Source: a virus (lineage: Duplodnaviria; Caudoviricetes). From it: DNA of 64,000 nt. Within the stretch, counting starts at the first letter, position 1, and every line of letters starts with the position of its first letter. Shown here in pieces: positions 1 through 64,000 of this stretch. Below the pieces are notes generated by a model that had not been told where the DNA came from, searched no databases, and saw only the letters and a program-made list of their open reading frames with translations. A program made the translations under genes and the position numbers. The DNA is taken from the IMG/VR virus record IMGVR_UViG_3300032225_001322, positions 32,001 to 96,000 of that record; one strand, 5' to 3'.

Positions 1-284
1 GGTTTACGAACTGGTTTAAGACCTGTTGTAGCTTCGAGATAATGATCGCCAACTTCTTCACGAGTTGAACAAATCATTGCTACTGCTGTTTTATTTATAG
101 TAGCATTTTCTTTGGGGTCGCCCGTAAACACGCTATAGATTAATTGAATGCCTTTTTCTGTAGGCACAGCACTTAGTGGTTGAGCTACTATGTAAGCATC
201 TTCTGTGATATCTACTACTTTACCAACGATTTCATCGGCGTTGGTTAATTTAAATGTATAAACCTTGTCTTTTTCTACTATCAT
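1..284 (-). CDS. Hypothetical protein, possibly phage Sm-like fold (3' end outside the window; not in ORF track)
   Basis: ATG at 284, just after the glutaredoxin stop; open to the window edge: MIVEKDKVYTFKLTNADEIVGKVVDITEDAYIVAQPL... Confidence 0.7.
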   Translation of the reverse strand, partial: MIVEKDKVYTFKLTNADEIVGKVVDITEDAYIVAQPLSAVPTEKGIQLIYSVFTGDPKENATINKTAVAMICSTREEVGDHYLEATTGLKPVRK

Positions 285-285
285 A

Positions 286-510
286 TTATCCTTGGAAATG
301 TTTGCGGAGTTCTGTAAACCCGCCAATATAGTTATCGTCCAAGAAGATCTGTGGTAAAGTTCTTGCGGTAGGAACTGCTTCTAGCAACTGTTCTTTTGTC
401 CAATTTTCTTGAACATTGCGCTCTTCAAATTCAATACCTTTTGATTCTAGTAATGCTTTTGCTTGAACGCAAAAAGGGCAGGCGTTTTTTGACCATACAA
501 TGGCTTTCAT
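286..510 (-). CDS. Glutaredoxin (RNR electron donor)
   Basis: CPFC active site, TLPQIF and YIGGF motifs; directly downstream of nrdB. Confidence 0.95.
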   Translation of the reverse strand: MKAIVWSKNACPFCVQAKALLESKGIEFEERNVQENWTKEQLLEAVPTARTLPQIFLDDNYIGGFTELRKHFQG

Positions 511-525
511 ATTTTTTCCTTATTA

Positions 526-1626
526 TTATAAATTTGGTAACTGGTCGTAGTCCAGTACATCACTCATTACACCAATAACATAATTAGTCGATTCTGATTC
601 TTGGAGTGCTGTTTGTTTGTTACTTACATTTACATGTTTATTAAACCACGGAATAGGAGTCGTCTTAGGAGCAGGAGACTGATATTTAATGCCAATTTCT
701 TTAAAAGCACCAACGGCTGTATAGTCAACAAAATCTTTAAGTATTGCCGCATTAAGTCCAATCACTGGACCTTTTTGGAATAGATAATCTGCCCATTGTT
801 TTTCTTCTCGTATGACATCTAAGTACATAGCATATACTTCTTGCTCACACTCTACTTTAGCTTGTGCAAATCGAGGATCCTCTTTGACTACTTGGTTGAT
901 TAGCCAACCTGTCCAGTCTTTGTGTAGTATTTCATCCTGTAAAATTAAACTAATAATATTGCCATTACCAATGAAGATACGATTCTCGACCATGGCTAAA
1001 CTTGTGGCAAAACTTACCATGAAGCGGAAAGCTTCTAATCCATACGAAGCATTGAGAGCCAACCATATAGCATTAATATGTTCTTGTTCATCAACTTTTC
1101 CTAATAATTCTTTTCGACAGTTGGTCATGTGTAATCTATCATAATATTTTCCAATTGAAGAAGCCATGCCAACAATTTCTTCAGTGTCATGAATAGTATT
1201 GAAAATGTCTTTAGGTACATTATAGATATTGCGTATAATGTGACTATAACTACGACTATGTATATTCGTTTCAAAAAAACCCCAGTTATACATTAGTGCT
1301 TCTAGTTCAGGGATAGATACTACAGGAGTAAACACTTGTGTTGGTCCGCGACCTTGTAAACTATCAAGGGCTGTTTGCCTAAGCAAATTACTGGTAAAGA
1401 TATGTCGTACTGTATCAGAAGATTCTTTAAAATCGTTAGCATCTTTAGTTAACGAAATTTCTTCCGGGACCCAAAAGAATCCGCGAGCTTCTTGTTCAAA
1501 TTTTACAATTTTATTATATTTGACTTCTTCAAATCGTTGGATAGTTACAGGCCCGGCTGGGTCCAGGAACATCTTGCGGTTAAGATAATCTGTTTTAGTT
1601 TTTAGGTTGTATTGTTGTTGGCTCAT
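526..1626 (-). CDS. nrdB: Ribonucleotide reductase class Ia beta subunit
   Basis: FFWVPEEI; metal ligands LDSLQ, ETNIHSRSY (radical Tyr), LEAFRF, DEILH; C-terminal ESTNY. Confidence 0.97.
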   Translation of the reverse strand: MSQQQYNLKTKTDYLNRKMFLDPAGPVTIQRFEEVKYNKIVKFEQEARGFFWVPEEISLTKDANDFKESSDTVRHIFTSNLLRQTALDSLQGRGPTQVFTPVVSIPELEALMYNWGFFETNIHSRSYSHIIRNIYNVPKDIFNTIHDTEEIVGMASSIGKYYDRLHMTNCRKELLGKVDEQEHINAIWLALNASYGLEAFRFMVSFATSLAMVENRIFIGNGNIISLILQDEILHKDWTGWLINQVVKEDPRFAQAKVECEQEVYAMYLDVIREEKQWADYLFQKGPVIGLNAAILKDFVDYTAVGAFKEIGIKYQSPAPKTTPIPWFNKHVNVSNKQTALQESESTNYVIGVMSDVLDYDQLPNL

Positions 1627-1867
1627 TTTCGTCTTCTTTATATTCTACTACTAGACCATTTTCTTCGTCGATGTAAGCTGATCCAAAATTTTCATCTTGT
1701 AGAGCAGCTAATATCATTTCTTTTGCTTCGTCTTCAATGTAAAAATCTGGATCAATATTTCTTATCGTCAACCACTCTCTTAAATGTTGGTCTAAACTTT
1801 TAAGAACTTGTCCTTCGTTAGTAACAAATTCTATATCAGTTATATCTTCATTTGATGATATTTTCAT
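1595..1867 (-). CDS. Acidic hypothetical protein
   Basis: 90-aa ORF packed between the aldolase gene and nrdB on the operon strand. Confidence 0.6.
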   Translation of the reverse strand: MKISSNEDITDIEFVTNEGQVLKSLDQHLREWLTIRNIDPDFYIEDEAKEMILAALQDENFGSAYIDEENGLVVEYKEDENEPTTIQPKN

Positions 1868-1881
1868 AATTTTTCTTTATT

Positions 1882-2547
1882 TTAATAGTTTTTTGAAGCT
1901 AAAACAATTTTACAAATATGTTCTAAGCGTTCAATGTGTTCGTATGCTCGCCACGGGCTTGTATCTATAGCAACTACTCCGTGTCCTTTAATACCAACAA
2001 TATCGTAAGCAATATTGCCTTTATCATCTAATTGTAGATTTTTATGACATTGGTCTGCAAGCTCTTGACTGATAGGTGGAACATCTGGTACATTTGGTGC
2101 CACTTTGGTATAGCGACTAAGTTCTGGAAAGTCATCGACAATAGTACTTAAATCAATACCAGCGTGCATTGCGGCTACGCAATAAGTAGGATGTACATGA
2201 ACTACTACTCGTACTTCTCCGTGATGTTGTCCCATTTCTTTTTGTAAGCCGAAATGTAAGGGTATTTCTCCACTAGGCTTTAACCTATCGCTAATATCAG
2301 TATAGGGCAATTCTTTCCACCCGTATCGTTCAGCCAATAAACCAGTACCAACTTCGTTCCAAGTCAGTGGCGGTTTAATCAGAATCTTCTTAAACTGATC
2401 AGGTTGTAGTGTTTGTTTACGCACACCACTTGGTGTAATGTAAAAGTGATCACGGTCGTGATGACGAATGCTAACATTACCATCACGACTGGTAATCCAG
2501 TTACGCTTGTAAGCGTCTACCATTATGTCACATATAGTTTCTAACAT
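1882..2547 (-). CDS. Class II aldolase/adducin-family protein (FucA/MtnB-like)
   Basis: GNVS, ITPSG, KPSGE motifs; Zn-binding HVH and GHG. Confidence 0.88.
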   Translation of the reverse strand: MLETICDIMVDAYKRNWITSRDGNVSIRHHDRDHFYITPSGVRKQTLQPDQFKKILIKPPLTWNEVGTGLLAERYGWKELPYTDISDRLKPSGEIPLHFGLQKEMGQHHGEVRVVVHVHPTYCVAAMHAGIDLSTIVDDFPELSRYTKVAPNVPDVPPISQELADQCHKNLQLDDKGNIAYDIVGIKGHGVVAIDTSPWRAYEHIERLEHICKIVLASKNY

Positions 2548-2568
2548 TATTAATATTTTTCTTTAATT

Positions 2569-2880
2569 TTATTTTGCGGCCGGCATCTCTATGGTAAGAT
2601 TGATTATTATTTTTGTTGGTGCGTTACCGTTGCTTCCATTGCCGCCGATGCTGACAGTATTACTGGTATTGCCATAAGATCCTTGTAGATTGGTATTGCC
2701 ATACGAGCCCTTGATATCGGTGTTGCCATACGAACCTTGTAGATCAGTATTGCCATAGGAGCCCCGGAGGCTAGTATTGCCGTTATCTTTTACAGCGGCC
2801 TTGCCGTTGTTTTGTGTAGACTGTGCAAATCCAAATGCTGGGATCAAAAAAGCCAGCACAATAAGTAATTTGAATTTCAT
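2569..2880 (-). CDS. Small exported protein with 9-aa GSYGNTxLx repeats
   Basis: Signal peptide MKFKLLIVLAFLIPAFGFA; tandem repeats. Confidence 0.75.
   Translation of the reverse strand: MKFKLLIVLAFLIPAFGFAQSTQNNGKAAVKDNGNTSLRGSYGNTDLQGSYGNTDIKGSYGNTNLQGSYGNTSNTVSIGGNGSNGNAPTKIIINLTIEMPAAK
2666..2784. repeat. 27-bp coding tandem repeat, about 4.5 units
   Basis: gtattgccata-like units at 2666, 2693, 2720, 2747 and 2774. Confidence 0.9.
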
Positions 2881-2891
2881 TTTATTTTCCT

Positions 2892-3503
2892 TTAATTACC
2901 TGGTGGGTTTTGTATCGGTAAACTTACAGGATACTGACTACAAGCATCTGGATTACCTTGACCTGCTTCAGTTAAGAATGTAGTAGCGGCAGGCACTTGA
3001 CCAGTAGGGCAAGAGCAGATAGCAATGCCATCCGAGCCAATCTTACAATTCCAACTAAAGCAGTTACTAGCTTTGTCGCCTAAATTTAAACTGGCATCAC
3101 ATTTTTGAACTGTGGCTTTCATGTCTTTTGGCTTGTTGCTGAAATTACTAGCTTCTTGTGGATAGTATAATTTAGGAGCAAACAAACTCCAAACGTGTTG
3201 GCTATCTGTTGGTGTACAGCTACCCGCCATGTTACCAGCTTTGGTATCAGCAATAGCTCGACCTTCGAGAATAGGACAACGACATTCTACTTCAGGATAA
3301 GGTGTACCGTTATTACCAGTAATCATCTTGCCTGTGGCTTTACAAGTTGACGCAGCGCACAAGGCATACTTGCCATCACATACTGTTAAACCAGATGTAG
3401 ACTTTGATTGTGCTTTATTAGCGATACTAAATTTTGTATATAAGGTGTATGATGCTAGCGCCAATACTACTACCCCGACTAATACTAATAATATTTTTTT
3501 CAT
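2892..3503 (-). CDS. Cysteine-rich exported or membrane-anchored protein
   Basis: N-terminal hydrophobic segment; 12 Cys in two similar halves (C-x4-C ... CxCP). Confidence 0.75.
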   Translation of the reverse strand: MKKILLVLVGVVVLALASYTLYTKFSIANKAQSKSTSGLTVCDGKYALCAASTCKATGKMITGNNGTPYPEVECRCPILEGRAIADTKAGNMAGSCTPTDSQHVWSLFAPKLYYPQEASNFSNKPKDMKATVQKCDASLNLGDKASNCFSWNCKIGSDGIAICSCPTGQVPAATTFLTEAGQGNPDACSQYPVSLPIQNPPGN

Positions 3504-3512
3504 TTTTTCTTT

Positions 3513-5831
3513 CTATAATTTACAAGCTTCACAATCTTCTTGATCGTCAAAATCTATCACTTCTAATTTTTCTTCTACTTCGTCTTGACCTTTACTACCT
3601 TGTTTATTGATCAAACTATAGTAGAAAGTCTTTAATCCCCATCTATGTGCCGACATTAAATTTTTAGCAATTAATGTAGTTGGTACTTTTCTATCTGGAA
3701 AGTGAGCGGGATTATAGAAAGTGTTAGTTGAGATACTTTGATCTACATAAGCAGCTAATACACTAGCAGTCTTAAGATAACCATCGCAATCCTTCTGTTC
3801 CCACATCAATTGATATTTATTTTTTAATTTATTGTACTCGGGCGCTACTTGAATTAAACTTCCTGCCTTTGATTCTTTAACAGTAATTAAACTCATTGGT
3901 AATTCAATACCATTTGTACTATTAATAACAACACTACTTGACTCCACTGGTGCTACAGCCATTAATGTGCCATTGCGTACTCCGTACTCTTTCATATTAA
4001 TGCGTAGTGTTTCCCAGTCGAGTTCAGGAGTAAAATCAGTTAACTCATTGACTGCCTTGGCACGAAGTTCCCACGGGAATGTGCCTTGGCCATAGCGTGT
4101 TTTATCTGAATGTAAACAAGGACCGCGTTCTTTGGCAAGTTCCACTGTGGCTTCTGTTAAGTAAAATGCTTGATGTTCCATCCAGGATTTAACTTCGTGT
4201 AAAGCATCTTTTTCACCGTACTTCAAACTACGCTTGGCGTGCCAGTAGGCTAGGTTAGTAATGCCAATGCCCAAGGGCTGGATTTCGTCATTGCTTAACT
4301 GTGACTGAATGGAAAGAAAATCTTGGTAGTCCAAAATATTACACAGGCTACGCTGGAGTATGCGACAAGCACGGCGCATGTCTTCTGGATTACGGAAAGC
4401 TCCCCAATTGATGGAACCCAGCGTACAAAGAGCGATACGACCATCGCTGTCATCCAGACGTTTAAAGGATTTAGTAGGAAGAAGTATTTCACAACAAAGG
4501 TTACTCTGGTAAATGGTATGGAATTCAGGATCAAACGGACCTTGATTCTGAACATTGTCAATGAACACAAGATAGATACGGCCTGTGTCAGTGCGCTCTT
4601 TTAATATGCCGCCTTTGAATACATCTTCGGCGTTCATTACTTTCTTGCGTAAATCTTTACGCCGTTCGTATTTTACATACAGCTCTTCAAAGCGTTCTGT
4701 ATTTTGATAAAATGCTTCGTATAAGTCAGGTACTTCGTTAGGATCAAAGAATGTAATATTTTCTTTATTCTTAAACCGTCTCCAGAAGAAAGCAGACAAT
4801 ACAACACCGTAGTCCATAAATCTCACACGGGTTTCATCAGTTCCTTGATTGTTCTTGAGTACGATAAGATCGTCAAACTGATAGTGCCAAATTGGATAAA
4901 ACACAGTAGCAGAAGCATTGCGAATTCCTCCCTGCGAACAACTTCTTAAATCACCAAACCATTTTTTAAGGAACGGTACCATACCAGTGTGCATAACTTC
5001 GCCACCACGGATAGGACTACCTAGTGGTCGTAAGCGGCCAATTTCTAAACCTATGCCGGCTCGTTTAGCGGCATACTTGGCCATCATCTCTCCAGAAGCA
5101 AATATGCTATCCAGATTGTCGTCACTGCGGATAAGCACACAACTAGAAAACTGTTTAGTCGGAGTGCCAAGACCAGCCAGGACAGGTGTAGCAAGAGTAA
5201 ACAAACCATCGGATGCCGCACCATAGTATTCTTTAATGTAACGCATACGAGCACTATTCGGTTCTTCTTTATGGAAGACTGTAGCCGCTGCAATAATATA
5301 TCTAACCTGCGGAGTTTCATAAATTTCTTTTGTAGCTCGGTTTCGTACCAAATATTTTTCAATAAGTTGTTCAATAGCAGCATAACTGTATCCTTCGTCT
5401 TTCTCATGGTCAAGCATGTCATTCATCTTATTCCAGTCTTCTTCTGTGTACCATTCAAGAAGTTCTGGAGTATAAAGACCAGTAGCTACATTCTTTTTTA
5501 CAATTTCGTATAAATGCGGAGGTTCGTATGAACCATATACATCTTTGCGTAACATTGACAAACGTTGTTTACCGGCCACAAATTGATAGTTAGTATGACC
5601 TATGTCTGGATTAGCTTCTACATCAATAAGATCTACTATAGCTCTTAAAGTAATACCATCGATTTCTTTCGTAGTAATTCCATCATAAAAATGTAATTGC
5701 GCTTTAATTTCAATCATTGACTGACTCACATCAGCAATACCTTGGCATACTTTGGCAACCTGTGCCTGCCACTTGTCAATATGTAGTGGCTCTCTTGCAC
5801 CATTGCGTTTAACTACTGTAATTTGCGTCAT
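3513..5831 (-). CDS. nrdA: Ribonucleotide reductase class Ia alpha subunit
   Basis: ATP cone (VVKRNG), FSSC, SNLCCEI, ALCTLG, KTFYY, C-terminal CEAC. Confidence 0.98.
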   Translation of the reverse strand: MTQITVVKRNGAREPLHIDKWQAQVAKVCQGIADVSQSMIEIKAQLHFYDGITTKEIDGITLRAIVDLIDVEANPDIGHTNYQFVAGKQRLSMLRKDVYGSYEPPHLYEIVKKNVATGLYTPELLEWYTEEDWNKMNDMLDHEKDEGYSYAAIEQLIEKYLVRNRATKEIYETPQVRYIIAAATVFHKEEPNSARMRYIKEYYGAASDGLFTLATPVLAGLGTPTKQFSSCVLIRSDDNLDSIFASGEMMAKYAAKRAGIGLEIGRLRPLGSPIRGGEVMHTGMVPFLKKWFGDLRSCSQGGIRNASATVFYPIWHYQFDDLIVLKNNQGTDETRVRFMDYGVVLSAFFWRRFKNKENITFFDPNEVPDLYEAFYQNTERFEELYVKYERRKDLRKKVMNAEDVFKGGILKERTDTGRIYLVFIDNVQNQGPFDPEFHTIYQSNLCCEILLPTKSFKRLDDSDGRIALCTLGSINWGAFRNPEDMRRACRILQRSLCNILDYQDFLSIQSQLSNDEIQPLGIGITNLAYWHAKRSLKYGEKDALHEVKSWMEHQAFYLTEATVELAKERGPCLHSDKTRYGQGTFPWELRAKAVNELTDFTPELDWETLRINMKEYGVRNGTLMAVAPVESSSVVINSTNGIELPMSLITVKESKAGSLIQVAPEYNKLKNKYQLMWEQKDCDGYLKTASVLAAYVDQSISTNTFYNPAHFPDRKVPTTLIAKNLMSAHRWGLKTFYYSLINKQGSKGQDEVEEKLEVIDFDDQEDCEACKL

Positions 5832-5872
5832 CTAACTCTCGTTTTATTATTTGTATTTTACTTATGTTACTA

Positions 5873-6283
5873 CTATAGGGTGGTATTGATAAAGCGTTTT
5901 TTTACTTTAACAACATGTGGAGTATTTACTAAGACTGAACTGTCCCAATTAAGTGTATATTTTGATTTGTTCACTAAGACTAAATTACGATTATCTTCGG
6001 ACAAAATCAACTCATACGATACTAAATCCTTATGGTCTAACATACTTAGAGTATACAGGATTCCAAGCCCGCGAGCAAGATCACAATAGACATTATCGCT
6101 CAAAAGTTGCCAAGGATCGGGCCAATTTGGCTGATCATCCCAATGCAGATAATAAGGTTGCCATGGCGACTCTTGCCAATAATCATTTATATTTTGAAGA
6201 GCTTCTTCTAATGGAAGCTCTTGATTTTGGCTACGCAATTCGGCCCAAGACTCTAGCCTGTCGGCAAAATCTCTATACCACAT
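5873..6283 (-). CDS. Hypothetical protein (Trp-rich)
   Basis: 136-aa ORF, TAATG-coupled to the upstream fibre gene. Confidence 0.7.
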   Translation of the reverse strand: MWYRDFADRLESWAELRSQNQELPLEEALQNINDYWQESPWQPYYLHWDDQPNWPDPWQLLSDNVYCDLARGLGILYTLSMLDHKDLVSYELILSEDNRNLVLVNKSKYTLNWDSSVLVNTPHVVKVKKRFINTTL

Positions 6284-7911
6284 TAAGAAGTAAAATAAGA
6301 AGTAGAGTAATTAAAACTAGCTGAACTACCAACCGTTGAAAAATATTGTATTCTAACATTAGCCGTATTTGCGATCTGAGTAGCTAGTAAAGTTACACCA
6401 ATAGGATAATTTTCGGTATAGTCATCCATATAGGAAACATTACCATCGGTATTACTTGCTACCCATATTGTGCCTGTTCTAAAACCAAACACATTTCCGG
6501 TACCTCCTAGATTGCCAGTTCTAGTAGTAGAATAATCAATCTTGAAACTAGGGCCAGCTGTGGTAGTATCAATGGTGAATATAGTATAAGGATTTCCAGG
6601 TAAGATATTGTCTTCTAATGTAGCAACTTGTCCTGACTTTACAGTCTTTGTACCTAATTGTATTTGTACACCATTGGTAGTTGAAATACTAAGTGTAGAG
6701 CCTGTATAGATTCTAGGGTGCTGTTCAGCATACACATCTGTACGCTCAAACATATCTCCAATGCTAACATTGTTATTGCCTTGGAATAAAATTACCGGTG
6801 TTGCTGGATTATCGGTACCTAGGAAAAAATTAGCTACATCATAAAAAATATTATATCCAGTAGCATTGAGACTCACGTCATGAAATATAATACCATAACT
6901 ATAGATATTATCGAACATGTTATTTGTTATTCGAGTGCCTGTAGGTCCGCCGTTAACGATAGTACCAGTACCAAATGCTATGCCTTCATGTAAAATATTA
7001 AAATAAGAATTGTTTATAGTAATGCCTGTAGTTCTTTGATTGGCAGTAACACCATATACTGTTCCAGTAAATCTGCAGCCATCAAATAAAATATCACTAG
7101 TAGTAACGACATCACTAGCAAATACCACACCGCTTGTCTCTGTTGTAGGACTAACTAATGTACTGGTCGTTTCAGTTCCCATGAAACTTACAGCGCGAAA
7201 TATACAATTAGTGGCAGAATTGACCAGAAATACATTTTTAGTATTATCCAACGTTTCAAATGCCATATTCATAATGTTAATATCGGTAGGTGTAATTGCT
7301 CCGTTACTGCCAATATTAATACCAGTTTGTGGAGGATTATTGTTGTCAGCTGTTTGTGCTACACAGGTTCCGGTTCCGCCCGAAGCTACCATCTGAATGA
7401 TTGAGTTTTGTGGGCCTTCGCCATACAATGTTGCAAAAGGTGGAATATTAATTGGCCCACTTACAATATATTTTCCAGCTGGAAAGAACAAGCCTCTGCG
7501 TACTTGGACATTATTTGCTCGGCAGTATAATTGTGTTAAAGCGCGATTAATAGCAGCAGTATCATCTGTTAATCCATCGCCCTTGGCACCAAAATCTTTT
7601 ACTGTAGCAAATTGATCTAACCAAGTCTGTAGACTTAATGTAACCGGAGTACCGGGAGTTGGGCCAGTTTGTACTACATAACCTGCGGCAGTTCCTTTGT
7701 AAGTGTAGGCAGCCGCTAAATTTATAATATCGGAAAATTCTGTTAAAATTTCAGTATTTCCAATAACAGGAGCGCCTTGCTCTAAAGTGCCGTTACCAAT
7801 ATAAAGCTGACGAGTGTCAGTGGACCAGCCTAATTCAGCACCCGCCAACTGGGGTAAATCTATGTTTAAACCTAAGCGGTTAGTAATCTGAGAGATTTGC
7901 ACAATAGCCAT
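6283..7911 (-). CDS. Tail fibre/spike with Mtd-N-like N-terminus and pectate-lyase-like beta-helix
   Basis: LAGAELGWSTDTRQLYIGNG; VKDFGAKGDGLTDDTAAINRAL; FFPAGKY; late promoter upstream. Confidence 0.8.
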   Translation of the reverse strand: MAIVQISQITNRLGLNIDLPQLAGAELGWSTDTRQLYIGNGTLEQGAPVIGNTEILTEFSDIINLAAAYTYKGTAAGYVVQTGPTPGTPVTLSLQTWLDQFATVKDFGAKGDGLTDDTAAINRALTQLYCRANNVQVRRGLFFPAGKYIVSGPINIPPFATLYGEGPQNSIIQMVASGGTGTCVAQTADNNNPPQTGINIGSNGAITPTDINIMNMAFETLDNTKNVFLVNSATNCIFRAVSFMGTETTSTLVSPTTETSGVVFASDVVTTSDILFDGCRFTGTVYGVTANQRTTGITINNSYFNILHEGIAFGTGTIVNGGPTGTRITNNMFDNIYSYGIIFHDVSLNATGYNIFYDVANFFLGTDNPATPVILFQGNNNVSIGDMFERTDVYAEQHPRIYTGSTLSISTTNGVQIQLGTKTVKSGQVATLEDNILPGNPYTIFTIDTTTAGPSFKIDYSTTRTGNLGGTGNVFGFRTGTIWVASNTDGNVSYMDDYTENYPIGVTLLATQIANTANVRIQYFSTVGSSASFNYSTSYFTS

Positions 7912-7934
7912 TTACTGTATTCCTTGTTATACAG

Positions 7935-7942
7935 TATTTAGC
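7935..7942 (-). promoter_or_regulatory. T4-type late promoter (GCTAAATA)
   Basis: TAAATA core about 24 nt upstream of the fibre ATG; motif recurs before structural genes. Confidence 0.75.
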
Positions 7943-8651
7943 TAATCGTGTAGTAGAGCTCCAATCGTTTCCACCACTCTTGTTCCCAATGGTCAAATTC
8001 GCTGGGTTCAAGCGTAAATTCCTGATATTGTGGTTCTGTAAGTAAGTTGCCCATTTCATCAGTGTCAGGTTTAACACACATTAGTACCACACCCTTGCGA
8101 ATATTAGTTTTATAGACTTCGTTGTGTGCTAGGGCATAAGCTACTAATTGAAGATAGTAATCTTGGATCCATTCAGTTTTTTTAGGCTTGTTAGTTTGTT
8201 TATAGTCAATAATACTTTCGTCGCCCATGTGAATACCACATCCGTCAGTAGTGCCCGCATACAAACTAGGGAAGAATAACGGGATTTCTACTCCCCATAG
8301 TTCGTTGACATTTTTAAGACCTTGGTCAATTACAGTTTGGGCCATAGCGTGACTTGCCCAACCAAAAGGATTTGACCCACGGTCGGGCATTGCGCCTTCT
8401 TTAATATAGCGTTCCAAGTAAGTATGCATTCTGGTCCCACGATTGGCGGCTTCTGTGGTAATAGCTTGAGCCTTGTCTACACCAACTCGTTTACGCCAGT
8501 TTTGTAGAGCTTCTTTTTTCTCTTTTGGTTCTGTGGCGCTAAGAATTGTAGTTACACTAGGAACCTTTTTGCCATCTGGAGTAAGATATAAGCGCCGACC
8601 TTCTTCGCTTGTGCGGGATAATTCATGATACGCAAATTTTGGATTATACAT
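7938..8651 (-). CDS. PD-(D/E)XK exonuclease (T4-like/MGME1-like)
   Basis: PSVTTIL, RGTRMH, YAGTTD, IIDYKQ, YYLQLVAYA. Confidence 0.85.
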   Translation of the reverse strand: MYNPKFAYHELSRTSEEGRRLYLTPDGKKVPSVTTILSATEPKEKKEALQNWRKRVGVDKAQAITTEAANRGTRMHTYLERYIKEGAMPDRGSNPFGWASHAMAQTVIDQGLKNVNELWGVEIPLFFPSLYAGTTDGCGIHMGDESIIDYKQTNKPKKTEWIQDYYLQLVAYALAHNEVYKTNIRKGVVLMCVKPDTDEMGNLLTEPQYQEFTLEPSEFDHWEQEWWKRLELYYTIS

Positions 8652-8658
8652 TGTATCT

Positions 8659-8687
8659 AGTATAGCAACCTACTGCGAGGTTGTCAA
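8659..8687 (-). promoter_or_regulatory. Sigma70-type promoter, leaderless
   Basis: TTGACA-17-TATACT, 7 nt before ATG 8651. Confidence 0.85.
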
Positions 8688-8692
8688 CCTTA

Positions 8693-9013
8693 TTATATCC
8701 GAAAGGATTCGCCGCAACCGCAACGGTCTTTTTCCAGTGGGTTAATAAATTCAAAACCTTCATTAAGCCCTTGGCGGACATAATCTACAGTAATACCAGC
8801 TACCATTGGCAAAGATTTTGGATCCACTACTATTACAGCACCATTGTCTGAAAGTAATACATCATCAATAGTAAGTTCGTCTACATATTCCATTATATAA
8901 GCAAGACCAGAACATCCTGTGGTTCTGACGCCTATACGGACGGCGATACCTTTGCCACGCTTTTCGATATTAGTTTTAATTTTCTTAGCGGCTGTGTCTG
9001 TTACTGTGATCAT
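8693..9013 (-). CDS. iscA: A-type Fe-S carrier IscA (HesB family)
   Basis: TTGCSGLAY, GLNEGFEF, CGCGESF. Confidence 0.95.
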   Translation of the reverse strand: MITVTDTAAKKIKTNIEKRGKGIAVRIGVRTTGCSGLAYIMEYVDELTIDDVLLSDNGAVIVVDPKSLPMVAGITVDYVRQGLNEGFEFINPLEKDRCGCGESFRI

Positions 9014-9384
9014 TGTTTTTTTATGTAATCTTCTATCGCGGCTTTAATAGCGTCTTCCGCAAGGATCGAACAATGAATCTTAACCGGCGGGAGTGCGAGT
9101 TCCTCTGCAATTTCAGCATTCTTAATTGTGCCAGCTTGCTCCAGCGTTTTACCCTTGACCCACTCCGTGACGAGCGAACTACTCGCGATCGCGGACCCAC
9201 AGCCGTATGTTTTAAATTTTGCATCTGTAATAATTCCATCTTCTACTTTTATTTGTAAACGCATGACATCACCGCAAGCAGGAGCACCGACAACACCGGT
9301 GCCGATACTGCTATCAGTGGCATCCATCTTACCAACATTTCTTGGATTTTCATAGTGATCAATTACCTTATCTGAGTAGGCCAT
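9010..9384 (-). CDS. iscU: Fe-S scaffold IscU (start corrected to MAYSDK at 9384)
   Basis: YSDKVIDHYENPRNVG, APACGDVM, FKTYGCGSAIASSS, LPPVKIHCS; TAATG overlap with upstream gene. Confidence 0.97.
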   Translation of the reverse strand: MAYSDKVIDHYENPRNVGKMDATDSSIGTGVVGAPACGDVMRLQIKVEDGIITDAKFKTYGCGSAIASSSLVTEWVKGKTLEQAGTIKNAEIAEELALPPVKIHCSILAEDAIKAAIEDYIKKQ

Positions 9385-9701
9385 TACTGTGGTACCAGTA
9401 CTGTACGATAACAATTACAGTTAGCATCTAAAATCTGTTGTTGAACATATCCAGGTGGAATAGATTGCTGAATGTAAATTACCTGTGGTTGCTGAACATA
9501 AACTGGAGGAGCGTAATATGCTCTTGCGGCCAAACCGCCAATTACTACACCAGCTGCCGCAGGGCCAACCCAATTATTATTGTTACCATAATATCCGCCG
9601 CGATATCCGTAATAACCGTGAGCTTGAGCTTGAGAGGCAAATAATGTACTCATTGCCAAAATAGAACCGAATACCAATGTGTAAATCAATTTATTTTTCA
9701 T
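9384..9701 (-). CDS. Exported Gly/Tyr/Pro-rich hypothetical protein
   Basis: Signal peptide ending AQA, GYYG tract, glycine-rich hydrophobic segment, PPVY/QPQV; SD AAGGAG. Confidence 0.75.
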   Translation of the reverse strand: MKNKLIYTLVFGSILAMSTLFASQAQAHGYYGYRGGYYGNNNNWVGPAAAGVVIGGLAARAYYAPPVYVQQPQVIYIQQSIPPGYVQQQILDANCNCYRTVLVPQ

Positions 9702-9736
9702 TTTACTTCTCCTTGAGTTATACTCTTATAACGCTT

Positions 9737-9766
9737 ATTGTATAGGAAAAGTTGACAGATGTCAAC
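9737..9766 (-). promoter_or_regulatory. Sigma70-type promoter of the iscU-iscA operon, palindrome over -35
   Basis: TTGACA-17-TACAAT; inverted repeat gttgaca-ga-tgtcaac at 9751-9766. Confidence 0.8.
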
Positions 9767-9774
9767 CGAAACGC

Positions 9775-10122
9775 TTAAGATCGTCGTTTCATCGCCGCTT
9801 TGGCGTTAGAATCCACTACTTTGGCAGCCTGATCAGTGTCCATGGGCTGTTCGCCTGGTTCGTCATTTCCTTTAAACTTAACCACTCCTGAATTTGGTTC
9901 ATACGGAAGTAATACATTTGATAACGGATCTTTAGCAATTAAATCGCCCAATGTATCAGTAGTAACATTAACTCCAAGACTTTGTGCCAAGTCTATAAAT
10001 GCTTTTGTAGAAATTTGTTTCTTTGAATCAGTATCGCCAGCACGACCAGCAAGGAATTGAGTCAATGCCATGAGCTTACCGGAGTTAACAGTTTCTGGAT
10101 TTTCTACTTCAAAGATTAACAT
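9775..10122 (-). CDS. Hypothetical protein, probable late/head-associated
   Basis: 115 aa, N-terminal MLIFE, abuts upstream gene. Confidence 0.7.
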   Translation of the reverse strand: MLIFEVENPETVNSGKLMALTQFLAGRAGDTDSKKQISTKAFIDLAQSLGVNVTTDTLGDLIAKDPLSNVLLPYEPNSGVVKFKGNDEPGEQPMDTDQAAKVVDSNAKAAMKRRS

Positions 10123-11082
10123 TTAGCGTTTAGCGCGACCTAAGCCTGCGCCACCCATTTCAGGAGCTTCTGGCTCTTCTGGTGGAAGTTCTTCATCGTC
10201 CATTTCAACACCTAAATCGGCGCCAATATCAGCGCCCATCTCAGCACCTAGGTCAGCATCTAATTCATCTTGCCCCGGAATACTAGGAGCGGCTTGACCA
10301 GTAACAACACCAAGAGCTTGGTCTAATTGTTGTTTAGCACCTTGTAGATTTTGTAACAAACCAGCAAGAGCGGATGTAGCATCTGTGTTGAACTGCATTG
10401 CTTGGTCAACACCAATTTGATTTTTGATTTGGTCGCATAGTGCTGGCAAATCTTTAAACTGCATACTTGAAATTTCTTCGCTCATTTTTTGAACATTATC
10501 TACCATGTCTTGTGCGGCTAACACTACTTGTGCTTGTTGTACTTCTGATTCGCGAAGAATTTTATATAAACTATGTCTCAATTGTTTGCTTTCTGTTTGT
10601 AGAGCAGCTTGAGCAACTAATTGTTGATCAGCTGGATTTAATGATTGACCTTGTGTGGCTTTTTGCATAGCAGATTTTAATTTAGGATCACTAATAGTAT
10701 TTACTTGAGCTTGCTGTTGTTGTTTTTTAACAGCATCGCCTGCGGCTACCGTAGGATTAACTGGTGGCATACCTGCAACTGATTTAGCTTGATTTTGATC
10801 AGCCCCGGCAGTTGAGCCAACGGCAACGGTAGGAGTTTCGTTAACTTTGGTAGCTAACACTCTTTCCATCATCATCAACTTCAAATAAGTTGGGTTCTTT
10901 TCACTGTGATGAAAAGCTGATGTTTGACGATGTTCATTTACGAGCTTGCGTACTTTGTTTAACATCATACGGGCTTGTTTAGCGGACATTACGTCTACAT
11001 TAATGGAGTCACCAAAATAACTCTCAAATACCTTAGCGGCTTGCTTTGATGGCTTGGTTGCGGCCAGTTCGAACAGTTTCAT
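10123..11082 (-). CDS. Hypothetical Gln/Ala-rich protein, possible prohead core (start MKLFEL at 11082)
   Basis: SD GAGG and late promoter 11106-11113 upstream of 11082; acidic tail ending LGRAKR. Confidence 0.7.
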   Translation of the reverse strand: MKLFELAATKPSKQAAKVFESYFGDSINVDVMSAKQARMMLNKVRKLVNEHRQTSAFHHSEKNPTYLKLMMMERVLATKVNETPTVAVGSTAGADQNQAKSVAGMPPVNPTVAAGDAVKKQQQQAQVNTISDPKLKSAMQKATQGQSLNPADQQLVAQAALQTESKQLRHSLYKILRESEVQQAQVVLAAQDMVDNVQKMSEEISSMQFKDLPALCDQIKNQIGVDQAMQFNTDATSALAGLLQNLQGAKQQLDQALGVVTGQAAPSIPGQDELDADLGAEMGADIGADLGVEMDDEELPPEEPEAPEMGGAGLGRAKR

Positions 11083-11533
11083 TATTAAATCCTCGTTGTT
11101 GACAGTATTTAGCATAATTGACGCATTTGGTTAATTCCTGCTCTACTTGTTTTTTGTGTATAATCTTGGTTTCTAGCTTGGTTTCTATAGTTTCGCGAAA
11201 TAAAGGCTGTTTACTGCGGTCTGCTAGATTAGCTCTTGTTGATATATCTGATGTTAATGAGCTTAATTTATTGTCTAATGTTAGTATATCCCGGGCTAAG
11301 TTATAATGGGTATATTTGTCAGCTATACACCAGCTCAATGCTGTTTTTGTTGTACTAAACACACCCACTTCTGTAGCTGAACAGCGCACTCTGTATCCCT
11401 GCTTTTCCGGGCTTATTACATAACGGTCAAATACTTCGTATTCACCGTCGTCATTTTTCCATATAAGATTAGCAGCTAAATCTGGAAATTCTTTTCGAAA
11501 TAACTTGTTAAGTTCTGGGGTATTTTCAATCAT
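11033..11533 (-). CDS. Hypothetical protein
   Basis: 166 aa, ATGA-coupled to upstream gene. Confidence 0.7.
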   Translation of the reverse strand: MIENTPELNKLFRKEFPDLAANLIWKNDDGEYEVFDRYVISPEKQGYRVRCSATEVGVFSTTKTALSWCIADKYTHYNLARDILTLDNKLSSLTSDISTRANLADRSKQPLFRETIETKLETKIIHKKQVEQELTKCVNYAKYCQQRGFNNETVRTGRNQAIKASR

Positions 11534-11796
11534 TTAATTACGTAGTGGGATATGAGATAGATAGTTGATGCGGCGAGAAAACTAATAATGCCGACACCCC
11601 AGTGAATTAATCTATCTGTATTTTTTTCATTTAATTTACTAATAGATGCTTTAACATCCTGTACCATAGAGCAAAGATGTGCGATATTTTCACTCATAGC
11701 GGTCATTTTGTCTTCTAACGCATTATAGCGTTCAGCACAGAGTTCTACATGAGCTTCTAGACTCTTTTTTTCAATTTCAGTGGCTTCGATGCTCAT
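11530..11796 (-). CDS. Coiled-coil protein with C-terminal TM helix (possibly holin/XhlA-like)
   Basis: Heptad-like N-terminus, then WGVGIISFLAASTIYLI; TAAATA at 11821-11826. Confidence 0.55.
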   Translation of the reverse strand: MSIEATEIEKKSLEAHVELCAERYNALEDKMTAMSENIAHLCSMVQDVKASISKLNEKNTDRLIHWGVGIISFLAASTIYLISHYVIK

Positions 11797-11826
11797 ATTC
11801 TGTCCTATTTTAGTATCATATATTTA

Positions 11827-12237
11827 TTATAATTCGTCAAACCATATATTTTGATCAGGCCCCGATACAATTAATAATGGTGCTAAATTTTTAATATTTC
11901 CCAATCCTACTAGCATAGGAACTCCTGCTGAGTCGGATAATAACAATTCTGTGGAGTTATCTTGGGAGCCAAATGCATATGGAGTCTCAGATTCAAATTC
12001 AAAGATCCATAAATCATTATTTCTTTTAGGATTTTGTAATTCTGAGATTTGTGTGCGTAAACTTATTAGTTGAGTAATAGTTTCCCAATTTCTTTGCTGA
12101 TTTCTAGCACGATTCCACGACAGTTCATTTTCAATATTACTGCCAGATAAATCTCGAAATGGAACTCGGGAAGATTTGTAATGTCCAGTTACACCAGTGG
12201 CGGTAATGTCAAAGAAGGTTTTACAAATAAATTTCAC
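11827..12237 (-). CDS. Hypothetical protein
   Basis: 136-aa ORF overlapping the upstream stop. Confidence 0.7.
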   Translation of the reverse strand: MKFICKTFFDITATGVTGHYKSSRVPFRDLSGSNIENELSWNRARNQQRNWETITQLISLRTQISELQNPKRNNDLWIFEFESETPYAFGSQDNSTELLLSDSAGVPMLVGLGNIKNLAPLLIVSGPDQNIWFDEL

Positions 12238-12488
12238 AATGCCTTTTTGGACAATTCATATAAAATTTCCGCTTGTTCGCAAAGGTTGTTTATTGCTGAA
12301 TTGTTTTTTCTAGCCGCTAAAATATATTGCCAACGCTCTTGTTGTTTTAATTCATTTTCTTGTTCAATTAGTTTAGGATCGCGACTATATAATTCCCTTG
12401 TGCTACTTCCTGGATGTCGAGCATAAACTGTACGGCCGCCATCGGGGCTTTCATATATGGTAACTTCGGTAATTTTATTAATTGTCAT
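12234..12488 (-). CDS. Hypothetical protein (IYESPDGG motif)
   Basis: TIYESPDGGRTVYAR; TAAATA at 12499-12504. Confidence 0.7.
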   Translation of the reverse strand: MTINKITEVTIYESPDGGRTVYARHPGSSTRELYSRDPKLIEQENELKQQERWQYILAARKNNSAINNLCEQAEILYELSKKAL

Positions 12489-12524
12489 AATATAGGTATA
12501 TTTAACCTATAATAAACTGCCCAA

Positions 12525-12550
12525 CAAAAAAGCACCTTGCGGTGCTTTCT
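12525..12550 (-). terminator. Intrinsic terminator
   Basis: AAAGCACC-GCAA-GGTGCTTTTTT on the minus strand. Confidence 0.85.
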
Positions 12551-12575
12551 TGACATTTTAAAGAAAACTTTAAAA

Positions 12576-13022
12576 TTAAGATGCTGCTAACTTGAAGCCT
12601 AAGTTTGTTACTTCAGCGCCTGTAGCACTAAAGCCAGTTGTTACGCCACCGTTAGTGATTTGGATGTTACCTAAAGCAACAACAAGTGCTTGAACAGCAG
12701 CTGCTGAAACACTAGCGTTACCACCAAATGCGCCTAATGGGTATGTAGCGATACTGATAGAGTTAGTATTAACTTGCTGAATAGCAATTGTGCAAAGCTG
12801 TTGTAATGCTTGATCAATAACTTGAACAGCGCCGTTAACTTGAGCTTGGTTTTGAATACCAGACAAGTTGCCGATTTGATAAAACTCAAGTGCTGGACCT
12901 GCAAAATTTGTAGGTGTAGCAGCTGGAGTGTAAGCAACGTTAGCTGATAATTGTGAGCCATTGCGTGTGTCAATGGAAAATACTGGTTGTGAACCGCCTG
13001 ATACTAATGGAATCTGTGCCAT
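12576..13022 (-). CDS. Probable abundant virion protein (decoration-like)
   Basis: Ala/Gly/Thr/Asn-rich; strong SD TAAGGAG; own late promoter (13064-13071) and terminator. Confidence 0.65.
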   Translation of the reverse strand: MAQIPLVSGGSQPVFSIDTRNGSQLSANVAYTPAATPTNFAGPALEFYQIGNLSGIQNQAQVNGAVQVIDQALQQLCTIAIQQVNTNSISIATYPLGAFGGNASVSAAAVQALVVALGNIQITNGGVTTGFSATGAEVTNLGFKLAAS

Positions 13023-13099
13023 TTTAAATCTCCTTATGTATGTGGACTCAAAGGTCCTACGTGTATTTAGTCTTTTGGCAAAAAAATTAAGGAGTTGGA

Positions 13100-15049
13100 T
13101 TAGGATTGTGGAGCATTTTGGGCCGCATTTGCCCGAGAAAAACCAAATCTATTAACAAATTTAGTTATTCCGCCCGGATGAGCTATTACCCAGCCTTCTT
13201 GCCCAGGATGCTGACGGTCTAACTGTTGTAGCATATCCATCTTGATATTATGTAACAATACAAAGGCTGTAAATGCCGCACTCATTCCGTCCATATTACT
13301 TCTTGGGCTTTGTAAGTATTCTACGATATTATTATATTTTCGGGGAGTTACTTTAGTCTGTAACCACTTGCCAAATCCTGGCAATAATGTTGCCGGGTCA
13401 AAATCTGCCACAGAATCATCTTTAACTAGACTATTGATATAATCAACGCATAGTCTTGGCAAATCACTAATTTGTAGTTGACGCAGTTCGGCAGGATTAA
13501 ACAATGTATTAATAGCTATTCCACTACTGCTTACTAAACTTTTCAATTGTTTAACTAGACTACTATCTGTAGGTTTGACATTTTCTTTAGGAGAGATAGG
13601 TTCGATTAATAACAGACCGGGAACTGAGTTTAGATTAACTCGACCCAGTGGTTCTTTACCGGCACCTTGCTCTTTATAATAGGTGTGTATAGCAATACCC
13701 ACATGACTGCCAGCAATTTCTTCGCCTAATTTAGAGCTAGCTGGAATATTATATTCTACAGTATTGGGTTTGAATACAAAAGCCCCAGATACTTCGGGTG
13801 GTGTTGTAATATACAATAAATCGCCCTGGATATAACCTTTAAAATCTTTTGGAGTTGCTGCTTCTAACATGGGCCATAATGTTTGATAGATAGGGGCTAG
13901 TTGAGCTACCCGATTAGCGGATTTGCCCTGGGCTTTTGCTTCGGTATCGCGATTAGCTAAATGTTGTGTGATTTGTTTTGAGCTGGTAAACATGCCATTG
14001 TAGCCCACAGCGCCAAACCCTGCTACATCAGTTAATACAAAAGTGCCGTTAGGTTCGCGCCCAAACACCACCGCAGGTTTGCCGTCCCACTTAACTGTAA
14101 CCGATGATTTTGTGTTATCTTTAAGATGTTCAATGACCGCAAGTGCTTCCTTAATACCTGCGGTTCCTTTTCTAAATACTAAATCCTCAATATGTTCGAT
14201 GCCTTTGGCTTTACCGCCTTGTACTTCTATATTTTCAATTAGTTTTTCCATACCTTGATTGACAATACGGTCACGCAAGCGGGCTAGGAAATGTACTTCT
14301 GTATAAAGTTCTGTACTTGTATTTTCAAAAAATGGAGTTCCAACTCTTTCAAAGTGTGATCTAGCATCCGCTAATTTTTCATCTTTTTTAGGATCGTTTT
14401 TTAATGCCTGGACAATGTTTTCCACAGAGGTAAGATCTTTCTTTGTTGCTCCGGGAGTGAGTAATAATTTAGCGATCTTGTCGGGATCCGTTTCAACTAC
14501 TTCTTCATTAGCGCGATTGATAATACCACGACGCATGTCTAATTTATAACCAAATGCTTTAGCTAGTGAATTTACCACTACAGCTCTATCTTGACCTGAA
14601 AATTTTGAATTTGGCGACGCTTGTAAAAAGAATTGTCCTACTCCCATGTCTTTCATAAACATAAAATCAGTCTGTACATACCCTTTATTTGGATTACCGC
14701 CTATCGGTGTCTTAAAGTGTACTTGACCGCCTGCGTTTTTAACATATTCTTTTGGATCTAATTTATGACTATTACACCATTGGGTTAACTCTGCTACTAG
14801 TTGTTGTTGGGTGATTTCGTTAGCATTGACAGCTAAATCAAGATCTCCAGATGTAGGTTTCTTACCTGAACTACCCAACCAGCGTTCTGGATATCCAGTA
14901 TCAGGATCTATCTCGCCCCGCAAGTCAAGATCAGTTAATTGTTCTAGCCAGTCTACAGTAATAGCAACATCTGCTTGATTTATTCTTTGGGTTAAGGCTT
15001 GTTTATCATTGTTCTTAAAAACATTGCCGCCTTCTTTAATTAAATTCAT
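13100..15049 (-). CDS. Fusion of Pol-beta-type nucleotidyltransferase and ligase-like KxDG (DUF6267-like) domain
   Basis: N-half WLGSSGKKPTSGDLDLAV...VQTDFM; C-half HIEDL...VTVKWDGKPAVVFG...IQGDLLY...EGWV...KFVNR. Confidence 0.65.
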   Translation of the reverse strand: MNLIKEGGNVFKNNDKQALTQRINQADVAITVDWLEQLTDLDLRGEIDPDTGYPERWLGSSGKKPTSGDLDLAVNANEITQQQLVAELTQWCNSHKLDPKEYVKNAGGQVHFKTPIGGNPNKGYVQTDFMFMKDMGVGQFFLQASPNSKFSGQDRAVVVNSLAKAFGYKLDMRRGIINRANEEVVETDPDKIAKLLLTPGATKKDLTSVENIVQALKNDPKKDEKLADARSHFERVGTPFFENTSTELYTEVHFLARLRDRIVNQGMEKLIENIEVQGGKAKGIEHIEDLVFRKGTAGIKEALAVIEHLKDNTKSSVTVKWDGKPAVVFGREPNGTFVLTDVAGFGAVGYNGMFTSSKQITQHLANRDTEAKAQGKSANRVAQLAPIYQTLWPMLEAATPKDFKGYIQGDLLYITTPPEVSGAFVFKPNTVEYNIPASSKLGEEIAGSHVGIAIHTYYKEQGAGKEPLGRVNLNSVPGLLLIEPISPKENVKPTDSSLVKQLKSLVSSSGIAINTLFNPAELRQLQISDLPRLCVDYINSLVKDDSVADFDPATLLPGFGKWLQTKVTPRKYNNIVEYLQSPRSNMDGMSAAFTAFVLLHNIKMDMLQQLDRQHPGQEGWVIAHPGGITKFVNRFGFSRANAAQNAPQS

Positions 15050-16083
15050 TGGCCAGTTACCGCCGTAATTAATTTGTCTATAGTATCGGATCCAGTTTTT
15101 GATTTTACTACTTCTTTATTTTGTGCCATTCGTTGTTGTAATTTTGCAATTGCGTCTGGAGTAATACCTAATTGATTGGCTGCTTGTTGTTGTGTATAAG
15201 AAGCTGCGGATATACTTGATTGATTGTACGATCCTTGCCCTGCTCCAAGTGCGGCTAGTGCTACAGTAGCATATTCTTCAAAGGCCGCGTCTACTGCTTT
15301 AGTATTGCCTTTGGCCATTACAATTTTTTGAAAAAGTTGATCTAATTGTCTTTGAGTAGTTGGATCTATATTCTCTATGCCAGGAATATGCTGACTAATC
15401 CATTTTTGGAAATTTTTTTCTTCTATATCTTTTTTCCCAACTGCTTGTGTCGGTTGAACTGGGGCTACAGGTGCGTTTCGATTTTGAGATCGTTGAGCCA
15501 AGGAGCCTTCTCTAATTCCCGATAGTGGGCCCATCTGTCTATTTTGTGCCGCTATATTTTGTTGCGTTTGAGAAGTATATGGCTGTGTTGTAGTATTAGG
15601 TTTAACCGGTTGAACTGGAGCGACTGTTTTTTGTTGAATAAATTTCTTGGCCGCATCTGGATTCTTTTGATATTGAACATCGGGACCAGTATCAAACTCT
15701 TGGTCAAATGCCTTGACTAATTGTGCTATTTTTTGTTTAGCTTTTGGGTCTCGTTTAGCTAGTTCTAATTTTTGATCTAAACTTAGTTCACCTCGTTGGT
15801 TAGCACCGCGTACAGATGCGCCAACTTCCTTATATTGGTCACCTAGAGCTTTTTGATTTTTTGCGTTTATTTGTTGTCTAATCGCATTAGCTTGTGCTAA
15901 TGCCGACACATTTTGTGCCTGTTGAAATTTGCTTCCACTAAATGGATGTTTTATTGCATTTACCGCTGTATTTTTAGTTGAAGTAACAGCTTGGCCTAAA
16001 GAAGAGGCTTTGACCGATTGCTTAACAGTATCCAATAGCCCTTCATCGGTGCGCTGGCGCTTGGTTATTTCATGAATTTGCAT
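15046..16083 (-). CDS. Gln/Lys/Ala-rich hypothetical protein, possible head-internal protein
   Basis: MQIHEI start; TDEG and IREG internal motifs. Confidence 0.65.
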   Translation of the reverse strand: MQIHEITKRQRTDEGLLDTVKQSVKASSLGQAVTSTKNTAVNAIKHPFSGSKFQQAQNVSALAQANAIRQQINAKNQKALGDQYKEVGASVRGANQRGELSLDQKLELAKRDPKAKQKIAQLVKAFDQEFDTGPDVQYQKNPDAAKKFIQQKTVAPVQPVKPNTTTQPYTSQTQQNIAAQNRQMGPLSGIREGSLAQRSQNRNAPVAPVQPTQAVGKKDIEEKNFQKWISQHIPGIENIDPTTQRQLDQLFQKIVMAKGNTKAVDAAFEEYATVALAALGAGQGSYNQSSISAASYTQQQAANQLGITPDAIAKLQQRMAQNKEVVKSKTGSDTIDKLITAVTGQ

Positions 16084-16318
16084 CAGTTTTCCTCACAGAG
16101 CGAGTAAACTTTTCTGGGTTACGAAGTCTAATCGCATTAATTAATTTGCGTGTAAGGTTCTCTGCTTGATCTGCTGGGTAGTTTTCGTCGATTTGTTCCA
16201 ATAAACGAATGGCACTAGCAATAATATTAGAGGCACGATTTTCGATCACATGACGCTGATCGCGCTCGATATACATACTATCTAATTCTTCTAATAAACT
16301 ACGGGTTTTCTTTTGCAT
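16070..16318 (-). CDS. Hypothetical protein
   Basis: 82 aa; TAAATA at 16339-16344 upstream. Confidence 0.7.
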   Translation of the reverse strand: MQKKTRSLLEELDSMYIERDQRHVIENRASNIIASAIRLLEQIDENYPADQAENLTRKLINAIRLRNPEKFTRSVRKTDANS

Positions 16319-16370
16319 AATTGCCAGAACCTTTTTATTATTTATTACAATTTAAATTATAGTCTGGCTT

Positions 16371-17774
16371 TTAATTCTGTTTAATTTGCCCCAATAATGC
16401 CTTTAATTTACTACTTTGTACTTCTGCTGTAATTTTTCCGATTTCTCCAGTATCAGCATCAATAGTTTCCCCGCCGCTAACTTTAGATTGTGTTTTAATA
16501 TTATCATAAATGTTAGCTTTTCTAAATGAATTTACTGGAGTGGCTTCTTCGGGTAAGTCAGTAATACGCATGGTTTCAATATTGTAGTCCAGTTCAACTT
16601 TTTGCCCTGTGCCGTTAGAAGTACGAGTTTTCATACATTGTAATTGATAGCGTCCACGCTCTTTCATGGCACGACTTGTAAAGATACCAAATACATTATC
16701 TGCGGTATTAATCTTAGAAATACCACCCGAAATATGACTATGATCAAATTCAATTTCTTCCACAGCCGCACGATTTAATTGCGAAGCTGTTACTAATAGT
16801 ATATTAAGCTCTTTTGCTAAATTGCGTAATTCTTCTGAAACATATTTGTCTTTAACAAACAAATCGTTAGGACTAACTTTAGCTGAAACTGGCATTAATA
16901 AGTCTAAGTAATCAACCATTACAAAATCAATTTTGATACCCGTTTGAACTTGTACTTCTTTTAAATAACTCCGCACATCATTGATATTACTTTGTGCTGG
17001 CAATGCCTTAACTCGATATTGCCCTGCTTTTTTGCCAAACATTTTAATCTTTAATTCAGCAGTTTCTAAATCTTTACGGATATCTTTAGTCGACATACTA
17101 GACAGCATAGCATCAGTACGCAATCCAACTAATTCTTCACTAAGCTCTAAACTAATATATGCGCCACTAAGCCCTTGCTCTAACCAGCTAATAGCAATAT
17201 TCATCATGACCAAAGATTTACCAGAACCAGATCCACCAGCAAAAATATTAAGTTCTCCGCGACTGAACCCGCCATAAAGAATCTTATCTAAACTTGGCCA
17301 GCCAGTGCTTACTTGCCCACCACTGTTAAAATATTTGTCATTGCGGCCTCTTGGATCAGCAAAATAGTCTGTACCCATGTCTTTTTGTAGACTAATTTGT
17401 ACTGCGTCTTTGATTAATTTTTCTACAGGCGCAAATTCGCCTTTGTCCAACATATCGTATGATTTAAGAATTGCTCTACTAAGTTCTTCTTTTTTAGTAA
17501 AACCTTCAAATTCTTCCATAAACCAATCTAAGTTACCGTCCGGTAAGTCTGGAAGAGTTTCTAATTTAGACCCAGTGGCGGCATTAATTTGTTCTAATAT
17601 AGGAAGTGATCCATGCTCTTCGTAGTGAGTTTTTACAAAATCTGCCGCCGCTCGTAAACTGCGATCAAAGTTTTCTGGGTTATAGATATTTTGAACACGG
17701 ACAAATGATTCAGCATCGCTGAGCATCATTTCTAAAAATAATTTTTGTACTTCGATACTATAATCTTTTAACAA
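16371..17774 (-). CDS. Replicative DNA helicase (gp41/DnaB-like)
   Basis: STGWPSLD, Walker A GGSGSGKS, SLE, Walker B VMVDYLDL, TASQLNR. Confidence 0.93.
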   Translation of the reverse strand: MLKDYSIEVQKLFLEMMLSDAESFVRVQNIYNPENFDRSLRAAADFVKTHYEEHGSLPILEQINAATGSKLETLPDLPDGNLDWFMEEFEGFTKKEELSRAILKSYDMLDKGEFAPVEKLIKDAVQISLQKDMGTDYFADPRGRNDKYFNSGGQVSTGWPSLDKILYGGFSRGELNIFAGGSGSGKSLVMMNIAISWLEQGLSGAYISLELSEELVGLRTDAMLSSMSTKDIRKDLETAELKIKMFGKKAGQYRVKALPAQSNINDVRSYLKEVQVQTGIKIDFVMVDYLDLLMPVSAKVSPNDLFVKDKYVSEELRNLAKELNILLVTASQLNRAAVEEIEFDHSHISGGISKINTADNVFGIFTSRAMKERGRYQLQCMKTRTSNGTGQKVELDYNIETMRITDLPEEATPVNSFRKANIYDNIKTQSKVSGGETIDADTGEIGKITAEVQSSKLKALLGQIKQN

Positions 17775-18738
17775 GTTGCTTCCTTTTTATTTCAATTTTA
17801 TATTTGTTAGTTTCTCTGGCATTTAATATAGTTAGTAGAGTTGCTACCTTACCCATACGAATTATAGCATCATTTACATCTTTGACACCCGCCGGCCATT
17901 CAGGGATACTAACACCCCACCCTAATTCTATTGCTCTATTTACTAATGTCATTCCAGCTTGATCCTGATCTGGAACCACAGTAATATTTTTACCTAAACT
18001 TTTAATTACCTGGACTTGTGTATCGTTAATATCGTTGTGTAATACTGCTAGTCCATTAATAGCAAGTGCGTCAAATACTCCTTCTACTACGATTAAATGT
18101 TCCCAATTATCTTTTTGTAAGTCAACCCCAAATACATAACCTTGTTGTGTATCTGATATAAATTTAGGTTGTCTGCTATCAATAAATCTAGATGTATTTC
18201 CTACCATTACACCTTTATGAGTAAACGGTATTACAATACGCTTACTTGATCTTCCTTCGGCATTTGGACTTACCATATATGGATAGCCTAAACAATCAAT
18301 ACATCTACCTTCCAAGTATTCAATATACGGGAAATGCTCGGGATTGTCAATATCTATAAGTTCCAAATCAGCTGGTAAATCTCGCTCTTCGAATTCAACT
18401 GCCTTAATTTGAGTCTTTTGATTCTCTATCAAACCATTCATAGTCCGATGTCTTAGACTTTCGATATTAATTGCTTCGATACTTTGTTGATCTACTCCTA
18501 ACCATTCTAATAATTTACGAGCTTTAAATGATAAATTACGACCTAAAATAAAACTAGCGGTATAGCCACAATTAAAACAATGATAACTCCACCCGCTTTC
18601 TGCGTTAGGTTTAAGGCCGCCACGCTGTCTTTTATCTTGACTATCGCCTCTATGAACGCAACACGGTGCGTTGAAAGATATCCAGCCAGAGCTAGTATGT
18701 TTTCGTTTACTAGGAAGAAAGGAAATCACATCAATCAT
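17758..18738 (-). CDS. DNA primase (gp61/DnaG-like)
   Basis: Zn finger (APCC...YHCFNC); TOPRIM VVEGVFDA, PDQDQAG, KDVND. Confidence 0.9.
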   Translation of the reverse strand: MIDVISFLPSKRKHTSSGWISFNAPCCVHRGDSQDKRQRGGLKPNAESGWSYHCFNCGYTASFILGRNLSFKARKLLEWLGVDQQSIEAINIESLRHRTMNGLIENQKTQIKAVEFEERDLPADLELIDIDNPEHFPYIEYLEGRCIDCLGYPYMVSPNAEGRSSKRIVIPFTHKGVMVGNTSRFIDSRQPKFISDTQQGYVFGVDLQKDNWEHLIVVEGVFDALAINGLAVLHNDINDTQVQVIKSLGKNITVVPDQDQAGMTLVNRAIELGWGVSIPEWPAGVKDVNDAIIRMGKVATLLTILNARETNKYKIEIKRKQLVKRL

Positions 18739-18744
18739 GCTACG

Positions 18745-18773
18745 ATTATAGCAGATTCAAACAATAAAATCAA
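18745..18773 (-). promoter_or_regulatory. Sigma70-type promoter, leaderless, for primase-helicase
   Basis: TTGATT-17-TATAAT, 6 nt before ATG 18738. Confidence 0.8.
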
Positions 18774-18776
18774 CGT

Positions 18777-19925
18777 TTAACGGTAGAGTATATTGGTAAT
18801 ATAGCCAGTTGAGATGATTGGGAAAGCACCTTGCTGGGCCGGTGGCACCGGGTAAGCAAGTTGGTTAACGCCGCCAGACGGTATAGGCCAGTAGCCAGAT
18901 CCGCCATTGATGATATTAAATCCAGTGACAGTCCCGTTGACATCAATAGTAGAAGTAACTCTAGCGCCCGAACCGTTACCTACAATATCAACTTGGGGTG
19001 GAGCCAAATATCCGTATCCGCCATTTTGTATAACGATATTGGTGAGCACTCCTTCATTACATACCGCATAAGCAGATGCCGGAACACCAGGAGGATTTGG
19101 TGTGGAGAAAAGACTATTATTAAAACATAATCTTAACAATGGATACCAACCAACTACGTTCATATAAATTGTTCTTGTTTCGTTGTAGTAGGTTGTTGAT
19201 TCAGTAATGTTATACCAAATGCTTTCGTAGTTTTGAGCAAATTGCGCTTTAATTGTTCCTGTATATCCAATCAAATCCATTTGTATTGTTGTGATATAGT
19301 TTCTTGGCTCGATAAAACTTGAATAAAATTCTGTATTTTGATAGTTATTATTATACCAACTACCATTGCCGCCGTAATACCAGTTACCTGCCCAGCCTGG
19401 ATATTGTTCGTAACCTGCTCCGTCGAGACTTGTTTGTGAGCTTAGGCTAGTGGTAGGGATTGTAAGTGGAACGCTAGGCACAAATTGTGGGAATACTGAA
19501 TTTACTAAATCAATCGGGGCACGAGCACCGGCTTGGGCGTTAGTAAATACTGCTTGATTTAAGACACCACTTTGAACGCTGATAGAATAACTTGCTGGTT
19601 GAGCAATTAATTCTAAAGTATCTTCCGCAGGAATAGAAACTTTAACTTGTCCAGTGGCAGCATTAAGGATTGTCATTGGTGCTTGTAATAACAGTACGGT
19701 TCCCGCTGTATTTGTAATGCGGAAAGTAAAAGTAGAGCCGTTTACATTAACAGGTTTTTCGTCCTGGTTAACAAAGGAAAACAGGAGTACATTATCTACT
19801 CCTAAATTAAGGGTTAGTCGTTTAGCGTACACTGGGTCGTACCTTGCTGTGAAGAATTGCCCGCTTGAATCTATCAGGAGTACCTGTGTTCGTTGCTGGT
19901 AAAGGTAAGCGGTAGTTGAATACAT
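18777..19925 (-). CDS. Virion structural protein (BppU-like N-terminus, baseplate-type GxGY repeats)
   Basis: GVDNVLLFSFVNQDEKPV; NGGYGY and NGGSGY repeats; late promoter 6 nt upstream. Confidence 0.65.
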   Translation of the reverse strand: MYSTTAYLYQQRTQVLLIDSSGQFFTARYDPVYAKRLTLNLGVDNVLLFSFVNQDEKPVNVNGSTFTFRITNTAGTVLLLQAPMTILNAATGQVKVSIPAEDTLELIAQPASYSISVQSGVLNQAVFTNAQAGARAPIDLVNSVFPQFVPSVPLTIPTTSLSSQTSLDGAGYEQYPGWAGNWYYGGNGSWYNNNYQNTEFYSSFIEPRNYITTIQMDLIGYTGTIKAQFAQNYESIWYNITESTTYYNETRTIYMNVVGWYPLLRLCFNNSLFSTPNPPGVPASAYAVCNEGVLTNIVIQNGGYGYLAPPQVDIVGNGSGARVTSTIDVNGTVTGFNIINGGSGYWPIPSGGVNQLAYPVPPAQQGAFPIISTGYITNILYR

Positions 19926-19931
19926 ACATAT

Positions 19932-19972
19932 TATTTAGCGATATTTAACGATATATTTTTATACCATAAATA
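19932..19972. promoter_or_regulatory. Divergent late promoters
   Basis: Minus strand GCTAAATA 19932-19939 and GTTAAATA 19942-19949; plus strand CATAAATA 19965-19972. Confidence 0.7.
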
Positions 19973-19995
19973 TTCCAAATGATAACTATTATTAG

Positions 19996-20373
19996 ATGAA
20001 CGCAGAAATTTTTACAAAATTAACCGACAAATACCCGTTTATAACGCTATGTCTCTACGCCTCCCAGGAATATGTAGGAATTATACAAAATCGCGATGAT
20101 GCTATTACCACTATCTATGATTTCGGAAGTATAACAGATTTAGAAGCAAAAAAATTATTCTTAGAATTAGCTAATATTTGGTGGTGGGAAAGTAACAGAT
20201 CTATTCCTATTAATATCTATTTAAAACAGGAATGGGATCCATTTAGAGGTTACCTGCGTACATTTATCAACAAAGATCTTGAAATTCTACATGGCCCAGT
20301 TTGTAGTTTAGCTGAAATGGGTCGCAAAAAATCTAAACGTAAAAGTATTACTTTAGTTCGCCGGATGGACTAA
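19996..20373 (+). CDS. Hypothetical protein
   Basis: 125 aa with its own plus-strand late promoter; WWWESNRSIPINI motif. Confidence 0.75.
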   Translation: MNAEIFTKLTDKYPFITLCLYASQEYVGIIQNRDDAITTIYDFGSITDLEAKKLFLELANIWWWESNRSIPINIYLKQEWDPFRGYLRTFINKDLEILHGPVCSLAEMGRKKSKRKSITLVRRMD

Positions 20374-20935
20374 TTTCATCCAATAAATTCATATGTAATG
20401 CTACCAATGCCGCATATGAAATTGAATGACTATGTTTAAAAATAAATCCTTTACTGTCGTCCCCGTTCCATACAGATTCAAAGATTTCACTCCAGGGCTT
20501 GTTTTGTAAGTGTGCTTTGCCTGGTCTAATAATAGCAATAAAAGCCGCCATTCTAGGAATTGAATCGGGCTTCATCTTCGTTAGTAAATCAGTATAGTTT
20601 CCAATATGGGCTAATTGTTTTGACCACTCTAGATCAGTGTATAATCTTTCCCACGGCGGTTCTTTAGTCAACATTTCTTGATAATGTTCTGGACTTTTAA
20701 TTAGCTGATAAACTGACATATTCAGTAAATCAATTTTAAAATAACCGCGAGCTTCAGCTTCTTCGTAATCAATAGCAGCACATTGATTGACTGGATCGTA
20801 TGGAATGTCTGTAACATAAACGCCAGAATTATGTCGACGAACTTGACCTTGATAAAGTTGTCGTGCGGGTATTGCTTGAATAAGTTTTAAAACTTGTTCT
20901 CGGTCGGCTAAATCGATATCAATATCTGCGCTCAT
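20348..20935 (-). CDS. Miniature DNA polymerase III alpha (DnaE/PolC-family) catalytic-core-like protein
   Basis: DIDID, RHNSGVYV, FKIDLL, IIRPG, FKHSHSISYA in DnaE order within 195 aa. Confidence 0.75.
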   Translation of the reverse strand: MSADIDIDLADREQVLKLIQAIPARQLYQGQVRRHNSGVYVTDIPYDPVNQCAAIDYEEAEARGYFKIDLLNMSVYQLIKSPEHYQEMLTKEPPWERLYTDLEWSKQLAHIGNYTDLLTKMKPDSIPRMAAFIAIIRPGKAHLQNKPWSEIFESVWNGDDSKGFIFKHSHSISYAALVALHMNLLDEISPSGELK

Positions 20936-21312
20936 AATACTAGTATAGCAATTATTCCAATATATGTCAAATAATGTAAACCTTGGTCAGCACCGAACCA
21001 TACCCAAAATTTACGATCAGCGGGAGTTAGTCCGCGACTTAAATTTGTTTTTGCCCAATCAATATGATAATGGATCAGGCCATCTAATATACCGAGTATG
21101 ATGGCAAACATATGAGCTCCTATATCCCAAGGAAAAATTATTAGTAATACAATAAAAGTTCCAAGAGCGTGCATGGCGGCATGATTGCGGCCGCCCGGAG
21201 CCATATATATGCCTTTATCTTTGAACATATTTTCATTTTGTAAAACAAAATCGCATACAAAATGTTTGATACCAAATAGTGCTAACAATATGCAAATGAT
21301 TTCCATTACCAA
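20932..21312 (-). CDS. DUF3307-like membrane protein
   Basis: HFVCDFVLQ, HAAMH, HYHIDWAK, DQGLH and several TM segments; start may be 21306. Confidence 0.8.
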   Translation of the reverse strand: MVMEIICILLALFGIKHFVCDFVLQNENMFKDKGIYMAPGGRNHAAMHALGTFIVLLIIFPWDIGAHMFAIILGILDGLIHYHIDWAKTNLSRGLTPADRKFWVWFGADQGLHYLTYIGIIAILVL

Positions 21313-21980
21313 CCTGCTTTCTGTAATAACTCTTGTGCTTCTATACGATTAGCCGGATCGTCTTTTAATTTTTTAGTCCACACATCAGGATCTATATACG
21401 GCCATACCATTGCTTGATGTTCAGTACTCATTTCAGATAAAAATCTTTGTCCCGATTCACAATTATATAATATCCAAGAACTAATGCGACCGTTGACTAT
21501 CGAATTTGTTATAGTATTGTGATTCCCGTAACGCAAATAATCTTGTGACGGTGCTTCCTTTTCCTCGGCCCAATCTAATGCGTGTTCTAAACCTCTAGTC
21601 AACGCATCCTCCATTCGTTCCACTTTAAGATAAAACAAAAGGTATTCGGTGTATAGATTGTCACTACACCAATAATCTAATTTTTTATTTTGTTTTAAAA
21701 CCCATTCTGTAAAACGAGCTGGATTAATGACTTTAGTGTTTACACAATATCTACCAAATTTTACAAATGCCTTATAGTATGGGCTTTCACAGAAATCATC
21801 GTAGGTTTTTAATTTAGCTGATCCTTGTGTGAGTTCATAAAATTTAAGATATGAATTGAATCCAAGTCTAACCCCAGCTTCGTCTTTTTCTTGCCTACGA
21901 CGTCTTGGCTCACAAGAATGCACAGTCAAAGAAGATTCTTTGATAAAATTCTTCTTACAATACTGGCAAGTGTAACTCAT
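21306..21980 (-). CDS. Hypothetical protein with N-terminal zinc finger
   Basis: CQYC-x12-H-x-C. Confidence 0.7.
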   Translation of the reverse strand: MSYTCQYCKKNFIKESSLTVHSCEPRRRRQEKDEAGVRLGFNSYLKFYELTQGSAKLKTYDDFCESPYYKAFVKFGRYCVNTKVINPARFTEWVLKQNKKLDYWCSDNLYTEYLLFYLKVERMEDALTRGLEHALDWAEEKEAPSQDYLRYGNHNTITNSIVNGRISSWILYNCESGQRFLSEMSTEHQAMVWPYIDPDVWTKKLKDDPANRIEAQELLQKAGW

Positions 21981-22213
21981 TCTTCTGGGTTGATGGCAAA
22001 ATTGCGTTCTAATTTTTCTCTCTTAATATAAGTTACCGACTCTGCTGGGGTAGTATTTGGATTTAAAAACAACGGTAAAAGTCTAGCGACTTCATTAGCT
22101 GTAATATTCTTAGTAGGTTTGTATCTCCATACAGTACCGTCATCTAAGACAAACTCTACTTGATTAAAGTCTAGTTTTGTTGCATCCTTCTCTTTTGAAA
22201 AAAACCATTTCAT
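21977..22213 (-). CDS. Hypothetical protein
   Basis: 78 aa, ATGA overlaps on both sides. Confidence 0.65.
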   Translation of the reverse strand: MKWFFSKEKDATKLDFNQVEFVLDDGTVWRYKPTKNITANEVARLLPLFLNPNTTPAESVTYIKREKLERNFAINPEE

Positions 22214-22656
22214 TTTTTATTCTCCTGTCCTGATAATTTTAAGTAAACATCTATATCTTTTTTAGTATTGATTTTAGCCATAAGTTCTATCTCATCGTCT
22301 TTCATATGTGGATATAATTCTGCTATCTGTTTTTTAAGACTTCCTGCTCCGGGTTCTTTTTTCTTTGTTGCTATCCAATTATGACGAAATGTCCCCATTC
22401 CTGGACTCACAGTAGTTGCCATTAGCCATTGAAGTTTAGGATGTTTGTGTAAGGGAAAGAAATTCTTATTAAGTCTTTCATTGGCAGAAATAAGATAAAA
22501 TTCTTGTAAATCTCTGCCGCCGCTTACACAGCTACCATATCTAATCATTAGGAATGTAGAAAACTTTTTGCGTTCTTCGTCGGTTAGACTATCGTAAAAA
22601 TCGCGATTCTTGCGATCAAATTGTGTCATTTCATTGCTGATACTTAATTTGTCCAC
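22210..22656 (-). CDS. Clamp loader small subunit (gp62-like), putative
   Basis: KFSTFLMIRYGS, ANERLN, HPKLQW, WI pattern; size and replication context. Confidence 0.55.
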   Translation of the reverse strand: MDKLSISNEMTQFDRKNRDFYDSLTDEERKKFSTFLMIRYGSCVSGGRDLQEFYLISANERLNKNFFPLHKHPKLQWLMATTVSPGMGTFRHNWIATKKKEPGAGSLKKQIAELYPHMKDDEIELMAKINTKKDIDVYLKLSGQENKK

Positions 22657-22659
22657 GAA

Positions 22660-23160
22660 TTAAAATGCCTTATTATAATCTACTACTTCGCAGGTACGAC
22701 TAATATCTTTGACAAAATAAACACATTCTGGCTCTTTGCCATCACCTAATGGAACACATAACATCTGTCCATTTTTAAGTTTAGGAGCATACCATGCTAC
22801 ATCCTGATATACATCTAAAATTTCTACATCAAGAAAACTTGGTCTAAAACTTGTGATTGGATTGAACTGAAATGCTTTAAACCCGCGATCATTAAGTGCC
22901 GACAACGGGATCACTTCTAAATCGCCAAAGTCTGGTTCGCCTATTAATAATTGCCAATCAACTGGCATACGAACTTTATGGTTTCCAATTTTTAATACCA
23001 GCGCAGGAGCATTAAAACTTTCTAAAAAGATCAGTGGAATATAATGGTAATCTGGATCTTGTGGATTAGAATTATCTAAAATACTAAAACGCATATCATC
23101 TATCTCTTCAGGAAGATGATCTAAATCGTACGGTTCGTTGTCTAAAGTTAATATTCTCAT
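22660..23160 (-). CDS. Hypothetical protein, possible degenerate Hint fold
   Basis: 166 aa, beta-rich; own promoter TTGACA-16-TACAAT (23167-23194). Confidence 0.7.
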   Translation of the reverse strand: MRILTLDNEPYDLDHLPEEIDDMRFSILDNSNPQDPDYHYIPLIFLESFNAPALVLKIGNHKVRMPVDWQLLIGEPDFGDLEVIPLSALNDRGFKAFQFNPITSFRPSFLDVEILDVYQDVAWYAPKLKNGQMLCVPLGDGKEPECVYFVKDISRTCEVVDYNKAF

Positions 23161-23194
23161 AGTATTATTGTAACATCATATTTGGAGTTGTCAA

Positions 23195-24652
23195 CTATTT
23201 CCACTCTAGTTTTTCCTGTGTAAATGGATAGTTTGCTTCTTTATAAAACTGTTTACGCTTGGTCAAATGACGTTTGGCAAACTTGCAGGTACTGGTCACG
23301 TCCCAGATTTGGACGAAATCTTTATCTTCAGCTTTTCGTATTCCTCGGCCGATTGATTGTATGACCCGGACAAAACTCTTACCAGGCTCAATAAGCACCA
23401 AATTAAAAATCCTAGGAATATTAATACCAACAGCAGCAACACCATAGGTAGCAACAATAACCTTCCCAGTAGCAGTTGCCACTTCGGCATATTCTTCATC
23501 TCTCTTAGTTCCTTTAGTTGCGCCACTGACAAAAACTGCCTTATCGCCTAACCGTTCTACAATGGCATGCCCGGCTGCTACTCTATCCACTAGCACCAAT
23601 GTATTTCCTGTAGCATTAACTTTGTCAACTAATTGCGATATGGTGTCAAGTCTATCAGGTTCTTCTAATAAAAATTTAAGTTCAGATTGGTAATTAGAAA
23701 ATTCAGCATGGTCAATTAATTGTACAATATTTACATGACATTGTGCTAGTACTCCACGGTCTTGAAGTTCGCTAGCTGACAGTTGATTAATGACTGGGCC
23801 TAAACTACATTTCAATGCTTGAAACTCATAGGGTTCTTTAGGTACAGTTCCAGTTAACCCCCATCGAATAGGAATACGACTCATTACTCCTGTGAGTAAT
23901 GTTTTTAACGCATCGGCTTTAGCCATATGGACTTCGTCAACCATAATACAGACCACATCTTCGATGAAGTCATGTATAGTAATGTCTGCGCCGTTTTTAG
24001 TATTTTTAAGAAGTATGTTAAGACTTTGCCAAGTACAAATAGTATGTTTCTTGCCCCACTCTTTTCTATCTCCAAAGTAAACTCCAACATCTAATCCTAA
24101 TCCGCGATAATCTTTTTCTGTTTGTGTTACTAAACTCTTATTGGGCACAATTACAATAGTTCTACCATATAATTCGCAGCGTTGACTCAATGCCGCTGTC
24201 ATAATTGTTTTACCAGCGCCCGTGGCAATTTCCTGTATGCTTTGCGGATTTTCTAAAAAGTTATTAATAATTTCAACTTGATAGTCGCGCAATTTAATTG
24301 GCTGCCCTTCCATGGGATGACCTTTACCCCAATTAATATGAGAAAAAGTTTCTTCAGTTACTCGCTCAAAATCAAAAGTAGTAGAATAATCACGTAGATC
24401 ATTAAGCTCAATGTCATAGTTATAACTTTCCAATATAGGAATAATCTCGGGAAGTAGATTTACATAAGTTGACCCACCCAATTGAAAATAGGAAACTTTA
24501 CCGTCCCACCGACCAAGTCTAACTGCTGGCAAATACCTAGCCCCAGGCACATCATATTTGAAAGTGTTTACTAATTTTCGCCTAGCATCCAGTTCTAGGC
24601 CTTCTATTTTGATATTAACTTCATCACGGATTGTTATTATAGCTGTTCGCAT
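23195..24652 (-). CDS. uvsW: SF2 helicase UvsW
   Basis: WDGKV, LRDYQ, ATGAGKT, DEVH, TGT, QSIGRGIR; ATG start at 24652 likely. Confidence 0.93.
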   Translation of the reverse strand: MRTAIITIRDEVNIKIEGLELDARRKLVNTFKYDVPGARYLPAVRLGRWDGKVSYFQLGGSTYVNLLPEIIPILESYNYDIELNDLRDYSTTFDFERVTEETFSHINWGKGHPMEGQPIKLRDYQVEIINNFLENPQSIQEIATGAGKTIMTAALSQRCELYGRTIVIVPNKSLVTQTEKDYRGLGLDVGVYFGDRKEWGKKHTICTWQSLNILLKNTKNGADITIHDFIEDVVCIMVDEVHMAKADALKTLLTGVMSRIPIRWGLTGTVPKEPYEFQALKCSLGPVINQLSASELQDRGVLAQCHVNIVQLIDHAEFSNYQSELKFLLEEPDRLDTISQLVDKVNATGNTLVLVDRVAAGHAIVERLGDKAVFVSGATKGTKRDEEYAEVATATGKVIVATYGVAAVGINIPRIFNLVLIEPGKSFVRVIQSIGRGIRKAEDKDFVQIWDVTSTCKFAKRHLTKRKQFYKEANYPFTQEKLEWK

Positions 24653-24688
24653 TATCACTTATTATAGCATACTTAGTATGCAAAGAGC

Positions 24689-24719
24689 AAAAAAACAGGC
24701 ACCGTTTTATGGGTGCCTG
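24689..24719 (-). terminator. Intrinsic terminator
   Basis: CAGGCACC...GGTGCCTG followed by T7 on the minus strand. Confidence 0.85.
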
Positions 24720-24790
24720 ATAAAACGGGCTAGTTTCCCAGCCCAGGAGCTACCTTGTACTTACCATTGGATATACAGTAAGTAAAATTT

Positions 24791-25816
24791 TTAGCTATTC
24801 TTCATACAAGTACTAGCCGCCAAAGCCTTCCAATTATCTTGCGATACTTTGGTTAAGTCTGCCAATTTAAGTGCCATACGCAAGCTCATCTCACGTAATT
24901 TGTCTTTGTTGGTATCCATAAATGCTAGGATTTCTTCACCTTGCTCTGGACTAAAATCATAGTCCTTAAATAATTGGCCTTGACGGAAAATCTGTTTAAT
25001 ACGCAAAAACTTGTCACGCATAGTGTTCAAAGTCAAATCCAAAAAGTGACAACGACTCTGTAATGCTTCCAAATGGTCCTGCATTTTCTTAGATTTAAGG
25101 TTGTCAAATTTTAAATTGGTAATAAAAATACAACCACCTTTAAAATCAAACATATCAGGAACACCTTCACGTCGTAACATAGCACTATCTGAGTTCCAGT
25201 GGATTTTACGCTTCTTACCAGAATCCAATGCGGCTTTAAGAATGTTTAGCGCCAATTCGTCTTGGAACACAGAGTCACAATCGTCAAATACCAAAACGTT
25301 GTTAGCATCAGAATGGCGATATAAAGTACAGTACAGACCAATTGGAGTCATCGCACCTTTGACCACTTCATACTTAATCTTTTTACCTGAGATTTTGTCA
25401 AACAATCCTGACTTTTCAAGTTCAAATTCTACACCGTAACTCTTACCTACGCCCGGAGGACCTACCACAATCATCGCACGAACATCACCTGCGATGGTAG
25501 CACGAGTCATTTGATGTAAAATTTCAAATCGTTGTTCGATACGATCCATAACTTCGTCATCGGATTCAGTCACTGGCTTAGTTACGACTGGCGCAACAAA
25601 TTCACCAACTGGTACTGATTCAGTTACAAACTCTAAGTCTTCGATTGAAGTTACTTTAATACGAACATCGTCGTATTCCTCGCCAAAATAGCCTTCAGAT
25701 TTTACAGTCACATAGCCTCCTTTGGCTCCAGTTTGATAACCTTTAACCAATGTAAATGAAACATTGTTTACAGGTTGATTACGATATACACCATTTTTAA
25801 TTAGAATTGTAGACAT
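24791..25816 (-). CDS. AAA+ ATPase of T4-like phages
   Basis: GPPGVGKS, VLVFDDCD, ITN, ALQSR; SD AAGGAG. Confidence 0.85.
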   Translation of the reverse strand: MSTILIKNGVYRNQPVNNVSFTLVKGYQTGAKGGYVTVKSEGYFGEEYDDVRIKVTSIEDLEFVTESVPVGEFVAPVVTKPVTESDDEVMDRIEQRFEILHQMTRATIAGDVRAMIVVGPPGVGKSYGVEFELEKSGLFDKISGKKIKYEVVKGAMTPIGLYCTLYRHSDANNVLVFDDCDSVFQDELALNILKAALDSGKKRKIHWNSDSAMLRREGVPDMFDFKGGCIFITNLKFDNLKSKKMQDHLEALQSRCHFLDLTLNTMRDKFLRIKQIFRQGQLFKDYDFSPEQGEEILAFMDTNKDKLREMSLRMALKLADLTKVSQDNWKALAASTCMKNS

Positions 25817-25850
25817 CTTTTAGCTCCTTAACTATATTGTTAATAATACT

Positions 25851-25879
25851 ATTATACGGGTAAATGATTTAATTGTCAA
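25851..25879 (-). promoter_or_regulatory. Consensus sigma70 promoter
   Basis: TTGACA-17-TATAAT. Confidence 0.9.
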
Positions 25880-26043
25880 CCGTTGGTAGTATAGCGTATG
25901 ATTAAGTTAGTGTTCATAAACATTGCTTTTACTGTACTTTCAGCCACAAATGAGGAATCAGCATGAACGGGCATTGTTCCTTCGCTTACTACGACGCTAC
26001 TATTTTTTTCGTATGCGGTGTAGGTTACGTTAAAGATTGCCAT
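25876..26043 (-). CDS. 55-aa early hypothetical protein (not in ORF track)
   Basis: MAIFNVTYTAYEKNSSVVVSEGTMPVHADSSFVAESTVKAMFMNTNLIIRYTTNG; SD GGAG; promoter TTGACG-17-TATACT at 26073-26101. Confidence 0.75.
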   Translation of the reverse strand: MAIFNVTYTAYEKNSSVVVSEGTMPVHADSSFVAESTVKAMFMNTNLIIRYTTNG

Positions 26044-26104
26044 TTAGTGCTCCGTTTCTTTACTATGATAATAGTATAGCAAAAATGGAATTTCTCGTCA
26101 ACCA

Positions 26105-26131
26105 AAATAAAACCCCTATCTCTAGGGGTTT
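26105..26131 (-). terminator. Intrinsic terminator
   Basis: AAACCCCTA-GAGA-TAGGGGTTTTATTTT on the minus strand. Confidence 0.8.
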
Positions 26132-26147
26132 GTAAGTGGACACTAAC

Positions 26148-26900
26148 TTACTGAGCGCCTAGCCAAGTAAGGCTTTTATCTAACCAGGGCAGTACTAAAT
26201 CACGCTGATGTAAAAATCCTCTAGCTAGTATTGATTTGTCAGCTGATTCCGGGAGTAATTTAGCATCAACTAAATCATACCAACGGACAGTTTTAAGATC
26301 TTTAGGGTCTTGGTCGCTTTTATATACTATAGCATGTATCCAATTATTCACCGGATCTAATTTAAAAAATCCAGCTTTACAATCCCAGCCAGTTACAGCT
26401 AACATATGAATAAGACTTACTATCGTATGGTGATAATAGCATCCATCTTGTTGACTAAAATCTAGATCTTTATGATGTATATTTGTAGTTTGTGGGACTG
26501 TTAACGCTAGCATAGCGCCATCGGCAGTGATATTTCTCCAGTTAGACAATGTTTTAATTGGATCTATCGCATATTGAAAAGCATCGTGACACCACAATAC
26601 ATCAAATTTATCAGGCGGTGGATAGATATTTGATTCAAAATCTACTTTTTGATAAGTGATATTTAGGTATTCTTTAGCAATCGGAAGGCTATCTAAAATA
26701 TCTATACCCTGACATTGAATATTAAGCGGAGTAGCACGATCATCGTTTGTTGTGCGAGTGGCCCACCAGGTTAAATCTTTTCCTGATCCGCAACCAATGT
26801 CGGCTAAAGTTTTAATGGACAACATAAAATCTTCGTATTGCCCTAAAGCATTTAAAATTTCTAAACTATGTTGATGTGATTCGTCTGCGTTTCTAAACAT
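26148..26900 (-). CDS. Class I SAM-dependent methyltransferase
   Basis: LADIGCGSG, GIDI, FDVLWCHDAFQY. Confidence 0.85.
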   Translation of the reverse strand: MFRNADESHQHSLEILNALGQYEDFMLSIKTLADIGCGSGKDLTWWATRTTNDDRATPLNIQCQGIDILDSLPIAKEYLNITYQKVDFESNIYPPPDKFDVLWCHDAFQYAIDPIKTLSNWRNITADGAMLALTVPQTTNIHHKDLDFSQQDGCYYHHTIVSLIHMLAVTGWDCKAGFFKLDPVNNWIHAIVYKSDQDPKDLKTVRWYDLVDAKLLPESADKSILARGFLHQRDLVLPWLDKSLTWLGAQ

Positions 26901-26902
26901 TT

Positions 26903-27355
26903 TTATACCTGTATATCTTCCATTCCGGCGGCTCTAAGTCTAACAATATGCCCTAGCATAAAGTTTTTAGACTCCATTGCTTTCATAATGCCTAAGTAAC
27001 GATTGCGTAACAATGCTACTTCATTGATTAGTGTTTCAAAATCGATAACTTCGTCTTCCCCGTCAACATATTTTTCAGCATCACGACTAGTTAAAGCCCG
27101 AGCATATCCTTCTAGATACTTTTGGAAATGTTTACGGCGAATTTTTCTAAGTTGAATATTAAGATAATTTAATACAGCTTCAATTTCTTGGAGTTGATTA
27201 AATCTGTGTTCAGTAATACCGGGTAAGTTAGTAATGTTCTTTTCGACCATACCACCTACTCGGCATTCCATTTTAGCATGTTCGAGTTCAGTTTCGTAGT
27301 GTGCGATAAAATCGGGGATCGCACCTAAGTCAGCTGTTACACGGCTATACCACAT
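26903..27355 (-). CDS. uvsY: Recombination mediator UvsY
   Basis: Helical 150 aa, KYVDGEDEV, LRAAG end; in the uvsX operon. Confidence 0.8.
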   Translation of the reverse strand: MWYSRVTADLGAIPDFIAHYETELEHAKMECRVGGMVEKNITNLPGITEHRFNQLQEIEAVLNYLNIQLRKIRRKHFQKYLEGYARALTSRDAEKYVDGEDEVIDFETLINEVALLRNRYLGIMKAMESKNFMLGHIVRLRAAGMEDIQV

Positions 27356-27609
27356 TAATAATCTTCATCCTCGTCAAAGTCTTCATCTTCGTAGTCTTCG
27401 TCATCGTCGGCGTCTTCGTGATCTTTAAGATAACTTGTAAGCGCCCGTTTAACTTCTGATTCGGACTTAAAAGTATCTTTGATATCGTCGGCATCTACGT
27501 CGTTATCAATTAAAACTGCTACTAATGTTTCGGCCGCTTCGTCTTTGTCTACTGAATTGACATAACGCTTTAATTCGTTCCAAATTTCTCTAGCTAAATC
27601 TACTGACAT
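27355..27609 (-). CDS. Small very acidic protein
   Basis: C-terminal D/E tract; between uvsX and uvsY. Confidence 0.7.
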   Translation of the reverse strand: MSVDLAREIWNELKRYVNSVDKDEAAETLVAVLIDNDVDADDIKDTFKSESEVKRALTSYLKDHEDADDDEDYEDEDFDEDEDY

Positions 27610-27611
27610 TC

Positions 27612-28670
27612 TTATTCCTCCGTAGGTGTGTCATCAGTACTTACTGTTTCTTGCTGTTTTCCAAAGTCTAGCATAATCTTATCAAGGCAGCCATCTTCGT
27701 TAGCTTCCCATTTTTTACGGAATTGTTTAATAACTTCTCCATCGCTGCTGATAAATGTTAAACTGTTGCCTTCTTTTTTGAGTAAGCCACGCTTTTCAGC
27801 TAAGTCTACCATGCCACTATACGGATTCATACCTGTTTCATAAGGAATCTTAATCTGCATTCCCTCGAACGGTTTAGCATAACGGGTTTTCATAACTTTA
27901 CAACCAGCACGAATACCCATAACATCACTAATCTTGTTGCCATCTTCATCTTCTTTGAGTTTCATTTTTTTCATAGCAACAACAATACTTGACGCATAGA
28001 TAAAACCTTGTCCGCCGCTAATTTTATCGTCTGGATCAAACATATCTTGACTAGCGTATGTATGATTAGTACAAACCATACCAACATTATAACTACCAAA
28101 AAAGTTTACTGAGTTACGAACTAGTGCTGTCAGTGCCTTAGGTTTACGACCCATGTCTCCCTTCATGTCGCCAGCTTCGAACTGATTAACGTCGGTTGGT
28201 GTTAACAACATACCAAGCGAGTCAACAACAAACAATACCTTTGGACGCTCGCCGTCGGGTAATGATTTATAGTCTTGCATAAATGTTGAAATGGTTTTTG
28301 CTACATCGTCAATCATAGCCATGTTGAGTTTAAGCAATTTGCTTTCGCTTGTGTCAACACCAAGATTGTGTAACCATAATTCGTCAAGAGCATTTTCTGT
28401 ATCGATTAAGACAACAAAGATACCTTGGTCTTGTGCGTTCTTTACAATATTTCCAGAACAGATATATGACTTACCTGCGCCAGATTCGCCAGCGAATACT
28501 GTTACTTTGCCTAGCGGAATACCTTTATTAAAGTCTCCTGAGATAAGATAGTTCAAAGCAAAATTGCCTGTACTAACCCAATCTGTTGGATCGTTGAATC
28601 CAATCGACATTCCGTCGATGGATTTTGTAATATCTTTTCTAAATTTAGAAAAATCATATGGCTTGGCCAT
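27612..28670 (-). CDS. uvsX: RecA-like recombinase UvsX
   Basis: STGNFALN, AGESGAGKS, DTENA, VVDSLG, TNHTY, SGGQG. Confidence 0.95.
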   Translation of the reverse strand: MAKPYDFSKFRKDITKSIDGMSIGFNDPTDWVSTGNFALNYLISGDFNKGIPLGKVTVFAGESGAGKSYICSGNIVKNAQDQGIFVVLIDTENALDELWLHNLGVDTSESKLLKLNMAMIDDVAKTISTFMQDYKSLPDGERPKVLFVVDSLGMLLTPTDVNQFEAGDMKGDMGRKPKALTALVRNSVNFFGSYNVGMVCTNHTYASQDMFDPDDKISGGQGFIYASSIVVAMKKMKLKEDEDGNKISDVMGIRAGCKVMKTRYAKPFEGMQIKIPYETGMNPYSGMVDLAEKRGLLKKEGNSLTFISSDGEVIKQFRKKWEANEDGCLDKIMLDFGKQQETVSTDDTPTEE

Positions 28671-28696
28671 GTTTAGTCCTTTGAGTTATAGTAGAT

Positions 28697-28730
28697 ATAA
28701 TAGCACAAGAGTTGCCCCTTGTGCTATTAT
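28697..28730. terminator. Hairpin/terminator between gp32 and uvsX
   Basis: ataatagcacaag...cttgtgctattat inverted repeat. Confidence 0.7.
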
Positions 28731-28743
28731 TTTGGCTTAATGC

Positions 28744-29736
28744 TTAGGCTTTTTGACGAGCACGAATCATCGCTAGGATGTCTTGTGCTTTATCAGATGT
28801 TGCCGCTGGTGCTGAAGTAGATACAGGAGCACTAGCTACAGGAGTATCATCTTCATCATCAAAACTACTCGCAGGAGCCGGTGCGGCTTTGGCCGCTGGA
28901 GCAGGAGCATCTTCTACTTGAGTTGCTGGTGCTGATCCACCTGCGGGTGCGTTAACACCTGCTGGGCGGAAATACTGACCCCAACGCTCTGTGTCATAAC
29001 TCTGGCCATCAACTGAAGCTTCAAACATTTCTTTGATAACCTTGAGTTCAACTTCGCCTGGTTTCTTAGGCAAGAATGTTGATAAGTCAAACAAACCATG
29101 TGCTTCAATAGCCGCTTGTTCAGCTTCAGTGAGTGCTGATTCTTTACGAGCCCATTTAGAACCACTGTAGTCAGCAAAGCCACCTTTGGAACCTTTGCTA
29201 ATACGGAAGTCTAAACCTTTGAGATAGTCTGTTGGCAATTCTTCCAACTCTGGATCCATCAACGCACCTTTGATCAATGTAAAGATCTGTGGGCCGATAA
29301 TGAAACGACGAATTGGATTTTCTGGAGCCTTGTCATCAGTCAATGGGTTCTCGCGAACGAAGCCTTGGAAAATATAATCACGCTTTTTCCAATACTTACG
29401 ACCCATGTCTTCTAGTGCTGGATCTTTAAACCATGTACGTACTTCTGACAAGATTGGACAAGTCTCTCCCCACATTTCCACGCATGGAACACGGACTTGT
29501 ACTTGTTTAGATTCTAATTCTCCCTTAACACCATTGAATGGTAAACGAATCATTGCTCGTTCTTGCCAAAAGAATGTGTTTTTTGTGTTACCGTCTGGGA
29601 GGAAGCGGAGTGTGGCATTTTGACCTTCATCGATTGACCAATGTGGATAAATCGCTGAGTCGCCTTGTGAGTTGCCGCCTTGTTTGTTACTTTCTGCCGC
29701 TTGTAAGCGGGCTCTGATTTCTGATAATGATGCCAT
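28744..29736 (-). CDS. Single-stranded DNA-binding protein (gp32-like)
   Basis: LRFLPD, C-x7-CP, YWKKR, PTDYLKGLDFRI, GGFADYS, Ala/Pro/acidic tail. Confidence 0.9.
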   Translation of the reverse strand: MASLSEIRARLQAAESNKQGGNSQGDSAIYPHWSIDEGQNATLRFLPDGNTKNTFFWQERAMIRLPFNGVKGELESKQVQVRVPCVEMWGETCPILSEVRTWFKDPALEDMGRKYWKKRDYIFQGFVRENPLTDDKAPENPIRRFIIGPQIFTLIKGALMDPELEELPTDYLKGLDFRISKGSKGGFADYSGSKWARKESALTEAEQAAIEAHGLFDLSTFLPKKPGEVELKVIKEMFEASVDGQSYDTERWGQYFRPAGVNAPAGGSAPATQVEDAPAPAAKAAPAPASSFDDEDDTPVASAPVSTSAPAATSDKAQDILAMIRARQKA

Positions 29737-29741
29737 TTTAA

Positions 29742-29870
29742 GTTGCCTTTCAAGTTATAAAATGTGATGCCTATCTATGTTACTAGATTAAAGTTGCCTA
29801 CAGTCTTTATTATACACAGGACTGTCTGTGTTTACTACTAAACTGGTTAAGTTGCCTTACTAATGTTGCC
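29742..29870 (-). repeat. Five dispersed GGCA(A/T)C motifs in the gp32 upstream region
   Basis: gttgcc at 29742, 29793, 29851 and 29865; gatgcc at 29766. Confidence 0.8.
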
Positions 29871-29893
29871 GATTACTGCTTTCTAACACTTAT

Positions 29894-32182
29894 TTATCTA
29901 ATGAAAATAGAACTGACAGATTTCATAGCGGTTAAATTGGAGTTTTCTTGTCCATCTGTAGTAGTATCAGTTTCTCTAATACCAGCTAAGAATTTAATTC
30001 TAGACATCATATCTTCGTCAGTGCCTTCTACTGGCTCTAATTTACCAGAATGTCCGTATGGTCCAGTTAACGCTGTATTTTCGTTGACTTCTTTGGATTT
30101 GTGTAGTTTGGCTTTGAGCATTTTTAATTTTTGACTTAGTGGATCATTTAATCCTACACGGCCACCACTGCGAACAATCTTTTCAATTTCGTCTTGTACT
30201 TTTGTCATTTGGTTAACAATACTACCGTTTTCTTCTAAGAAATTGCCGCCACCAACACTTTCTTCAAAATCGCCATTAATACTATCCCACCACTCAGCGG
30301 CTTCTTCTGGAGTCATACCGTATTCCCCAGCATTTGCAATAAAAGCATCTCGGTCCAAACTTTCAGCTTCTTTCCATAACCAGTCTTTCATGGCGCCTTC
30401 TTCTAATTTACCAAGAGCTTTGTGTATGCCATGGCGGCGCTGATCGTCTTTGCGACTATTTTCTTTATCAAACTTTGGTTCACGATCATTCATTGATGTG
30501 CCTGCATCTACACCTTGGTCAAAGTTACGCATCGCACGATCGGAACTTGCGTGTTTAACATAGCTCTTTAATGTATCTGGGCTTAGTTCGTCAAGTTCTT
30601 CTGCGCCTTGATTGGAGCTTTCCAAATCTCTAATAGCGTTATTAACCCAACCGCTTACATCACTACTGCCAATTTCTTCAACATCACCTATCCATTCGGC
30701 TTGATCACGAGCGGCAGTCATAACCGCTTCTGGGCCAAACTTGGCTAGTAAATCTGGATGAGACATCATAATACGATTGATAATAGCAGATTCTACTGGA
30801 CTTGCGTCATCTGTATTGAAAGTTTCTTTTACTGGCTCATTTGCTTGTTTTGTTACTGGTACCCATTGACCGTTTTTAAATTCGCGTTGTCCACCAACAC
30901 CGCCAACATATTCATCTAATTCTTCTTGCCCAGCTTCTGGAGTTTTTAATTGGCCAATAACTTGAGCAATATCTGGATTATCTTTTAACTCTTCTAAACG
31001 ATTAAGGATAATTTCGCGGGCATCAGCATTGGCATCTTGTTCGGCTAACTCTTCTAAACGGTCAAACAATTCGTCATCGCCAAGTAAATCATATAACAAT
31101 TCTGTTGCGTTAGTAGCATCGGCACCAACTGGCAATTCTTGACTGAGCAATGTTACTAAAGCAGTTTGTTTTTCTTTAGTATCGGGAATCGCCCATGTAC
31201 CTTCAAGAATAAGGTTTGTCCAATTTTCAAATATGTTAGCTTCTTTCATGTTGTGTTCCTGTTGTAATTTTGCCAATAACGGCAATGCTTGTTCAATTCT
31301 TGAATCAATGTTTTGTTCTACAAACATATGACGCAAATCTTCGATAATAACATCTTCATCAGTTAATGCTGCTGGATTCCATGATTCAAAATATTTTGTG
31401 TATCCAACTTTTGTACTTAAACTTTTTAAATTACTTTGTAATGTTTCAAAATAATGTGTAGCCTGTTCTACTAACTGTTGTGTTTCGCCTTCAAAGATTT
31501 TACCTTGATTAGCCCGGCGGAAACGACTCAATAAATTCATTTCTTCAACAATAGTAACAATGTGATTGCCACGAATATCGTAAGGCTTGCCGCCTTGGCG
31601 TACATGTTCTAGCATGGCGCGGCCAGCAGATAATTTTGTAAACGGAAGTTTAAATCTTTCGCCGTCTGCTGTTTCAATAAACAACGATTGTATATTACGG
31701 AAGCGAGCTTCGCCTTCGCCTATATTGCGTTTATGTTTAATCAGTAAGCGAGCTTGTGTAGAATCGGCATTCCAGGATAAATCTTTTTTACCTTGCCAGG
31801 ATTCAAATAACCCTTCGCTAATTGCCGCTTGACCCTGCATACTATATTTTAATTTGTTTAAATTTTGTAATGTAAAACTGAATAAATTCCTTTTGGCAAA
31901 CATACGAAGTTGATATAGGAAATCAAACCAACCCTTTTTATCATCGCCTTCCATGCTTTTACCAATATTATCGCCAAAGTAAACATTTAGGTCATTTTCA
32001 TCGTTGAGCATAATAACTACGGTGCCGTAGTCTTGTCCTGATTCGCCTTTGTAATCAAAAGAAAACAAATCTGCTTCTTCGGGGGAAGCGGCTGGCTTGC
32101 CCTGATTGTTTAATGACTGTGGGTCAAAATTCTTGCTGATAAGCAAGTCATTTAGCTTCTGGTTAGCGTTGTTTTGTGCCAT
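29894..32182 (-). CDS. Large acidic late protein, probable head/core component
   Basis: 762 aa; GCTAAATA 7 nt upstream; C-terminal half made of modules after LDE/LEE/VNE sites. Confidence 0.65.
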   Translation of the reverse strand: MAQNNANQKLNDLLISKNFDPQSLNNQGKPAASPEEADLFSFDYKGESGQDYGTVVIMLNDENDLNVYFGDNIGKSMEGDDKKGWFDFLYQLRMFAKRNLFSFTLQNLNKLKYSMQGQAAISEGLFESWQGKKDLSWNADSTQARLLIKHKRNIGEGEARFRNIQSLFIETADGERFKLPFTKLSAGRAMLEHVRQGGKPYDIRGNHIVTIVEEMNLLSRFRRANQGKIFEGETQQLVEQATHYFETLQSNLKSLSTKVGYTKYFESWNPAALTDEDVIIEDLRHMFVEQNIDSRIEQALPLLAKLQQEHNMKEANIFENWTNLILEGTWAIPDTKEKQTALVTLLSQELPVGADATNATELLYDLLGDDELFDRLEELAEQDANADAREIILNRLEELKDNPDIAQVIGQLKTPEAGQEELDEYVGGVGGQREFKNGQWVPVTKQANEPVKETFNTDDASPVESAIINRIMMSHPDLLAKFGPEAVMTAARDQAEWIGDVEEIGSSDVSGWVNNAIRDLESSNQGAEELDELSPDTLKSYVKHASSDRAMRNFDQGVDAGTSMNDREPKFDKENSRKDDQRRHGIHKALGKLEEGAMKDWLWKEAESLDRDAFIANAGEYGMTPEEAAEWWDSINGDFEESVGGGNFLEENGSIVNQMTKVQDEIEKIVRSGGRVGLNDPLSQKLKMLKAKLHKSKEVNENTALTGPYGHSGKLEPVEGTDEDMMSRIKFLAGIRETDTTTDGQENSNLTAMKSVSSIFIR

Positions 32183-32207
32183 AATATATTATTTAGCTAT
32201 TTTTAAT

Positions 32208-33770
32208 TTAATACATTGTTGAAATAAAGGGCAACGGCGGGGTAATACTTTCCCCAAAATCTCGCATTTGAGTGTCCATTTCTGGGTGATATGTTTGCAA
32301 CAAGATCATCATACGGGTAACTAGCAAGGCTGCCATGACTAAGTCGTCTGTACTGCCTGGTTTTGCCGCATAACTAACTCCGTTGGCTACAAAGGTTTTT
32401 AATTCGGAAATCAGTGGGCGGCTACGCAATTTCATCTTGCCCGTCTCAATAAGAGTTTTCATTTTAGCGCAGGCAGTAAGTTTGTTTTTAGGGCTAGTAT
32501 TAAAACCTTTCCGATACCTGCCGGCTCCTCGTGTAGGGTCAGACAGGAAATAGCCCTTGATGTTCTCTTCTCCAAATTGTTCTATAGAGATAAGAGCTGC
32601 TTCTCCAATGGTATTGTTCTCGACAGAAAAGTAAATTGACTGTTCATCTTTAACAAAGCTATAAATGTATTTTACTATGTCGGCTAATATGCGAATTTGC
32701 TCAGGAATAGGGGTACGGTTGTGTTTCCACTCACCTATCTGTTCAGTAGTATTGGCTTCAAAAATTTGTATAGCACTAGGATCGCCGCCAGTTCCTAGAC
32801 TAGGATCAAGTCCAACACAATACATCTTACCTGGTTCAGGTTGTTTGTACCATCGTACTTGTGCTGTTCTGTATACTGGCTCGATGCCCTCTAAGTCTAT
32901 GAGTTTAGCCGGCGCGATCAGCGTCTCATCATTGATAATAAATTCGCAATCCATCTCACGACGGAAACGATCTTCGCCTAATTGTGCTCGTTGTGCCGCG
33001 GCCCATGCGTCATCGCGGTCAGGATGTTCTCGCCAAAAACTACGGAAAGCACGGAAGCCGTTGATGCCTACTTCCTGCGGATTGCCGTGCGAATCTTCCA
33101 TTTTATTCGCACCTTTCCACAACAACGCAAATTGATCTTCGTCTGAGTTAGGAGTAGAAGTGATAATACATTTACCACCAGTTGCTAGTGTTGGAGAGAT
33201 TGAAGTCCAGAATTCTTGTGCTACAGAGGGTCGAACGAACGCGAACTCATCGCAATATAGTAGTGATATACTCATACCACGACCTGTGTTTTCTGTTGTT
33301 GTGGCTGACATAATACGCGAGCCGTTTTCAAATTCTATGGAGCCCTTGTTGTAGTTTGTCGCGCCAGCACGAATATGATCAGGGCACATTTCATAGGCAT
33401 AGCGTACACGAGTCATGATCTCTTGGGAGCCGTCATACTTGTGTGCGGCAATAAGAACGGTAGAGTCTGGCACAAACATAGCATACCATAGTAAGTAACC
33501 TGCGGCGCTAGTTGACTTACCTGTTTGTCGTGGCATCATAGAAATACTAAAACGATAATTGTGATATGTTTTAATTAATCGTTCTTGATATTCGTATGGA
33601 TGATACTGCATTTTTCCTCTAACCGGATGCTGGATATAGAAAAAGTTATCCATGAAGTACTCAGGGCCGGTTACTGGGTCAGCACAAAGAGCAAATTCCT
33701 TGAGCTGTTGTTCAGTCCAAACTTGTTTTTTATAGGGAGTTTTAGCTAACGAGCTTTGGTCAAAGGCCAT
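32208..33770 (-). CDS. terL: Terminase large subunit (gp17-like)
   Basis: PRQTGKS, LYCDEFAF, TSTPN, nuclease GLDPSLG, VENN, DDLVMA. Confidence 0.96.
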   Translation of the reverse strand: MAFDQSSLAKTPYKKQVWTEQQLKEFALCADPVTGPEYFMDNFFYIQHPVRGKMQYHPYEYQERLIKTYHNYRFSISMMPRQTGKSTSAAGYLLWYAMFVPDSTVLIAAHKYDGSQEIMTRVRYAYEMCPDHIRAGATNYNKGSIEFENGSRIMSATTTENTGRGMSISLLYCDEFAFVRPSVAQEFWTSISPTLATGGKCIITSTPNSDEDQFALLWKGANKMEDSHGNPQEVGINGFRAFRSFWREHPDRDDAWAAAQRAQLGEDRFRREMDCEFIINDETLIAPAKLIDLEGIEPVYRTAQVRWYKQPEPGKMYCVGLDPSLGTGGDPSAIQIFEANTTEQIGEWKHNRTPIPEQIRILADIVKYIYSFVKDEQSIYFSVENNTIGEAALISIEQFGEENIKGYFLSDPTRGAGRYRKGFNTSPKNKLTACAKMKTLIETGKMKLRSRPLISELKTFVANGVSYAAKPGSTDDLVMAALLVTRMMILLQTYHPEMDTQMRDFGESITPPLPFISTMY

Positions 33771-33807
33771 ACTTGTATTTAATTGGATGGCCCATACTGG
33801 GCTAGTT

Positions 33808-34509
33808 TTATTTGCCTAGATTAAACTGTATGCCCGTAGCTTCTTCAACTTTAGACATTGTCGTTTGATATTTAGGTAAATCTGCTACAGGAAGTGGAGC
33901 ATTCGGCATCATGTATGCCATGACCTTGCCTGATGTACGCTCGATGATAATCTTGTATAAGCCATCGGGAACACCTACACCGTTGCCAATTACTTTATAA
34001 TGAGGCATAAAAACAGGACCAGAGATAATATAAAAATCACCGCCAGACATGGCCCAATCGCGTTCCCAAGTTTCCAATTGTTTCCAAATACCGCGATTGT
34101 TATTAGGAACTTGTGGAACCATATTGCTCAGGAAAAAACTTTCACTCATAATTTCTTTAGATTGTGTGTTGTTACCAGCGGGGCTCATGTGTCCGCGGTC
34201 ATATGGTTGTCCAGCATAATCTTTGAGAGTAGACTGACATTGTGGAAATACTTTAGGATCTGGACGGAAGTCATCTTGGCGTTTGAATCCGCCAGTAATT
34301 TTATCTTTGGTCAAATGTTCAAATACAGCAATAGGCCCTTTAACATCACATTTGTGTATGACAGCATAGTTGGTGTGACAAATTTCCTGATCTCCTAACT
34401 TAGCTGGATATAATGGAGTGCCGTTGACTGTAAACTGTGGGCATTCTTTTGCTATTTGTGCTAAAGTTGTTAGCGGTACAAACAATAATACTATTAATAA
34501 TTTTTTCAT
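33808..34509 (-). CDS. Exported DNA/RNA non-specific endonuclease (NucA/EndoG family)
   Basis: Signal peptide; RQDDFRPD, YDRGHMSPA, SNMVPQ, NRGIWKQLE. Confidence 0.93.
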   Translation of the reverse strand: MKKLLIVLLFVPLTTLAQIAKECPQFTVNGTPLYPAKLGDQEICHTNYAVIHKCDVKGPIAVFEHLTKDKITGGFKRQDDFRPDPKVFPQCQSTLKDYAGQPYDRGHMSPAGNNTQSKEIMSESFFLSNMVPQVPNNNRGIWKQLETWERDWAMSGGDFYIISGPVFMPHYKVIGNGVGVPDGLYKIIIERTSGKVMAYMMPNAPLPVADLPKYQTTMSKVEEATGIQFNLGK

Positions 34510-34892
34510 CTTGGGTAACCTTTAAATGCTTTTACTGGACTTGTTTTATCTATTAACGGCGGCTCTTGGCTTGTTAAAGTTCCAATGGCTTTTTTGCCAC
34601 CGCCAATACCAGTCATTGCTAATGCCTTGTCGATAATTGGATCTACAGTTCCGTTCATACCGGCTACTACAGCATATTCGCCAAACACTTCTTCTGCGTC
34701 CCACGGTAATATGTAAGGATTAACGTCATCTTTAACAGCATCGCTTCTAGCACGGGCCATAGCCACACCAAATCTATAAGTTAGATATGGATCGCTGGAA
34801 GTTAATCCAGGAAGTATAAAAGTTTGACGCATTGGATCAGCTTGCTCAGGCGGCAATACTTTTTCTTCAGTGATAAATTCTTTAGCTCTCAT
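34506..34892 (-). CDS. Hypothetical protein, paralogue A (MRAKEFITEE...TSPVKAFKGY)
   Basis: Shares both termini with the next ORF. Confidence 0.75.
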   Translation of the reverse strand: MRAKEFITEEKVLPPEQADPMRQTFILPGLTSSDPYLTYRFGVAMARARSDAVKDDVNPYILPWDAEEVFGEYAVVAGMNGTVDPIIDKALAMTGIGGGKKAIGTLTSQEPPLIDKTSPVKAFKGYPR

Positions 34893-35269
34893 CGACGTTT
34901 GTAGCCTTTGAATCCAGTTACTGGACTTGTTTTATGTGTGTCTGGATGTTCTGTGCTGCGATGATCTGAAACTGGATGATGAGACTCTGCGCCAATAGTT
35001 TTCATTGCGCCCACGATCATGTTATCTTCTTCTTTAGTATATGGATGTGCTGTGTTGTATTTTTCTGTCCAACTTCCAGGATCCATATCCTTGACTGGTT
35101 TATTATCTTTGCCATCATGACAGGCCGCGGCCATCATAACTCGATTTAAATGGTAAGTTCTATCGTATCCACCACTGTCACGCATACGCCTAGCGCCTGG
35201 CATAGCATGTTCGGCACCACCTGGGATTTTTCCAGCGCGATCCTCGGCGACGAACTCTTTAGCTCGCAT
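34889..35269 (-). CDS. Hypothetical protein, paralogue B (MRAKEFVAED...TSPVTGFKGY)
   Basis: Shares both termini with the previous ORF. Confidence 0.75.
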   Translation of the reverse strand: MRAKEFVAEDRAGKIPGGAEHAMPGARRMRDSGGYDRTYHLNRVMMAAACHDGKDNKPVKDMDPGSWTEKYNTAHPYTKEEDNMIVGAMKTIGAESHHPVSDHRSTEHPDTHKTSPVTGFKGYKRR

Positions 35270-35271
35270 GA

Positions 35272-35766
35272 TTAGCCTTGGCCGTTAACACCCGCAGTAG
35301 CAGATGATGCTGTGCCAAGTTCGCGAGCAGTTGAATTTCCACCAATAATAGTAAGTTTGTTTCCTGCGCCTACATAAATTTGTTGTTTAGAATTAGCCGC
35401 AATTTGTGGGTTAGCAGAATATAAATTGCCAACAGCAGCCGGAGTTACCGTGGCTGTTACAGTACCGTTAGCTGTAGCATTAGCACTAAGTGTAATACTT
35501 ACACCTGGATTATATGCTATTACTGTAGAACCGCCAGCAATACCTGTGCCAGCGATAGCAGCTCCAGTAGGAATATTAATAGTACCAGCTGTTGTAGCAA
35601 CATAACTACCATTGGTTGTTGTTACTGTGGTAGTAAAACTTAGTGGAGGTAATGCTACCGCGTACACATTATATGTAACCTCATTAGTTCCTGTTACAAT
35701 TTCTGCTTTGTCTGTGTACCAAGTAGCATTACTAAATGCTCCTGCTGTGACGTTGGCTTGACTCAT
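35272..35766 (-). CDS. Thr/Ala/Gly-rich virion protein
   Basis: Composition typical of structural beta proteins; in late operon. Confidence 0.6.
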   Translation of the reverse strand: MSQANVTAGAFSNATWYTDKAEIVTGTNEVTYNVYAVALPPLSFTTTVTTTNGSYVATTAGTINIPTGAAIAGTGIAGGSTVIAYNPGVSITLSANATANGTVTATVTPAAVGNLYSANPQIAANSKQQIYVGAGNKLTIIGGNSTARELGTASSATAGVNGQG

Positions 35767-35779
35767 TTACTTTAATTCC

Positions 35780-38566
35780 TTATTTTGTTTTAAATGCTTG
35801 ATATAGACTTAAGAATGAATCAACGGACTCTTCCATAGTGTGTAAACGATCTTCCTGACTAGCAACTACTGGAATAGTAGTTTGTCCAGTTGATTTTTTA
35901 CGGTTTAACCCGCCACTATATTGCAGAGCATCATCTGTTTCTTCTTGATTAGTAGGATAGTCTGGTTCATTTTGTGAAACAGGAGCATCGGCTTCAGCTA
36001 GTTCATCGCATTGACAAGGAACACCACCGCATGTACCACATGGTTCTGCTGGATGTGTATCACCGGCATGGCTATGGGTTGATGTTACTCCCATTGACTG
36101 CAATAATTCTTTAAAGCGACTAACATCATCACCGTCTACAGTAATTGTAATACTTTCGTGATCTTGGCCGTCGTCGTTTTTAGTTGCTGTTGTATTAACA
36201 TTAACATTTTCTGCTAATAAAGTTTCATATTGGCGATTCCATGAATCATAAATACCGCCGCCAAATTTCATACCGCCTTTACTGGACTTAGGAGCTTCAG
36301 AAGTAGTTGCTACACTTCCAGAAGTTGTTGTTTCATCAACCTTTTCTTCTTTTTTGACTTTCTTTTTGCCGCCTTCCTCATCTTTACCAAGACGACCAGC
36401 AACAACATCACCTTGTGTTACTTTGTCGTATGGTTTAGCATTGTTGGCTAGATTACCGTCACCTTTGCCTTCTTCAGTTTTTTTAGATTTAACTTTTTCT
36501 GGCAAACCTTTGTGCTTAGTACTAGCAAAATCTTCAGCATCTTTTTTCTTCATGCCTTTGGCAACCTTAGCTACTTCTTTACTAGCTGGTTTTTCACCTT
36601 TTTGTGCGGCGTGAACCATACCCATAAATCGTTGTTGTTTTTTACTAACTGCTTTTTCTTGAATTGCTTGCCCGCAATGATGACATACTTCATCTACTTC
36701 TTCTTCGCGCATAGCATCTTTGGCCATTAGTTTGCTCTTACCTGTAGGACCACGAGCACCTGTAGCACCTTTTGTACCTGCTGGGCGGCCACGACCACGC
36801 TTAACTGATGGCTTGCCATCTTTGCTTATTGGAGCATCTGTGTCGTCATCTTCTGGTTCATCATCAAATCTGCGAGTATATACAGTCCCTGTGCTTACTT
36901 TACGCTTGTCAAACTTACCAGTACCTTTTTCTTTTTCACGCTGGGCTAACCAACGATCCATGTCGGCAAAACCTTCGTCAACTTCTGATTCATCGGGACT
37001 AATAGCGTTACCGATTGCGTTGCCAGCCATCGCACCGCGAATTGCGCCAACTGGGCCGCCAACTGCCGCGCCTGCAATGCCGCCTACCATAGCGCCACCA
37101 AGACCTTCGTCGCAATTACAAGCCTTCATAAACTTGCCGTGATCAAATCTTGGATTAGATGCTTTGAAAACACCTGCGTGATGTTTAGCAAGTTCCATGC
37201 GTTTAGCTGGATCTTCAATATGCTTTAACAAATCTGCTGTGTGTTGGAAGTGTTGACGAGTCATTGTTTCATCAAGTTCACTTGTATCTGTATATTCTTT
37301 ACCGCCTACATTAAATTTTTCACCTTTAGGTGTTGATTTAAGTTTTCCAGTAAACGCATTACCTTCAAACTCCATACCATTATATGCATCAGCATCGCCA
37401 GCAGAACCATTGTATGGTTTGGAAATAGCATCTTCTTTAGCTTGTTCTTTATCGTGCGGAGCTAATTTGCGATTTAGATAATCCATGATATCCTCTTCGC
37501 TATCATCAGTTTCATAATAATCACGCTTGTCTTTTAAACGATCCATTTTTCCTGGCACAGGAATATTACCTGGAATACCTTTTGATGGAGTTGGTGTATC
37601 ACATTCCATTTCAGTTTCGTCCATTTTGTCATAGCGATTGCGAATCTGATCCATTTTGTCTTTACCGGCATGCTCGCGACCAGCTTTGCGTAGAGCATCC
37701 ATGCCTTGCTTGCCATATTTTTTGTTACCTAAGTAGGCCTGTAAAGCACTTTCTTCCATACCATCTTCTTGTACTGGAAAAGTTTTGCCACCTACCGTGA
37801 ACTCACTCTTATGATCTTTTTTGGCATTGGCCAATGCGCCTGAAAATTCATTGCCTTCGTCGGTCATGTCTTCATTGGCATGACGTAATTTATTTAATAC
37901 TGCTCCAGCTACTCTTTCGCCAGCTTCCTTACTGCCATAACGCTCAGCAGCGCCTTTAGCAATCTTAGAAAAATTCTTGCCAGGCTTACCAATGTCTTTG
38001 CCAGCGGCTGCTTTTTTAGCAGAGTAATCAGTTTCGCCAACCATAGTGCGAACTGAACCTTGTAATAGTTTACCGTCAACACGAATACCTTTGTCTGCGT
38101 ATGCTTTGGCTTCTGCTTCGGTGTCAAAAGTTTTTACTGGTTTGCCGCCGTTGTGGCCAACAATACAAACTCCATATTTTGTTTCTGTTTTTTCTTCTAA
38201 GCTACCAGATCCACTAAAGTTCATTCCGCCTGTGCCGTCTTCTTTAACTTTTGCTAAACCTTTTTCACGGTTAGCAGCAGACTTGGCTGAAAGCTCTTTT
38301 TCTTTAGAACTAGCGCCTGGATTATTTTTGTTACGATTGTAAATGTCTACTTCTGTTTTTGCTTTTTTAGCATAACTATCTTTAGTAGATTGACTAATTT
38401 CATTTACTTGGCCTTCCATCAGTGCCTTCATGTCACTGCGTAAGGACTCTTCAAGAGATTTACGAACTGGTGACTTGTTAGCTGCCTTGGCTACTTCTTT
38501 AGCAATTTGTTCTTGCTCGTTGCCAATACTGTTTAATTTTTTATTAAGGTCGTAAAAAAAGCTCAT
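35780..38566 (-). CDS. 928-aa modular low-complexity protein (DUF3008-like module, AT-hook, glycine zipper); probable head-internal polyprotein
   Basis: AVSKKQQRFMGMV...FASTKHKGLPEKV; KRGRGRP; GLGGAMVGGIAGAAVGG; modules bounded by x-x-E sites. Confidence 0.65.
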   Translation of the reverse strand: MSFFYDLNKKLNSIGNEQEQIAKEVAKAANKSPVRKSLEESLRSDMKALMEGQVNEISQSTKDSYAKKAKTEVDIYNRNKNNPGASSKEKELSAKSAANREKGLAKVKEDGTGGMNFSGSGSLEEKTETKYGVCIVGHNGGKPVKTFDTEAEAKAYADKGIRVDGKLLQGSVRTMVGETDYSAKKAAAGKDIGKPGKNFSKIAKGAAERYGSKEAGERVAGAVLNKLRHANEDMTDEGNEFSGALANAKKDHKSEFTVGGKTFPVQEDGMEESALQAYLGNKKYGKQGMDALRKAGREHAGKDKMDQIRNRYDKMDETEMECDTPTPSKGIPGNIPVPGKMDRLKDKRDYYETDDSEEDIMDYLNRKLAPHDKEQAKEDAISKPYNGSAGDADAYNGMEFEGNAFTGKLKSTPKGEKFNVGGKEYTDTSELDETMTRQHFQHTADLLKHIEDPAKRMELAKHHAGVFKASNPRFDHGKFMKACNCDEGLGGAMVGGIAGAAVGGPVGAIRGAMAGNAIGNAISPDESEVDEGFADMDRWLAQREKEKGTGKFDKRKVSTGTVYTRRFDDEPEDDDTDAPISKDGKPSVKRGRGRPAGTKGATGARGPTGKSKLMAKDAMREEEVDEVCHHCGQAIQEKAVSKKQQRFMGMVHAAQKGEKPASKEVAKVAKGMKKKDAEDFASTKHKGLPEKVKSKKTEEGKGDGNLANNAKPYDKVTQGDVVAGRLGKDEEGGKKKVKKEEKVDETTTSGSVATTSEAPKSSKGGMKFGGGIYDSWNRQYETLLAENVNVNTTATKNDDGQDHESITITVDGDDVSRFKELLQSMGVTSTHSHAGDTHPAEPCGTCGGVPCQCDELAEADAPVSQNEPDYPTNQEETDDALQYSGGLNRKKSTGQTTIPVVASQEDRLHTMEESVDSFLSLYQAFKTK

Positions 38567-39180
38567 TTGTAGTTTCCTGATGGTTGTGCGCCAGTTGCTG
38601 GCTTGCGTGGACGCTTCTCTGCGTGTGTCATTGGACTGTCATCGCCCATGGGTAAATCGTTTGTTGTTTCAGCAGGCTTTGGACTGCCACCAGCAACGGT
38701 AAAGTTACTGCGATAAGAATTTTTTAATACAGCATGGTCATATGGATCGGCTGAATAATCTTTAATCAATTCTTTTTGTTTAGCATCATCTGCTGGGTAT
38801 GGTGCTGTTAAAACTGGATCTGTTTGAGCTTCAAGTTTTGCTTTATAATCAGCTTCATTATCCCCATAAACAGATGTCTGCATAATAATTTTATTTTCAT
38901 CAAAGCCAAGTAAACGAGCAATTTGTTTGATCTGTGGCTCAATAGCAGGATAGCGAAGTTCAACATCAATGCTGGTAACTTTTTCGTTTTCACATGCTGG
39001 AAAGTCAGCTGGCTTGGCTTGAATTGGAGTGCTTTTTTCGGCACCAATCTTTAATGGATCAAACTGATCCAATTTACCTTTGAGGGAATTATAAAATCCC
39101 TGGGGCAAATCACCAACTATTTTGATGCGATAGTTGTAGGTTCTTTCGCTTTCTGCTAAGTAATCTTTAAAATTTTTCAT
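38563..39180 (-). CDS. Probable head-associated protein
   Basis: MKNFKDYLAE start resembles T4 internal-protein targeting peptides; perfect TATAAATA at 39198-39205. Confidence 0.65.
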   Translation of the reverse strand: MKNFKDYLAESERTYNYRIKIVGDLPQGFYNSLKGKLDQFDPLKIGAEKSTPIQAKPADFPACENEKVTSIDVELRYPAIEPQIKQIARLLGFDENKIIMQTSVYGDNEADYKAKLEAQTDPVLTAPYPADDAKQKELIKDYSADPYDHAVLKNSYRSNFTVAGGSPKPAETTNDLPMGDDSPMTHAEKRPRKPATGAQPSGNYK

Positions 39181-39205
39181 GATTGTTTCCTATATTATAT
39201 TTATA

Positions 39206-39706
39206 CTAATTGTCTTTTTGTGCTCTGTCGCTAAGTAAACGTTCTAAGAGGTCATTGCGAGTTAGTACTTGTCCTTCGGCCGTTGGAATACTGTTCAAAT
39301 CCCCAGTTTTTTTAGCAGCATCTTGATCTAACTTTAACTTTTTAAGTTGTAAGTCAATCATTTTTAATTTCTTATTCAGTTTAGTAGTTTTAGCGGTCAG
39401 TGCGTGTCCCAGCATATTACCAGCTACAGCAAACAATTCTGCGGCAAATCTGCTGTCTACATTCATGCCCAAATCTGATAAATCTTGATAGCTTTGTTTG
39501 GCTAAATCGGCTAGTTCATCTAGTTCTCGGTCGCTGGCAGCCAAGTCACGAATAGCAGGCAAAGCCTGGTCAATTTTATCTATAGTTTGGTCTAATTCTA
39601 CAATAGCATGACGAGTTTCTTCTTGGGTCATATTTTCAACAACAGGAATATCTTGTGGATCTTCAAGCTGATCAAATCCAAATAAGGTTTCTAACTTTTT
39701 AGTCAT
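39206..39706 (-). CDS. Helical late protein, possible terminase small subunit
   Basis: Coiled-coil 166 aa, leaderless late promoter, next to gp4; function is inference. Confidence 0.4.
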   Translation of the reverse strand: MTKKLETLFGFDQLEDPQDIPVVENMTQEETRHAIVELDQTIDKIDQALPAIRDLAASDRELDELADLAKQSYQDLSDLGMNVDSRFAAELFAVAGNMLGHALTAKTTKLNKKLKMIDLQLKKLKLDQDAAKKTGDLNSIPTAEGQVLTRNDLLERLLSDRAQKDN

Positions 39707-39738
39707 ACTGTTATTTACAGTATTTTGGCAGGGGTAGA

Positions 39739-40170
39739 TTACTTCTTGCCTTGATGGAATATTTGTTCTTCTGTGATAACTCTAAAAGTAAGCCCATTTT
39801 GTTTAGCCCATAATGTAGCAGCGTGCCATTTAGCATAGTTAAGAGCTACTATAGCTCTGTCGCGATCTTTCATCTTACTTTCAATTAAACTTTGTTTTTT
39901 GGGTTTAATTTCAATCAATTCAGCTCTTACTGTTTCTCTTGGACCGCGATAAGTTACGATAAAATCTGGAACATACATTGTTGTTTTGCCGGTTAACGGA
40001 TTGCGATAAGGAATACGGACTGGTTCGCTAGCCCAACTAATGACATTATCATTGGAGTCAAGGAACATCATAAAAGTCATTTCCCAACCAGAGCGAAACT
40101 TTGGTTTACCGTTGCCTACATATTTTTGTGAATTTTTTACTTCGTAGAAGCCTTGGCGGAAATTTGCCAT
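39739..40170 (-). CDS. Head completion nuclease (gp4-like, TnsA fold)
   Basis: KYVG, RSGWE, WASE, IPY, YVPDF, EIKP, KW. Confidence 0.9.
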   Translation of the reverse strand: MANFRQGFYEVKNSQKYVGNGKPKFRSGWEMTFMMFLDSNDNVISWASEPVRIPYRNPLTGKTTMYVPDFIVTYRGPRETVRAELIEIKPKKQSLIESKMKDRDRAIVALNYAKWHAATLWAKQNGLTFRVITEEQIFHQGKK

Positions 40171-40175
40171 GATGG

Positions 40176-40535
40176 TTACTGTTTGATGTTATGTGCTACG
40201 TAATAATTGGGAGTAGTTGGTTGTATTACTCCTAATTTAGTGGCAGGGCTTTGGAATGTGTTCAGATAAAAAGCAAACGTCACAGTAATCTGTGGTTTAG
40301 ACATTCCCTGGAGATTTTGTAACAATTCTGTAACTGGTATTCCCGAAGCGGCAGCCATACGGAACATTGTCACAGTAAAATTGCCAGCTTGGGTAGGTGT
40401 TTCGAACACACTCAACAGATAACTATAAACAGCATCATACTCTGGACCAGATACTGCTTGTTGATAATCATAAAATCCATCAAATATTTGTACTGTTAAA
40501 TCTGTTTTAGTATTAAAATTATTGATATTAGACAC
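40176..40535 (-). CDS. Hypothetical protein, tail module
   Basis: 119 aa, GTG start, in the tail operon. Confidence 0.65.
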   Translation of the reverse strand: MSNINNFNTKTDLTVQIFDGFYDYQQAVSGPEYDAVYSYLLSVFETPTQAGNFTVTMFRMAAASGIPVTELLQNLQGMSKPQITVTFAFYLNTFQSPATKLGVIQPTTPNYYVAHNIKQ

Positions 40536-40537
40536 GA

Positions 40538-41668
40538 TTATAATCCTGGAAAATTAAATCCGCCGCGGGATAATTGTCTAAGTTGTTTTTGACTAGCATT
40601 TTTTAATTCATCGGGAAGTCCAGCAAGAGGATTTCTACCACGGAATGTGTTATATGTAGTCATAGCTGTTTGTACGGCACCAAGCACATTCTGTAATCCA
40701 CCTTGTCCGCTGGCAAGGGCTTGTAAATCTTCTATAGTACCGGCAGCAGCATCCACTAGGCCACCTTGGCCAAATACTGATCGTGTTCCGCCTGGGCGAG
40801 TAATACCAGATGGTACTCTATCATAGTGTGCTGGATCAGCAAACCCAGGCACTCTAATTGATGGTTGTTGACTTCCAATGGCGCCCGAATAATATTTTAC
40901 AGTTTCATATTCGATAGTAACTTCATTCTTCATTGTGCCATTGCCTTCTGAATAATCGTAAGTATCATGATTCCATTGAGTAATAATAGGATTAATTAAA
41001 GTCCAAGCCGCATATTTCTTTTGACTCATACCATAGATAGTTATATCACGGAAAAATTGTGGTTTGCCAGTACTATTAGTTCCAAGATTAGTTCCGTCAG
41101 AATAACTTTCGCCTACAAACCCCCAGTCGGCACTTTGTAATGTCTGGCTATAGATATCATTGGTATTGTAATTAAATCCGCCAAATAATGATTGTAATTG
41201 GCCTAGTGTACCAGATCTATTAGGAACATTTTGATATTTTTGACTTGGATCTTTGTAATAATATGTAAAATAATTATACCACATATTACGAATTAAATCA
41301 GCTTGGTCGTCATGAAAAGTAATGCGACAAGGCTCATATCTCATTTTAGTCTGTACTAATCTTTTACGATTATATTGATTCATAACAGTAGTATCGATTT
41401 TAAACTTAGGTAACTCAATACTTTTAACCATTAAGCCAATACTTTCTACTGATCCTGATCCGTAAGCAGCTTGTAGCTGTGGGATCTGCCCAGTATTAAT
41501 ATTAAAAAATGTGTGGTATAGGAATTTAAGACGAGGACTTAGCTGATAACCGTTGGTCTCAAAAGTATAGGCGGCGTGTTCGTAATCCTTAACGCCAGGT
41601 AAAGCTGCGATGCCTTGACCGAATGATTGTAGTAAACTACCGCCCTGGCCGAAATAGCCGGTTCCCAT
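40538..41668 (-). CDS. Tail tube-like / baseplate tube-initiator protein
   Basis: VKSIELPKF, QYNRKR, ITFHDD, HDTYDY, IEYE pattern; follows the tube gene. Confidence 0.65.
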   Translation of the reverse strand: MGTGYFGQGGSLLQSFGQGIAALPGVKDYEHAAYTFETNGYQLSPRLKFLYHTFFNINTGQIPQLQAAYGSGSVESIGLMVKSIELPKFKIDTTVMNQYNRKRLVQTKMRYEPCRITFHDDQADLIRNMWYNYFTYYYKDPSQKYQNVPNRSGTLGQLQSLFGGFNYNTNDIYSQTLQSADWGFVGESYSDGTNLGTNSTGKPQFFRDITIYGMSQKKYAAWTLINPIITQWNHDTYDYSEGNGTMKNEVTIEYETVKYYSGAIGSQQPSIRVPGFADPAHYDRVPSGITRPGGTRSVFGQGGLVDAAAGTIEDLQALASGQGGLQNVLGAVQTAMTTYNTFRGRNPLAGLPDELKNASQKQLRQLSRGGFNFPGL

Positions 41669-41673
41669 AGATT

Positions 41674-42330
41674 TTAAACCGTATTAGTATTGACGGAAGC
41701 TGCGCCAGTAGCCACAGTTCCAACTGTGTAAGCAATAGCTTGACCTACACCTGTTGGGGTTCCAGCGCCATTAACTTGGATTGCGTTATCGTATGTAATT
41801 GTTAAACTAACTTTAACTGCTTCTGATGTAGCATAATCCATTGTGTTATAATTAACATCTTTTAAGTAAGCGCCAAGGATATTCCATTCTTCTAATACTG
41901 TAGGTTCGTTAGTACCATTACCACCATCGAGTACTTGGAAGCCAATTGAGAATTTATAATCAATTCCTGAAGCTCCAGAACTTTGCTCCATAAAGTCTAA
42001 TTGTTTTTGTAATTGTTCACCAACTAATCTACTTACATTGCCTTGAGCATCATCGCGCAGATCGCATGTAATATCAGTCCAGGAGTGCTTACCAGCAAGT
42101 TTAACAGTACTATTGTAAATTGGTAATTTGATTTCTTCAAACTGTACATGCGGGCGATCAAACTTCATAACTTGTTTTGTAAGCTCTGTAGTAGGTGTGC
42201 TTACGCCAAAATTATTAAAGAAAACACGGAAGCGATATGCCAATTTAGGCATTAATAAGCCCTGTGTTGATGCGCTTTGACCGTCTGCCCCTAGTGGGAC
42301 TGTCATGTTAGTTAATGAGGATGTTGCCAT
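41674..42330 (-). CDS. Tail tube protein (gp19-like)
   Basis: PKLAYRFRV, KLAGKHSW, W-x-I-x-G, LTITYDNA; downstream of sheath; late promoter 42352-42359. Confidence 0.85.
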   Translation of the reverse strand: MATSSLTNMTVPLGADGQSASTQGLLMPKLAYRFRVFFNNFGVSTPTTELTKQVMKFDRPHVQFEEIKLPIYNSTVKLAGKHSWTDITCDLRDDAQGNVSRLVGEQLQKQLDFMEQSSGASGIDYKFSIGFQVLDGGNGTNEPTVLEEWNILGAYLKDVNYNTMDYATSEAVKVSLTITYDNAIQVNGAGTPTGVGQAIAYTVGTVATGAASVNTNTV

Positions 42331-42364
42331 TTGTTAATCTCCGATATACTTTATTTAGTTAATA

Positions 42365-42388
42365 AAGTTGGGCAAAAATGCCCAACTT
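42365..42388 (-). terminator. Hairpin between sheath and tube genes
   Basis: aagttgggca-aaaa-tgcccaactt, perfect 10-bp stem. Confidence 0.7.
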
Positions 42389-42391
42389 ATA

Positions 42392-45300
42392 TTAGGCAGC
42401 CGCCTGCGCCGCAATCGCTCCAGTATTTTCAATACGCAATGGAATATAAATGAATTCTACTGCTTTTACTGGTTCAATCGCAATATCAACCCATAACTGA
42501 TTCTGATCGATTGTTGTTGGTGTATTGTTTGAACTATCACATACAACCAAGTAGTCATAGATACCGCGTTTAGCTACCAAGTCAATCATTAGACTTACGA
42601 CTGAGTTACTAATTTCTGTACGGGTAATTTGATCGTTTGGTTCAAACAAGTATTGCTTACCAATTTGATTAAGTCTAGCACGAACAAAGCACACTAAACG
42701 AGCCACGTTAATACGATCCAATGCGGTTGCTGTTGCTTGTAATGTCTTATTACCAAAGTTAGTAATACCTACACCTGGGATATAAGTAATTGGATTAATC
42801 TGGTTTGAGTACAATACATCGCGCAAGGATTGGCCAACACTTAATGTTTCAAATATACCAGTGATACCATTTAAGTAGCCTAATTGTTGTGCGTTGTCGA
42901 CTAATCCACGGCGTGTACCAGCCGGAGCTAACCAAGGGAAAGCTACTTCGTCACTGCGAATAATAGTACGAATCATCATGTGGCTCGGATAAGTTACAAC
43001 GAAGTTTCCAGTTAAGTCGGTTGTGCGACAACTTGGATAGAATGTTGCGCCATAAGCATCGCCAGCTGCTAAATTACCGTCTGCTGTTGCTAAACCTAAT
43101 CCATTATTATTGCTAGCCCATGTAGCTACATTTTCTGGAGTCAAACGCAATGGTGTATCAATAATGCTAAATGCTACATTATTGATTTCATTGTTTAATG
43201 CTTCCATATTAGGAGCTAATTCTGGATAACCAGTTACCGCAATTAAGTTATAGTTATTTTGCTCTTCACGGATTTGTGCGTTAGTATCGATAGCAACTCT
43301 TAAAGCTTCGACAATAATCTGACGCTGTGATTGACGGCCCATGTATGGACTGCCATCTGGACGACTACCAGTAGCACTTACCCATGTATTAAACACATCT
43401 TGTAATGCCCAATAAGACGCATTAGTATCCGGCTGTTCATTTGAATTATTTTCAATACAAGCATAAACTAGACTATTATACTGTACATATTCGCCAATAG
43501 TGTATGATGTAGTAGAATCCCAATCATATGTTGGGAAACTTTGATTATTGAAATAATTTAACTCAAACTGCTTAACATTGAATCCAGAACGACGAGTATT
43601 CCATAACAAGATACCTGTTGGATATAGTTCTGCCATAGGAGCATCTGGGTCTAAATAGTTGCTAGTCAACAAACTTTCGATTGTTGGTAGAGCATCGGCC
43701 ACAGGATCAGTTGTACCATTTGGTGCCCAACGAGCATCGGCGAAAAGAATTCCGCTTGACTGTGTTTGATCTGAATTTACAATCTGTACCCACTGATCAA
43801 CTCCGTCAACAGCTTGCCAACGATATATCAAAGGATAATCTTCTAAATCACTAGTATTAACCCATAGATCACCATATACCAATGGACTAGAGGACGCATC
43901 ATTTTGTGTTAGTGGTGCTGTGGCGCTAATAATAGGACCAGTAGCATTTGTCATAGATAAATCGTAACCGCGAGAATCAGATGTGACCGTTTGATAACCT
44001 TGCCATACTCCGTTATTTTGTATCATGATATCTACTTGTGTAGGATCACTGTAATACCAATATGTTCCACTTGTTGGATTTTCGCCTGGTGTAGTTTCAC
44101 TAGCTGTGTAACTAAATGTTGGGCTACCTACCCAATTACTTAAAATAACACCTGTTGCGGAGCCATTTACATAATTGTTGCGTACCAAGAAAGTACCGCT
44201 TGATGAAGTTTGTGCAATAAATCCAGCTGTTGTAAGTGGGGTGCCAGTGACATTTGTCAAGTAGATATCACCGCCTGCGCTATGTGTCAACACAATAGCA
44301 CCAGTACTTGCTATGCTAGCACTTACATAAGGAATATTAGCACTACTTACTGCTTCTATAAAGTCTGTAGCTGTCGTGCCGTTAATAGTTACAGTAACAG
44401 ATGTAATACTTGCTGTACCAGGCTGTGTAGCGCCAACAGTAAACTCATTACCATTTACAAAAGTTTGTGTGGTAGTTGTACCTGTAACAACTGTTGCTCC
44501 TGTGACATACCGACTTAGGATTAAATAACCAGACTTGCCATCGCTGAATGGATAACTTTGTGCATACAAAGACCCAGCTGGAATAGCTGTTCCACCTGTA
44601 CTTGGATCATAACCATAGATTGCCGTAGCATCACTAGTATATACTGGAACAGATTTAATAACATAAGCGCCTAATATGGAATTATATTGCTTCATTACCA
44701 ATGTTGTACCAAGATTAATACTGTTAGATTTCTGCCATATAGAACCTGTAGCTGCTGGTCGAGGACTAAATGTATTCCATTGTGGAACTGTATAACTTGG
44801 GCTATTCTGATATGCTGGTGGATAGTATGTTCCTGGTGTGATACCTAATGTTGTTAATGGTGTACCTGTACCGTTAGCAAGAACTACTGTACCTGCTCCA
44901 GACGAAACATTACCGCCAGCACCAGCTGTAACATTTGCTGTACTAGCAAAAGTCACACTAGATGTTGTAGCATTGGCAACAGAATATGTGCCGTTAAAAC
45001 TAGAATTATTAGCCCCATCAACAGTTATCTTACTACCAACCGCAAACGGAACACTACCTTGTGTACTGAAAGAAGCCACAGCAGATGTGCCGTTACCTAC
45101 AATACCAGTAATAGAAATACTAGTACCAGTAGCTGTAGAGTTAGCATATAGATATAATGATCCGCCGATATTGGCAGCATGTACACCAGGGATAGAGGCT
45201 GTAGTGATAGCATTAACTACACCAGTTACTGTGGCATTACCGCCAGACGGAACTGTAATTAAAGACCCGTTAACTGTAAATGTATTACTAGCAGTCAACG

Positions 45301-46039
45301 ATGTTGGTGTATAACTACCTTCTACCGTAGGCCACGCTAATTGCCAATCACCACTACCAACTTGTACCCAAGTATTATAATTGTTGATTAGTGTTGTGTC
45401 AGTAGTCTGACCAGTTGTTGCTCCGCCAGCTTTGAAATAAATTGGATTACTTGTATATGTGGTTGTAACAGCATATTGCCCGATACTACCATAGCTCTGT
45501 AATGGCACACTCGTATTTGCATTTAAATATTCAGAATTAGTAATATTCAATGGAATCTGATTAGTAAATGCGCCAGTAGTTTGATTCCATTGGAATAATC
45601 CCCATTGTGTGTTATCAGTATCTAACCAATATGTCCCGTTAGGAGGATTTCCTGTTGGGCGTGTCAATGAAGCTGAAAGCGCAGCTAAATCAACATTAGC
45701 ACGGAGTACATAGCACTGATTAGTAATACCTAATGCGGAATAAGCAGCTAATAAACCGTATTCGTTTAATTCGTAACCATTGATCGGAGTGCCATTTGTA
45801 GTAGTATAAAAGAACGGATTGCCGTACTGAGCAAGTAAAGCTCTTTGACTAGTAGCCAAGAACAATTGATCCGCATTAGCATTTAATGTGCCTGGAGCAA
45901 TTCCTGTGCCTGCTGCTGATAGTTTGTTACTAGCTGTAGCTATAACTATAAGTGGGACTGAATTTGTAGCGGCTGGTAAGTATTGACTTTCATCAACTAC
46001 TGTGACTTGTACGCCTGGAGATACTAATGTGTTTGCCAT
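42392..46039 (-). CDS. Contractile tail sheath protein (gp18-like) with large insertion
   Basis: LVSPGVQVTVVDES; PWLAPAGTRRG, LYSNQINPI, LDRINVARL, FEPND, IEPVKAVEFIYIP. Confidence 0.95.
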   Translation of the reverse strand: MANTLVSPGVQVTVVDESQYLPAATNSVPLIVIATASNKLSAAGTGIAPGTLNANADQLFLATSQRALLAQYGNPFFYTTTNGTPINGYELNEYGLLAAYSALGITNQCYVLRANVDLAALSASLTRPTGNPPNGTYWLDTDNTQWGLFQWNQTTGAFTNQIPLNITNSEYLNANTSVPLQSYGSIGQYAVTTTYTSNPIYFKAGGATTGQTTDTTLINNYNTWVQVGSGDWQLAWPTVEGSYTPTSLTASNTFTVNGSLITVPSGGNATVTGVVNAITTASIPGVHAANIGGSLYLYANSTATGTSISITGIVGNGTSAVASFSTQGSVPFAVGSKITVDGANNSSFNGTYSVANATTSSVTFASTANVTAGAGGNVSSGAGTVVLANGTGTPLTTLGITPGTYYPPAYQNSPSYTVPQWNTFSPRPAATGSIWQKSNSINLGTTLVMKQYNSILGAYVIKSVPVYTSDATAIYGYDPSTGGTAIPAGSLYAQSYPFSDGKSGYLILSRYVTGATVVTGTTTTQTFVNGNEFTVGATQPGTASITSVTVTINGTTATDFIEAVSSANIPYVSASIASTGAIVLTHSAGGDIYLTNVTGTPLTTAGFIAQTSSSGTFLVRNNYVNGSATGVILSNWVGSPTFSYTASETTPGENPTSGTYWYYSDPTQVDIMIQNNGVWQGYQTVTSDSRGYDLSMTNATGPIISATAPLTQNDASSSPLVYGDLWVNTSDLEDYPLIYRWQAVDGVDQWVQIVNSDQTQSSGILFADARWAPNGTTDPVADALPTIESLLTSNYLDPDAPMAELYPTGILLWNTRRSGFNVKQFELNYFNNQSFPTYDWDSTTSYTIGEYVQYNSLVYACIENNSNEQPDTNASYWALQDVFNTWVSATGSRPDGSPYMGRQSQRQIIVEALRVAIDTNAQIREEQNNYNLIAVTGYPELAPNMEALNNEINNVAFSIIDTPLRLTPENVATWASNNNGLGLATADGNLAAGDAYGATFYPSCRTTDLTGNFVVTYPSHMMIRTIIRSDEVAFPWLAPAGTRRGLVDNAQQLGYLNGITGIFETLSVGQSLRDVLYSNQINPITYIPGVGITNFGNKTLQATATALDRINVARLVCFVRARLNQIGKQYLFEPNDQITRTEISNSVVSLMIDLVAKRGIYDYLVVCDSSNNTPTTIDQNQLWVDIAIEPVKAVEFIYIPLRIENTGAIAAQAAA

Positions 46040-46067
46040 AGCAAAAATCCTTTTTATTAATTATTAA

Positions 46068-46135
46068 TATTTAGCATTTTAATCAAAAAGACTCCAATAA
46101 TCGCGGCCTATATAGTAGGTTCGCCCGCATAAATA
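46068..46135. promoter_or_regulatory. Divergent late promoters (sheath and HNH-like gene)
   Basis: Minus strand GCTAAATA 46068-46075; plus strand CATAAATA 46128-46135, 5 nt before ATG 46141. Confidence 0.75.
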
Positions 46136-46140
46136 CCCGT

Positions 46141-46485
46141 ATGCGCCCCATATGTCCTGCTTGTAATCAACGCCCTAGGGCTATAGCTTATCATAGAAAC
46201 GATAAAATTTATTATCGTAGCAGATGTACAATGTGTATTCGCAAAAAAAGAAAAGAAAAAGTCCAAACTCCGCTATGGGAGTTAAAAGGCTATAAAAAGA
46301 AAACAGTTTGTGATCGTTGCGGGTTTAGATCTAGATGGGCGGCCCAACTACTAGTATTTCATATAGATGGAAATCTAAACAACAACGGAGTTCGTAATTT
46401 AAAAACTATATGCCAAAACTGTGTGATAGATGTTAAGAAAGCTGATTTACCGTGGAGGGCTGGAGATTTGTCACCAGATTCTTAA
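46141..46485 (+). CDS. Zn-binding HNH-like protein
   Basis: Four CxxC pairs; VFHIDGNLNNN...NLKTICQNC. Confidence 0.75.
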   Translation: MRPICPACNQRPRAIAYHRNDKIYYRSRCTMCIRKKRKEKVQTPLWELKGYKKKTVCDRCGFRSRWAAQLLVFHIDGNLNNNGVRNLKTICQNCVIDVKKADLPWRAGDLSPDS

Positions 46486-47098
46486 CTTGAGCGTATAAAT
46501 TGTCTAACCCGTCTGCATTATTATCTACTACATAATCAAACTCAGTCCCAATCCAAGCAGTCTCGCTGGCATGAATATTGTAGTTTTCCAGTAGAGTTTT
46601 GGCCCTACTCCAATTAAGATTTTTAGGGCCTTCGTTTACACTTTGAGCCAGCTCAAACCACTCGGGTTCAGGGCCACGGACAACACGGATCACAATACCG
46701 CCAGCATTCTTTATCGCTCGAATTTCGTTAGGAAAACGACAATCTGATATTACAACGTCGTCATGTGTCTTGCGTAATTTGTTTTCTAAACTAGCAATCC
46801 AGATGTCGTCGTGAAAGCTCTTTCTAGCCACCTCTGTACCCCAAAACTGTAATACCCAGCGTGGAGTAAGGTTGGGCATACTTAATCGTTCTGCCCACCA
46901 AGGGTCCACTTGTTCACGCCATTCTCTACTTTCGCGAGTACGGCCTTCTAATAATTCTCTGTCCCACCCAAATACTGATGATACAGCATCTTTAAGTGTA
47001 TGGGCAAATGATTCTCGTCGGAATTGGTGTATATTTTGTAAGTAGTCAGCAATAGTATCTTTGCCTGACCCGATCAATCCACAAATTCCAATAATCAT
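46433..47098 (-). CDS. Deoxynucleoside monophosphate kinase (gp1-like)
   Basis: GLIGSGKDT, SFA, PRWVLQFWGTE, ISDCRFPNE, HASE. Confidence 0.92.
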   Translation of the reverse strand: MIIGICGLIGSGKDTIADYLQNIHQFRRESFAHTLKDAVSSVFGWDRELLEGRTRESREWREQVDPWWAERLSMPNLTPRWVLQFWGTEVARKSFHDDIWIASLENKLRKTHDDVVISDCRFPNEIRAIKNAGGIVIRVVRGPEPEWFELAQSVNEGPKNLNWSRAKTLLENYNIHASETAWIGTEFDYVVDNNADGLDNLYAQVKNLVTNLQPSTVNQLS

Positions 47099-47118
47099 AA
47101 TTCGTCCTTTTTTTAAAA

Positions 47119-47643
47119 TTACTTAATTTCTTTGATGTTCAAGTGTCTAAATGTCGCTTGTAACATATCGATCTGACGCTTACAGTCCTCCAGTGCGTGA
47201 TGTGAAGTGGGCGGACGAGGACAGTTGGGCCATAGGGAATATATAGTTCTTGCGTCGCGTACTTTATAGAACTGCCAAGGTTGTACTCTACCTAAAGATT
47301 TATATGCGTGTTCAAGGATATTCATGTCGTAAGTTGGACCGTTAGCCCATACAAAGTCGGCATGCCATGTTAGTTTGTGTAGGCCGTCTAGAGCATCACT
47401 TAGAGAAATCCTGCCTTCCTCGTTAAATGCTTCTGCACTTGCTTCGGGTTGGGTGGCCCACCAATTTATAGTATCGTCGGTAATAGCACGACCTTCTTGA
47501 CTTTCTAAAGTGACTCGAGCATAGAAATGATTTAATCCATACCCCATGCCAAATGGATCAAAAGATTGTGCTGCGATTGTTAAAATAGTAGCATCTGGCG
47601 TAGTTGCCAAACCTTCTATGTCGATCATTATGTGTTGTGCCAT
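47119..47643 (-). CDS. DEDDh 3'-5' exonuclease (RNase AS/DexA-like)
   Basis: MIDIEGL, WANGPTYD, RDART, HHALED; promoter TTGTAA-17-TATACT 6 nt before ATG. Confidence 0.88.
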   Translation of the reverse strand: MAQHIMIDIEGLATTPDATILTIAAQSFDPFGMGYGLNHFYARVTLESQEGRAITDDTINWWATQPEASAEAFNEEGRISLSDALDGLHKLTWHADFVWANGPTYDMNILEHAYKSLGRVQPWQFYKVRDARTIYSLWPNCPRPPTSHHALEDCKRQIDMLQATFRHLNIKEIK

Positions 47644-47685
47644 ACTGTAAGTATAACACGATTTAAAATTAATTACAAGTAATTT

Positions 47686-48456
47686 TTAGCCAATTACCCA
47701 TGTAAGTGGCTGACTGCCATCAACATAGTTTTTCAAATCTTCGATACATTTTGCCATAACAGCCATGCCTTCAGCTTTCATTGCGGCTCCATTTAAGGTT
47801 GTGCCGCCCTGTGGGCCAGATATGGTGCCAAACTTTTCGCGAGCTTCGCCAATAATTAATTTACAGTTTCCGTACATATAGTCACGGATCCATTGACGAA
47901 TTTGGAAATCAGAAAGTAGATTTACTTCTGGTTTTAAGTTGTAAGTCCATAGTAAAACATTCTCACCAACACCCTTGGGATCGCGAATTAATTGTAATTT
48001 TTTGGTAACTGGGTTCCATGTATAGTTCATGTAAGCACCAAACATACGACCAGCAAGTTCAACATATTGTGAGTAGAAATCGTAGGTAGCAAGTCCACCT
48101 GCCACATTAAAATTCATCAAGTAAACATTCAATGTTGCCTGACTAAATGGGTCAAAGTTGGAGGCATATGGGCCGGTTGAATCACCAAATGTTCTACGGA
48201 ATATCTGACGAACTTGGATAACTTCTTCAGGTAAATCGTAGATGTTTACATTGGTTACGAGCTCCATAAAGGTATAACTTTCTTCATAAGCGTTTTGTGC
48301 CCGCTGACGATAAGTGCCTATTGTAGCACGATAAGCCGCTTCAAAATGACCGGCGTCTAGCTCAATATCAACGATTTCGTCGGCTAATTGAAGTCGAACA
48401 TATTCAATTAGTTGTTGTTTAAGGGTTTCTAATGTAGATTCAGATTGCAATGCCAT
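47686..48456 (-). CDS. Neck protein (gp13-like)
   Basis: IVDIELD, YDLPEEVI, EAREKF, GPQGGTTLNG; late promoter 48475-48482. Confidence 0.8.
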   Translation of the reverse strand: MALQSESTLETLKQQLIEYVRLQLADEIVDIELDAGHFEAAYRATIGTYRQRAQNAYEESYTFMELVTNVNIYDLPEEVIQVRQIFRRTFGDSTGPYASNFDPFSQATLNVYLMNFNVAGGLATYDFYSQYVELAGRMFGAYMNYTWNPVTKKLQLIRDPKGVGENVLLWTYNLKPEVNLLSDFQIRQWIRDYMYGNCKLIIGEAREKFGTISGPQGGTTLNGAAMKAEGMAVMAKCIEDLKNYVDGSQPLTWVIG

Positions 48457-48486
48457 ATGGACTCCATGTCCATATATTTAGCATTT

Positions 48487-49632
48487 TTACCAGGCTTTTA
48501 GAATGATTGTATTCTCGTTACCGCGCCCTGTAAACTTAGTTTCCGTAGCTTTAATATCTCCAAACGATTTACGCATTGCTGGCTTTCCGCCCGACATAAC
48601 TGCTTTAATTTGTTCGGCTGGTTTGCGTAAAGTTTTCTGTACAGTTGTCATAGCATCAAAAGCAATAATGGCAGAACCCTTGACCGTAAATGTACCTAAG
48701 TGTGCGTCGGCCATGACATGGATTAATTTGCGTTTTGCTGTATCGTACAACCAAGCTTCGCTTGCGTTCACAAGTTTTGCTGGGTTTTCAGACTTGAGAT
48801 TAAACTCTGCAAATTCTTTAAGGTACTTAAATTTGCTTGACTGTCTTTCTGGACTTACTGCTTTCTTAGCACGAGGCTTGCGTTCTACTTTCTTAATACT
48901 AATGTAAGACGAGCAGTCTGCTAGTACAGTTTCACAGAATTTTACGCATTGCTTTAGTTGTGCTTTGGACAAATGACTATAGCCTTCTACTAGTTGTTCG
49001 TCGGTGCCTTCTAACACTTCATTAAATTCTTGTAGGCGCAAATCCCATACTCGAGTAATGTTAGGAATCATCTGCGGACTAATATTCATGCCGCGAATTA
49101 GTGCGATAGGTTTAAAGTCAGCTGACATCTTTGCGCCAGCCACAATAAAATCATCAAACATTCCCTCGAGCTCTCCAGCACACTCACTTGCCTTTTCGCG
49201 AAGATGATCTTGAATAGTTAGTTTTACTTGGGCTGTTTCCTCGTCGGTGGCCGCGACTTTTTTGATTTCTTGTTTAGATTTAAGCATCAACGAAATCTGC
49301 TCATCTAAAACACATTGTTCGTGCTCGTTAAGTATTAATCCCATTACACTCATACGACATACCCAAGCTGGTGTCACACGAATTTGACTGTCAGGAATGC
49401 CACGTATTAGTCGAGCATCAGCTTTGCGATGATTAATTTCCAAATACATAGCAATCATATCTTTGGCATCTTTTTTGCCATAGTGATAATTGTACCATTG
49501 GAATGCATTAGCAAAGGAACTAATACGATTAGTTTCGTCTGGTTGAATTCGCCACTCTGGTTCAAAGCCAACATATTTGGTTTCGGCACCCTTGGGGTTT
49601 AATCTTTTAATTGTAGTTTCGTTTTTTGCCAT
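48487..49632 (-). CDS. Hypothetical early/middle protein
   Basis: 381 aa; promoter TTGACA-17-TACACT at 49642-49670. Confidence 0.75.
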   Translation of the reverse strand: MAKNETTIKRLNPKGAETKYVGFEPEWRIQPDETNRISSFANAFQWYNYHYGKKDAKDMIAMYLEINHRKADARLIRGIPDSQIRVTPAWVCRMSVMGLILNEHEQCVLDEQISLMLKSKQEIKKVAATDEETAQVKLTIQDHLREKASECAGELEGMFDDFIVAGAKMSADFKPIALIRGMNISPQMIPNITRVWDLRLQEFNEVLEGTDEQLVEGYSHLSKAQLKQCVKFCETVLADCSSYISIKKVERKPRAKKAVSPERQSSKFKYLKEFAEFNLKSENPAKLVNASEAWLYDTAKRKLIHVMADAHLGTFTVKGSAIIAFDAMTTVQKTLRKPAEQIKAVMSGGKPAMRKSFGDIKATETKFTGRGNENTIILKAW

Positions 49633-49666
49633 AGTTTTAATAGTGTAATGTCTGTGGTGGTAAATG

Positions 49667-49918
49667 TCAACCTATCAATGCCGCAAAGGTAATGTGTTGT
49701 TCCAAATTATCCAATAATCCGTTTACTTGTTTTTTCAATTCAATAAATTTTGATGTTTCTCGTTTAAGTCTACGACACTCTACAGATTCCTGACTTAGGG
49801 CAGTAATCGTTCGATCTACGCTGGCTAACATTTTGCGTAAATCACGATAAGCTACCTTGTTTTTTACAGCAGATATTTGCTTTTCTGCGTGATTTACCCT
49901 GTCTAAAATATCATCCAT
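49667..49918 (-). CDS. Hypothetical coiled-coil protein (start corrected to MDDIL at 49918)
   Basis: TTGACT-17-TATAAT (49926-49954) lies 7 nt upstream of ATG 49918; the track's TTG start is the -35 box. Confidence 0.7.
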   Translation of the reverse strand: MDDILDRVNHAEKQISAVKNKVAYRDLRKMLASVDRTITALSQESVECRRLKRETSKFIELKKQVNGLLDNLEQHITFAALIG

Positions 49919-49978
49919 AACAGTAATTATATAGTATTGGGAATTACTAGTCAACCTACAAAAAGCTAAATACTTATT

Positions 49979-51331
49979 ATGCCTAGATTGTCCTTATATA
50001 GACCCAATAGAACCTCAGATTACCAATTTTTGGATCGCACAATTTCCGAACGTTATACTGTTGGCGGCCTCGATGTCTTTGTTCACAAATATCTTGGTCC
50101 TATAGTAGACACTACAGATAACCCTGGAAATAAAGATGCTACCTTACCTGTTTATACTTCAGAAAATCCACTATTCATCGAAGATTTACTGTTACTAGAA
50201 AATCGCGATCGTGCTTACGATCCTAACATTTATATCATGCGTGGTGTTTATACCCAGAACGATATTAATTTTGATTTAACACAATTTGGTTTATTTTTAA
50301 ACAACGATACATTGTACATTACATTTCACTACAATGATATGATTGACACTTATGGCCGTAAATTAATGGCCGGCGATGTTCTTGAATTACCCAATCTCAA
50401 AGATTACTATCCATTGAATAGTAACATTACTAGAGCATTACCTAAATATTATGTAATTCAGGACGCTAGTTATGCTTCAGAAGGTTTTAGTCAAACTTGG
50501 CTTCCACATACTTGGCGTGTTAAAGCTACGCCAATGGTCAATGCTCAAGAGTATAAACAGATTATGGATCAACCATTTATGCCCGATAATATTTGGGACG
50601 ATGGTAATTTTTATCCTCGCGGTGATGTTGTCAATGACGGCGGAAAATATTACGAAGCCACGGCTAATGTGCCGCCAGGAACTCCTATTACCGATCCTAA
50701 TTATTGGGCATTGATTGAAAAACCAACTACATTAGGTGATGCTGATAGTACTCGCAATAAAGATTTAGCTATCAATGATACTTTAATTATACAAGCTAAT
50801 GCTGATGTTCCGCTGTCGGGTTATGACAATGTTAGCTTTTATATATTGCCAACCACGCCTGCTGGCGAGCCTAGCAGTGGAGGATTATTTGCCGGCGATA
50901 AAAATGTTACAGTAGATGGAACACAACAAGGCGAGGGCGAAACTCCCAAGAGTTTTGGATACACCATGGGTTATTTGACTGGCGATAAGATGGCACCAAA
51001 TGGATTGCCAGTTACACCGGGCGTTAGTTTTCCCATGGGTCCATCGACAGGAGATTATTGTTTGCGACTAGATTATTTTCCAAATCGTTTATTCCGTTAC
51101 AATGGAGCGATGTGGACAGCTATATCCGATGATGTGCGTACTGATTTAGACTGGGGCTTTGATAATAAAACTCAGCGTAGTTCGTTTGTTAATAATCCAT
51201 ATACAGTATCTACATCAGATCAAGGTAATATACCAAGCCGTCAGTCGTTGTCTGAATTACTTAAACCAGAAGCTGATAACGGCAATCAAGGTGGCAACAA
51301 ACCGCCTAAACCAAGACCCCCAGGACGATAA
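49979..51331 (+). CDS. Neck/head-closure protein (gp14-like) with inserted CBM5/12-like module
   Basis: LLENRDRAYD, FDLTQFGLF, GRKLMAGDVLELP; GCTAAATA 6 nt upstream; precedes gp15-like gene. Confidence 0.7.
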   Translation: MPRLSLYRPNRTSDYQFLDRTISERYTVGGLDVFVHKYLGPIVDTTDNPGNKDATLPVYTSENPLFIEDLLLLENRDRAYDPNIYIMRGVYTQNDINFDLTQFGLFLNNDTLYITFHYNDMIDTYGRKLMAGDVLELPNLKDYYPLNSNITRALPKYYVIQDASYASEGFSQTWLPHTWRVKATPMVNAQEYKQIMDQPFMPDNIWDDGNFYPRGDVVNDGGKYYEATANVPPGTPITDPNYWALIEKPTTLGDADSTRNKDLAINDTLIIQANADVPLSGYDNVSFYILPTTPAGEPSSGGLFAGDKNVTVDGTQQGEGETPKSFGYTMGYLTGDKMAPNGLPVTPGVSFPMGPSTGDYCLRLDYFPNRLFRYNGAMWTAISDDVRTDLDWGFDNKTQRSSFVNNPYTVSTSDQGNIPSRQSLSELLKPEADNGNQGGNKPPKPRPPGR

Positions 51332-52731
51332 TGCAACAATATTTTTTCGACGAACAACTCCGTCGCTATCTAATTCAATTTGCTCGTATGTTTTCAGGCT
51401 TCCAAGTAGAGTTTGGACGCAACGAAGCAGGTGCTGCTGGAACTGGCGATACATTATATCGTGTACCCGTGCGTTATGGAGATGCTAGTCGGCAAGCACA
51501 AGTTATCCTACAAGAAAATAGTGCTAGTAATATGCCGTCAACTCCCTTGATGACATTTTATGTTACTGCTCTAGATTTTGATCGGCCACGCATGCAGAAT
51601 CCAACTTATGTTGATAACAAGAGTATCCGTCAGCGTGAATACGATTCAGCTACAGGAACTTATGAAACTACCCAAGGTAATGCTTTCCAAGTAGAGCGTT
51701 TTATGCCGGCTCCTTATAAATTAAGTATCAATTTAGATATCTGGACTAGTAATACTAATCAAAAAATGCAGTTACTGGAGCAAATATTGCCATTGTTCAA
51801 TCCAAGTTTGGAAATACAAAGTACAGATAGTTTTATGGATTGGACTAGTTTAAGTATTGTAGAGTTAGTATCTACAGGGTGGAGTAGTCGTGGTGTTCCG
51901 CAAGGTACCGAAGATCCTATTGATATTTCTACACTTAAATTTGTCTTGCCCATATGGTTATCATTGCCTGCTAAAGTTAAAAAACTTGGTGTTGTGGAGA
52001 CTATTATTGCTAGCATCTATGACGGCAAAGGCGACATGGTCAACGCTATTCGTAATAATGATTTGTTGTTAGGTACACGACAATATATTACGCCATACGG
52101 TTATCAAGTTGTATTAATTGGAAACAAATTACAAATTTTAGCTCGGTCAGCTGTAGTTGATGAAGCAAACAACGAATTGCCGCCACCAGATCCAGTGGAG
52201 CCAAGTAATCTAAATTGGACTCCTGTGGTCAACATGTATGGAACATTGCGTCCAGGTATTAGTATGATTGCCCTTACACAGGAAGATGGCTCAAAAGTAT
52301 TTGGTACCGTGGCGTTTGACCCGACAAATGATCAATTTCTATTGTTTACTGTCATCGAAGAATCGATTCCCCCTAACACATTATCGCCTGTAAGTTCAGT
52401 TATTAATCCCTTGGCAAGTGGTCCAGGACAAGGTTTGCCGGCAGCAAGTACAGGGCAGAGATATTTGTTAACTGAAGGTACTGGTAGTGATAATGGTTAT
52501 GCTCAAGCCTGGGCTGGTACTACTGGACAAATATTAGTCGCACATCCTAACGATATTATCGAGTACGATGGGAATCAATGGGTAATTTCTTTCAGTGCTG
52601 AGTCTAGTCCTGTAAATACACAATATGTCACCAATATTACAACCGAAATTCAATACAAATGGACTGGCCATAATTGGGTTAAATCATATCAAGGTCTCTA
52701 CCCAGGCGGCCAATGGGCACTAATAATTTAA
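51331..52731 (+). CDS. Tail sheath stabiliser/terminator (gp15-like) with C-terminal extension
   Basis: YFFDEQLRRYLIQF, VPVRYG, PAPYKL, QLLEQILPLFNP. Confidence 0.8.
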   Translation: MQQYFFDEQLRRYLIQFARMFSGFQVEFGRNEAGAAGTGDTLYRVPVRYGDASRQAQVILQENSASNMPSTPLMTFYVTALDFDRPRMQNPTYVDNKSIRQREYDSATGTYETTQGNAFQVERFMPAPYKLSINLDIWTSNTNQKMQLLEQILPLFNPSLEIQSTDSFMDWTSLSIVELVSTGWSSRGVPQGTEDPIDISTLKFVLPIWLSLPAKVKKLGVVETIIASIYDGKGDMVNAIRNNDLLLGTRQYITPYGYQVVLIGNKLQILARSAVVDEANNELPPPDPVEPSNLNWTPVVNMYGTLRPGISMIALTQEDGSKVFGTVAFDPTNDQFLLFTVIEESIPPNTLSPVSSVINPLASGPGQGLPAASTGQRYLLTEGTGSDNGYAQAWAGTTGQILVAHPNDIIEYDGNQWVISFSAESSPVNTQYVTNITTEIQYKWTGHNWVKSYQGLYPGGQWALII

Positions 52732-53162
52732 AAATAGTCAACGCTGTTGGCATTTGGTTTTACAGTCAATCAACTAATCGATATTTGTATTTGGTTCGCA
52801 ATGATCCAAAACATCCAGACTCCTGGGGTTTACCTGGTGGCAAAATGGAGCCAGGTGAAAGTATTATGGCGGCCATGGTTCGCGAGTGCGAAGAAGAAAT
52901 TGGCAGTATGCCCGACTACGTTAAACTCATGCCGTTAGAGAAATTTACTAGCAGTGACGGTGGGTTCGCTTATAACACTTTTTTCTGTGTGGTAGAAAAT
53001 GAATTTAGTCCCAGACTGAATAACGAGCATTCGGGATATGCTTGGATTGATTCAGGCACTTGGCCTAAACCACTTCATCCAGGACTATGGTCAACTATAA
53101 ATTTTCAAGCAGTACAAAGTAAAATTTCTATTATACAACAACAACTTCAAACATCGCAGTAA
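52713..53162 (+). CDS. Nudix hydrolase
   Basis: Nudix box GGKMEPGESIMAAMVRECEEEIG; NEH, LHP. Confidence 0.9.
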   Translation: MGTNNLKIVNAVGIWFYSQSTNRYLYLVRNDPKHPDSWGLPGGKMEPGESIMAAMVRECEEEIGSMPDYVKLMPLEKFTSSDGGFAYNTFFCVVENEFSPRLNNEHSGYAWIDSGTWPKPLHPGLWSTINFQAVQSKISIIQQQLQTSQ

Positions 53163-53809
53163 GTAACAAAGTCTCTAAAATTAAAACACTTAGTATTAGG
53201 ACAACTTAACCATTCGTCGGGCATGTTAAGTTCATTGCCTACCATGATAAACTTAGTGCCAGAGTAGGCCTTAATTATTTTAGTCACTTGAAAAATCCAA
53301 TTATTTTGACCAATGTTGGATTCTTTGTCATATCCCAGCATAAATATTTCACTGTGTCCATCAAATGCCGCAAGATAGATAGGTAGTACAGCAGTACACA
53401 ACAAAGGGTTGTAGGGTATTAAATAAAACTCGCCTGGTCTTTTGACACAATTTTTGCTGGTAGTATAGACAATGTTATTTTCTGTATATTTGTTTTCAAT
53501 AAGTGGCAACAAATTATTTAAGTCTGTATCTACAGTAAAGTCTAATCTCATTTCACTAGCAATAGCAGCAGTACCATAAGTCTGTAGTGTTAGTGAACCT
53601 AACAAGCCACCGCGATGATCTTCTAATAGTTTATAATTAAATCTATCTCGACTTTCACTAGTACCTATTACAGCCGCGCGGCCACTCAAATGTTGATTTA
53701 CAATGGGATTTTCAATCCACTCTCGTTGTTCTTGTTTCTTACCGCCGGACCATTTGGACTCAATGATAACAAATTCGCCCGGATAATCTTTTCTGTATCT
53801 AGCTTCCAT
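53147..53809 (-). CDS. Hypothetical protein, DUF115/Maf or Cst-II-like transferase fold
   Basis: AAVIGTSES, TYG, LAAFDGHSEIFMLGYD. Confidence 0.5.
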   Translation of the reverse strand: MEARYRKDYPGEFVIIESKWSGGKKQEQREWIENPIVNQHLSGRAAVIGTSESRDRFNYKLLEDHRGGLLGSLTLQTYGTAAIASEMRLDFTVDTDLNNLLPLIENKYTENNIVYTTSKNCVKRPGEFYLIPYNPLLCTAVLPIYLAAFDGHSEIFMLGYDKESNIGQNNWIFQVTKIIKAYSGTKFIMVGNELNMPDEWLSCPNTKCFNFRDFVTYCDV

Positions 53810-53810
53810 A

Positions 53811-55571
53811 TTATGCCGTGTAGGTAAATGTTGCTGGAGTACCAGGACTTGGTGTTGTATAAGTCAAGACGGTATAGCCTGGGGCCGCTGGCGGTGTAGT
53901 TACAGTTGCCCCTGGAGCTGTTCCTGGATAACTAGGAGTTGGTACTGCTATGATAACTGTGCCAGATCCGCCAGCTAGCCCAAGTCTATTGGGGGCTGAA
54001 CCGCCACCACCACCTGATCCACCAGAGCCAAGGCCGTTTACACCAGCTGTTTGTGGTCCACCCGATATGCCTCCACTACCACCACCTGCGTATGTTAATC
54101 CAGTGTATGACCAAGTATATCCAGTACCGCCAGCGCCGCCTCCACTGCCTGGTGCTCCAGGAGATCCAATGCTACCAGCACCTCCACCTCCACCGCCAGT
54201 TCTATAAGTTGCGCTGTCGGTACCACCGTTACCACCAGCAAAACCTAAACCGCCACTGGTGCTGCTAGGTTGTGTAGCTGACCCGCCAAGGCCAAGAGGC
54301 CCTCCTGAAGAAGGTGCTCCGCCGCCTCCACCTGATCCTCCTGGATTACCGCCAGTAAAACCAGATGCTCCATATCCGCCACCTAATGCTACGAGATTAC
54401 CTACTATATTTCCAGATATAATACTATTTCCACCATTAACGTTGCTTCCAACAGTTGACCCAGCACCAACAGTGATGGTATAGACTGTGCCACTAGATAA
54501 TGTAATTACTCCAGTTAATAATCCGCCACCACCACCACCGCCAGATCGTTCATCAACTCCAGGAGAGGTAGTACCGCCAGAGCCACCGCCTCCAACAACT
54601 AGATATTGTGCTGTGATAACTGGTGCCAATGTGCCCGGGCTAGTAAATGTATGTACATAGTATCCAGGTGCCGCTGGATTACTCGCTCCTGGTGTTACAG
54701 TTCCGCCGCCAAATAATTGTGTTGAGCTAGCATAAGCAATTGCAACTACACCAGAACCACCGGCGCCGTTAGTATAGTTGGCATAAGGACTACCGCACTG
54801 ATATCCGCCACCTGCTCCGCCGCCACCGGTTCCGGGTGTACCTGGATTTCCAGCTCCACTCAATCCATTAGCACCTGGTGTAGCATTGCCGCCACCGCCA
54901 GGTCCTCCACTACCTGCTGATAAACCCCCTGGGCCTAAAGATGGGTTAGCATATACACCGCCACCGCCGCCACCAGCGTATGTATTTCCAGTATATGTCC
55001 AAGTATATCCAGCACCGCCGTTACCTGTAGTTAAGCCTGGGGCACCGGCAGCTCCTGCGCCACCGCCACCACCTGATCTATCGTTTGGCGCAGTTGGTAT
55101 TTGGCCGCCACCGCCGCCACCTGGATAACCTTGTTGGGTAGGTCCTGGATAACCACTCCCTGATCCGCCTGTTGATGTGCCACCTGGTCTACTACCTCCA
55201 CCGCCAGAGCCGCCCGGTACACCATTAAGCCCATCTGTTCCAGCTCCACCACCACCACCTACAGCAGTTACAGTTGTAAATCCTGAGCCCGAAATACTAC
55301 TATTTGCTCCTGAATTTCCAGGAGGACCAAAACCATACGGTGGACTTGCTGTTGCTCCAGTTCCGCCAGAACCAACTGTGATGGTATACACAGCTGAAAG
55401 AGGAGATGTTATATTTCCCGACAAAACTCCGCCACCACCGCCACCGCCCCCAATTCGAACACCGCCTGCTCCGCCACCGCCCACAACTAGATATCGTATT
55501 GTAACAGATGGCTCAAATTGTATAGAAACTCCGCCTGAAAAAGTAATGCCGCCTGTGATCTCTAATGCCAT
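53811..55571 (-). CDS. Glycine/proline-rich tail-fibre-like protein with two tandem Gly-rich domains
   Basis: Duplicated YLVVGGGG...YTITVG...GYTW-x-YTG-x-TYAGGG...GGSG-x-V units; many PG/SP/TP. Confidence 0.8.
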   Translation of the reverse strand: MALEITGGITFSGGVSIQFEPSVTIRYLVVGGGGAGGVRIGGGGGGGGVLSGNITSPLSAVYTITVGSGGTGATASPPYGFGPPGNSGANSSISGSGFTTVTAVGGGGGAGTDGLNGVPGGSGGGGSRPGGTSTGGSGSGYPGPTQQGYPGGGGGGQIPTAPNDRSGGGGGAGAAGAPGLTTGNGGAGYTWTYTGNTYAGGGGGGVYANPSLGPGGLSAGSGGPGGGGNATPGANGLSGAGNPGTPGTGGGGAGGGYQCGSPYANYTNGAGGSGVVAIAYASSTQLFGGGTVTPGASNPAAPGYYVHTFTSPGTLAPVITAQYLVVGGGGSGGTTSPGVDERSGGGGGGGLLTGVITLSSGTVYTITVGAGSTVGSNVNGGNSIISGNIVGNLVALGGGYGASGFTGGNPGGSGGGGGAPSSGGPLGLGGSATQPSSTSGGLGFAGGNGGTDSATYRTGGGGGGAGSIGSPGAPGSGGGAGGTGYTWSYTGLTYAGGGSGGISGGPQTAGVNGLGSGGSGGGGGSAPNRLGLAGGSGTVIIAVPTPSYPGTAPGATVTTPPAAPGYTVLTYTTPSPGTPATFTYTA

Positions 55572-55592
55572 TGTTCTATCCTATAGATTTAT

Positions 55593-55621
55593 AGTATATT
55601 TAGTAGAATACCCATAGTCAA
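55593..55621 (-). promoter_or_regulatory. Overlapping sigma70-like and late promoters for the Gly-rich gene
   Basis: TTGACT-17-TATACT, with ACTAAATA at 55597-55604. Confidence 0.6.
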
Positions 55622-55622
55622 C

Positions 55623-55644
55623 AAAAAAGCACCCTAGAGTGCTT
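55623..55644 (-). terminator. Intrinsic terminator ending the glycosylation island
   Basis: AAGCAC-TCTAGG-GTGCTTTTTT on the minus strand. Confidence 0.8.
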
Positions 55645-55740
55645 GATTGTTTTTATTATACCGAGTTTACCGACCCACCAGCTAGATTTTTGACTCCACC
55701 TAGTCAGGAGTAACGTTTACTTAGTTAATTATATACCCAG

Positions 55741-56004
55741 TTAATTGTTTTTGCCCCAACTTACCCTGGACCATACTCGCTCATGCGACCAATATATAAA
55801 AGGCTTAACAATCATTTCTGTAGCGCCTATGCCTAGACTAAGAATAAATTCGCCAGTGATTATATAAGAAATTACTATTGTCGTTAGTGTACCACAACAA
55901 CGATAGCTGTAGGCTTTAACAAGACTGCGCCAGGCAGTCTCGCTATTATTTAAGGCCCAGCTCTTTACGAATCTTTGTAGCACTGATGTCTGTAATGCTT
56001 TCAT
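55741..56004 (-). CDS. DUF2061-like small membrane protein (start uncertain)
   Basis: ETAWRSLVKAYSYR...YWSHERVWSRVSWG; nearest ATG is 56004, inside the upstream gene. Confidence 0.7.
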   Translation of the reverse strand: MKALQTSVLQRFVKSWALNNSETAWRSLVKAYSYRCCGTLTTIVISYIITGEFILSLGIGATEMIVKPFIYWSHERVWSRVSWGKNN

Positions 56005-56785
56005 CAAATGTTTCTTCTCCGCTAGTATAACCCACGCCACGACCCCATCCAATGTGTACAATATTAGGCACTACTTGTATTTCATATTGCCCTTGATATA
56101 CAGGATCTAAATCACGCCGAATAAATGCTTTAACTTTTTCTACTTCAAATGGATTACTACCTTGCCATCCTTGCACATCACGAATTTGTATGACCACTTG
56201 ACCAGTACGGGCAATTAACCTTTCAAATAAGGCGCGGTGGCCATCATGCCAAGGTTGCCATCTTCCCATCATCTGCACTGTTTCTTTCTTCCAGTCAAAT
56301 CGAGGACGGCGACGATTGTCAATAATGTGTTGGCCGATAAACTCTGCCCACTTTTCTGCGTTTTGTTCTGTGATTCTAAAATCATATTGTTCAGGTTCAA
56401 CGAATGCCGCATTGGTATCGGCGTACCGACCTTCGCGGATAGTGTCTACCCAAATAGTCCAATCAGCTTTAAAGTTATTACGCATTTCAACTAAAGGAGC
56501 AACAAAGTCACAGATAACATAATCACCACCGGCTTCCATAGAGAACTGGAACATACGGATACTTTGACGAATACGACCATCATTACTGAAGTCCCAGTCA
56601 TTGTATTTTCTGCGAATATCGTCAGCATTAAACCAAGTTACTTGGCAATTAAAATCGCCAATGTGTTCGTTTAACGCACGACCATAACTCATATCACCGT
56701 GTTTTTCTAAGTACGTTTTAAGTTCTCCTGCTAAGGTAGTTTTACCTGAGCCAGGTAAGCCCATGATTAATATACGCTGTGACAT
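55946..56785 (-). CDS. APS kinase (CysC)-like domain fused to HxGH nucleotidyltransferase domain
   Basis: GLPGSGKTT, NADDIR, DFSNDGRIRQ, DFVAP, FVEP; then MMGRWQPWHDGH, NPF, ISATKIR. Confidence 0.85.
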   Translation of the reverse strand: MSQRILIMGLPGSGKTTLAGELKTYLEKHGDMSYGRALNEHIGDFNCQVTWFNADDIRRKYNDWDFSNDGRIRQSIRMFQFSMEAGGDYVICDFVAPLVEMRNNFKADWTIWVDTIREGRYADTNAAFVEPEQYDFRITEQNAEKWAEFIGQHIIDNRRRPRFDWKKETVQMMGRWQPWHDGHRALFERLIARTGQVVIQIRDVQGWQGSNPFEVEKVKAFIRRDLDPVYQGQYEIQVVPNIVHIGWGRGVGYTSGEETFDESITDISATKIRKELGLK

Positions 56786-56801
56786 TGTTTTCCTTTAAAG
56801 T

Positions 56802-57080
56802 TTAAACTCCAGGTGTAGGAGCTGTTGGATCTGGTGTTCGCTCAACAACTTCATAAGCGGCATACCAATAGCCGTCGCCACCTAATGTAGGAGGAAGATC
56901 AGATAATCCGTGTGTTGCTGGATCATATGCTGGTAATGTAGGTGGATCAAAAACGATCACTACATTGTAAGGTGCTAACTGCTCAGGAGTAGGTTCTGAG
57001 GCAAAATGTACACCAGGTGTTTCATCAGCTACATTTACTCTACCTAAAAATTGTCCTTCGACTACTTTTGCATAATACAT
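56802..57080 (-). CDS. Pro-rich hypothetical protein, resembles tail-fibre-associated small proteins
   Basis: MYYAKVVEG...PAYDPATH...W. Confidence 0.55.
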   Translation of the reverse strand: MYYAKVVEGQFLGRVNVADETPGVHFASEPTPEQLAPYNVVIVFDPPTLPAYDPATHGLSDLPPTLGGDGYWYAAYEVVERTPDPTAPTPGV

Positions 57081-57105
57081 ATTTTATTTCCTTTGTTTTA
57101 TTATA

Positions 57106-59925
57106 CTACGGTCTCTTAAAATTAGCAAGATATTTTAAGAAAAAATCACTTTCCTCTTCAGGATCAACGACAAAGAAATCTATCATTTCGCCGTTTTCTC
57201 CATTCTGGAAAGCAACCTTCTCGGGTAATTTACCCTTGAAGGCAATACCATTTTGGGCACAATAACTATAAAAATGTTGTAATACACCCAACGACAATCT
57301 AATAGTCCAATCATCGCCGCACTTTTTCAAATCATTATGCCAAATATCCATACCCTTTTCTAGCCAAGTCATATCTGGGTTAGGATGCCCTGTAATAAAC
57401 TGACTCCAATAATCTACCATGATATAATGTCTAGCAAATACACGTTTAGGGTACGTTCTTACATTCTTATATATCAAATTAGCGTTTCTTCCTATGGCCT
57501 TACGCTTTAATGTTTCCTGATTTGCCAGTCCGTAGTGTGTTACATAAATGTGATCCTGCCAGAACATTTTGTTACCTAGGAAATGTTCATCATCTCTGCT
57601 GGGATATTCGTGTATGACGCCAGTAAATTGTATGCCAATATTATTTCTAAAGAATCTATCATGCATAACATCAACATTAACGCCATTTTCATGTGCTTTT
57701 TTGCTCATGGCTTGTACTTGGCGTAACAAAACACCATCGTAATAATCACTAATAATATATTTGTTCAAGGCCATGCTGTTTTCAAGCTGTTCGTCAGCAT
57801 CAATCCAAAAGATATAATCTCCGGTGGCAAGGCTAATAGAATAATTTCTTGCTCTAGCAAAGTTACCAAGCCCGTCCTCTTCTTCCCACACTAAATCATA
57901 AACTTTATCTGTGAATTTACGGGCAATATGTTTGGTATCATCGGTTGACCCTGTGTCTACAATTATAATCTCATCAGAGAAATCAGTGACAGTTTTTAAA
58001 CAACGACTAAGATTATCTTCTTCGTTACACACAATCATACAAGTAGATATAGTCTTGTACGGTCTAGTTTTGAGCCATTTGTCTTCGTAGTCAACATAAC
58101 CAAATTCAATGTTGTCATCTTTACTGGCGGTAAACCAGAACATCCAGTTACTGCACATTTCGCCCCTGCGACCCTTGGTGCTATGTGTATTTTTAGCTAT
58201 GGATAAATCAACATTTTTAAAAATAGCGTGTAAATCGTTTAATTCAAAGTGATGTACATGATGTATTTCTAATTTTTTCCGTTTAACCATATGTTCCCAC
58301 GGACCCATGGGTACAGTAAAATAAAACAATGTATTTTTGTTGGCAAGTTTCATCAAGAAATCAAGGAATTGTTGTGTATCTTCGATATGCTCTAGCAATT
58401 CTCCAACAAGTACAATGTCGGGTTGTAAGTCATATGTCAATACATTTCTAACATCGTCGACAATATAGTTTATCTGCGGATACTTCGTTTTATACTGTGA
58501 TTTAACATAGTCTAATACACCTTGTGATGAATCATACATAGTCAGTACTTCAATGTTTTTGGCAAATCTCTTCATCAAAGGTAATGAAAGAATACCATCG
58601 TTACTACCCAAGTCAAGGATTTTTAACTTCTTGTTGGGGAACATCTCAATTTCATTCTGGACAAGCTCAATTAACTTCATACCCCTGCCACTTAGATAAG
58701 CATCTTCATCTTTAGCTACAGGAGTAAAATCAGAAATAGTTAAGTTATCCTTTTCGCCTTGATCCAACATGTCACGATACTTTTGATCGCCAGTTAATTT
58801 CCAAGCGGCAACAATATCAGAATTATAAACTAATTGATCGATGATTTTGTCTTTGTATTTTTCATGTCTTTTGTTAAACATAAAATCAATTTCAGAGTTC
58901 CAAGATTTTGCTACTCTCTCCCAAGCATATGGTAGTATAGCTTTCTTAGCTTTGGTTACTTCGGCTTCGTAAACATCATCTTGATATTTGTCTAAATGTG
59001 CTAAAAACTTTGTTACATAATCTACAGTTCCGTAGTCGTCTGTAACCTTGACTTTAGTATCAGATTTTACAGTTTCTGACATGGCAAATTCATCTGTGGT
59101 AATAACTAAACAACCATTGTATTGTGCTTCGATAGCACTGATACAAGAAATCTCTGGGAAGTTTGTTGGATATACCATGTAGGCACACTTGGATAACAGT
59201 TCATAAAATTCACGCTTGGGCAAGTGACCAATCTGTTTGATATTGCGACTGTATTCTAATAAGTCTTCAACTTCCTTGTGTATCTTTTTAACATCGTCCG
59301 GCAATGTCAATGGATGCTCGTAGGTACAGATGTGTAGTGTCGCATCAGGATTGCGTTCAATAATCTCAGGCCAAATCTTTTCCAGTAATAATTTTAATCC
59401 ACGCTCAGGACGGCTAGCATAGATATAGTTGTTTTTCTTCTGCTCATATGGCACATACTCTGTTACAATCTCTTGGTCATATCCGTTAGAAGTCTTCCAC
59501 ACATAATTTGTTGGGTCAATATCATAGTTCTTAACAAATAAACCCTTGTGGAAGTCACTTAAACAGAATACCCTATCAGTACAACCTATAGCATCTCTAA
59601 AATTGTTAGTGTCAATATCGTGGCACCAGAGAATATTCATCTTACTATCAACCGGTAGTGCCAGGAAATCTGTAAATCTACTTACGATCAATGTATCAAA
59701 TTGTGATTTGTTGTCGTTAGTATATTGATCCACTGTACGATATTCTACACCATCGTACCAACCGGGGGAATCGCATTCGCAATAAACTACCACATCATTG
59801 CCCAGTTTGAACATCTCTCTGGCCATGTAGATTAGTGCCGATTCAGAACCGCCTAGTGCTTTTTCATTAACAGTATGTCCGTTAAATTTAAGTCCTGATG
59901 TTACAAATCCTATAGTTTTTTTCAT
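57106..59925 (-). CDS. Tri-domain GT-B (GT4-like) + SAM methyltransferase + GT-A (GT2-like) protein (start MKKTIG at 59925)
   Basis: LGGSE, SRPERGL, FPEISCISAIEA; ILDLGSNDG, ELLEH; CMIVCNEE, IVDTGSTDDT, FARARN, WIDADE, IHE; ATGA overlap. Confidence 0.88.
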   Translation of the reverse strand: MKKTIGFVTSGLKFNGHTVNEKALGGSESALIYMAREMFKLGNDVVVYCECDSPGWYDGVEYRTVDQYTNDNKSQFDTLIVSRFTDFLALPVDSKMNILWCHDIDTNNFRDAIGCTDRVFCLSDFHKGLFVKNYDIDPTNYVWKTSNGYDQEIVTEYVPYEQKKNNYIYASRPERGLKLLLEKIWPEIIERNPDATLHICTYEHPLTLPDDVKKIHKEVEDLLEYSRNIKQIGHLPKREFYELLSKCAYMVYPTNFPEISCISAIEAQYNGCLVITTDEFAMSETVKSDTKVKVTDDYGTVDYVTKFLAHLDKYQDDVYEAEVTKAKKAILPYAWERVAKSWNSEIDFMFNKRHEKYKDKIIDQLVYNSDIVAAWKLTGDQKYRDMLDQGEKDNLTISDFTPVAKDEDAYLSGRGMKLIELVQNEIEMFPNKKLKILDLGSNDGILSLPLMKRFAKNIEVLTMYDSSQGVLDYVKSQYKTKYPQINYIVDDVRNVLTYDLQPDIVLVGELLEHIEDTQQFLDFLMKLANKNTLFYFTVPMGPWEHMVKRKKLEIHHVHHFELNDLHAIFKNVDLSIAKNTHSTKGRRGEMCSNWMFWFTASKDDNIEFGYVDYEDKWLKTRPYKTISTCMIVCNEEDNLSRCLKTVTDFSDEIIIVDTGSTDDTKHIARKFTDKVYDLVWEEEDGLGNFARARNYSISLATGDYIFWIDADEQLENSMALNKYIISDYYDGVLLRQVQAMSKKAHENGVNVDVMHDRFFRNNIGIQFTGVIHEYPSRDDEHFLGNKMFWQDHIYVTHYGLANQETLKRKAIGRNANLIYKNVRTYPKRVFARHYIMVDYWSQFITGHPNPDMTWLEKGMDIWHNDLKKCGDDWTIRLSLGVLQHFYSYCAQNGIAFKGKLPEKVAFQNGENGEMIDFFVVDPEEESDFFLKYLANFKRP

Positions 59926-61295
59926 TTGATGTCCTTGAGTACTTCTTTTAATTCTGTGTATGCTTCTTTCCAAATTTCTGGAGTTACTTGTCTAATCAAT
60001 CTTAAATTGTCACCATACCAACAAGCTGTTGGTTTGCCTTCTGCCCAAGTATAGTATTCCATAATTGGCACTAAAATAATAGTTTTCTTGCCCATGGCAC
60101 AAGCGGCATGTGCTACTGATGTACAACTTGTCACGATTAAGTCTAGATTATACATGATTCCCAACAAGTCGTCAAACGATTTAAGTTCCAAACTGAGGTC
60201 TTTAACTCGCGGGCTTTGTTTTAACTGTTCCATGCCCACATCACGCTGTATAGAGTATAAGGACCACCCATTGTCTTTTGGCATGGCATTAATCATGCTT
60301 TGTAAATTGAGTGTGCGATGTAATTCGTGGTCATATCTAGCGTTGCCTGCCCAGCGTAACCCTACTTTGTAATCGCCGGTTATAGTATTTTTATGTTTTT
60401 CGATATATTCTGGTTTGGCTTCTAAGTAAGGGCCAGTCCATAATTGATCGGCGTCAAGATCCAAAGTCTTTGGCAAATCCATCATAGGAGTCCAATAGTC
60501 ATAATCTCGTTTATTATATTCTTTGGTATTGATCATTTTGGTAAAACCAAGATGGCTATAAACACTGGTAATGCCATGTACTGACATAATAGAACAAGTC
60601 ATACCCATGGCTAATATGTTTTTAACAAATCTAACATTGATAATCTCGTCACCAATGCCGCCTTCTGCTACAAATAATAAATGCTTACCTGGGCGCGGTT
60701 TGCCATCCCATTCTGGCAGTCCATCTGTAACTTTGGAATATGAACCAAATACTTTTAATTTACGACCAATGGAAAGATGTTCCATACCTGCTTTAAAATC
60801 ACCTTGAGCTATATAGTGTACACCCATATTGAACAAGATAGAATCGGCCATGGTACCATCATACTTCCATAGATCTTTTTCTATGTTTTTTAATATTTCA
60901 TAGGATTCATCTTTCCTATTACAAGCAAATAATGCTGCTGAAAGGTCCAACATACCTTCGGCACCCATGTCTACATTGTTAGACATAAACTTAAATGCCG
61001 CCACTGCTTTAGTTGGTTTGTTTGCTGATAGATATACTTTAGCCAAGTTAGCAGATACTGCTAATTTTTCCTCAATAGACTTGGCCTGTTCCAATGCTTG
61101 CTCGCCGTATTCTATAGATTTAAGGAATTTTTTGGCTTTGTTATATCCAAAACAGTATAAATCGTTGCCCAACAAATCGTTTGGTACTACTTTATGTTTT
61201 TCAAAAGTTTCCAATAAAGTAACTATCTCGTCTAATAAATCAACACGGGCGAAGATTTCTATAGTTTGTTTTACAGCATCGTGATCGGTCATCAT
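59922..61295 (-). CDS. TPR-repeat protein with GT-B (GT9-like) glycosyltransferase domain
   Basis: Helical repeats, then WDG...EGGIGDEI, VGLRWAGN, LDLIVTSCTSVAHAACAMG, WY. Confidence 0.8.
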   Translation of the reverse strand: MMTDHDAVKQTIEIFARVDLLDEIVTLLETFEKHKVVPNDLLGNDLYCFGYNKAKKFLKSIEYGEQALEQAKSIEEKLAVSANLAKVYLSANKPTKAVAAFKFMSNNVDMGAEGMLDLSAALFACNRKDESYEILKNIEKDLWKYDGTMADSILFNMGVHYIAQGDFKAGMEHLSIGRKLKVFGSYSKVTDGLPEWDGKPRPGKHLLFVAEGGIGDEIINVRFVKNILAMGMTCSIMSVHGITSVYSHLGFTKMINTKEYNKRDYDYWTPMMDLPKTLDLDADQLWTGPYLEAKPEYIEKHKNTITGDYKVGLRWAGNARYDHELHRTLNLQSMINAMPKDNGWSLYSIQRDVGMEQLKQSPRVKDLSLELKSFDDLLGIMYNLDLIVTSCTSVAHAACAMGKKTIILVPIMEYYTWAEGKPTACWYGDNLRLIRQVTPEIWKEAYTELKEVLKDIK

Positions 61296-62074
61296 AGTTC
61301 GTTTAATATTTCTTGTATTTTTGAATCAACTCTTTCGTTTGGAATACAAACAAAATCTTGATGCGTAATATATATTGTATAATCCATTGACTCTATAAAT
61401 TCTTTTAAATCATTTCCACCATTTACTTGCTTGGTATATTCTACAAATAAGAAAGGGCGATGCTTGTTAATGGTAGCAACAGCGCCTTTTAACACATGCA
61501 TTTCCATACCTTCAACATCTACTTTGACAAATACAATATTATCTATATTTTTAAAATATTCATCAATAATAATCTGGGGTACTCGATCACCGTTGCCAAA
61601 ATCTAATTCTTGTCCTACATCGCCTTCAAACTCGCCAGTCAATCCAACACTACCAAAACTGGAAGGTTGATAATAATTTAACTTGGGAATTGTAATGGGT
61701 TGAGTTGTATCGCCTACTGCTAGTCGTTCTACCCGAGCATTATCAATATTGTTTAACGCATAGTTGGCGCAATTTAAATAAAAGGTTTGTTCCTGTGGTT
61801 CAAATGCGTAGACAAAACCGCCAAATTGTTCTACATGTTTTGCTGCTTGGATGGCAAACACACCAATATTCGAACCTACATCTATAACAACAGGATTGGC
61901 AATATTAGTAAAATATCTTGATACAATATAAGCAGGAACCATACAGTCGATTCCTTTGTCTAAAATAAATTGCCCCACTCCAAAATTATTTTCTGGATTA
62001 TAATCAAACCTGTTAACCAACATGGTACCGCATTCAGCAGAAACCAGTACATTTCTGCGGGGTTTTCCTATCAT
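61292..62074 (-). CDS. FkbM-family methyltransferase
   Basis: IDVGSNIG, YAFEPQ, KVDVEGMEMHVLKGA, PFLFVE. Confidence 0.92.
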   Translation of the reverse strand: MIGKPRRNVLVSAECGTMLVNRFDYNPENNFGVGQFILDKGIDCMVPAYIVSRYFTNIANPVVIDVGSNIGVFAIQAAKHVEQFGGFVYAFEPQEQTFYLNCANYALNNIDNARVERLAVGDTTQPITIPKLNYYQPSSFGSVGLTGEFEGDVGQELDFGNGDRVPQIIIDEYFKNIDNIVFVKVDVEGMEMHVLKGAVATINKHRPFLFVEYTKQVNGGNDLKEFIESMDYTIYITHQDFVCIPNERVDSKIQEILNEL

Positions 62075-62643
62075 TTAATGACTTTCCACAAAAATCTTAC
62101 TTCCACTATCATGTTATTTCGTTCGCGAATCATCATTTGAAATTCTTTTTCTTCCGGTGATCCAGGTTTTATTTTTTGAACAATTGGTTGATATGCGGCA
62201 TCAATATTAAACGCATAATCAGTAATTTTAAAATCTACACCATAATAATAACCTAACTGCGAACTATGATCCCCAATAGTATCGCAATGACGATTATATT
62301 CTTTACTAAACAAAGTCATACCATCGATAGTAATCGGTCGCTTATGGGTAGGGTCATTTAAAAATACATCGTGTCTGTGATGCGGGACTAACACTTCAAT
62401 TTCAGTTCCAGATTTGCACACACGATACAATTCTTTCAAGCAATGGAAAAAATCTGGATCTCCTAAATGTTCTAATACATGATGTGCTTTAACTTCAGTG
62501 ACCGAATCATCGGCCCAGGGCCAAACGTCACGACCAATATCTAACACATAGTCTGGACTGAAATTGTCATCATAATCGACATTTAAAAACCCATCAAATT
62601 TAGATGGGCCGCTACCAATGTTTAATTTAATATCCGTTGACAT
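62071..62643 (-). CDS. Class I SAM-dependent methyltransferase (type 11-like)
   Basis: LNIGSG, NVD, HVLEH, ELYRVCK, DPTH. Confidence 0.88.
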   Translation of the reverse strand: MSTDIKLNIGSGPSKFDGFLNVDYDDNFSPDYVLDIGRDVWPWADDSVTEVKAHHVLEHLGDPDFFHCLKELYRVCKSGTEIEVLVPHHRHDVFLNDPTHKRPITIDGMTLFSKEYNRHCDTIGDHSSQLGYYYGVDFKITDYAFNIDAAYQPIVQKIKPGSPEEKEFQMMIRERNNMIVEVRFLWKVIK

Positions 62644-62649
62644 CAGCGG

Positions 62650-63429
62650 TTACTTAAGGTGTTTCCAGAAATCCATTTGCTCAAGATGATTAAACAAATC
62701 CATAGGTAATATTGTCTGGCGTTCTTTAAACTGTACCTTCTGACGGACATGATGTAAACCATTGATGTTCATGTCAGCGTCAAACTCGTCATAGTCGCCT
62801 TGGACATTTTCAAAGTCATGTTCATACCATGGCTCGCCGACGAATTCATAAATTTTCTTCATAACCAATTTAGGATTCTTAGCAAGTTGGTCGTATTGTA
62901 CGACCATGATGTTTTCTTTATTTGGTCCGAACATAGCTTGTTTGACACCGTCGTAGGCAAAGCCGACAAACGCACTTGGGTCTGTTAAATATTTGGCGCG
63001 ACTGTAAACACTCACGCCAGCACCTTGCGGAAACATGTTAGGTACATCATAAGGATTCTTGGCAAACAATGTTTCAAAGCTGTCGATGATCCAAGGAATG
63101 CTACGAATACATACAATAGTTTTAGCTTTAGGATACAAATCAGCCAGTAATGGTGTTAAGTATGTCCAACCGCGATTAGTATCAAATACTGTTGGCGAAC
63201 TATCTTTGTAATAGGTGTCAGTAACAGAGTGGATTAACTCTTTGCGTTTTTCTTTAGGACATTGAAACCGATATCCGCCTTGTGACTGCGACTCTTCGAT
63301 AATAGCTCTATAAAAACGAGCCAATGGTCCCGAGATTGAACTATTAAATTTTGGATTCTGTTTTAGAATTGACGATAATAGTGTTGTGCCCGCACGTGGT
63401 AGGCCAGAGATGAAATGAATATTTTCCAT
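62650..63429 (-). CDS. PAPS-dependent sulfotransferase
   Basis: 5'-PSB loop SGLPRAGTTLL, R...S 3'-PB, YDQL...P...MKKIYEF. Confidence 0.88.
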   Translation of the reverse strand: MENIHFISGLPRAGTTLLSSILKQNPKFNSSISGPLARFYRAIIEESQSQGGYRFQCPKEKRKELIHSVTDTYYKDSSPTVFDTNRGWTYLTPLLADLYPKAKTIVCIRSIPWIIDSFETLFAKNPYDVPNMFPQGAGVSVYSRAKYLTDPSAFVGFAYDGVKQAMFGPNKENIMVVQYDQLAKNPKLVMKKIYEFVGEPWYEHDFENVQGDYDEFDADMNINGLHHVRQKVQFKERQTILPMDLFNHLEQMDFWKHLK

Positions 63430-63457
63430 GATAATTTTTCCGTTTTAATACTGCTAA

Positions 63458-64000
63458 TTAGATTGTACTTGGTTCTTGGGGGATTGTCAAGTCTTGCGTG
63501 GGTTTTAAGAAGAAAAACTGGAGCAGTCTAGCCGTTTGTTGACTGTCACCAAACACATCATTGTATGAATGGAACACCCAAGGGCGGAACAATACCAATT
63601 CATTGGTTTTTAATTCAATGCGGCTAGTTTCTTCCCATTTATCTTCCCAATTATTATTTTCAAAGGACATGAAAGCTTCGATGTGTTCGTAGGAATATAA
63701 TTTTTCTTTGGATAACTCTTCTGGATCCATGGGAACATGATCCCATCCAGTGCGTTTGTGTTTGTAAAATTTTAAATAATGCGGATTCTCGGATTTGTTT
63801 AGAGATACAATACCAACCCATTGTGTGTTAGGTTCTGGGTATTGGATACATACTGATCTAGCCGGCAGTTCATCCGCTTGATTGCTAATAAATGTTCCAG
63901 ATCCAGGTACAAATTCAAAAGCTGAAATATCTTCTGGTACTCCAATGATGTTTTGAATATGTCTCAGCATGTCATCATTGGCAAAAGGCATTGGGCAAAT
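63458..64000 (-). CDS. 2OG-Fe(II) oxygenase-like (DUF6445-like) protein, 5' end outside the window
   Basis: Frame open to 64000; WVGIVSL, NELVLFRPWVFHS, FGD, RLLQFFF. Confidence 0.65.
   Translation of the reverse strand: MCPMPFANDDMLRHIQNIIGVPEDISAFEFVPGSGTFISNQADELPARSVCIQYPEPNTQWVGIVSLNKSENPHYLKFYKHKRTGWDHVPMDPEELSKEKLYSYEHIEAFMSFENNNWEDKWEETSRIELKTNELVLFRPWVFHSYNDVFGDSQQTARLLQFFFLKPTQDLTIPQEPSTI

Follow-up and report, generated by a model that had tools for sequence, protein, structure and literature searches.

How a phage that carries a sulfotransferase gene might be supplied with PAPS is the question raised by a locus in IMG/VR virus record IMGVR_UViG_3300032225_001322 (Duplodnaviria; Caudoviricetes), of which a stretch of 64,000 nucleotides (positions 32,001 to 96,000), here called the window, was analysed. 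In agreement with the first-pass annotation, which had seen no other ATP sulfurylase in the window, a profile search found neither a Sat-type (PF01747) nor a CysD-type (PF01507) sulfurylase in it or in the full 152-kb record (43% complete). The locus holds a gene, P0001, that joins a kinase to a nucleotidyltransferase and belongs to the same string of genes as the sulfotransferase:

62650 to 63429, minus strand: sulfotransferase, a likely PAPS consumer, upstream in the string (Sulfotransfer_3 E 5.8e-16, Sulfotransfer_1 E 5.4e-11)
55946 to 56785, minus strand: whole kinase and nucleotidyltransferase fusion gene, P0001 (ORF list, translation, PHROG 10255, AF2)
55741 to 56061, minus strand: small DUF2061 membrane protein, overlapping the 3' end of P0001 (Pfam DUF2061 E 2.7e-16)
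55627 to 55644, minus strand: terminator-like hairpin ending the string past the DUF2061 gene (consensus scan, pattern match only)

Between the sulfotransferase gene and P0001 lie five genes on the same strand, with small gaps or overlaps, and the string also encodes glycosyltransferases and methyltransferases. The DUF2061 gene starts at 56061 with TTG or at 56004 with ATG. ORF list and translation confirmed P0001, which starts with ATG, as first described, namely as a frame of 279 aa with a P-loop kinase followed by a C-terminal part carrying GRWQPWHDGH and ISATKIR. PHROG 10255 matched it over its full length (E 1.8e-43) and the AF2 model reached a pLDDT of 92.3 and a pTM of 0.76. Because it is matched by more than 7,600 clusters (each built at 90% identity), many of them full-length and 89-97% identical to it, P0001 is regarded as a real protein and not as a chance ORF. 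Its kinase half comprises:

56303 to 56785, minus strand: N-terminal domain, residues 1-161, a shortened homolog of APS kinases (profile A3, Foldseek, conserved residues)
56735 to 56761, minus strand: Walker A P-loop GLPGSGKTT, residues 9-17, from the translation (K15 invariant in 42 diverse homologs)

Judged by its sequence, this N-terminal half is a true and specific, if shortened, homolog of APS kinases, and the earlier description as CysC-like thereby holds. The family profile A3 matched solved APS kinases with E-values of 7.6e-17 to 1e-13, far ahead of other P-loop kinases, and the best Foldseek matches of the domain were APS kinases as well (target-normalised TM 0.69-0.76). Pfam APS_kinase (PF01583) scored 28.9 bits over residues 4-106 (cut-off 21.1) and up to 61 bits among relatives of P0001; the equivalog level of TIGR00455 (apsK) was not reached (22.6 bits, cut-off 138.7). 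Among the 42 homologs K15 and R58 are invariant and D55, F66, R71 and Q74 at least 90% conserved, and these residues align to the (D)GDxxR, F and R..N positions of APS kinases, so that Walker A and the catalytic Asp are both present. The first Asp of DGD is Asn in P0001 and Asp in some relatives; in the human enzyme, D87/D89 are needed for APSK activity (PMC11697783). The Pfam match covers only profile positions 4-93 of 152 and the A3 match ends at 87 of 138, the C-terminal third of APS kinases including the lid being unmatched by sequence profiles in the P0001 family, while the fold is still matched.

The remainder of the protein contains the following features:

55949 to 56302, minus strand: C-terminal domain, residues 162-279 (118 aa), a putative minimal HIGH-superfamily nucleotidyltransferase of NadM descent (profile A2, VIA, domain model)
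56237 to 56266, minus strand: HxGH nucleotide-binding motif GRWQPWHDGH, residues 174-183, aligning to GRFQPFHKGH of MJ0541
56027 to 56047, minus strand: WGRGVGY, residues 247-253, family signature YGR[D/G/K]VGY with invariant Gly-Arg
55967 to 55987, minus strand: ISATKIR, residues 267-273, second nucleotidyltransferase signature, aligning to YSGTEIR of MJ0541

On the strength of its motifs the C-terminal half is an intact HxGH (HIGH-type) nucleotidyltransferase. G174, R175, Q177, H180 and H183 of the HxGH motif and R273 are invariant in the 42 diverse homologs, with I267 and S268 conserved in 90% or more; G248, R249 and G252 of the Gly-Arg loop are invariant too, and YGR[D/G/K]VGY was picked as family pattern in the search for related loci. 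No counterpart of this loop was found in NMNAT in the HMMER alignment. Although Pfam CTP_transf_like was marginal (E 0.09) and cluster names in the ESM Atlas search said only 'cytidyltransferase-like', profile A2 found MJ0541 NMNAT (1f9a, E 3.4e-12) and NadM (2qjt, E 1.8e-10) in the PDB, and the domain model is confident (pLDDT 94). In the fold comparison of the C-terminal domain, VIA gave Z-scores of 10.4 for NMNAT/NadM and 10.3 for PPAT, above the 8.6 for the ATP sulfurylase of T. thermophilus (1v47), to which 115 of 118 residues were aligned. The domain is trimmed relative to NMNAT (118 versus 168 aa): MJ0541 residues 76-108, from strand 3 to the ISxT helix, correspond to 8 residues in the family profile, with about 25 lost, and the NMNAT core is incomplete in that the segment after strand 3 is missing, a stretch which in the NMNAT structures holds the NMN/nicotinamide-binding residues. 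The curated thresholds of TIGR01527 and PRK01153 were missed by P0001 (23-26 bits, cut-offs 127-181).

The domain had been placed in the superfamily of Sat, and this membership stands, whereas likeness to Sat itself does not. The candidate assignment to the Sat family was rejected, with hhalign against six SAR11 Sat giving 12% probability over 27 columns round the HxGH helix only, and no PF01747 match was found in P0001. Where Sat has (Q/H)TRNxP the domain has GRxQP; in the Sat-like 'GRD' region Gly-Arg alone is invariant, P0001 itself reading GRG, and the spacing is unlike that of GRDHAG, so that the resemblance is weak. Both histidines of the HxxH of Sat are present and invariant (H180-D-G-H183), H425/H428 being essential in human ATPS (PMC11697783), and SAR11 Sat carries ISGTxIRK. 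By sequence and fold together the closest kin of the domain are NadM/NMNAT and PPAT, not Sat.

Considering both halves, we hold it rather probable that P0001 is a compact PAPS synthase whose sulfurylase derives from NadM, and it would probably make PAPS without any known ATP sulfurylase. From domain homologies, conserved residues, neighbourhoods and phylogenetic profiles we infer sulfate as the acceptor, and both activities. The trimmed NadM-type domain, with its ATP-binding HxGH and ISxTxxR, would transfer AMP from ATP to sulfate and yield APS; the N-terminal domain, which keeps the catalytic Asp and the phosphosulfate- and adenine-binding residues, would then phosphorylate the 3'-OH of APS to PAPS and pull the unfavourable first step forward. 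In the phage of P0001, PAPS would supply the sulfotransferase of the same gene string, and the small DUF2061 membrane protein is a frequent partner of the module.

Protein clusters with related sequences number in the thousands and come from phages, SAR11, SAR86 and soil Alphaproteobacteria, with the two parts either fused or in two coupled genes; the module is neither phage-specific nor bound to the operon of P0001. In one genome (G066) the gene for the transferase comes immediately after that of an APS kinase of canonical appearance. Among cultured phages, Sano-like phages and DLP_6 carry the module. No description of the kinase-transferase fusion was found in the literature, and likewise nothing on SAR86 and sulfotransferases; large freshwater phages are merely listed there as cysC carriers.

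Gene profiles of SAR86 and SAR11 bear on the sulfurylase step. Within the SAR86 family, 68 of 75 genomes possess the module and 73 possess sulfotransferases (2-4 per genome); Sat and AprB were each found in none of the 75, and CysD together with CysNC occurred solely in G189, which is without the module. Among 151 SAR11 genomes none of the six with CysNC carried the module (Fisher p 0.002), and the presence of sulfotransferases and of the module was associated (OR 3.0, p 0.007), the profile statistics for SAR86 and SAR11 ignoring phylogenetic non-independence as well as genome incompleteness. Most of the sampled genomes in either group carry the module, and no Sulfotransfer_3 was detected in 55 of the 95 SAR11 carriers. 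The complete genomes G026 and G028 have sulfotransferases and no Sat, CysD or canonical CysC; several SAR11 genomes have a canonical CysC beside sulfotransferases, in addition to the module. The module thus behaves as a PAPS source would, in co-occurring with sulfotransferases and in being complementary to CysD-CysNC in SAR86 and SAR11, and comparative genomics speaks for PAPS synthesis in which the sulfurylase step is included.

These profiles also weigh on an unlikely reading in which only the kinase half serves sulfate activation, with APS drawn from host Sat/CysDN in phages or from AprBA in SAR11, and in which the C-terminal domain is either an NMNAT-like enzyme acting on something else or an element that binds nucleotides for regulation or as a scaffold. 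NMNATs are indeed its nearest relatives. Fungal ATP sulfurylases contain a non-catalytic APS-kinase-like domain, which sets an example of such modules being used for regulation, and 1m8p and 1i2d were among the A3 profile matches. AprB was present in both SAR11 genomes tested (G026, G027), so that SAR11 could obtain APS from sulfite, and a preprint lists the AprA-AprB pair among the adjacencies conserved across 135 complete Pelagibacter genomes. In SAR86, however, the kinase would be left without a known APS source, because sulfotransferases are present there and Sat, CysD and AprB are not. Moreover, the HxGH, Gly-Arg and ISxTxxR residues are invariant in homologs at 35-60% identity, which argues for catalysis, and even in distant lineages the two domains are kept together, through gene fusion or overlap.

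Of 80 related loci, 17 have a homolog of the sulfotransferase encoded in the window close to the module, 16 of them within 5 kb on its upstream side and one 2 kb downstream, and a second tally of related phage loci found a sulfotransferase-family gene nearby in 5 of 16; against this co-occurrence, among 25 related phage records 16-19 show no Sulfotransfer_3, one of these being a 100%-complete genome of 383 kb. Cultured module phages (Sano-like, DLP_6) yielded no homolog of the window's sulfotransferase, and cyanophages carrying such a homolog are without the module. Sano-like phages possess a small sulfotransferase-like ORF near the module (PF17784 26.2 bits, cut-off 22.8) with visible PAPS-binding-like motifs, for which a PDB sequence search returned no match. 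Inquilinus has a sulfotransferase-family gene 3 kb from the module; such genes were near it in 2 of 13 soil alphaproteobacterial loci, with ASST arylsulfotransferases in two more, and Sulfotransfer_3 was not found in the module-carrying Acetobacteraceae chromosome G029. In SAR11 and SAR86 the list of the 25 commonest neighbouring families contains no sulfotransferases; the genes nearby are varied (enoyl-CoA hydratase, CoA-binding, Rieske, M24 peptidase, YeiH-like, DoxX), and the module there is not clustered with presumed consumers.

Among 80 related phage loci there are at least 20 with the DUF2061 gene directly after the module, and in one locus (L135) it lies between the kinase and transferase genes. 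DUF2061 has also been reported in Mesorhizobium nod loci with nodH, nodP and nodQ (bioRxiv 10.1101/2022.04.26.489235), a link to nodPQ/nodH that points to PAPS synthesis. Of the function first suggested for P0001, the making of APS and then PAPS from sulfate and ATP, the outline is backed by the SAR86 and SAR11 profiles, by sulfotransferase neighbours in four lineages and by the DUF2061-nodPQ/nodH link, the sulfurylase activity itself being a deduction. The narrower proposal that the PAPS serves the sulfotransferase of the operon is consistent with the position of that gene on the same string, but the module is not tied to this operon and many carriers are without Sulfotransfer_3.

A quite improbable idea is that the product is another PAPS-like donor (a 3'-phospho-nucleoside-5'-diphospho-X), to be used by transferases of the sulfotransferase fold or others. 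Cj1415 is an APS-kinase homolog, and the Campylobacter Cj1415-Cj1418 route to CDP-phosphoramidate 3'-phosphate provides a precedent. The reference list of a paper on Campylobacter MeOPN names the 3'-kinase step 'cytidine diphosphoramidate kinase'. In a relative, P0261, the kinase is joined to a PF00483 sugar-phosphate nucleotidyltransferase instead, and phage neighbours are varied tailoring enzymes (radical SAM, carbamoyltransferase, methyltransferases). Yet apart from DUF2061 no conserved partner enzyme, such as an equivalent of a glutamine kinase or amidase, was found in the phage, marine and soil neighbourhoods examined, so that a common metabolite is the expected acceptor; the distribution complementary to CysD-CysNC points to PAPS itself.

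Still less probable is a NadR-like role in NAD+ salvage or counter-defence, with the kinase acting on nicotinamide riboside and the transferase adenylylating NMN. GRxQPxHxGH and ISxTxIR characterise the NadM/NadR NMNATs; NadR, which phages are known to carry (PMC9503650), combines an NMNAT with a P-loop kinase; and in Sano-like phages the module gene stands directly after a NADAR gene. This role is opposed by a kinase that is specifically APS-kinase-like and keeps the two phosphosulfate-binding arginines, which would have no role with uncharged nicotinamide riboside, and by the deletion of about 25 NMNAT-core residues in the nicotinamide-binding stretch; it would also leave the sulfotransferase and CysNC profile relations unexplained. 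Hardly credible, finally, is a CoA-synthase-like pair of phosphopantetheine adenylyltransferase and dephospho-CoA 3'-kinase, which would share the chemistry (adenylyl transfer, then 3'-phosphorylation) and could call on PPAT being level with NMNAT in fold (Z 10.3) and on enoyl-CoA hydratase and CoA-binding neighbours in SAR11, but sequence profiles put the kinase with APS kinases and not with CoaE, and the reading was rejected since CoaE and CoaD/NadD-type genes in all five test genomes (5/5) would make a CoA or NAD role of the module redundant.

If the compact PAPS synthase is real, the module would represent a third enzymatic route to sulfate activation besides Sat and CysDN, whose sulfurylase would have arisen when an enzyme of NAD biosynthesis was trimmed and joined to a kinase able to draw an unfavourable reaction onward. 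It would account for the PAPS used by the 2-4 sulfotransferases per genome of SAR86 and for that in many SAR11 cells, unable to assimilate sulfate, both groups being abundant ocean bacteria without assimilatory sulfate reduction; thousands of genes now annotated as 'adenylylsulfate kinase', 'DNA polymerase III delta prime' or 'hypothetical' would need re-annotation. In phages it would be an auxiliary gene freeing glycan sulfation from the PAPS supply of the host, and an enzyme of 279 aa would be attractive as a minimal PAPS regenerator for biocatalytic sulfation. To the full generalisation we give about even chances: an unrecognised third class of ATP sulfurylase, NadM-derived, of about 115 aa, able to work only together with an APS kinase that is shortened and apparently lid-less, and often accompanied by DUF2061. 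No smaller PAPS synthase would then be known; SAR86 and much of SAR11 would draw most of their PAPS from it, and phages would carry it as an auxiliary gene for sulfating surface or virion glycans.

Among known systems, animal PAPSS1/2 are alike in being a single polypeptide with an N-terminal APS kinase and a C-terminal HxGH adenylyltransferase and in the proposed two-step chemistry (PMC11697783). The same domain order at far larger size, as originally remarked, was borne out (623 aa in the human enzyme versus 279 aa); the human sulfurylase, however, is of Sat type with a PUA-like domain, shares only the superfamily with the 118-aa NadM-like domain, and in P0001 the C-terminal third of the APS-kinase profile is unmatched. 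With CysC/APS kinase (PF01583) P0001 shares the P-loop, the catalytic Asp, the Arg/Phe/Arg substrate positions and the overall fold, but it matches only profile positions 4-93 of 152, falls far below the TIGR00455 cut-off and has Asn for the first Asp of DGD. The NadM-type NMNATs (MJ0541 1f9a; Francisella and Synechocystis NadM) resemble the C-terminal domain in GRxQPxHxGH, ISxTxIR and the first three strand-helix units; unlike them it has lost about 25 residues from the stretch joining strand 3 to the ISxT helix, lacks the C-terminal 35 residues, has an invariant Gly-Arg loop absent from NMNAT, and is always paired with an APS-kinase-like domain, not Nudix. Sat (PF01747) belongs to the same HIGH superfamily and shows, in SAR11, the triad of HxxH, G-R loop and ISGTxxR, whereas the domain lacks the QxRN motif and a PUA-like domain and is about half as large as the catalytic domain of Sat (212 profile positions). 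Campylobacter Cj1415/Cj1416 (MeOPN donor) likewise combine an APS-kinase-like 3'-kinase with a nucleotidyltransferase towards a PAPS-like donor for glycan decoration, but their pathway requires CTP and two further enzymes. The rhizobial NodP/NodQ (CysD/CysNC) with NodH, although their sulfurylase is of the GTPase-coupled CysDN type and unrelated in fold, offer the same arrangement of a dedicated PAPS supply beside a glycan sulfotransferase, with a DUF2061 gene reported in the locus.

A 279-aa gene had been read in the first-pass annotation as a possible minimal bifunctional PAPS synthase, with an APS kinase fused to an HxGH nucleotidyltransferase of the superfamily that includes Sat-type ATP sulfurylases, that may supply a sulfotransferase of the same operon. 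With moderate confidence, compact PAPS synthesis is still the best available explanation of this module, once the putative sulfurylase is corrected to a NadM-derived minimal transferase. The reading frame was confirmed as real, and translation gave a Walker A loop and both C-terminal motifs first described:

55946..56785, minus strand: target ORF, 279 aa
residues 9-17 of the target: Walker A loop GLPGSGKTT
residues 174-183 of the target: GRWQPWHDGH
residues 267-273 of the target: ISATKIR
57106-59973, minus strand: GT1, SAM methyltransferase and GT2 in one 955-aa protein
62650..63429, minus strand: sulfotransferase in the target's gene string

This same-strand string comprises a 177-aa ORF, the sulfotransferase, two methyltransferases, a TPR protein, the 955-aa GT1-methyltransferase-GT2 protein, a 92-aa ORF, the target and a DUF2061 gene overlapping it, and ends with a terminator-like hairpin after the DUF2061 gene. 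Directly downstream of this glycan-modification operon a repetitive 586-aa protein rich in Gly, Pro, Ser and Thr is encoded (53811-55571, minus strand) in a local GC peak (50% vs ~39% elsewhere); this protein may be the fibre being decorated. A Nudix hydrolase gene (52713-53162, plus strand) lies just beyond the tail sheath stabiliser gene, and Nudix genes were also seen ~1-1.4 kb from the module in four related loci. The source phage is a large T4-like phage whose close relatives are uncultured freshwater phages (contigs of at most 383 kb). The earlier statement that no other ATP sulfurylase is visible in the window extends to the whole record, a 152-kb fragment (43% complete) in which neither Sat nor CysD was found.

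Pfam assigned residues 4-106 to APS_kinase barely over threshold (28.9 vs 21.1 bits) and matched the C-terminal part to a cytidylyltransferase-like family only marginally, while PHROG 10255 ('kinase') spans both halves (E 1.8e-43). The CysC-like nature of the N-terminal half was borne out by its family profile, which retrieved solved APS kinases (E 7.6e-17 to ~1e-13) with other P-loop kinases clearly behind, and by Foldseek, where APS kinases rank first for the AF2 model of the target (pLDDT 92). As the sequence profiles leave the final third of the APS-kinase model unmatched, the domain is regarded as a shortened relative rather than an equivalog. Aligned with 42 diverse full-length homologs (34-52% identity to the target), K15, R58, G174, R175, Q177, H180, H183, G248, R249, G252 and R273 are invariant, and D55, F66, R71 and Q74 are conserved to at least 90%. 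The conserved kinase residues map onto the APS-binding (D)GDxxR, Phe and Arg..Asn positions and the catalytic Asp of APS kinases; human APSK needs D87/D89 (PMC11697783).

The C-terminal half stood as an HxGH nucleotidyltransferase, although a closer kinship to Sat did not. Its best profile matches are archaeal and NadM-type NMN adenylyltransferases (1f9a, E 3.4e-12; 2qjt, 1.8e-10), followed by NadR and PPAT. Fold comparison of the predicted domain (pLDDT 94) likewise placed NMNAT/NadM first (Z 10.4), then PPAT (Z 10.3) and NadR (Z 9.1), with the ATP sulfurylase 1v47 lower (Z 8.6, 115/118 residues aligned). Residues 76-108 of the archaeal NMN adenylyltransferase MJ0541, the part holding NMN in NMNAT structures, are reduced to only 8 residues in the family, and YGR[D/G/K]VGY, with an invariant Gly-Arg, stands in their place. 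This makes the domain a trimmed NadM-type transferase; assignment to Sat was rejected because profile-profile comparison with SAR11 Sat found no specific homology (12% probability, confined to the HxGH helix).

The module is a widespread two-domain unit of cells and viruses and not a phage oddity. At 90% identity the family comprises more than 7,600 clusters among the matches listed, a lower bound, and at 50% identity 1,804 representatives (E <= 1e-3). Cultured phages that carry it include the Sano/Salvo-like ones infecting Xanthomonadaceae, and Stenotrophomonas phage DLP_6; cellular carriers are found in Pelagibacteraceae, in SAR86 and in many Alphaproteobacteria from soil (Bradyrhizobium, Xanthobacteraceae, Hyphomicrobiaceae, Acetobacteraceae, Inquilinus). 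Many SAR11 and SAR86 genomes encode the two domains as separate genes, the stop codon of one overlapping the start codon of the other, and genome G066 has the transferase gene immediately after that of a canonical-looking APS kinase of 170 aa; therefore, the pairing and not the fusion is the conserved unit. Other architectures were a DUF4118 membrane domain preceding the whole module (P0150), a kinase joined to a PF00483 sugar-phosphate nucleotidyltransferase (P0261), and C-domains fused to chorismate synthase or 3-dehydroquinate synthase fragments (P0240, P0262); these last may be chimeras or gene-calling errors. Papers and databases carry the module as cysC or hypothetical, and no published description was found in the literature.

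Possible PAPS sources were surveyed in 75 SAR86 family genomes, each at least 80% complete. Sulfotransfer_3 genes occur in 73, usually two to four per genome, and the module in 68; Sat and AprB were found in none (the AprB zero is meaningful, since the model does find SAR11 AprB), and CysD adjoining CysNC only in G189, one of the seven module-free genomes. Sat, CysD and canonical CysC are all missing from two complete genomes with sulfotransferases, a SAR86 chromosome with two (G028) and a Pelagibacter chromosome with three (G026). Among 151 SAR11 genomes, 95 carry the module (including one unpublished genome, G178, which affects no conclusion). With shared ancestry and genome incompleteness ignored in these profiles, the module accompanies Sulfotransfer_3 in 40 of 51 genomes (OR 3.0, Fisher p 0.007) and is absent from all six with a CysNC-type fusion (p 0.002); it is present in 11 of 12 with standalone CysC. 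Sat occurs in six of the 151. Several observations count against PAPS synthesis: no Sulfotransfer_3 was seen in 55 module-positive SAR11 genomes, some SAR11 genomes have a separate CysC beside sulfotransferases, and SAR11 can make APS from sulfite, since AprB is present in both genomes checked and the AprA-AprB pair is kept across Pelagibacter according to a preprint. In three SAR11 genomes (G134, G163, G107) standalone canonical CysC adjoins sulfotransferase genes, the module lies elsewhere and Sat gave no match.

Of 80 related phage loci, 16 have a homolog of the window's sulfotransferase upstream of the module at a distance of up to 5 kb, and one more has it 2 kb downstream. Counted against PAPS synthesis, Sulfotransfer_3 was not found in 16-19 of 25 related phage records searched, including a complete 383-kb genome, or on one module-carrying Acetobacteraceae chromosome. 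Sulfotransferases are the second commonest neighbouring Pfam family (five proteins) after radical SAM in 16 long phage loci. Of 13 soil alphaproteobacterial loci, two hold Sulfotransfer_3, two ASST arylsulfotransferases and two rhodanese within four genes of the module; Inquilinus has a sulfotransferase 3 kb away. Also counted against PAPS synthesis were SAR11 and SAR86 neighbourhoods, which show no clustering with sulfotransferases, and Sano-like phages, where a NADAR gene directly precedes the module. The ORF before NADAR, annotated as hypothetical, passes the Sulfotransfer_4 threshold (26.2 vs 22.8 bits) with PAPS-binding-like motifs SLPRSRSAW and VVHRPAREVAHS. This ORF, with its 5'-PSB-like and 3'-PB-like motifs, is seen in two phage loci:

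L001:4978-5553 (Stenotrophomonas phage Bhz60): 192-aa sulfotransferase-like ORF two genes upstream of the module, NADAR between
L002:4978-5553 (Xylella phage Bacata): 192-aa sulfotransferase-like ORF two genes upstream of the module, NADAR between

On SAR86 chromosome L159 the genes on either side of the module encode a membrane protein of the YeiH family (PF03601) and a DoxX protein (7055-7951, 9016-9423), possibly linked to the transport of sulfur or anions.

That the transferase is closest to enzymes of NAD and CoA metabolism also counts against PAPS synthesis. A role of the module in CoA or NAD metabolism is unlikely, since all five genomes tested already have canonical CoaE and CoaD/NadD-type genes. 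There is a slim chance that the module would make a different PAPS-like donor, by analogy with the Campylobacter Cj1415-Cj1418 pathway. Turning to the putative PAPS synthase again, at least 20 of 80 phage loci have a DUF2061 gene after the module (two of the proteins are labelled CysN/CysC by JGI), and in a MAG of a gammaproteobacterium related to the SAR86 loci DUF2061 (L135:8420-8608) separates kinase and transferase genes; a DUF2061 gene was reported within Mesorhizobium nod loci with nodH, nodP and nodQ (bioRxiv 10.1101/2022.04.26.489235). SAR11 Sat sequences, finally, carry FHTRNxPHxxH, VGRDHAG and ISGTxIRK, a triad loosely analogous to the HxGH, Gly-Arg and ISxTxIR motifs of the C-terminal domain.
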